This document shows positions 1 through 25,237 of a stretch of 25,237 bases of DNA, in pieces. Position numbers and translations under genes: made by a program. Source of the DNA: Bacteroidales bacterium (lineage in GTDB: Bacteria > Bacteroidota > Bacteroidia > Bacteroidales > Azobacteroidaceae); NCBI GenBank assembly GCA_031553885.1, contig JAVBKV010000028.1:1-25237 (forward strand), written 5' to 3'. Under the pieces are notes generated by a model. That model saw only the letters and a program-made list of their open reading frames with translations, had not been told where the DNA came from and made no database searches. Positions within the stretch are counted from its first letter, which is position 1. Every line of letters begins with the position of its first letter.

Positions 1-92
1 ATTTGTTGTACCTTCATGCTGTATTTTTTAGCGTGATTTCCCCGTTTTTGGCCTCGAAACCCTATTATCGGGGGACAAACAAAGATACACAA

Positions 93-139
93 AATCCCAA
101 CTAATTCATAATGAATCGGTTGGGATTGTCTTTTTTATT
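93..139. terminator. Probable bidirectional intrinsic terminator. The perfect 9-bp stem AATCCCAAC/GTTGGGATT spans 93-101 and 119-127 and encloses a nested ATTCAT/ATGAAT mini-palindrome. It is followed by GTCTTTTTTATT on the + strand and preceded by AAAA, which reads as a T-run on the − strand.
   Basis: Read directly from the sequence. It lies downstream, in the direction of transcription, of the − strand gene 260..973, and could also terminate a + strand gene that starts before the window. Confidence 0.5.
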
Positions 140-259
140 GAGCGAATGAGCCGTGAGAGATCAATCAATTCTAAGCTATTACCACCATAATCCGGCAACT
201 AACGATTAACTCCGGTTACCGGATACCCTTAGAACAGTTATAACCATTTTTTACCTTTT

Positions 260-973
260 TCAGAACAGGAACGATGCTCCCAGTCCTAAATTGGCAAACC
301 AGCAGGGTCTATTCCTGGTTTCCTCCGGAACATACAAAGTGTGGTGAAAATTTTTTGTATACAAATAATTAATCCCCATATTCCCGGTCAGGTTAATGCG
401 CCAGAACCGGAAACTCAACCGCAGATTAGCATCCAGCGAAGAGGCAAATTCACGGGAAACCCAGGACCGTTCACTCAGGATTTCTTTTCCTTTATTATTA
501 ATCGTGTAGATCTCCGACAGATCAGGAGAAATAGATCCGAAGGAAGTACCCGCATTGACTTCCAACGAAGTCGGCAGAAAATGAAGAAGAAAAGCAAACA
601 ACAATTCTCCGAAATTATCATACTCATCCCGGTCATCCCATTCTTTTTGATACGGTCCGATCCGGAATGAAAACAACAAGGGTACTTTATAATACCGGTC
701 ACTCCCTTCCAATCCCGAAATGAACGATAATCCGGAGCGAACTCCAAACCGATCATTCCAATAATAACCTCCGTGAAAACTCAGGATAGAACCGGAAGGC
801 CAATCACGATCGGTGGTAGAAACATACAAACCCGTTTCCAGACCCAGGTCATAAAAAAATTTCCGGTCAGAGTTGTCCGGGCTGCTCTTTCCGGACGAAG
901 CGTTTTGAGCCTGAAGAACAAAGCTAAAGGATAAGAAGAACAAGATTACACTGAACATTGCAACTTTTTTCAT
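260..973 (-). CDS. Small outer-membrane beta-barrel protein, putative, with a signal peptide
   Basis: The start was taken at M10 of the ORF (MKKVAMFSVILFFLSFSFVLQAQ reads as a signal peptide). The body is rich in G/Y/S/F/N with alternating amphipathic stretches. The C-terminus ...GLGASFLF ends in Phe, as is typical of outer-membrane beta-barrels. It sits 28 bp downstream of the preceding − strand gene. Confidence 0.55.
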   Translation of the reverse strand: MKKVAMFSVILFFLSFSFVLQAQNASSGKSSPDNSDRKFFYDLGLETGLYVSTTDRDWPSGSILSFHGGYYWNDRFGVRSGLSFISGLEGSDRYYKVPLLFSFRIGPYQKEWDDRDEYDNFGELLFAFLLHFLPTSLEVNAGTSFGSISPDLSEIYTINNKGKEILSERSWVSREFASSLDANLRLSFRFWRINLTGNMGINYLYTKNFHHTLYVPEETRNRPCWFANLGLGASFLF

Positions 974-1001
974 GGCTATTAATCCTTTATCAAAATCCAA
1001 A

Positions 1002-2048
1002 TTAAAGAGCCAGAAAACGTTGATACTTTTCTTCTGCCCGGTTCAGTAATTCTTCGTTTATACCGGAAATTCCCTCAAAAAAAGCAGTCTCGACCGTTAT
1101 CCGATTTTTTTTCGGAACCTTTTTCCAGTTACCGATCACTTTACCCTGATACAACAGGATAGGATGAAAAATACCGTTGGAGGTAAAAGCCCTGGGCTGA
1201 TGCCTGAGCTCCAGGACATCCGTCCGGTCTTTGTAACTGATCAGGTACTCATCAAAAGCCGGAAGGAAATACAAATCCTCATCCGTTTCCATCGTTGAGT
1301 TGCAAGATTCATGTACAAACAAATTTTGCCCGGAAAACCGGTCTTTAATCAGTTCCGGACTGATCGAATGAATAGCCTGACGGGCTTCGGTCAGTGACAA
1401 ACCCGACCACCAGGAAAAATCGGGCACACTGGCCGGCGAATGGCTTTGAAAGTAACGCCTGGCCAATTGAACAAGCGCCTCGTCCCGTGTCAGTTTCCTG
1501 GAAAAAGGGATACGTTCTTCAAGTAAAGCATACGTTTGTTTTTTCCCCCGGTCGATTCCACTACAAACAATTCCATCGATCTCGGCCCGCATAAGAATGC
1601 AATTCATCCATTCCGGATCGATACTCAAACCGTTCCGGTTCAGCGCCTCCTGAATTTCCTGCCGGTTCAGGTGATTATTTCCCTCCAGTATCTTTTCCAG
1701 TAAACTATTCGTTTTAACGTGCAGATCGATATTAATTCCCCGGTTCTTTTCATAGATAGTAACGGCTCCTCTCATACGATCGGACGACAACTGCAGCATC
1801 CAGCGAAGGTCTTCGGCCGGAACCAAATGCCAGGTCGGACGCATGATATGCGTACGCACGATTTCTCCTTGTTGCAGGGATTTTTCAACATCCCGTAGGG
1901 TTGCTGATTGCAGGCGGATACCCACCGCCCATTTCGACATAGTATAATCTTGAGCCTGAATGGCTCCCATCCAGGAAACGAGTTGTTTCGGGGTATTAAA
2001 AACCGGATTGGATAATTGTTGGCTTACAGCACGTATATTCCCTATCAT
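1002..2048 (-). CDS. Winged-helix HTH_42 family protein, a homolog of the AlkZ/YcaQ interstrand-crosslink DNA glycosylases
   Basis: Length 348 aa. The N-terminal 'MGAIQAQDYTMSKWAVGIRL' carries a Q-A-Q(D) motif like the catalytic QΦQ/QΦD of AlkZ/YcaQ. The overall size and composition fit PF06224. The ATG lies 3 bp downstream of the upstream gene's stop, so the two are co-operonic. Confidence 0.55.
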   Translation of the reverse strand: MIGNIRAVSQQLSNPVFNTPKQLVSWMGAIQAQDYTMSKWAVGIRLQSATLRDVEKSLQQGEIVRTHIMRPTWHLVPAEDLRWMLQLSSDRMRGAVTIYEKNRGINIDLHVKTNSLLEKILEGNNHLNRQEIQEALNRNGLSIDPEWMNCILMRAEIDGIVCSGIDRGKKQTYALLEERIPFSRKLTRDEALVQLARRYFQSHSPASVPDFSWWSGLSLTEARQAIHSISPELIKDRFSGQNLFVHESCNSTMETDEDLYFLPAFDEYLISYKDRTDVLELRHQPRAFTSNGIFHPILLYQGKVIGNWKKVPKKNRITVETAFFEGISGINEELLNRAEEKYQRFLAL

Positions 2049-2051
2049 CGG

Positions 2052-3332
2052 TCACTTGCAGGTCATGATTTGCAGAACCATCCGGTCGGTTTCGTTCATT
2101 CCCAGAGAACCGATTTGCGTGAGGTTCCGGATAGAACGATCCACATCTTCATCGATAATTCCTTCAACAGAAGTCACATATTTTCCTTCCATGGCCATCA
2201 TGGCGGAGAAAACAGCCGTCGACACCCCACTGGTTACCTTAAGGGCACAACTGGGTTTAGCTCCGTCGCAGATCATCCCGGTCAGATTGGCAATCATGTT
2301 TTTTACGGCAAATGTAATTTCCTGATAACCACCTCCCATCAAGTAGGTAATTCCACAACTCGAACCGGTAGACGCCACGACACAACCACACAAAGCCGAA
2401 AGCCGGCCTAAACTTTGTTTGATGTAAATAGCAGTCAGATGACTCAGCATCAATGCACGGGCCAGTTTCTCACGAGTCTGACGCGTTTCTTCTGCATAGA
2501 TAACGACCGGCATCGTAGCCGTAATTCCCTGATTCCCGCTTCCCGAATTACTCATCACCGGAACCATAGCCCCGGCCATACGGGCGTCACAGGCCGCAGA
2601 TGTATATGACAACACACGGGACAGCAATCCGCTTCCCATGATCTGGTCTTTGTATTTTCCCACCAAGGTTTTTCCCAGAGAATGACCATAATCGTTCCGG
2701 AACGATTGCTCGGCCGCATTTTTGTTCAACCGGGCCGATTCCAGAATAAAGTCAATTTCCTCCAGCGGAGTCTCCATGGAAAAATCATACACTTTCCGAA
2801 GATTCAATTCCAGTTCATCCGAAGATTCATTTTCCTCCCGGAGCGATTGTTCATTCAGTAAAACCGTACCGTTTTTTTCAATGTAGCAAATATAGGTATG
2901 CAGATTACGAATAAGGACTTTAGAATATTCACTTCCCTTCGTACAAATGGCCTCAATGTATAATTTTTCTTCCGTATCTTCTTTCAACGCAATAGAGATG
3001 CGCTTTTCGTCTATCAATTGTTTCCCTTTATTTACAGATTCAGGATTTAAATCTTTCAACACCTCGAGCTGATATTCCGACTTTCCGACCAATGCTCCCA
3101 AAGCAACTGCAATAGGCAACCCGATCATTCCTGTACCGGGAATACCTACTCCCATCGCATTTTTCAATACATTGGCACTCAGGTAAACCGTAATTTGCTC
3201 GGGAATACAACCCAGGATTTCAGTGGCCTTAGCAACAGCCAGCGATACGGCGATCGGTTCCGTGCACCCAATGGCCGGAACGACTTCTTGTTTAACAAGC
3301 CGTAAGATTTGTTCTTTTTCGTGAAGAGTCAT
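2052..3332 (-). CDS. UPF0597 / L-cysteine desulfidase family protein (YhaM/CdsB-like, serine-dehydratase-like fold)
   Basis: Length 426 aa. '[19 protein letters not shown]', '[23 protein letters not shown]', '[14 protein letters not shown]' and '[15 protein letters not shown]' match the conserved blocks of the UPF0597 family. Its ATGA start overlaps the stop of obg. Confidence 0.75.
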
Positions 3333-4474
3333 GCCTCATCTTCCTCCCAATCCATTTCATCATAACCAGGATCCTCATCTTCCTGCTCCTCTTCTTCCAT
3401 TTCGTAGTCAAAGTCGTCATCCACATCTTCCAACCGGAGATCCATGGGACGATTAACCAAACTCTCCACATCATGGAAATCCTGGCTATTCAATTCTTTC
3501 CAGAGTAAATCTTTTAAAACAGCAAGCCCTTTCTGGGCAACAGAAGATATAAAGACAGCGGGAAGATCGTCCGGTAATTCCCGGCTCAGGGCCTCTTCCA
3601 GTTCGTCGTCCAGTAAATCCGATTTGGTAATGGCCAGTACCCGCTTCTTATCCAACAGATCAGGATTATACAAAACCAGTTCATTCAACAGGATATTGTA
3701 TTCTTTACCAATATCATCCGAATCGGCCGGAACCATAAACAGCAAAACGGCATTCCTTTCTATATGGCGCAGGAAACGCAGGCCCAAGCCTTTTCCTTCA
3801 CTTGCGCCTTCAATAATTCCGGGTATATCGGCCATGACAAATGAGCAATTATCCCGGTAACTGACAATTCCCAGATTGGGCTCCAATGTTGTAAACGGAT
3901 AGTTGGCAATCTTCGGCTTAGCCGCGGAAACAACAGAAAGCAAGGTCGATTTTCCGGCATTTGGAAAACCTACCAGACCTACATCTGCCAGTAATTTCAA
4001 TTGTAAAATAATCCGGCGCTCCTGGATAGGTTCGCCTGGTTGAGCATACCGGGGTGCCTGATTGGTCGCAGTCTTGAAATGATTGTTTCCCAATCCGCCT
4101 TTTCCTCCCCGAAGGAGAACTATTTCCTGTCCATGTTTACTGATATCGCAGATGAATTCTCCGGTTTCTCCGTCAAAAACAACCGTACCACAAGGAACTT
4201 CAATAATTTTATCCGCTCCGTCCTTTCCCTTGCACAGTTTTCCTCCTCCGCCTTCGCCATGTCCGGCCAGTATATGCCGCTCGTATTTCAGGTGAAGCAG
4301 AGTCCAGTAATTGCGGTTTCCACGAAGAATGACATGTCCACCTCTTCCTCCATCACCTCCGTCAGGCCCTCCGCGTGGGATGTATTTTTCCCTCCGGAAA
4401 TGAGAAGAACCTCGCCCTCCTTTTCCCGAACGGCAATATATTTTTACGTAATCGACGAAATTGGATTCTGCCAT
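3329..4474 (-). CDS. obg: GTPase Obg (ObgE/CgtA)
   Basis: The N-terminal '[41 protein letters not shown]' is the glycine-rich Obg fold. The G-domain motifs are 'GFPNAGKST' (G1) and 'DIPGIIEGA' (G3). An acidic C-terminal tail follows. Confidence 0.92.
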
Positions 4475-4483
4475 TTTCTTTAT

Positions 4484-5065
4484 TTAGAAAGAAAGCCGGT
4501 CCAGAACATCCGTTATTTTTTCAAAAACATCCTCTACCGTACCGATCCCCTTTATTTTAAAAAGTTTTCCTTTTTTTCTGTAATATTCTTTCAACGGTTC
4601 CGTCTGAGAACGATACACATCCAAACGGGATTGAATGGTTTCCAGGTTATCGTCCGAACGGCCGTATACTTCTCCTCTTTTCAGCATGCGTTTAATCAGT
4701 TCTTCGTCTTCTACCGTAAGACTGAAAACTGCGGCCACACTGGTATTCCGCTCCCGTAACATAACATCCAGAACTTCCCCCTGAGACAACGTACGTGGAA
4801 ATCCGTCAAAAATATATCCTTTAACCTTTTTATTATCATCCAGCACTTGCGCCAGCATTTCTATGATCAAAGAATCAGGGACCAATTGTCCCTTTGAAAT
4901 AAACTCATCCGCTATCTTACCCAGTTCCGACCGATTCTCGATCTCTCTGCGCAAAATTTCTCCCGTGGAAATATGAAAAAGACCATACTTTTCTATGATC
5001 AATTCACTTTGGGTCCCTTTCCCGGAACCCGGCGCTCCGAAAATAACAACGTTTAACATTCTCAA
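4484..5065 (-). CDS. adk: Adenylate kinase
   Basis: 'VIFGAPGSGKGTQSELI' is the P-loop, and 'GFPRTLSQGE' and 'GYIFDGFPR' fit the NMP-binding and LID regions. The true start may be the M at 5059. Confidence 0.9.
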   Translation of the reverse strand: MRMLNVVIFGAPGSGKGTQSELIIEKYGLFHISTGEILRREIENRSELGKIADEFISKGQLVPDSLIIEMLAQVLDDNKKVKGYIFDGFPRTLSQGEVLDVMLRERNTSVAAVFSLTVEDEELIKRMLKRGEVYGRSDDNLETIQSRLDVYRSQTEPLKEYYRKKGKLFKIKGIGTVEDVFEKITDVLDRLSF

Positions 5066-5088
5066 TAAGTATGTATGAAAAGCCTAAA

Positions 5089-5625
5089 TCACTCTATGAT
5101 TTTATATATATTCCTCATGTTCCGCCCATGCCCGTCGTAATCCAATCCATATCCGACAATAAAATCCCTGGGAATAGGCAACGCCACATAATCCGGACAA
5201 ACCTCTACCTGTAAAGCTTCCGGTTTAAAAAGCAAGGTTGCGATCTTCAGGGAAGCAGGGTTATCTTTCAATATTTTTCTCTTTAAATGATTAATCGTAT
5301 GTCCTGTATCTATAATATCTTCTACAATTACAACGTGACGATCCCTGACACTTTCAATCAGGCCGTGTACTTCTTTTACCTTTCCGTCTGTCTGATCTCC
5401 CTGGTAGGATTTCAACCGGATAAAAGTAACTTCACAAGGAAAATCCAGTCTCTTGATTAAATCGGAAGCAAACATAAAAGCCCCGTTCAATACGCAGACA
5501 AACAGGGGATCCTTATCCCTCAAGTCGCGGTTAATCTGTTCTGCTACCCGGCCAACCTCCTTTAATATAACTTCTTCAGGAATAAATAATTCAAATTTTT
5601 TATCCTTGACCTGAATCTCAAACAT
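5089..5625 (-). CDS. hpt: Hypoxanthine(-guanine) phosphoribosyltransferase
   Basis: 'VVIVEDIIDTGHTINHL' is the PRPP-binding motif. The start is placed at the internal M (MFEIQVK..., 178 aa) because a TACCTTTG −7 box sits inside the longer ORF extension. The six-frame ORF runs on to 5682. Confidence 0.85.
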   Translation of the reverse strand: MFEIQVKDKKFELFIPEEVILKEVGRVAEQINRDLRDKDPLFVCVLNGAFMFASDLIKRLDFPCEVTFIRLKSYQGDQTDGKVKEVHGLIESVRDRHVVIVEDIIDTGHTINHLKRKILKDNPASLKIATLLFKPEALQVEVCPDYVALPIPRDFIVGYGLDYDGHGRNMRNIYKIIE

Positions 5626-5651
5626 ATCCGGAACTTTACTATTTAAGTGGG

Positions 5652-5659
5652 CAAAGGTA
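5652..5659 (-). promoter_or_regulatory. Bacteroidota sigma-A −7 box (TACCTTTG on the − strand), a candidate promoter for the hpt-adk-obg operon
   Basis: CAAAGGTA on + is TAnnTTTG on −, and lies 27 nt upstream of the proposed hpt ATG at 5625. Confidence 0.4.
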
Positions 5660-5692
5660 GATAAAAAATATGAAAATCCCAATCCATTTTTT

Positions 5693-5700
5693 TATATTTG
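5693..5700 (+). promoter_or_regulatory. −7 box TATATTTG for nnr
   Basis: TAnnTTTG consensus 20 nt upstream of the ATG at 5720, in the divergent intergenic region shared with hpt. Confidence 0.45.
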
Positions 5701-5719
5701 TAGATTAAATTAAAAAACG

Positions 5720-7228
5720 ATGATGAAAATTTTCTTAACCTCTCAGACACAGGAATTGGACCAGTACACTATTTTAAATGAACCGGTTGCTTCCATTGAT
5801 CTGATGGAAAGAGCTTCAGTCCGGTTTGCCGATGCTTTTCAAGCTGAAGTATCTCCTTCGGAACAGATCATCGTACTGGCCGGACCCGGGAATAACGGAG
5901 GTGATGCACTGGCTGTCGCCCGGATACTGACCGGAAAAGGTTATACGGTAAAAACCTACCTTTTTAATCCGGAAAACAGGTTATCGACCGACTGCGAAAC
6001 AAATAAAAACAGACTTTTATCCCTTCCCGGCATTGCTTTCAACGAGCAGACCAGCTCTTTTTCGATAGACATTAGTCCGGGCAATATCATTATTGACGGA
6101 CTCTTCGGTTCGGGACTTAACCGTCCGCTTTCGGGAGATTGGGCAACATTGGTCCGGCAGATCAACCGATCGAAAGTATCTGTTTTTTCCATCGATATTC
6201 CTTCCGGATTAGCAGGTGAAAGCTGCAACCCGGAAATGCAGGACACGATTATACAGGCAACAAAAACCTTCACATTTCAGTTTCCCAAACTGGCCTTTTT
6301 ATTCCCCGAAAATGAACTATATACCGGCGAATGGAAAGTACTGGACATCGGATTACATCCGGATACCCTGCAAAAGATCAGTTCTCCTTTCTTCTATACA
6401 GAAAAAAAAGACGTTGCTCCTCTGATTCCCCAACGAAGCAGGTTTGCTCACAAAGGAAACTTTGGACATGCGTTACTGATAGCAGGAAGTTACGGAAAAC
6501 TGGGTGCTGCACTGCTGGCTGCCAAAGCCTGCTTAAGAAGCGGAACCGGACTACTGACCAGTTGTATTCCGGGATGTGGATACTCCGTTTTTCAAACCAG
6601 CCTTCCGGAAACGATGGTATTAACAGACAAACAACAGACCTATATTACTGATCTTCCGGATCTCAGCGCTTATAATGCCGTTGCAATCGGTCCCGGAATC
6701 GGATTATATGCAGAAACCGCCGGAATGCTGAGACTACTGCTCCGGAAATACCGCAATCCCCTGATTCTGGATGCTGATGCGCTCAACATCATCGCACAAC
6801 ACAAAGATCTCCTGGAATTAATCCCCCGGGGAAGCATCCTGACCCCCCATCCGAAAGAACTGGACCGATTGTCAGGATCGTCCTCTTCTTCTTACGAACG
6901 CCTGCAAAAAGCGCTCAAACTTGCCGGGTACACGCAATGCTATGTTCTGCTGAAAGGTGCTTTCACAGCCGTATGTACCCCTGAAAAGAACTGCTATTTT
7001 AATCCTACAGGAAATCCGGGTATGGCCACTGCCGGTAGCGGAGATGTATTGACAGGCATTCTACTTGGATTGCTTTCTCAATCCGGATCACCATTAAACA
7101 CCTCGTTGGCAGGAGTATACCTTCATGGATCGGCGGGAGATCTAGCCGCAACTTCTTACTCCCAGGAAAGTATGATCGCCGGAGATATTACCGAACATCT
7201 TGGAAAAGCATTTCAAAACCTGCAGTAA
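5720..7228 (+). CDS. nnr: Bifunctional NAD(P)H-hydrate repair enzyme Nnr (N-terminal YjeF epimerase plus C-terminal ADP-dependent dehydratase)
   Basis: The N-terminal 'LAGPGNNGGDALAVARIL' is the YjeF_N motif. The C-terminal 'HKGNFGHALLIAGSYGKLGAALLAAKACLRSGTGL' and '...GNPGMATAGSGDVLTGIL' are the carbohydrate-kinase-like dehydratase motifs. Length 502 aa. Confidence 0.9.
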   Translation: MMKIFLTSQTQELDQYTILNEPVASIDLMERASVRFADAFQAEVSPSEQIIVLAGPGNNGGDALAVARILTGKGYTVKTYLFNPENRLSTDCETNKNRLLSLPGIAFNEQTSSFSIDISPGNIIIDGLFGSGLNRPLSGDWATLVRQINRSKVSVFSIDIPSGLAGESCNPEMQDTIIQATKTFTFQFPKLAFLFPENELYTGEWKVLDIGLHPDTLQKISSPFFYTEKKDVAPLIPQRSRFAHKGNFGHALLIAGSYGKLGAALLAAKACLRSGTGLLTSCIPGCGYSVFQTSLPETMVLTDKQQTYITDLPDLSAYNAVAIGPGIGLYAETAGMLRLLLRKYRNPLILDADALNIIAQHKDLLELIPRGSILTPHPKELDRLSGSSSSSYERLQKALKLAGYTQCYVLLKGAFTAVCTPEKNCYFNPTGNPGMATAGSGDVLTGILLGLLSQSGSPLNTSLAGVYLHGSAGDLAATSYSQESMIAGDITEHLGKAFQNLQ

Positions 7229-7254
7229 AAATTTTATTTTTCCATATCATTTCC

Positions 7255-7262
7255 TATCTTTG
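7255..7262 (+). promoter_or_regulatory. −7 box TATCTTTG
   Basis: TAnnTTTG 18 nt upstream of the ATG at 7281. Confidence 0.4.
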
Positions 7263-7280
7263 CTTGCTAAATAAGTTGCA

Positions 7281-8390
7281 ATGAACATGAAAGCAGTACA
7301 TCAGATTTTGATCTTTTCCGGAATATTCCTGTTGTCCGGAATGTTTTTGTTTCAGGTCAATGCTCAAACCCGTGTCATTAAAATGCCTGCCACAAAAAGC
7401 AATGACTACGGAATCCAATATTTTTTACCCAAAACAGTCTTAAAAATCAGCGTAAATTACAGTAAAATCAATAAAAAAGCCGGTACCTACGCCAAGTATG
7501 CAGAAAAATACCTGGGCGTTCAGGACAAGGACGTCGTATTGGAAGACCAAACTTCTTACATACTGGATAACGTCTCGGTCACAGGATACGGGATACCCAA
7601 CAAAGACGAATCGTACCTGGTAGAGTTCAAATCAAAAACAACCGCTCCATTTGTCTATCTTACTGAAGATGGAATGATCTGTACCATCAATGCAGAATAT
7701 CAGGCGCCTTCCGAACAACCGGGAACAGACACTTCCAAAGGCAAAAGCAACAGCCAGCTTCCCGTTGTCGACCCAAAATCTGTTCTTACCGAAGAATATT
7801 TACGGGCCGGATCCGTCAGCAAAATGGCTGAAGTTGCAGCCAAGCAAATATACAAACTGAGGGAAAGCCGTACGGATATACTAACCGGAGATGCTGACAA
7901 TACTCCCAAAGACGGGGAAGCCATGAAAATTGTACTGGGACAGTTGGAAGCTCAGGAAAAAGCGCTTACCGAATTGTTTACAGGTACTACAGTCGTCGAA
8001 AAAAAATCCGCTGAGTTCGAATTGGATCCGCAAGCCGATATGGAGAACCATGTCATTTTCCGTTTCTCCAAATACCTGGGAATCGTCGATGCAAACGATC
8101 TGAGCGGCATACCGGTATATATGAACCTCAAAAATACGGAACCGGTAGCGGAAACTCCGGTTGATCCGAAAGCAAAGGAAAAAGAATCCAAAAGCATTGT
8201 CTATAATATACCGGGTAAAGGCTCCGTTGAAATTTTCTACGGAAAGGAAAGAATCTGCAACGCCACTATTCCTGTTACCCAGTTCGGAACCAAACAAGTC
8301 CTAGCCAGTTCTATTTTTGAGGATAAAAAAGTGCCCGTTCAGGTGTATTTCTATCCCGAAACCGGGGCCGTCCGGCAAATCATCCAATAG
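7281..8390 (+). CDS. Secreted hypothetical protein with a signal peptide, possibly DUF4831-like
   Basis: Long ORF with coding-like composition and an N-terminal hydrophobic signal 'ILIFSGIFLLSGMFLFQVNAQ'. The family assignment is from memory only. Confidence 0.6.
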   Translation: MNMKAVHQILIFSGIFLLSGMFLFQVNAQTRVIKMPATKSNDYGIQYFLPKTVLKISVNYSKINKKAGTYAKYAEKYLGVQDKDVVLEDQTSYILDNVSVTGYGIPNKDESYLVEFKSKTTAPFVYLTEDGMICTINAEYQAPSEQPGTDTSKGKSNSQLPVVDPKSVLTEEYLRAGSVSKMAEVAAKQIYKLRESRTDILTGDADNTPKDGEAMKIVLGQLEAQEKALTELFTGTTVVEKKSAEFELDPQADMENHVIFRFSKYLGIVDANDLSGIPVYMNLKNTEPVAETPVDPKAKEKESKSIVYNIPGKGSVEIFYGKERICNATIPVTQFGTKQVLASSIFEDKKVPVQVYFYPETGAVRQIIQ

Positions 8391-8425
8391 ATTTCAAAGG
8401 CTCATTTTATTCAAACTTATTTTCT

Positions 8426-8465
8426 TTGGAAATCATTTTCCATTGGAAATTTGTTTATTTGGAAA
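8426..8465. promoter_or_regulatory. Candidate operator: a TGGAAA-TCAT-TTTCCA palindrome (8427-8442) inside three direct TTGGAAA repeats (8426, 8443, 8459)
   Basis: Seen directly. It lies immediately upstream of and overlapping the predicted −33 element of the CoADR-fusion gene promoter. Confidence 0.4.
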
Positions 8466-8481
8466 GTAAATAATACCTTTG
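8450..8481 (+). promoter_or_regulatory. Bacteroidota sigma-A promoter: −33 TTTG (8450-8453) and −7 TACCTTTG (8474-8481)
   Basis: The two elements are 20 bp apart, and the −7 box is 21 nt upstream of the ATG at 8503. Confidence 0.5.
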
Positions 8482-8502
8482 CCGGAAAATAACAACTAAA
8501 AA

Positions 8503-10941
8503 ATGAAGCATATAATCATCGGAGGTGTCGCCGGAGGAGCTACAGCCGCTGCAAGAATACGAAGAACGGACGAATTTGCAGAAATCATCCTGATAGAAAA
8601 AGGAGATCATATTTCTTATGCCAATTGTGGATTGCCTTACTACATCGGAGGTGTGATTGCCGACAGGGATAAGCTTTTCCTGCAAACGCCGGCGTCTTTC
8701 GGACTACGGTTCAATGTCGATGTACGGACAGGAAACAGGGCCATTGACATCGATCCGGACAGCCGGACAGTAAAAATCCGCAAATCCGATGGCAGTGAAT
8801 ACACAGAAACCTACGAACGTCTGCTGCTTTCTCCGGGAGCATCCCCGGTAATTCCTCCTCTGAAAGGTATTGAATCGGAAGGTATCTTTACTTTACGGGA
8901 TGTCAGGGATACCGATCAAATAAAAAATTATCTCCACACGCACGCTGTTCAAAAAGCCGTAGTAATTGGTGCAGGTTTTATCGGATTGGAAATGGCCGAA
9001 AACCTGCACCATTCAGGGGCTGAAATTTCCATTGTGGAAATGAGCAACCAGGTGATGACCCCGGTCGATTTTTCGATTGCATCACAAGTACATCAACACC
9101 TGGTCCGGAAAGGTGTAAATCTTTTCCTGGAACAAAAAGTCGAACGTTTCGAACGCCGGGGGGAAGAAATCGTTGTTTATCTACAAAACGGGGAACGCAT
9201 TTCTGCAGACCTGGTTATTTTATCCGTCGGGGTACGTCCGGAAACAGAACTGGCGCGGAAAGCCGGCCTGAAAATCGGAGAAACGGGAGGAATCTGGGTC
9301 AACGAATACCTGGAAACTTCTGTAAAAGGGATCTATGCCGTAGGCGATGCGATCGAATTTCCTCACCCGCTGACCGGAAAACCCTGGTTGAATTATTTAG
9401 CCAACCCGGCTAATCGACAAGGGCGTATTGTTGCAGACAATATGGTTCTCGGAAACAAAATTTCCTACGAAGGCGCCATCGGCACAGCCATTGCTAAAGT
9501 TTTCGACCTGACTATTGCCTCCACCGGACTTCCGGCCAAACGACTGAAGCAACTGGGTATCGCTTTTCAAAGTTCCACGACTCATTCCAATTCTCATGCA
9601 GGTTATTATCCGGATGCATTGCCACTGACAATTAAGCTCACATTCGACCCGGGAAACGGAAAACTGTACGGAGCCCAATCCGTGGGGTATGACGGTGTCG
9701 ATAAACGTATCGACCAACTGGCACTCATCATCAAGCAGGGAGGAACAATCTACGATCTCACCCGCCTTGAGCATGCATACGCCCCTCCCTACTCTTCTGC
9801 AAAAGATCCCGTCGCCATTGCCGGATATGTCGCCGGAAACATTATCAATGAATCCATGCCTGTAGTTTCATGGAGGGAAATACAACAAATCCAGACAGAA
9901 AACCAGGCAATAATTCTGGATGTACGTACGCAGGAAGAATTTGCATTCGGCTCTATTCCGGGTGCAATCAATATTCCGCTCGATGAAATTCGTTCTCGAT
10001 TGACAGAGATTCCTGCCGGCAAAACCATTATCCTGTACTGTGCAGTCGGATTACGCGGATACCTTGCACTGAAAATCCTGAAAGCAAGGGGCTACAACGA
10101 TGTCCGGAACCTCTCAGGCGGATATAAAACATATTCTGCTTCTACTGCACTCATAAATAGAAAAACTCCGGAAAATTCAACTCCGGAAAATAAGAACCCC
10201 GCACAAAAAGACATGAAAACAATCCGTATCGATGCCTGCGGCCTGCAATGTCCGGGGCCTGTATTGAAAATTAAACAGGCGGTCGATTCCATCAGCGAAG
10301 GCGATCGCATTGAAATAACAGCTACCGATGCCGGTTTTTCCCGGGATGCGGAAGCCTGGTGTAACTCCACAGGCAATAAGCTCATTTCCAATACGGAAGA
10401 CAAAGGCCGGTACACGGTAGTAATTGAAAAAGGATCACAGCAATCCTGTCCCGTGACAACTCCGGAAGGAGGCAAGAATAAAACGCTGATCATGTTCAGT
10501 GATGACCTGGACAAAGCGCTGGCCACATTTGTCCTGGCCAACGGAGCGGCTGCCACAGGAAAAAAAGTATCGATCTTTTTTACCTTTTGGGGATTGAACG
10601 TCATAAAAAAAGTCCGGAAGCCACAAACAAAAAAAGATATTTTCGGAAAAATGTTTTCGATGATGCTACCTTCCAATTCATTTCAATTGAAATTATCCAA
10701 AATGAGCATGCTCGGTATCGGCGATCGCATGATGCGGTACATTATGAAACGCAAAGGAATCGAATCGCTTGAGAATCTCCGGGAACAGGCGATCGCTCAG
10801 GGAGTCGAGTTTATCGCCTGCCAGATGTCCATGAATGTTATGGGTATCAATCGGGAAGAATTACTGGATTGTGTTACGATCGGAGGAGTAGCCACCTACA
10901 TGGAACGGGCCGAACAGGCCAATGTCAATCTGTTTATCTGA
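8503..10941 (+). CDS. Four-domain fusion of CoA-disulfide reductase / NAD(P)H persulfide reductase with a rhodanese domain, a TusA-like domain and a DsrE/DsrF-like domain
   Basis: 'IIGGVAGGATAAARI' is the FAD fold and 'SYANCGLPYY' the CoADR redox Cys. The rhodanese segment is 'ILYCAVGLRGY'. The TusA CPxP motif is 'IDACGLQCPGPVLK', with an internal ATG at 10213. The C-terminal 'LIMFSDDLDKALATFVLANGAAATGKKVSIFFTFWGLN ... EFIACQMSMNVMGI' is DsrE-like. Length 812 aa. Confidence 0.85.
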   Translation: MKHIIIGGVAGGATAAARIRRTDEFAEIILIEKGDHISYANCGLPYYIGGVIADRDKLFLQTPASFGLRFNVDVRTGNRAIDIDPDSRTVKIRKSDGSEYTETYERLLLSPGASPVIPPLKGIESEGIFTLRDVRDTDQIKNYLHTHAVQKAVVIGAGFIGLEMAENLHHSGAEISIVEMSNQVMTPVDFSIASQVHQHLVRKGVNLFLEQKVERFERRGEEIVVYLQNGERISADLVILSVGVRPETELARKAGLKIGETGGIWVNEYLETSVKGIYAVGDAIEFPHPLTGKPWLNYLANPANRQGRIVADNMVLGNKISYEGAIGTAIAKVFDLTIASTGLPAKRLKQLGIAFQSSTTHSNSHAGYYPDALPLTIKLTFDPGNGKLYGAQSVGYDGVDKRIDQLALIIKQGGTIYDLTRLEHAYAPPYSSAKDPVAIAGYVAGNIINESMPVVSWREIQQIQTENQAIILDVRTQEEFAFGSIPGAINIPLDEIRSRLTEIPAGKTIILYCAVGLRGYLALKILKARGYNDVRNLSGGYKTYSASTALINRKTPENSTPENKNPAQKDMKTIRIDACGLQCPGPVLKIKQAVDSISEGDRIEITATDAGFSRDAEAWCNSTGNKLISNTEDKGRYTVVIEKGSQQSCPVTTPEGGKNKTLIMFSDDLDKALATFVLANGAAATGKKVSIFFTFWGLNVIKKVRKPQTKKDIFGKMFSMMLPSNSFQLKLSKMSMLGIGDRMMRYIMKRKGIESLENLREQAIAQGVEFIACQMSMNVMGINREELLDCVTIGGVATYMERAEQANVNLFI

Positions 10942-10946
10942 ATTTT

Positions 10947-11303
10947 ATGGAAGTTTTATGTAAAATCCGGGATATTTACCGGGCCATCGCTGCATTCGAG
11001 CAATTGTTTGAAAAAGAATTCGACCTCTGCCTCAATGAAGGGATGGCGCTGTGTTCCCTTTCAAAATCCGGACAACTCACCTCCGGAGAAATCGCAGACT
11101 TACTGGGACTAACCACCTCCAACGCCTCTAAAGTGATTACTTCGGTGGAAAAAAAAGGATTAGTCAGCCGTGTGCTGGGCGAAAAAGACAAGCGGCAAAT
11201 GTATTTTTCCCTTACCCCGGATGGCAAAAAGCGGATAGAAGCGATCTATGGCAACACGCCTGAACTTCCCGAAATCCTGAAAGAGGCTCTTCATTTAAAC
11301 TGA
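10947..11303 (+). CDS. MarR-family winged-helix transcriptional regulator, small (118 aa)
   Basis: 'LTSGEIADLLGLTTSNASKVITSVEKKGLVSRVLGEKDKRQMYFSLTPDGKK' is the MarR HTH-plus-wing pattern. The start is taken at ATG 10947, 5 nt after the upstream stop. The six-frame ORF from 10869 overlaps the previous gene and is probably not the true start. Confidence 0.65.
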   Translation: MEVLCKIRDIYRAIAAFEQLFEKEFDLCLNEGMALCSLSKSGQLTSGEIADLLGLTTSNASKVITSVEKKGLVSRVLGEKDKRQMYFSLTPDGKKRIEAIYGNTPELPEILKEALHLN

Positions 11304-12547
11304 ATAACCTGCATGCCGGCAAGCCGGTCATAACGGGCTCCCATCGGACGATGGTAGACCATCACCCGGTATTCGTTTTCCGTCTGGAAATAATTGCCTT
11401 CAATCGGAGCCGTATTTCCGGGAGAATCACCGCTTTTTTTCGTGACATATAAATAATTGTAGTATCCTTCTTTCAGCAAGACGGTTTTCACATACCCTTT
11501 ATCCGCCTCACTGTATTCCATACGGCTTCGTTCGTCCATGATATTCTGGAAAGCCTCTCCCAACAGGTAGACGTTTTCAGAAAAAGGCTTTTCACAAGGC
11601 AAATAAAAATGGACAAAATTATAATCCGCTTCATAATCATATTCCACGGCATCTTTGTTCCGGATAAAAAATTTACCATCAATATCTTCTGTATAAGCAT
11701 AGGAATACCCGGACCGGATTCCGGAAGGCCTTAATATCGTATGAAAATAAGGAGCATGAAACTCCACGGCTTCAATACCCAGGCCATTGGATTTCGGAGT
11801 GATCATTTCAAAGCTGCGGTATTCGTTCCCTCCTTCAAAAATCAATGCCGGATTGTGATTGTACACCAACCGCTTGCCATACACACTCATAGGCCTTACC
11901 AAAGCGGCCTGGTTATCGGTCCGGTTGTTTTGAAATACATAAACCTTCAGGTCCTGCATGGGAGTTGTAACCTGATTACCGCAAGTCAGTTCAAAAGCGA
12001 CCTGCTGATAATAGGTATTCACCCCCTTATCGGTACGGGAGTCAACCCGGATCTGAATGGGAATTTCCTGTTCCACGACCGAAAAACAAGCTGTTAATAC
12101 GGGGTGTTCCTTGTCGTTTTCAGGATAAACACGAGCTACATAATTCCCCGAAACTTTCATGGTCAGATCTTCGTTCGGAAAAAAAATCTTGTAATTCGTA
12201 TAATCCATGGTAGTATTGAACGAAGTGGAATAATCGTTGATGTAACTGTGCTGAAACCCACTCATGAATTCCGACTGGATCAATTGGGAAGGCGTCCAGT
12301 CCGCATTGCAATGAGTCAGGGTATACGTGTAAGCCTTCGACTGCGGACTCAGCTCATCAAAACTGACCTCGATGGCAGTACCTCCTTCCAGTTGAATGAC
12401 GGGAGGAGCCTGCCAATCATCCACTACACTTACTCTTAACGTCTTTATCTTATCGGAAAATATCCCGGTCCGGAAAGGTTGTGCGGCAAACATCGATTGT
12501 ACCAACAAAAAAGCCACAGCCAAACAATATAGATTTTTCTTTTTCAT
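11291..12547 (-). CDS. Secreted protein of unknown function (signal peptide), possibly of the DUF5103 / T9SS-plug-domain family
   Basis: Long ORF. The start is taken at MKKKNLYCLAVAFLLVQSMFAA, which reads as a signal peptide. The protein is rich in Y/N/T, as beta-rich secreted proteins tend to be. The family call is from memory. Its 3' end overlaps the convergent MarR gene by 13 nt. Confidence 0.55.
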   Translation of the reverse strand: MKKKNLYCLAVAFLLVQSMFAAQPFRTGIFSDKIKTLRVSVVDDWQAPPVIQLEGGTAIEVSFDELSPQSKAYTYTLTHCNADWTPSQLIQSEFMSGFQHSYINDYSTSFNTTMDYTNYKIFFPNEDLTMKVSGNYVARVYPENDKEHPVLTACFSVVEQEIPIQIRVDSRTDKGVNTYYQQVAFELTCGNQVTTPMQDLKVYVFQNNRTDNQAALVRPMSVYGKRLVYNHNPALIFEGGNEYRSFEMITPKSNGLGIEAVEFHAPYFHTILRPSGIRSGYSYAYTEDIDGKFFIRNKDAVEYDYEADYNFVHFYLPCEKPFSENVYLLGEAFQNIMDERSRMEYSEADKGYVKTVLLKEGYYNYLYVTKKSGDSPGNTAPIEGNYFQTENEYRVMVYHRPMGARYDRLAGMQVIQFK

Positions 12548-12606
12548 TATGCAAATATGCGAATTTATCACTATCTTTAGCAACGGAAAAGAAATAAATT
12601 TATTTT

Positions 12607-13185
12607 ATGGAATGGTTTAACAGTTTGGAGCCTATGCTCAAAGCCTATTGGGCGATTGCGTTAATTACGAGTCTTATCTTCATTATTCAGACAATCATGA
12701 CATTTCTGGGGGTTGATTCCTCGGACGGCCTGGATGCTGATTTCAATGGAGACATGCACAGTGATGGTCCCTTCCAATTATTTTCCTTACGAAACCTGAT
12801 CAACTTTTTCTTAGGTTACGGATGGGCCGGTGTTTGTTTTTACGATACCATTTCCTCTATTTTCTGGCTCAATGCGGTAGCCATCCTGATCGGATTAGCA
12901 TTCGTCGGACTTTTCTTTTTTATCATTATGCAAATCACAAAACTATCCAGTGATAAAACCTTTAAAATCACTGATACGATCGGTAAAACTGCTGATGTTT
13001 ACCTGGTTATTCCGGGAGAACGAAAAGGCAAGGGTAAAATACAGGTCAGCGTGGGAGGTGCTTATCACGAAATTGCAGCCATGACCGACGGAGAAAAAAT
13101 CCCGACAGGAGGCAAAGCGGTTGTGGAAAGCCTGATCGACACCCAGACGGTTTTGGTATCCTCCACCCCCAGCCTGATTATCTGA
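12607..13185 (+). CDS. NfeD-like membrane protein (YqiJ/YuaF type: N-terminal TM helices plus C-terminal OB-fold)
   Basis: Two or three hydrophobic helices ('AIALITSLIFIIQTIMTFLGV', 'AVAILIGLAFVGLFFFIIMQI') and a C-terminal 'GKGKIQVSVGGAYHEIAAMTD' OB-like segment. It sits directly upstream of a flotillin gene, the conserved NfeD–SPFH pairing. Confidence 0.7.
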   Translation: MEWFNSLEPMLKAYWAIALITSLIFIIQTIMTFLGVDSSDGLDADFNGDMHSDGPFQLFSLRNLINFFLGYGWAGVCFYDTISSIFWLNAVAILIGLAFVGLFFFIIMQITKLSSDKTFKITDTIGKTADVYLVIPGERKGKGKIQVSVGGAYHEIAAMTDGEKIPTGGKAVVESLIDTQTVLVSSTPSLII

Positions 13186-13221
13186 TATGCTTAATTTTAA
13201 TCCTAATTCTTACATCTCATT

Positions 13222-14610
13222 ATGCAGCCTATTTATCTTATTGCGATCGGCGTAGTAGTCGCCTTCATCTTAATTACCTCTCTGATTGCACGCTATAAGC
13301 GTTGTCCCTCAGACAAAATTTTAGTTATTTATGGTAAAACCGGAGGTTCTTCAGCCCGATGCATCCATGGCGGAGGAGCTTTTATCTGGCCGGTTATCCA
13401 GGATTATGCTTACTTAGACCTGAAGCCCATTTCCATTGAAGCTAATCTGACCAATGCGCTGAGCGGTCAGAATATACGGGTGGACGTCCCCTGCCGGTTT
13501 ACTGTCGGGATATCCACGGAAATGGAAAGTATGAACAATGCCGCCGAACGTCTCCTCGGGCTTTCTGCCACTCAGATTCAGGAACTGGCCAGCGACATCC
13601 TGTTCGGACAACTCCGTCTGGTAATCGCCACTATGACTATCGAGGAAATCAATTCCGACCGGGATAAATTTCTGGAAAGTGTTTCCGCCAATGTGGAAGC
13701 CGAATTGAAAAAAATCGGTCTGAAACTGATCAACGTGAACGTAACCGATATCAAAGATGAATCGGGTTATATCGAAGCGTTGGGCCGTGAAGCGGCAGCC
13801 AAAGCGATCAACGAAGCCAAAGTGAGTGTGGCGCTTCAGGAAAAAATCGGAGAAATCGGAAAGGCTGAAGCGGTCCGTGATACCCGGATCAAAACAGCGG
13901 AAGCCAATGCAATAGCGGTTAAAGGAGAAAACCAGTCTAAAATCGAAATTGCCAACTCGGATGCCATTCGCCGGGAAAAAGAAGCAGAAGCTATGCGGAT
14001 CGCTATTTCTGCGGAAAAAGTACAACAGGCTAAAGCGCTTCAGGAAGCTTACGCTGCCGAACAAATAGCGGAAAATGCCCGGGCCGAACGTGAACGCTCT
14101 ACCCAACAGGCCAACGTAATCGTTCCTACAGAAATCGAAAAACAACGCCGGATCATCGAAGCCCAGGCTGAAGCCGAAAAAGTCCGGGAAAATGCCAAAG
14201 GGGAAGCAGATGCTATTTTTGTCAAGATGGATGCCGAAGCCCGCGGTTTATTTGAAATCCTGACCAAACAGGCCGACGGTTACGATAAAGTCGTTCGCGC
14301 TGCCGGTGGTGATCCTTCCAAGGCTTATCAATTGCTATTGATCGAAAAACTACCGGAATTAGTGAAGACACAAGTCGAAGCTGTGAAAAACATCAAAATC
14401 GATAAAGTCACAGTCTGGGACGGAAACAACGGTAAAGACGGCAAGACATCAACTGCTAATTTTATTTCGGGGCTGATGAAATCCGTACCTCCATTGAACG
14501 ATTTGTTCAACATGGCCGGACTGGATCTGCCCAAGTACCTGAAAGGAAATCCGGTGGAAGAAGCAGAAGCCGCAAATACTGAAAAAGAAGAAAACAAAAA
14601 AGACGCATAA
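13222..14610 (+). CDS. Flotillin-like SPFH/band-7 protein (FloT/YqiK type)
   Basis: N-terminal TM segment followed by an SPFH domain ('IRVDVPCRFTVGIS...ILFGQLRLVIATMTIEEINSDRDKF'). A long E/A/K-rich coiled-coil flotillin region follows ('EAAAKAINEAKVSVALQEKIGEIGKAEAVRDTRIKTAEANA...'). Confidence 0.85.
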   Translation: MQPIYLIAIGVVVAFILITSLIARYKRCPSDKILVIYGKTGGSSARCIHGGGAFIWPVIQDYAYLDLKPISIEANLTNALSGQNIRVDVPCRFTVGISTEMESMNNAAERLLGLSATQIQELASDILFGQLRLVIATMTIEEINSDRDKFLESVSANVEAELKKIGLKLINVNVTDIKDESGYIEALGREAAAKAINEAKVSVALQEKIGEIGKAEAVRDTRIKTAEANAIAVKGENQSKIEIANSDAIRREKEAEAMRIAISAEKVQQAKALQEAYAAEQIAENARAERERSTQQANVIVPTEIEKQRRIIEAQAEAEKVRENAKGEADAIFVKMDAEARGLFEILTKQADGYDKVVRAAGGDPSKAYQLLLIEKLPELVKTQVEAVKNIKIDKVTVWDGNNGKDGKTSTANFISGLMKSVPPLNDLFNMAGLDLPKYLKGNPVEEAEAANTEKEENKKDA

Positions 14611-14617
14611 AATTTGA

Positions 14618-14680
14618 TCTTGCGAGCGTCAGCCTAGCCCCCGCTGGAGGGGGCAGGGGGATAGGTTGACGCTCGCAAGA
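14618..14680 (+). terminator. Long GC-rich nested hairpin. The 17-bp outer stem TCTTGCGAGCGTCAGCC/GGTTGACGCTCGCAAGA has one G·U. An inner CCCCC-GCTGGA-GGGGG hairpin follows, and then ATTCATTT.
   Basis: Seen directly between the flotillin stop (14610) and the rmuC start (14700). Probably an intrinsic terminator or attenuating structure, but the T-tract is weak. Confidence 0.45.
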
Positions 14681-14699
14681 TTCATTTAACAATACATTC

Positions 14700-16034
14700 A
14701 TGGACATCCTGTTTTTACTCATCGGTTTACTTTTCGGGGGCTTATTCGCCTGGATTATCACCTCGACTATACTGAAATCTAAACGAATACCCAAATCATT
14801 ATTGGATGAACAGACAGAAAAACTGAACCAGGTGCAGGTAGCTTTGCATGTGGAAACTCAGAAATCGAGCTTGTTCAAAGAGGAAACCGATCAACTCAAA
14901 TCAGAACTGAAACGACAAAACGAAGTATTCAATGAAGTGAACAAAAAAGCAGTAGAATATGCTGCCAATAATGCTTTTCTGAACGAAAAATTAGAGACAC
15001 AAAAAGGGGAGATCGAAGCACTCAGGAAACAATTCAATATGGAATTCGAAAATATCGCTTCCAAAATTCTGGATGAAAAGTCTCAAAAATTCACTCAACT
15101 GAACAAAGAAAACCTGAATATCATCCTGAAACCGCTGGGAGATAATATCGACGGCTTTCGCAAAAAAGTGGAAGAAGTCTACGACAAAGAGGCGAAAGAA
15201 CGTTTCTCGCTGGGCAAAGAGGTGGAACGGCTGGTTCAGCTCAATCAAAAAATCAGCGAAGAAGCCAATAACCTGACTAATGCACTGAAAGGAAACTCCA
15301 AGACCCAGGGCGACTGGGGCCAGATGATCCTGGAAAACATCCTCGAAAAATCAGGCCTGGTCCGTGACCGCGAATATTTCGTCCAGGAATACCTCAAAGA
15401 TGAAGACGGAAAATACCTGCAAAACGAGGAAGGCAACCGAATGCAGCCGGACGTGATTATTTCCTATCCCGATAACAGGAAGGTGATCATCGACTCCAAA
15501 GTATCACTGACGGCTTATTCCCGATATACAACTACTGACGAACCGGAAGAGCAAAAAACGGCCATTGCCGAACACCTCCGATCCATTCGACGTCATGTGG
15601 ATGATCTGAGTAAGAAAAACTACCAGGATTTTGCTCCTTCCCTGGATTTTGTCATGATGTTTGTTCCCAATGAACCGGCCTACCTGCTGGCGATGCAATA
15701 CGATCCGGAGCTTTGGCAATATGCCTACAACAAACGGATACTCCTGATCAGTCCGACCAACCTGATCGCTTCCCTGAAATTGATTGTCGACCTGTGGAAG
15801 CGGGAATACCAGACACAGAATGCCCAGGAAATCGCAGAGCGGGGAGCAGCTTTATACGACAAATTCGTCGGATTCGTCGAAAACCTGAGTGCTGTGGGAC
15901 TCAACCTCGATAAGGCCCAGAAAAGCTATACCGAAGCATTTAACCAGTTGAAAGAAGGGAAAGGAAACCTGATCGGACAAGCTGAAAAACTGAAAGAACT
16001 GGGAATCAAACCCAAAAAGAAATTAAAGCCCTGA
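14700..16034 (+). CDS. rmuC: DNA recombination protein RmuC
   Basis: N-terminal TM, a long coiled coil, and the C-terminal RmuC nuclease-like core 'GNSKTQGDWGQMILENILEKSGL...PDVIISYPDNRKVIIDSKVSLTAY...DFVMMFVPNEPAY'. Confidence 0.85.
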   Translation: MDILFLLIGLLFGGLFAWIITSTILKSKRIPKSLLDEQTEKLNQVQVALHVETQKSSLFKEETDQLKSELKRQNEVFNEVNKKAVEYAANNAFLNEKLETQKGEIEALRKQFNMEFENIASKILDEKSQKFTQLNKENLNIILKPLGDNIDGFRKKVEEVYDKEAKERFSLGKEVERLVQLNQKISEEANNLTNALKGNSKTQGDWGQMILENILEKSGLVRDREYFVQEYLKDEDGKYLQNEEGNRMQPDVIISYPDNRKVIIDSKVSLTAYSRYTTTDEPEEQKTAIAEHLRSIRRHVDDLSKKNYQDFAPSLDFVMMFVPNEPAYLLAMQYDPELWQYAYNKRILLISPTNLIASLKLIVDLWKREYQTQNAQEIAERGAALYDKFVGFVENLSAVGLNLDKAQKSYTEAFNQLKEGKGNLIGQAEKLKELGIKPKKKLKP

Positions 16035-16076
16035 AATAAAAAAGCCGGAACACAAGCATAAGCTCTATGTCCCGGC
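16034..16076 (-). terminator. Hairpin GCCGGAAC...GTCCCGGC, followed on the − strand by TTTTTTATTT
   Basis: An 8-bp stem with one mismatch plus a T-run reading on the − strand. It is downstream of the − strand Kelch/T9SS gene and abuts the rmuC stop. Confidence 0.4.
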
Positions 16077-16096
16077 AGGCGTATTCACGTTAATTA

Positions 16097-17305
16097 TCAA
16101 TCTCTCTTTACTACCAGTTTAGCAGTAAAGGTGCGATCCCCTGATTTTATTCTTATTATATAAATGCCATTTGACAATGTAGAAACATTGACGGTATTAG
16201 CAGATGCATTTACTTCTTGTGTTTTTACCAATACTCCCCCCATAGTAAAAATTTCGAGTTTTCCATACGTCTCAACTGTTACGTTGACATATTGGGAAGC
16301 CGGATTCGGAAACAGAGCCAGTTCTTCGGTTTCAACTCCCAGGATACCGGTTACAGGAGCGCTGACATCCGACCACAGATCTACATTAAGTACCGGAGAA
16401 AAGAAACCACCATCTGAACCTAAGGTCATGTAAGGAACATTACTGATTACAAAAAAAGTTTCTCCTGAGAAATATTCTCCCAACTGAAACACATCGCCCA
16501 GGGAAGTGAAACTCCCGGAAGACAAATCATACCTGACCAGTTTGTTATATCTGCAGAAATACGGTGTACCGTCGGTTACATAACTTTGAACCACATTCGA
16601 ATTCAATACGGTATTGTCGTAGTTCACCTGTACACTCCATGTATTATTATTCGGATTGTATTTGTACATATTGCTCGGAGAACCTACTGCACCAACATAT
16701 CCTCCGGCTGCCACATATCCGTATCCTCCTGTTGAAAAAGCAGTTGCAGAAACCCGTTCCTGTCCACTGGGCAAGGATGCCACAGCAGTCCACACTCCGG
16801 ATTCATATTTGTAAAAATCGCCTTTGGCCGAAGTTCCATCGGATCCTGTTCCAGCATAGCCTGCATTTCCAATCGAAAACGCAACGGCTCCGTACCGGCC
16901 AGTACCCGGAAAATCAGCAATTTTCGACCAGGTATTCGTTCCGGGATTATATTCATAGAAATCTTTCAGGTAATTACTACCCGAAGAACTGCCAAGTCCT
17001 ACATAGCCTTTTCCGTTGATCGAAAATGCAACAGCATCATACCGGGCGGCTCCCGGGAAATCGGCAATTCTCGACCAGGATCCGGAAACCTGATCATATT
17101 TCCAGAAATCATTCAGGTAAAAATTATTGTTGGAGTAGTAATAACCGGTTCCCACATAAGCACTTCCTCCAATTACAAATGAAACTCCACCTTCTCTTCC
17201 ATGTCCGGGGAAAGCGGTTGATTTTTTCTGCCAGTTTACTGCAGATGATAGTACTGGAATGCAGGAAATAAAAAATAAAAACAGAAGCTTGTAAATTTTT
17301 ACCAT
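16097..17305 (-). CDS. Kelch-repeat (beta-propeller) protein with a type IX secretion system C-terminal sorting domain
   Basis: Signal peptide. There are 4–5 internal repeats of the form 'W(S/T)xIADFPGxxRYxAVAFSIxxxGYxGxG' (Kelch motif). The C-terminal 'LALFPNPASQYVNVTV...LSNGIYIIRIKSGDRTFTAKLVVKRD' matches the T9SS type-A CTD motifs (PNPa, GxY, KxxK). Confidence 0.85.
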   Translation of the reverse strand: MVKIYKLLFLFFISCIPVLSSAVNWQKKSTAFPGHGREGGVSFVIGGSAYVGTGYYYSNNNFYLNDFWKYDQVSGSWSRIADFPGAARYDAVAFSINGKGYVGLGSSSGSNYLKDFYEYNPGTNTWSKIADFPGTGRYGAVAFSIGNAGYAGTGSDGTSAKGDFYKYESGVWTAVASLPSGQERVSATAFSTGGYGYVAAGGYVGAVGSPSNMYKYNPNNNTWSVQVNYDNTVLNSNVVQSYVTDGTPYFCRYNKLVRYDLSSGSFTSLGDVFQLGEYFSGETFFVISNVPYMTLGSDGGFFSPVLNVDLWSDVSAPVTGILGVETEELALFPNPASQYVNVTVETYGKLEIFTMGGVLVKTQEVNASANTVNVSTLSNGIYIIRIKSGDRTFTAKLVVKRD

Positions 17306-17359
17306 ACTAAAAGTTTAATGTGTGAATGAAGATGTCCGAAAAACAAATCAAAATCTGTA

Positions 17360-17385
17360 CCAAAATTATTTAAAACGCTATATTT
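17360..17385. promoter_or_regulatory. Divergent −7 boxes: CAAAATTA (17360-17367, giving TAATTTTG on −) for the Kelch gene, and TATATTTG (17378-17385, +) for the GH5 gene
   Basis: Both match TAnnTTTG and are correctly oriented, 55 nt and 35 nt from their respective start codons. Confidence 0.4.
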
Positions 17386-17419
17386 GCATCTCCAAATTAC
17401 AACTAAATTTTAGAATGTT

Positions 17420-18466
17420 ATGAAACGAGCCTCTTTTTTCTCTTTGTTATCCCTGATCTTTTGTTTCGGTATCTTTTCCATCAATGATTGTAAATCACAA
17501 CAAACAGAACCATTCGGAGTTAATCTGGCCGGTGCTGAATTCGGGCATAAAGTTCCCGCCGAAAAAGGAGAACTGGATGTGCATTACTTTTACCCTACCA
17601 CCAAAGACCTGGATTATTGGAAATCCAAAAACCTCCTGCTCATAAGGCTTCCTTTCAAATGGGAACGGATACAGAAAGAAGTGGACGGTCCTTTGTATAC
17701 GAAGGAAGTGGAAAGAATCGCCTTCCTATTGAAAGAAGCAGAAAGCCGGGGAATGCAAATCATCCTGGACCTGCACAACTACGGAAGACGTAAAGTGGGA
17801 AGCAAAGCCCGCATTATAGGGGAAGACAGCCTCAGCATTGAGAACCTGGCCAACTTCTGGGGAAAATTAGCCCGGGCTCTACAACCATACAAAAAAAGTA
17901 TCTACGGATACGGATTGATGAATGAACCGCATGATATGCTGGAATCAACTCCCTGGGAAAAAATTGCTCAGGGTTGTATCTTTGCCATTCGGAAAGAAGA
18001 CCCCGAAAGTGCCATCGTCGTGGGAGGGAATCACTGGAGTTCTGCTATGCGCTGGGATAAAGTCAGTAACGATCTGAAGAACTTGTACGATCCGGGACAG
18101 AACCTTATTTTTGAAGCTCATGTATATTTCGATGAAGACGGTTCCGGAGTCTACCGGCGTTCCTATGAAGAAGAGAAAGCCAATCCATATATCGGAATCG
18201 AACGGGTACAACCGTTTGTCAAATGGCTGAAAGAAAATAATCTGAAAGGATTCATCGGAGAATATGGAATTCCTTTTGATGATGAAAGATGGCTGATATG
18301 CCTGGATAAAATGCTGGCTTACCTTCAGGAAAGAGGAGTGAACGGCACGTACTGGGCCGCCGGCGCCCAATGGGGAAAATATCCGCTCTCCGTACAACCT
18401 GCCGACGATTATCAAACCGATAGGCCTCAGACAAAAGTATTGACCCGCTATCTGAAGACAAATTAA
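17420..18466 (+). CDS. Glycoside hydrolase family 5 (cellulase-family endo-glycanase), secreted
   Basis: Signal peptide. GH5 signature residues in order are 'RLPFKWERIQ', 'ILDLHNY', 'LMNEPH' (acid/base Glu), 'EAHVYFD', 'IGEYGIP' (nucleophile Glu) and 'TYWAAG'. Confidence 0.85.
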   Translation: MKRASFFSLLSLIFCFGIFSINDCKSQQTEPFGVNLAGAEFGHKVPAEKGELDVHYFYPTTKDLDYWKSKNLLLIRLPFKWERIQKEVDGPLYTKEVERIAFLLKEAESRGMQIILDLHNYGRRKVGSKARIIGEDSLSIENLANFWGKLARALQPYKKSIYGYGLMNEPHDMLESTPWEKIAQGCIFAIRKEDPESAIVVGGNHWSSAMRWDKVSNDLKNLYDPGQNLIFEAHVYFDEDGSGVYRRSYEEEKANPYIGIERVQPFVKWLKENNLKGFIGEYGIPFDDERWLICLDKMLAYLQERGVNGTYWAAGAQWGKYPLSVQPADDYQTDRPQTKVLTRYLKTN

Positions 18467-18495
18467 CATTTAAAGATACATAAAACTGGATTATT

Positions 18496-18963
18496 ATGCA
18501 ACTAATCGACGAAAAACTGCTGGATGATATTACACTCCTGGCCGGCAAAAGTCCCCGCCTACGGATGAATTATAATTTTCACGAAAACGAATCGGACCCG
18601 ATCAACCGCCTGCTGAACGCCATGAATCCGGGATCCTACTTCCCTCCTCACCGTCATTTGAACCCAGACAAGCTGGAGAGTTTTTTAGTGCTGAGAGGCA
18701 GTATCGTCATTTTTCTTTTTGATGACGAAGGAAATATCACGATGAAAAGAGAAATCAATCCGAAAAAAGGAGTTTACGGAATGGAAATCCCTCCGCATGT
18801 CTGGCATTCACTGATTGTACTGGAACCGGGAACCGTTGTCTACGAAGTCAAACCAGGTCCCTACGCACCATTAGCTCCTGAGAACCTGGCTCCCTGGGCG
18901 CCTCCGGCTACGGATACCGAAGCAGCACAACGCTACATGAACCAGTTATTATCCGCAGAATAA
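18496..18963 (+). CDS. WbuC-family cupin-fold metalloprotein
   Basis: Length 155 aa with 'MNPGSYFPPHRHLNPDKLESFLVLRGS...PPHVWHSLIVLEPGTVVYEVK', a cupin His/Glu pattern. It is 29 nt downstream of GH5 and probably co-transcribed. Confidence 0.6.
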   Translation: MQLIDEKLLDDITLLAGKSPRLRMNYNFHENESDPINRLLNAMNPGSYFPPHRHLNPDKLESFLVLRGSIVIFLFDDEGNITMKREINPKKGVYGMEIPPHVWHSLIVLEPGTVVYEVKPGPYAPLAPENLAPWAPPATDTEAAQRYMNQLLSAE

Positions 18964-18964
18964 A

Positions 18965-21331
18965 CTATTTTTCCTGGCGACCCCAATCTGGATTGGGTTG
19001 GGGTCCCATCTGAAAGCACAACTCTCCTCCTGCCATTATCTCTCCATGGGCAATACTCAACCGGTTAAAAGGCTGTCCATTTAAAGTGGCCGATTGGATG
19101 TAGACATTTTCCAGGGAGTTGTCAATGGCCCGGATCACAAATGTTTTCCCGTTACCCACATCGATGGTCACTTTGTCAAAAGAAGGAGATCCCAATGCAT
19201 ACTCGGGGCTTCCGGGTGCAACGGAATAAATTCCCATCGAACTGAGTGCATACCACGACGACAAGGAGCCCATGTCATCATTTCCACATAATCCTCCCGG
19301 TCCGGTACGATACAAGTGATCACAAATGTAGCGTGTCCAATACTGGGTCTTCCACGGCTGTCCTGAATAGTTGTACAAATAGGCCACGTGGTGAGAAGGC
19401 TGGTTTCCATGGACATACTGACCGATTGTACCCACCACCCCTATATACTTGGGAGGAGTGATATTCGGGTCCATTGCAAAAAAATCGTCTAATTTCCGGT
19501 TGAAAGCATCCGCACTGCCGAAAAGGCCAATCAATCCTTTTATATCGTGTTGGACCGACCAGAGGTACTGCCAGGCATTGGATTCGGTATAATAACGGTT
19601 AGGGCGACGACCCACCAGTAACGGATCAAAATAAGCATACCAGGAATGGCTTCCGGATGTCCGGATCGTTTGTTCTTTATCTCCAAGCGCTTCCAGGAAA
19701 TGTCCGTCGGATTGCTTCGGTCTCATAAAAGCAGTTTCCTGATCCCATAAATGAGCATAGTTCCCGGCACGTTTCATAAACAATGCATAGTCTTCTTCTT
19801 TTCCCAGTTCTTTCGCCAGTTGGGCAATACACCAGTCATCGTAAGCCAGTTCCAACGTATTGGGAACTGATTCCGAAACCTTATCCACGGGAGTATAACC
19901 CAGCCGGAGGTAGTAATCCAGACCCGAACGACCTGCCGATTCGGGAACCGGAGGAGCCGGAGCCTCCAGGGCTTTCTTTTTCATTGCCTGGTAAATAAAT
20001 TCGACATCATAGTCCCGGTAACCTTTCTTATAAGCATCCACGATTATCGGAATCAGGTGATCTCCAACCATAGCCTCTCCCGGAACATTGAGAAAATGCT
20101 GGGCAGGCAACCAGCCGAAATCACGGATTTTCGCTTCTATCGAACGGATGTAGTCGTTGACATGGCCAGGAGTTGCAAGTGTCAGGAACGGATGTTGTGA
20201 CCGGTAAGTATCCCAGCAGGAAAACGATCCGTAATGATCGTACCCCGTTGCCTCATGAATATTTCCATCCATACCGATGTATTTTCCATCCACATCCTGA
20301 GAGATATACTGGGACAACAACGACCGGTAAACTGCCGTATAAAACTTTTCTTTCGAATCTTCCGAAGGATCTTCAATCCGGATGCGGTTTAATTCTTCCG
20401 CCCAGGTATTGCGTGCCTCCTGGTGTACCCGATCGAAATTCCAATGTGGAATTTCCGTTTCCAGATTCTTCCTGGCTCCTTCAATACTTACGTACGACAA
20501 TGCTACTTTTATCAGAATTTCTTCCCTCTGTTTGGTAGAATATTGAAGAAACGCTCCGATTTTATTTCCCCGTTCCCCATTTTTATAGGGAAATAAACCG
20601 GCTCCCGATTCGGGTGTGGAATATTGTACATCAAAAGTACCATAATACAGGCAGGGCTTACTGAAGTGAATTACAAAATATACATCTCCTTTCAATGTGC
20701 TCCGGAAACCTTCGATCACAGTATCGCTGACAATCCGGAATTCAGACTCACGCTGAGGAGGAAAGTCCCCGATCTGGTGACCGAGATCCATAATAATCCT
20801 CGAATAATCCGACTCAGGAAAAACATAGCGATGAAAAGCCACCCGCCGGGTAGTTGTCATTTCCACCTGCACGTCATAATCATCCAAATGTACGGAATAG
20901 TACCCCGGAGAAGCCTGTTCTGTATTGTGACTGAAACGGGAACGATAGCCTTCATCCGGTTTATCTTTATCTCCCGGAACGACCTGTAATTGCTGATGAA
21001 CAGTAGGCATCAGCAATACGTCTGCGCCGGCAGTCATCCCCACTCCACTGAAATGTGTATGGCTGAATCCCATGATATTATCGTCGGAATATACATATCC
21101 CCCACAATAACTCCATCCTTTATTGTGTGTATCCGGACCGGCATGTACCAAGGCATACGGCAAAGATGCACCCGGAAAGGTATGACCGAAAAAATCGGTT
21201 CCCAGAAACGGATCAACATAGTCTACCGCTTCTTTTCCTTTTTGTACCTGGGAAGAATGACATCCACTAAATAAAAGAGCAATTATAAAAATAACGCCTG
21301 CCTGAACGTTATAAAACATGGATTTTTTCAT
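18965..21331 (-). CDS. GH92-family alpha-mannosidase (alpha-1,2-mannosidase-like), lipoprotein
   Basis: 'GGYVYSDDNIMGFSHTHFSGVGMTAGADVLLMPT' and 'YTESNAWQYLWSVQHD' are GH92 hallmarks. The N-terminal 'MKKSMFYNVQAGVIFIIALLFSGCHS' is a lipobox. The first ATG is at 21331, and the six-frame ORF extends to a TTG at 21340. Confidence 0.88.
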   Translation of the reverse strand: MKKSMFYNVQAGVIFIIALLFSGCHSSQVQKGKEAVDYVDPFLGTDFFGHTFPGASLPYALVHAGPDTHNKGWSYCGGYVYSDDNIMGFSHTHFSGVGMTAGADVLLMPTVHQQLQVVPGDKDKPDEGYRSRFSHNTEQASPGYYSVHLDDYDVQVEMTTTRRVAFHRYVFPESDYSRIIMDLGHQIGDFPPQRESEFRIVSDTVIEGFRSTLKGDVYFVIHFSKPCLYYGTFDVQYSTPESGAGLFPYKNGERGNKIGAFLQYSTKQREEILIKVALSYVSIEGARKNLETEIPHWNFDRVHQEARNTWAEELNRIRIEDPSEDSKEKFYTAVYRSLLSQYISQDVDGKYIGMDGNIHEATGYDHYGSFSCWDTYRSQHPFLTLATPGHVNDYIRSIEAKIRDFGWLPAQHFLNVPGEAMVGDHLIPIIVDAYKKGYRDYDVEFIYQAMKKKALEAPAPPVPESAGRSGLDYYLRLGYTPVDKVSESVPNTLELAYDDWCIAQLAKELGKEEDYALFMKRAGNYAHLWDQETAFMRPKQSDGHFLEALGDKEQTIRTSGSHSWYAYFDPLLVGRRPNRYYTESNAWQYLWSVQHDIKGLIGLFGSADAFNRKLDDFFAMDPNITPPKYIGVVGTIGQYVHGNQPSHHVAYLYNYSGQPWKTQYWTRYICDHLYRTGPGGLCGNDDMGSLSSWYALSSMGIYSVAPGSPEYALGSPSFDKVTIDVGNGKTFVIRAIDNSLENVYIQSATLNGQPFNRLSIAHGEIMAGGELCFQMGPQPNPDWGRQEK

Positions 21332-21343
21332 GGATTGCAACTG

Positions 21344-21357
21344 CTTAATCGATTAAG
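21344..21357. promoter_or_regulatory. Perfect 14-bp palindrome CTTAATCGATTAAG in the GH92 5' leader
   Basis: Seen directly, 13 nt upstream of the GH92 start codon. It could be an operator or an RNA hairpin. Confidence 0.3.
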
Positions 21358-21406
21358 TTAATTCGGATAAAAAAAGGGGAAACAGAAAATCCATTTTCCC
21401 TACGTG

Positions 21407-21414
21407 CAAAGTTA
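21407..21414 (-). promoter_or_regulatory. −7 box (CAAAGTTA on +, giving TAACTTTG on −) for the GH92 gene
   Basis: TAnnTTTG consensus about 75 nt upstream of the GH92 ATG. Confidence 0.35.
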
Positions 21415-21613
21415 CAAAATTTTTCGTAGTATTTGTAACAGTCGGGAAAATAATTGTTGAATTGAAAACAGATTGAAAATTCTTCACATGAAAAACGACA
21501 GTAGACCATTACAAGAAAACGTACTTATATACATGATTCTGGCTGAATCTGCTTCAAAAACCTGAAATCTAAAGACAAAGAGATATAAAAAAGTTACCTT
21601 TTTTTATAAAACA

Positions 21614-21645
21614 TTTGCTTGTTTGAAAAATTAGCAATATTTTTG
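21614..21645 (+). promoter_or_regulatory. Candidate promoter: −33 TTTG (21614-21617) and −7 TATTTTTG (21638-21645)
   Basis: The elements are 20 bp apart, and the TSS would fall inside the repeat array upstream of the ATPase gene. Confidence 0.35.
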
Positions 21646-21711
21646 TTGTTGAATTAATTTGACAATAAAATCATTGTTGATTTATTTTTACAGCAAAACA
21701 ATTGTTGAATA
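21646..21711 (+). repeat. Three direct repeats (T)TGTTGA(A/T)T(T/A) starting at 21646, 21674 and 21702, with exact 28-bp phasing. A fourth copy, AATTGTTGAATTG, lies at 21452.
   Basis: Seen directly in the AT-rich intergenic region immediately upstream of the ATG at 21723. Confidence 0.5.
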
Positions 21712-21722
21712 AAAAAAGAATT

Positions 21723-22913
21723 ATGAATATAAACTGGATCGCACCTGACATTGTTCTTGGCCCTGTTGCCACAGGAAACAACTTCTACCTCCGCAACGAT
21801 ATGGTAGAACTAATTTGGGTCGAATTAAAAAAAGGCAAATCCGTTCTGCTTGCAGCACCCCGCCGCGTAGGGAAAACTTCAGTGATGCAGTACATGGAAA
21901 GACATCCAATAGAAAACTACAAGATGATTTTCCAAAATATTCAAGGCATTGAGACGGCCAACGAATTTTTTGAAAGAATATATACGATGCTTCTAAATTG
22001 TCTGAACACAACGGATAAAGCGAAAAAATGGGTTAAAAAACTCTTAAAGTCTAAATCAATAAAAAAAATCAGTCTAGATGGAATCGAGTTTGAAACTAAA
22101 CCGACTGATTTTTTAGCGGCAACAGATACATTGCTTAAAGAATTAAATGATAATCAGGAAATTGAAAATCTTGTTTTGTTATTGGACGAACTTCCGGAAG
22201 TACTGTTTAGAATCAACAAAATAAGCAACAAGGATGCAATATCTATTCTTAAAAATTTGCGCCGTTGGCGACAACAGCCCGAAATGAACAAAAAAGTACA
22301 ATTTGTGCTTGCCGGTTCAGTGGGCATTCATTATGTGGTCGAAAAAATTGAAACGCGTAATACGGATTTGAATGATTTAATACCTCCTGTTAAGTTTGAG
22401 CCTTTATCTGATACGGAAGCCTACAACTATATTGATTGGGCAACAAAAGATGCTACAATCACTTATGATACCAGGTTAAAACAACATTTGCTTAATAAAA
22501 TACATTATTTTGTGCCGTATTTTATTAATTTGCTACTTGACGAAACAGACAAGCAGGCAAAGAAAAAGAATGCTTCGGAAATTACAACTCAAGATATTGA
22601 CACCGCTTTTGATACGGTGGTTAAATACAGTGATTATTTTAAAGATTGGAAAAAACGCCTGGACGATTATATGCCGAAAGAAGATTTCAATTTTGTAAAT
22701 GAAATTCTGGTTCATACGGCACACAAAGAATATATAACCTTACAGGAAATTTACGACAAAGCCGTTCGACACAATAAAACCGCCAGTTATAGGGATTTTA
22801 TTGACGAATTGGAAAAGGATGGGTACATTATCGAAATTAACGATCAGTATCGGTTTATATCGCCGTTTTTGAATGCATTCTGGAAAAGAAATAATCCGAT
22901 TTATACCAGTTAA
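21723..22913 (+). CDS. P-loop ATPase with a C-terminal winged-helix domain (Arch_ATPase/DUF234-like architecture), 396 aa
   Basis: 'VLLAAPRRVGKTSVM' is Walker A, 'LVLLLDELPEV' Walker B and 'VQFVLAGSVG' sensor-1-like. The C-terminal 'ITLQEIYDKAVRHNKTASYRDFIDELEKDGYIIEINDQYRFISP' is wHTH-like. The gene is in a low-GC region, and the start is taken at the first ATG (the ORF track starts at TTG 21702). Confidence 0.7.
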   Translation: MNINWIAPDIVLGPVATGNNFYLRNDMVELIWVELKKGKSVLLAAPRRVGKTSVMQYMERHPIENYKMIFQNIQGIETANEFFERIYTMLLNCLNTTDKAKKWVKKLLKSKSIKKISLDGIEFETKPTDFLAATDTLLKELNDNQEIENLVLLLDELPEVLFRINKISNKDAISILKNLRRWRQQPEMNKKVQFVLAGSVGIHYVVEKIETRNTDLNDLIPPVKFEPLSDTEAYNYIDWATKDATITYDTRLKQHLLNKIHYFVPYFINLLLDETDKQAKKKNASEITTQDIDTAFDTVVKYSDYFKDWKKRLDDYMPKEDFNFVNEILVHTAHKEYITLQEIYDKAVRHNKTASYRDFIDELEKDGYIIEINDQYRFISPFLNAFWKRNNPIYTS

Positions 22914-22924
22914 ACTTAAGTGCT

Positions 22925-25015
22925 ATGTTATCAATTTATCAAAACTCAAATGCAGATAATTACGAAAGTATTAAAGCCGGCTTTATTGTTCGCACGGCGG
23001 AATACGAAACAATTATTGCGTCATTAAAAAACAGGAAGTCTGGTGATTCTATCCAACATGAACTTATCCTGGGAAGGCGTGGCAGTGGAAAATCGACGTT
23101 ACTCAAACGCATTGAAGTTGAAATAGCTGAAAATAAAAAATTAAATGCCAAATATATTCCCGTGAATTTAGCGGAAGAACAGGCGGGAATTTATCGTTTG
23201 ATGGATTTGTGGGAACAGGTTTTGCAGGAACTATATTGTAGAAGCAATGAAAAGTATGAGATAAAGAATTTTTTCGAATTTACTGGCGAACAAGCTTATA
23301 CACGCTATCTGTATAGTGAAATCCACCGCTTTTGTGAGACTAAAAAGAAAAAAGTCGTATTACTTCTGGATAATTTCGACAGGATTGTCGGTAATTTTTC
23401 CGATGACGGTAACTTGCTACGAGAAATACTTATCAATTACCAGGATCTTGTGCTAATTGCTGCAAGCACTCAAATGGGTGAGCACTTTTGGAATTATGAC
23501 CAACCTTTCTACGAATTTTTTCGCCGTCATCGGTTAGAGGAATTGAACAGCGAGGAAACGTTTTGCCTGCTCAATCATTGGAGTCATTCGTTGGATTTTG
23601 ACGAAAAGGGAAGGATGAAAATTGACGATTTCTTGAAAAAACATACAGGAAAAGTGGAAAACATCCGGTTACTTACCGATGGATTACCCAGAACAATGTT
23701 GTTGTTTTTAAAACTGGTGTTACAAACCGAAAATCCGATGGAGGTCGATTATTTGAAAAAAATAATGGATGAAGTTACACCCTTATATCAGGAGAGGTTA
23801 CTCAATCAGACTCCACCAATGCGAAAAATAATACTTGAGATGGCCTTTATGTGGGAAGCTGTTCCGACAAAAGAAATTGCAGAGCAATGCCGGATGGAAA
23901 GTAAACTAGTAGCTGCCAACCTCAAAACGTTAACAGATCGGAATGTAGTAGAAACCATTGCTACTGATAAGCGAAATAACCTGTACCGAATTTCCGAACG
24001 TTTTTTTAATATGTGGCTGCTCGTTACGCAAGGCAATCCTGAACAAAAACGCAAAGCCCGCTGGATGAGTGATTTTTTGGAAAACTGGTACGACAAGCAG
24101 GAACTACAAACTATTGCACAACAACACATTGAAAATTTAAAGGCATGTAAACTTACAGGAGAAAAAGCGCTTGTACTTAGTAAAGGATTGAGTCAAAGCA
24201 GGTATATAAGCACTCGCTCCCGGGATGAAATAATAGATCTCACAAAAGCACAATTAAGAAAATCTCTTGATAATTATGTGCTACAGTTACCAGAACCAAT
24301 AAGAGAAATTAGTAAAAAAATTGATGCTCTTGAAAAAATAAATCCACAAAAAGCCATTGATCTTATAAATTCAATTGAAAATGAAGAGGATGGCTGGAAG
24401 GAAAATAACTTAGGTGTTATTTATGAAAATCAGGAAAAGTTCGATTTAGCTGAAAAATATTATTTGCTTGCGATTGAAAAAGGAGATGCTAGAGCCATGT
24501 TCAATTTAGGGCTTTTATATAGCAATCAGGAGAAGTTTGATTCAGCCAAAAAATATTATTTGCTCGCAATTGAAAAAGGAGATGCTAGAGCCATGTTCAA
24601 TTTGTCTTTGATATATTATTTTCAAAACAAGAACAAAGAGCAAGCAAGGCCGTATATTAGCAAATACGAAGGCAAAGAGGTTGGTAAAATTATTATAGAA
24701 ATATGGGCTGGTGTGTTTAATGCGGTGGAAGAAAGAGCTGTAGCCGTATGTAATAAAAGCAAAGAAAATGTGTTTTTTATAGAGCGCTTACTTATTCATC
24801 ATCAAAAGAGTTTAGTAGATAAACTATTTCACCATCCTGAATTCGGCAAACGTTTGCAGGAACAATATACAGTATTGTATTATGTAACTCAGATACTAAA
24901 TGGCAAGGAGAACGAGAACAACTTGATGCTACGCATTCCTCCTGAACTGCAAAGTACGGTAAACGATGTTTTGCAAAAAATAAAAGATAAACAAATTTCT
25001 TATGAAAAGGGCTAA
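22925..25015 (+). CDS. STAND-like P-loop NTPase with a winged helix and C-terminal Sel1/TPR-like repeats, 696 aa
   Basis: 'LILGRRGSGKSTLLKR' is Walker A, 'VVLLLDNFDRIV' Walker B and 'LVLIAASTQ' sensor-1. 'MRKIILEMAFMWEAVPTKEIAEQCRMESKLVAANLKTLTDRNVVETIATDKRNNLYRISERFFNMW' is a wHTH. The C-terminal 'YYLLAIEKGDARAMFNLGLLY' appears twice and is a Sel1 signature. The protein is a paralog of the upstream ATPase and starts 11 nt after it. Confidence 0.75.
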   Translation: MLSIYQNSNADNYESIKAGFIVRTAEYETIIASLKNRKSGDSIQHELILGRRGSGKSTLLKRIEVEIAENKKLNAKYIPVNLAEEQAGIYRLMDLWEQVLQELYCRSNEKYEIKNFFEFTGEQAYTRYLYSEIHRFCETKKKKVVLLLDNFDRIVGNFSDDGNLLREILINYQDLVLIAASTQMGEHFWNYDQPFYEFFRRHRLEELNSEETFCLLNHWSHSLDFDEKGRMKIDDFLKKHTGKVENIRLLTDGLPRTMLLFLKLVLQTENPMEVDYLKKIMDEVTPLYQERLLNQTPPMRKIILEMAFMWEAVPTKEIAEQCRMESKLVAANLKTLTDRNVVETIATDKRNNLYRISERFFNMWLLVTQGNPEQKRKARWMSDFLENWYDKQELQTIAQQHIENLKACKLTGEKALVLSKGLSQSRYISTRSRDEIIDLTKAQLRKSLDNYVLQLPEPIREISKKIDALEKINPQKAIDLINSIENEEDGWKENNLGVIYENQEKFDLAEKYYLLAIEKGDARAMFNLGLLYSNQEKFDSAKKYYLLAIEKGDARAMFNLSLIYYFQNKNKEQARPYISKYEGKEVGKIIIEIWAGVFNAVEERAVAVCNKSKENVFFIERLLIHHQKSLVDKLFHHPEFGKRLQEQYTVLYYVTQILNGKENENNLMLRIPPELQSTVNDVLQKIKDKQISYEKG
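24428..24619 (+). repeat. Near-perfect 96-bp (32-aa) tandem duplication of a Sel1-like repeat unit inside the ATPase gene
   Basis: The units 24428-24523 and 24524-24619 share a 39-nt identical block (GAAAAAGGAGATGCTAGAGCCATGTTCAATTT), with only a few substitutions elsewhere. Confidence 0.8.
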
Positions 25016-25132
25016 TTTAGCCAATACTTATTTCGATTTCTCCCAACATTGCTGTTTTCCGTGAGCTTTTTATATATTTGTAACAATTAATACCTGCTAA
25101 GTACGTGATATAAATTAGTTTCTATTATTTAT

Positions 25133-25140
25133 TACCTTTG
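25133..25140 (+). promoter_or_regulatory. −7 box TACCTTTG
   Basis: TAnnTTTG 8 nt upstream of the ATG at 25149. Confidence 0.4.
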
Positions 25141-25148
25141 CACCCATT

Positions 25149-25237
25149 ATGGGACGAGTTAATACTCCAGTTCTAACATCAGCACAGCGCCAAGCGTTGG
25201 AATTGGGATTAAAACAAGGCGCAAGCCACTGTTTCCG
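25149..25237 (+). CDS. 5'-truncated ORF running off the window end (MGRVNTPVLTSAQRQALELGLKQGASHCF...), with N-terminal HTH. Possibly an IS630/Tc1-like transposase or a small DNA-binding protein.
   Basis: An ATG with a canonical upstream −7 box. The 'LTSAQRQALELGLKQG' pattern resembles the N-terminal HTH of IS630-family transposases. Only 29 codons are visible. Confidence 0.3.
   Translation, partial: MGRVNTPVLTSAQRQALELGLKQGASHCF

Follow-up and report, generated by a model that had tools for sequence, protein, structure and literature searches.

A predicted two-gene operon of a four-domain oxidoreductase and a BmoR-like MarR repressor in a Bacteroidales genome segment

Segment 8437-11303 of the window (the whole stretch of DNA that was analysed, 25,237 nucleotides long) is best explained as a self-contained, autoregulated two-gene operon that is orthologous to BF638R_0572–bmoR of B. 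fragilis. It is a Bacteroidales copy of that published operon, made up of a four-domain enzyme, a MarR repressor and a predicted operator. Taken as a whole, this explanation, in which a BmoR-like protein represses its own operon, a thiol signal releases it and the enzyme joins a CstA-type relay to a CoA-persulfide-type reductase, has in our estimation a probability of about 60%. The system itself has already been published (Teixeira et al. 2018, Sci Rep 8:14405; PMC6158253), the window copy is an ordinary orthologue, and the result for the window is mostly annotation. Bacteroidales dominate the sulfide-rich gut, where they would have to handle persulfides and polysulfides; the BmoR operon has been studied solely as an oxidative-stress system, in B. 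fragilis. The unit of enzyme, repressor and operator is conserved across the order Bacteroidales. Together with the invariant Cys5 and Cys36 of the repressor, the four cysteines of the enzyme and the frequent presence of a thioredoxin, this opens a testable reinterpretation, namely that a sulfane-sulfur sensor controls a sulfane-sulfur reductase.

Table 1. Features of the predicted operon (positions in the window)
Feature	Position	Strand	Basis or remark
Degenerate second copy of the candidate operator motif, TTTTCTTTGGAAA, 1 mismatch	8420..8432		Motif scan
Candidate BmoR operator, 13-nt palindrome TTTCCATTGGAAA (TTTCC-N3-GGAAA)	8437..8449		Sole exact copy in the window
Putative Bacteroidetes-type promoter	8450..8481	+	Inferred from consensus matches: -33 TTTG 8450-8453; -7 TAccTTTG 8474-8481
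Additional TGGAAA half-site	8460-8465		Sequence
Four-domain oxidoreductase gene (812 aa), orthologue of B. fragilis BF638R_0572	8503..10941	+	ORF and Pfam; 66% identity over the full length
CoADR-type FAD/NAD(P)H disulfide-oxidoreductase module, aa 1-444	8503..9834	+	Pfam; redox Cys42 codon 8626-8628
Rhodanese domain, aa 459-546	9877..10140	+	Pfam 8.6e-21; active-site Cys513 codon 10039-10041
TusA domain, aa 575-643	10225..10431	+	Pfam 5.3e-21; CPxP Cys583 codon 10249-10251
DsrE_2 (DrsE_2) domain, aa 659-811	10477..10935	+	Pfam 6.1e-57; Cys773 codon 10819-10821
BmoR-like MarR repressor gene, 118 aa	10947..11303	+	Pfam MarR, HTH_27; BmoR homology
MarR cysteine codons	Cys5 10959-10961; Cys28 11028-11030; Cys36 11052-11054	+	ORF

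The four-domain enzyme and its gene neighbourhood

The first-pass annotation had described a single reading frame of 812 aa with the motifs SYANCGLPYY (Cys42), YCAVGLRG (Cys513), CGLQCPGP (Cys579 and Cys583) and IACQMS (Cys773), and the frame and all four motifs were found as claimed. Its assignment of CoADR, rhodanese, TusA and DsrE domains was backed by Pfam profile matches, all of them well above the gathering scores, and the flavoprotein part consisted of Pyr_redox_2 (aa 1-284, 6.6e-63) and Pyr_redox_dim (aa 330-432). The proposed catalytic cysteines held in an alignment of 42 diverse homologues, in 37-42 of which each was kept (Cys42 in 37, Cys513 and Cys583 in 41 each, and Cys773 in all 42), and they persisted down to 22-40% identity and across phyla. 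Among proteins of known structure, BaCoADR-RHD and Npsr have their SFANC cysteine at the position of Cys42, and 3icr and 3nta have their rhodanese cysteine at that of Cys513. The TusA domain aligned with E. coli TusA/YhhP (1dcj, LRCPEP) and also with 3lvj, and the DsrE_2 domain matched 3pnx (1.5e-27) with ACQ(L/M)S aligned. At 10213 there is indeed an in-frame ATG (Met571), earlier taken as a hint of an ancestral gene fusion, but methionine stands at this position in 10 of 72 Bacteroidales and 2 of 42 diverse homologues. Because Met571 is not conserved, the codon was rejected both as an internal start and as a fusion scar. One seemingly larger fusion (P0002, 961 aa) proved to be an artefact of assembly: part of it is duplicated internally, and its N-terminal extension is spurious.

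The four-domain fusion was found across Bacteroidales and also in Bacillota. A MarR homologue lay on the same strand as the enzyme gene in 51 of 80 species, and 30 of 80 related loci had a gene for an exported thioredoxin within the operon; at some loci from Prevotella and Muribaculaceae, an OxyR-like LysR gene stood beside the enzyme gene in place of the MarR gene. Outside Bacteroidales (a Bacillota MAG and one other lineage) the enzyme gene stood alone, with no sulfur-related neighbours or informative regulators, which counts against our explanation. Neither the window nor the set of conserved neighbours contained sqr or a persulfide dioxygenase (PDO) gene.

The MarR regulator and its candidate operator

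Between the stop codon of the enzyme (10941) and the ATG of the MarR gene (10947) there are 5 nt. The downstream gene had been proposed as the regulator of the operon, and this proposal gains support from orthology to BF638R_0572–bmoR, where binding and repression by BmoR were experimental. The window MarR was 50% identical to B. fragilis BmoR (E 2e-39, 113 of 118 residues) and matched the Pfam families MarR (2e-10) and HTH_27 (1e-10). Its AlphaFold2 model (pLDDT 94) adopted the MarR fold with Cys5 inside helix 2-25, and Foldseek gave TM-scores of 0.65-0.79 against MarR, MepR and AbfR; the neighbours returned for the model were generic MarR proteins, with no near redox-sensor relative among them. 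By sequence, the nearest solved protein was the redox sensor AbfR (5hlh, E 2.5e-6). Three cysteines had been put forward as marks of a thiol-based sensor. Two of them, Cys5 and Cys36, were present in 172 of 172 sequences, while the case for Cys28 fell away, as this residue is variable.

The B. fragilis locus was located by exact matches to the EMSA primers of PMC6158253. In that study BmoR bound the BF638R_0572 promoter in EMSA, and deleting bmoR raised BF638R_0572 expression about 11-fold by array and 50-fold by qPCR; the authors also remarked on inverted repeats with TTTCC in the promoter (PMC6158253). The bound promoter fragment contains TTTCCATAGGAAA, which has the same TTTCC-N3-GGAAA motif as the palindrome upstream of the window enzyme. 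The first-pass annotation had pointed to this palindrome as a possible MarR binding site; based on the B. fragilis orthology and on conservation across species, it is likely the operator of the MarR repressor. Upstream of homologues the motif occurred exactly in 20 of 70 cases and with at most one mismatch in 39 of 70, against a background of 0.0034 per 200 nt (about 85-fold enrichment). Moreover, 32 of 37 loci that have a MarR gene downstream carried the motif, compared with 7 of 28 loci that lack such a gene (p = 6e-7). The conservation of the operator and its association with the linked MarR gene are additions of the present analysis, as are the invariance of MarR Cys5 and Cys36 and the thioredoxin gene inside many of the operons.

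The putative -33 TTTG begins directly after the palindrome and the -7 TAccTTTG lies 20 nt beyond TTTG. The region 8420-8465 holds three copies of TGGAAA and one of TTTCCA, and the arrangement of palindrome, TTTG and TAnnTTTG recurs in seven loci (L004, L011, L017, L027, L045, L055, L073). The -33 and -7 elements were assigned by the Bacteroidetes promoter consensus (Bayley et al. 2000); a sigma-70 promoter scan is uninformative for Bacteroidetes. Since an Rfam scan of the whole window returned zero RNA families, a riboswitch leader is not indicated. Operator matches with one mismatch numbered 11 in the window (2.4 expected); all except the copy at 8420 lay outside the intergenic region of the enzyme, mostly in coding sequence, and they are not read as a regulon.

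Proposed function and alternative readings

By orthology with B. fragilis, a BmoR-like MarR dimer would occupy TTTCC-N3-GGAAA, abutting the -33 element, and repress both genes. A thiol-reactive signal, which may be sulfane sulfur (persulfide/polysulfide) or an oxidant or electrophile, would then modify Cys5 and Cys36, which lie in helix 1 and helix 2 respectively, and release the repressor; sulfane-sulfur sensing by MarR, MexR and OhrR offers a precedent within the family (PMC11211675, PMC8614764, PMC9495516). The enzyme would belong to the CoADR-rhodanese class, as a cytoplasmic reductase that uses NAD(P)H and FAD; in that class flavin electrons pass to the flavoprotein cysteine and CoA serves as a 'swinging arm' (PMC9405070). 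In the window protein the electrons would reach Cys42, and bound CoA would bring sulfane sulfur from Cys513 to Cys42 with release of H2S. The TusA (Cys583) and DsrE_2 (Cys773) domains are most likely built-in carriers that accept sulfane sulfur or thiosulfonate from donors, whether proteins or low-molecular-weight compounds, and deliver it to the rhodanese site. In effect, a sulfur relay of the CstA type would be joined in one polypeptide to a reductase of the CoA-persulfide type, and the net role of the protein would be to keep the CoA and thiol pool reduced and free of persulfide. We infer all of this chemistry from homology and cysteine conservation, and a persulfide/polysulfide-reductase function is plausible; a literature search for a biochemical study or enzyme assay of any four-domain member found none. 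A wider proposal, to which we give somewhat less than even odds, is that BmoR, rather than being a general regulator of oxidative stress, is a dedicated two-cysteine MarR sensor of persulfide and polysulfide in gut Bacteroidales, and that its target is a single polypeptide which both collects and reduces sulfane sulfur by coupling a CstA-like Rhd–TusA–DsrE relay to a CoA-persulfide reductase, in many species together with an exported thioredoxin encoded in the operon. If true, BmoR would be the first regulator of the MarR type to have a sulfur-detoxification operon as its dedicated target, and the operon would provide an abundant, sulfide-exposed gut phylum with its main means of clearing reactive sulfur.

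The phenotypes published for B. fragilis concern oxygen, H2O2 and diamide rather than sulfide (PMC6158253), which counts against our explanation. Teixeira et al. interpreted the system in terms of disulfides and oxidants (PMC6158253): the enzyme would mainly be a CoA-disulfide or general thiol:disulfide reductase that keeps CoASH reduced when the cell meets disulfide or oxidative stress, BmoR would sense oxidants and the carrier domains would be accessory. A double mutant without bmoR and BF638R_0572 was diamide-sensitive, an observation that also speaks for our own explanation, and BmoR was linked to oxidative stress and growth under oxidising conditions (PMC6158253); the OxyR-like LysR genes and the thioredoxin genes described above fit the same picture. 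The best NCBIfam match of the enzyme was indeed TIGR03385, CoA-disulfide reductase (7.5e-143), but its score of 476.5 bits fell under the equivalog cut-off of 578.8. Furthermore, true CoADRs were far less similar to the enzyme than was the rhodanese-fused class, whose characterised member EfCoAPR is a reductase of CoA persulfide: the top PDB matches of the enzyme were BaCoADR-RHD (1e-166), Npsr (4e-160) and EfCoAPR (1e-143), while stand-alone CoADRs reached about 1e-79. Disulfide reduction also needs none of the three extra carrier domains with their near-invariant cysteines. We regard this interpretation as rather unlikely, although it is compatible with our explanation and not exclusive of it.

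It is improbable that the enzyme handles thiosulfate or tetrathionate, with TusA and DsrE carrying thiosulfonate as in Metallosphaera DsrE3A/TusA, the flavoprotein acting as reductase and a link to the operon of the thiosulfate:quinone oxidoreductase DoxDA. Thiosulfate transfer by DsrE and TusA has a precedent (PMC4175335), cited by Teixeira et al., and deletion of bmoR raised trxP-doxDA expression in a way that depended on BF638R_0572; the link in B. fragilis is nevertheless indirect, and EMSA on the trxP-doxDA promoter was negative (PMC6158253). In our data doxDA was absent among the conserved neighbours of the 80 loci, and the enzyme scored 87.2 bits against a cut-off of 210 for the equivalog model of the sulfur carrier DsrE2 (NF047629), its membership being in the broader DrsE_2 Pfam family only. 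This missed cut-off, like that of TIGR03385, also weighs against our own explanation. TusA and rhodanese domains serve tRNA thiolation, molybdenum cofactor and Fe-S pathways in E. coli, and the TusA domain aligns with 1dcj and 3lvj, from which biosynthetic sulfur trafficking might be proposed instead of detoxification. Such a role is very improbable: a dedicated redox-type MarR holds the gene under tight repression, B. fragilis can do without it, it is fused to a reductase, and no biosynthetic partner genes were found in the neighbourhoods examined.

Comparison with known systems

The closest relative is the B. fragilis operon. BF638R_0572 of strain 638R was annotated with the same four domains (Table 3 of PMC6158253), and their boundaries are near-identical to those given by Pfam for the window enzyme. 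In both, the enzyme gene is followed immediately by the MarR gene in the same orientation, and the promoter holds a TTTCC-N3-GGAAA inverted repeat. The window, however, comes from a different Bacteroidales lineage; its candidate operator is placed 66 nt before the ATG, with the -33 TTTG immediately adjoining, whereas that of B. fragilis lies about 26-38 nt upstream, and its MarR has the extra, non-conserved Cys28.

Compared with the CoADR-RHD class (B. anthracis 3icr, Shewanella Npsr 3nta and E. faecalis CoAPR 8a56), the first ~550 aa of the window enzyme align end to end, and both the flavoprotein cysteine (SxANC) and the rhodanese cysteine are kept. Members of that class end after the rhodanese domain (551-588 aa), whereas the window enzyme adds TusA and DsrE_2; CoAPR is controlled by CstR of the CsoR family, while the window enzyme is paired with a MarR. 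The statement of the first-pass annotation that rhodanese, TusA and DsrE together form the CstA domain set agrees with the literature (PMC9918477), and free-standing homologues exist, namely Rhd–TusA–DrsE_2 proteins of ~358 aa that are 46-49% identical to the window enzyme over the TusA–DsrE part. The three domains follow one another in the C-terminal ~350 aa of the window enzyme just as they do in Staphylococcus aureus CstA. CstA, however, lacks a flavoprotein, to which the window enzyme is fused, and it belongs to a sulfide-oxidation operon (sqr, cstB) under CstR, in contrast to the window operon with its MarR regulator and no sqr.

The window MarR has the winged-helix fold of the thiol-based MarR sensors OhrR, MgrA, SarZ and AbfR, and its invariant Cys5, close to the start of helix 1, may be a counterpart of their sensing cysteine. 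It is only 17-26% identical to solved MarRs; at 116-118 aa, BmoR-like proteins are unusually short, their C-terminal helix is truncated, and they are set apart by the Cys5/Cys36 pair, which is particular to their family.

The four-domain enzyme and its surroundings

The first-pass annotation had described a single polypeptide joining a flavoprotein of the CoA-disulfide reductase type to rhodanese, TusA, and DsrE domains. Pfam recovered all four blocks, each exceeding its gathering score by a wide margin, and every motif quoted for the fusion is present in the 812-aa ORF. The MarR gene placed 5 nt downstream was also borne out (Pfam MarR, 2e-10; HTH_27, 1e-10).

Features of the window and Pfam domains of the 812-aa protein
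Feature	Position	Strand	Details
Palindrome TTTCCATTGGAAA	8437-8449		13 nt, upstream of the oxidoreductase gene
Oxidoreductase ORF	8503..10941	+	812 aa; ORF list
Pyr_redox_2	aa 1-284		Pfam, 6.6e-63
Pyr_redox_dim	aa 330-432		Pfam
Rhodanese	aa 459-546		Pfam, 8.6e-21
TusA	aa 575-643		Pfam, 5.3e-21
DrsE_2	aa 659-811		Pfam, 6.1e-57
MarR ORF	10947..11303	+	118 aa; first ATG 10947, 5 nt past the preceding stop codon; ORF list
T9SS plug-domain gene	11291-12583	-	convergent
Two adjacent STAND-type NTPases	21702-25015		AAA_35; nSTAND_NTPase5/NACHT-like with TPR repeats

The N-terminal 550 residues aligned over their entire length with three flavoproteins that carry a rhodanese fusion, namely B. anthracis CoADR-RHD (3icr, 1e-166), Shewanella Npsr (3nta, 4e-160), and the E. 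faecalis CoA persulfide reductase (8a56, 1e-143), whereas the matches to stand-alone CoA-disulfide reductases were much weaker (~1e-79). The best NCBIfam match was the CoA-disulfide reductase equivalog, under its cut-off (476.5 vs 578.8 bits), and the NCBIfam DsrE2 equivalog was not reached by the window enzyme (87 vs 210 bits).

By alignment, Cys42 corresponds to the flavoprotein cysteine in SFANCGLPY, Cys513 to the rhodanese cysteine, Cys583 to the cysteine in the CPxP motif of E. coli TusA, and Cys773 to that in ACQLS of 3pnx, a DsrE-like protein. Their conservation was surveyed in the query and 41 representatives of 50%-identity clusters, all of four-domain length and 22-65% identical to the query. 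These catalytic cysteines, on whose presence the fusion claim had been made to depend, were kept in 37 (Cys42), 41 (Cys513), 41 (Cys583), and 42 (Cys773) of the 42 sequences, while the remaining cysteines of the protein were variable. An internal ATG at 10213 had been taken as a hint of gene fusion. It encodes Met571, which is a methionine in 10 of 72 Bacteroidales and 2 of 42 diverse homologues; thus, it is neither a conserved internal start nor evidence of fusion.

The pair's neighbours are unrelated genes: NAD(P)HX repair and DUF4831 genes upstream and, downstream, a convergent gene for a T9SS plug-domain protein that overlaps the MarR stop with its end. This last gene shares 13 nt (11291-11303) with the MarR 3' end, so that a separate terminator has no room at the end of the operon. 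Elsewhere in the window, the NTPase region has a low GC content (34-38% vs ~45%) and may be a defence island.

Distribution and operon neighbours

A search of a 5.8-billion-protein set with the window enzyme returned at least 8000 matches. The best 120 of these at least 8000 matches all had the same domain set, belonged to Alistipes and other Bacteroidales, and were labelled at source as 'FAD-dependent oxidoreductase' or 'Coenzyme A disulfide reductase'. Scanning one genome per species gave 80 full-length loci (63-75% identity) from Bacteroides, Alistipes, Prevotella, Tannerella, Odoribacter, Muribaculaceae, Marinifilaceae, and others. With the TusA–DsrE_2 part alone as query, 270 clusters were found (E < 1e-30). 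Many of them were proteins of ~800-830 aa matching at the C-terminus, others were of ~350 aa (Rhodanese–TusA–DrsE_2, CstA-like, in two of three scanned), and free-standing TusA–DrsE_2 proteins exist too. A Bacillota MAG supplied one four-domain representative, located near a gene for a small acid-soluble spore protein (SASP); therefore, the fusion spans phyla. The second-best database homologue, P0002 (ENA contig, 961 aa), was rejected as an assembly artefact rather than a genuine larger protein: ~110 residues of its dimerisation region are tandemly duplicated and its N-terminal extension is spurious.

Of the 80 loci, 51 had a MarR homologue on the oxidoreductase strand, mostly downstream and at times upstream, and the commonest layout (20 loci) was that of the window. 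Inside the oxidoreductase–MarR operon, 30 of the 80 loci carry a thioredoxin of 150-163 aa with a lipoprotein signal peptide and a WCGPC motif (L014, L019, L021, L023, L028, L032 at 6455-7891, L035, L042, and others). Other recurrent members are a SAM methyltransferase, the small, CxxxxC-containing membrane protein DUF6132, an HMA-like protein, an MBL-fold hydrolase, and ComB. An extended operon, ComB–MBL hydrolase–oxidoreductase–DUF6132–SAM methyltransferase–thioredoxin–MarR, occurs in ~9-11 loci. Where no gene resembling BmoR, the MarR repressor of Bacteroides fragilis 638R, is linked, an OxyR-like LysR gene often adjoins the oxidoreductase (L075, 6509-7435, and seven other Prevotella/Muribaculaceae loci). 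The best NCBIfam match of this regulator was OxyR, at 178.7 bits and under the cut-off. Its position suggests that the BmoR-like regulator was replaced by an OxyR-like LysR in some lineages.

Candidate operator, putative promoter, and predicted repressor

The palindrome reported upstream of the enzyme gene was found, in an intergenic region that holds TGGAAA three times and TTTCCA once, the elements from which it is built. We surveyed the 200 nt preceding the oxidoreductase gene in 70 loci. The inverted repeat TTTCC-N3-GGAAA was exact in 20 of them, and 39 had it when up to one mismatch was allowed, against a background of 0.0034 exact matches per 200 nt in the remainder of the surveyed loci (binomial p ~6e-33). 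Moreover, the motif occurred in 32 of 37 loci with a downstream MarR gene vs 7 of 28 without a linked one (Fisher p = 6e-7). In the window itself, TTTCCNNNGGAAA with at most one mismatch occurs 11 times (2.4 expected from shuffles); the site at 8437 alone is exact, another at 8420 is intergenic, and the rest lie outside the intergenic region, mostly in coding sequence.

Bacteroidetes promoters have the consensus TTTG at -33 and TAnnTTTG at -7. In the window and many relatives, TTTG abuts the palindrome and TAnnTTTG follows ~20 nt further on, and these elements, matching both boxes, would form a putative promoter. Several species have a second palindrome ~52 nt downstream, just beyond the -7 box. 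This layout is consistent with repression by promoter occlusion. In many species, among them L007, L027, L045, L055, and L073, the 130 nt preceding the oxidoreductase ATG contain paired palindromes that flank the TAnnTTTG box; their window counterpart is one exact site, a degenerate copy, and a half-site. Seven loci, L007 (Alistipes sp.), L008, L010, L011, L033, L039, and L073, have exact operator palindromes before the oxidoreductase gene and no MarR homologue within up to ~4 kb on each side (<2 kb downstream in L008, L011, and L033). In these loci, a gene located elsewhere may supply the repressor in trans.

Cys5 and Cys36 of the window MarR were invariant in all 172 BmoR-like sequences, B. 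fragilis BmoR included; Cys28 was variable. The AlphaFold2 model (pLDDT 94) predicts a compact MarR fold, in which the C-terminal helix is short, and places Cys5 in helix 1 (2-25) and Cys36 in helix 2 (29-41). Its solved-structure neighbours were generic MarRs only (17-26% identity), and among solved proteins the redox sensor AbfR is closest in sequence. Considering the invariance of the two cysteines, their predicted helix placement, and the likeness to AbfR, the protein is likely a two-cysteine thiol switch. Sulfane-sulfur sensing by MarR-family proteins has precedents.

Proposed function and the B. fragilis operon

In CoAPR, Npsr, and CoADR-RHD, a bound CoA arm takes the persulfide of the rhodanese cysteine to the flavoprotein cysteine, where it is reduced at the expense of NAD(P)H, giving H2S (PMC9405070). 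The window enzyme would act in the same way, and its TusA and DsrE_2 cysteines could form a relay supplying the rhodanese site, like that of CstA (PMC9918477). Judged from sequence, a reactive-sulfur function of the operon is a reasonable hypothesis. The main alternative is the published view of the BF638R_0572–bmoR operon, in which the enzyme maintains reduced CoA under oxidative or disulfide stress. It is favoured by the increased diamide sensitivity of the bmoR and BF638R_0572 double mutant (PMC6158253), and also by the OxyR-like gene adjoining the enzyme in lineages without BmoR. Sulfane-sulfur reduction and CoA maintenance are mutually compatible.

The window feature is real and was correctly described, and it is orthologous to an operon already known and studied experimentally, in which the MarR-type bmoR lies immediately downstream of BF638R_0572 (Teixeira et al. 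2018; PMC6158253). There, bmoR deletion raised BF638R_0572 ~11-fold on arrays and ~50-fold by qPCR, and purified BmoR shifted a 151-bp promoter fragment in which TTTCC-containing inverted repeats were noted (PMC6158253). As demonstrated in that orthologue, the window MarR would bind the operon's promoter and repress it. We retrieved the B. fragilis locus (L096) from gut metagenomes with the EMSA forward primer of that study. The two EMSA primers match it at a distance of 151 bp, it also matches the primer used for BmoR expression, and its oxidoreductase has 826 aa, with TusA at 589-657 and DsrE extending to 825, the published limits (PMC6158253). Against the BF638R_0572 protein the window enzyme shows 66% identity, and against BmoR the MarR shows 50%, with the alignment covering the full protein (E 2e-39). 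The candidate operators, TTTCCATAGGAAA in B. fragilis and TTTCCATTGGAAA in the window, have identical half-sites and a 3-nt spacer in both. Orthology, operator conservation, and cysteine conservation are established for the window operon. Finally, the trxP–doxDA operon, encoding an exported thioredoxin, rises indirectly on bmoR deletion (PMC6158253), and the thioredoxin within the operon of related loci parallels this BF638R_0572-dependent rise of trxP in the B. fragilis deletion strain.
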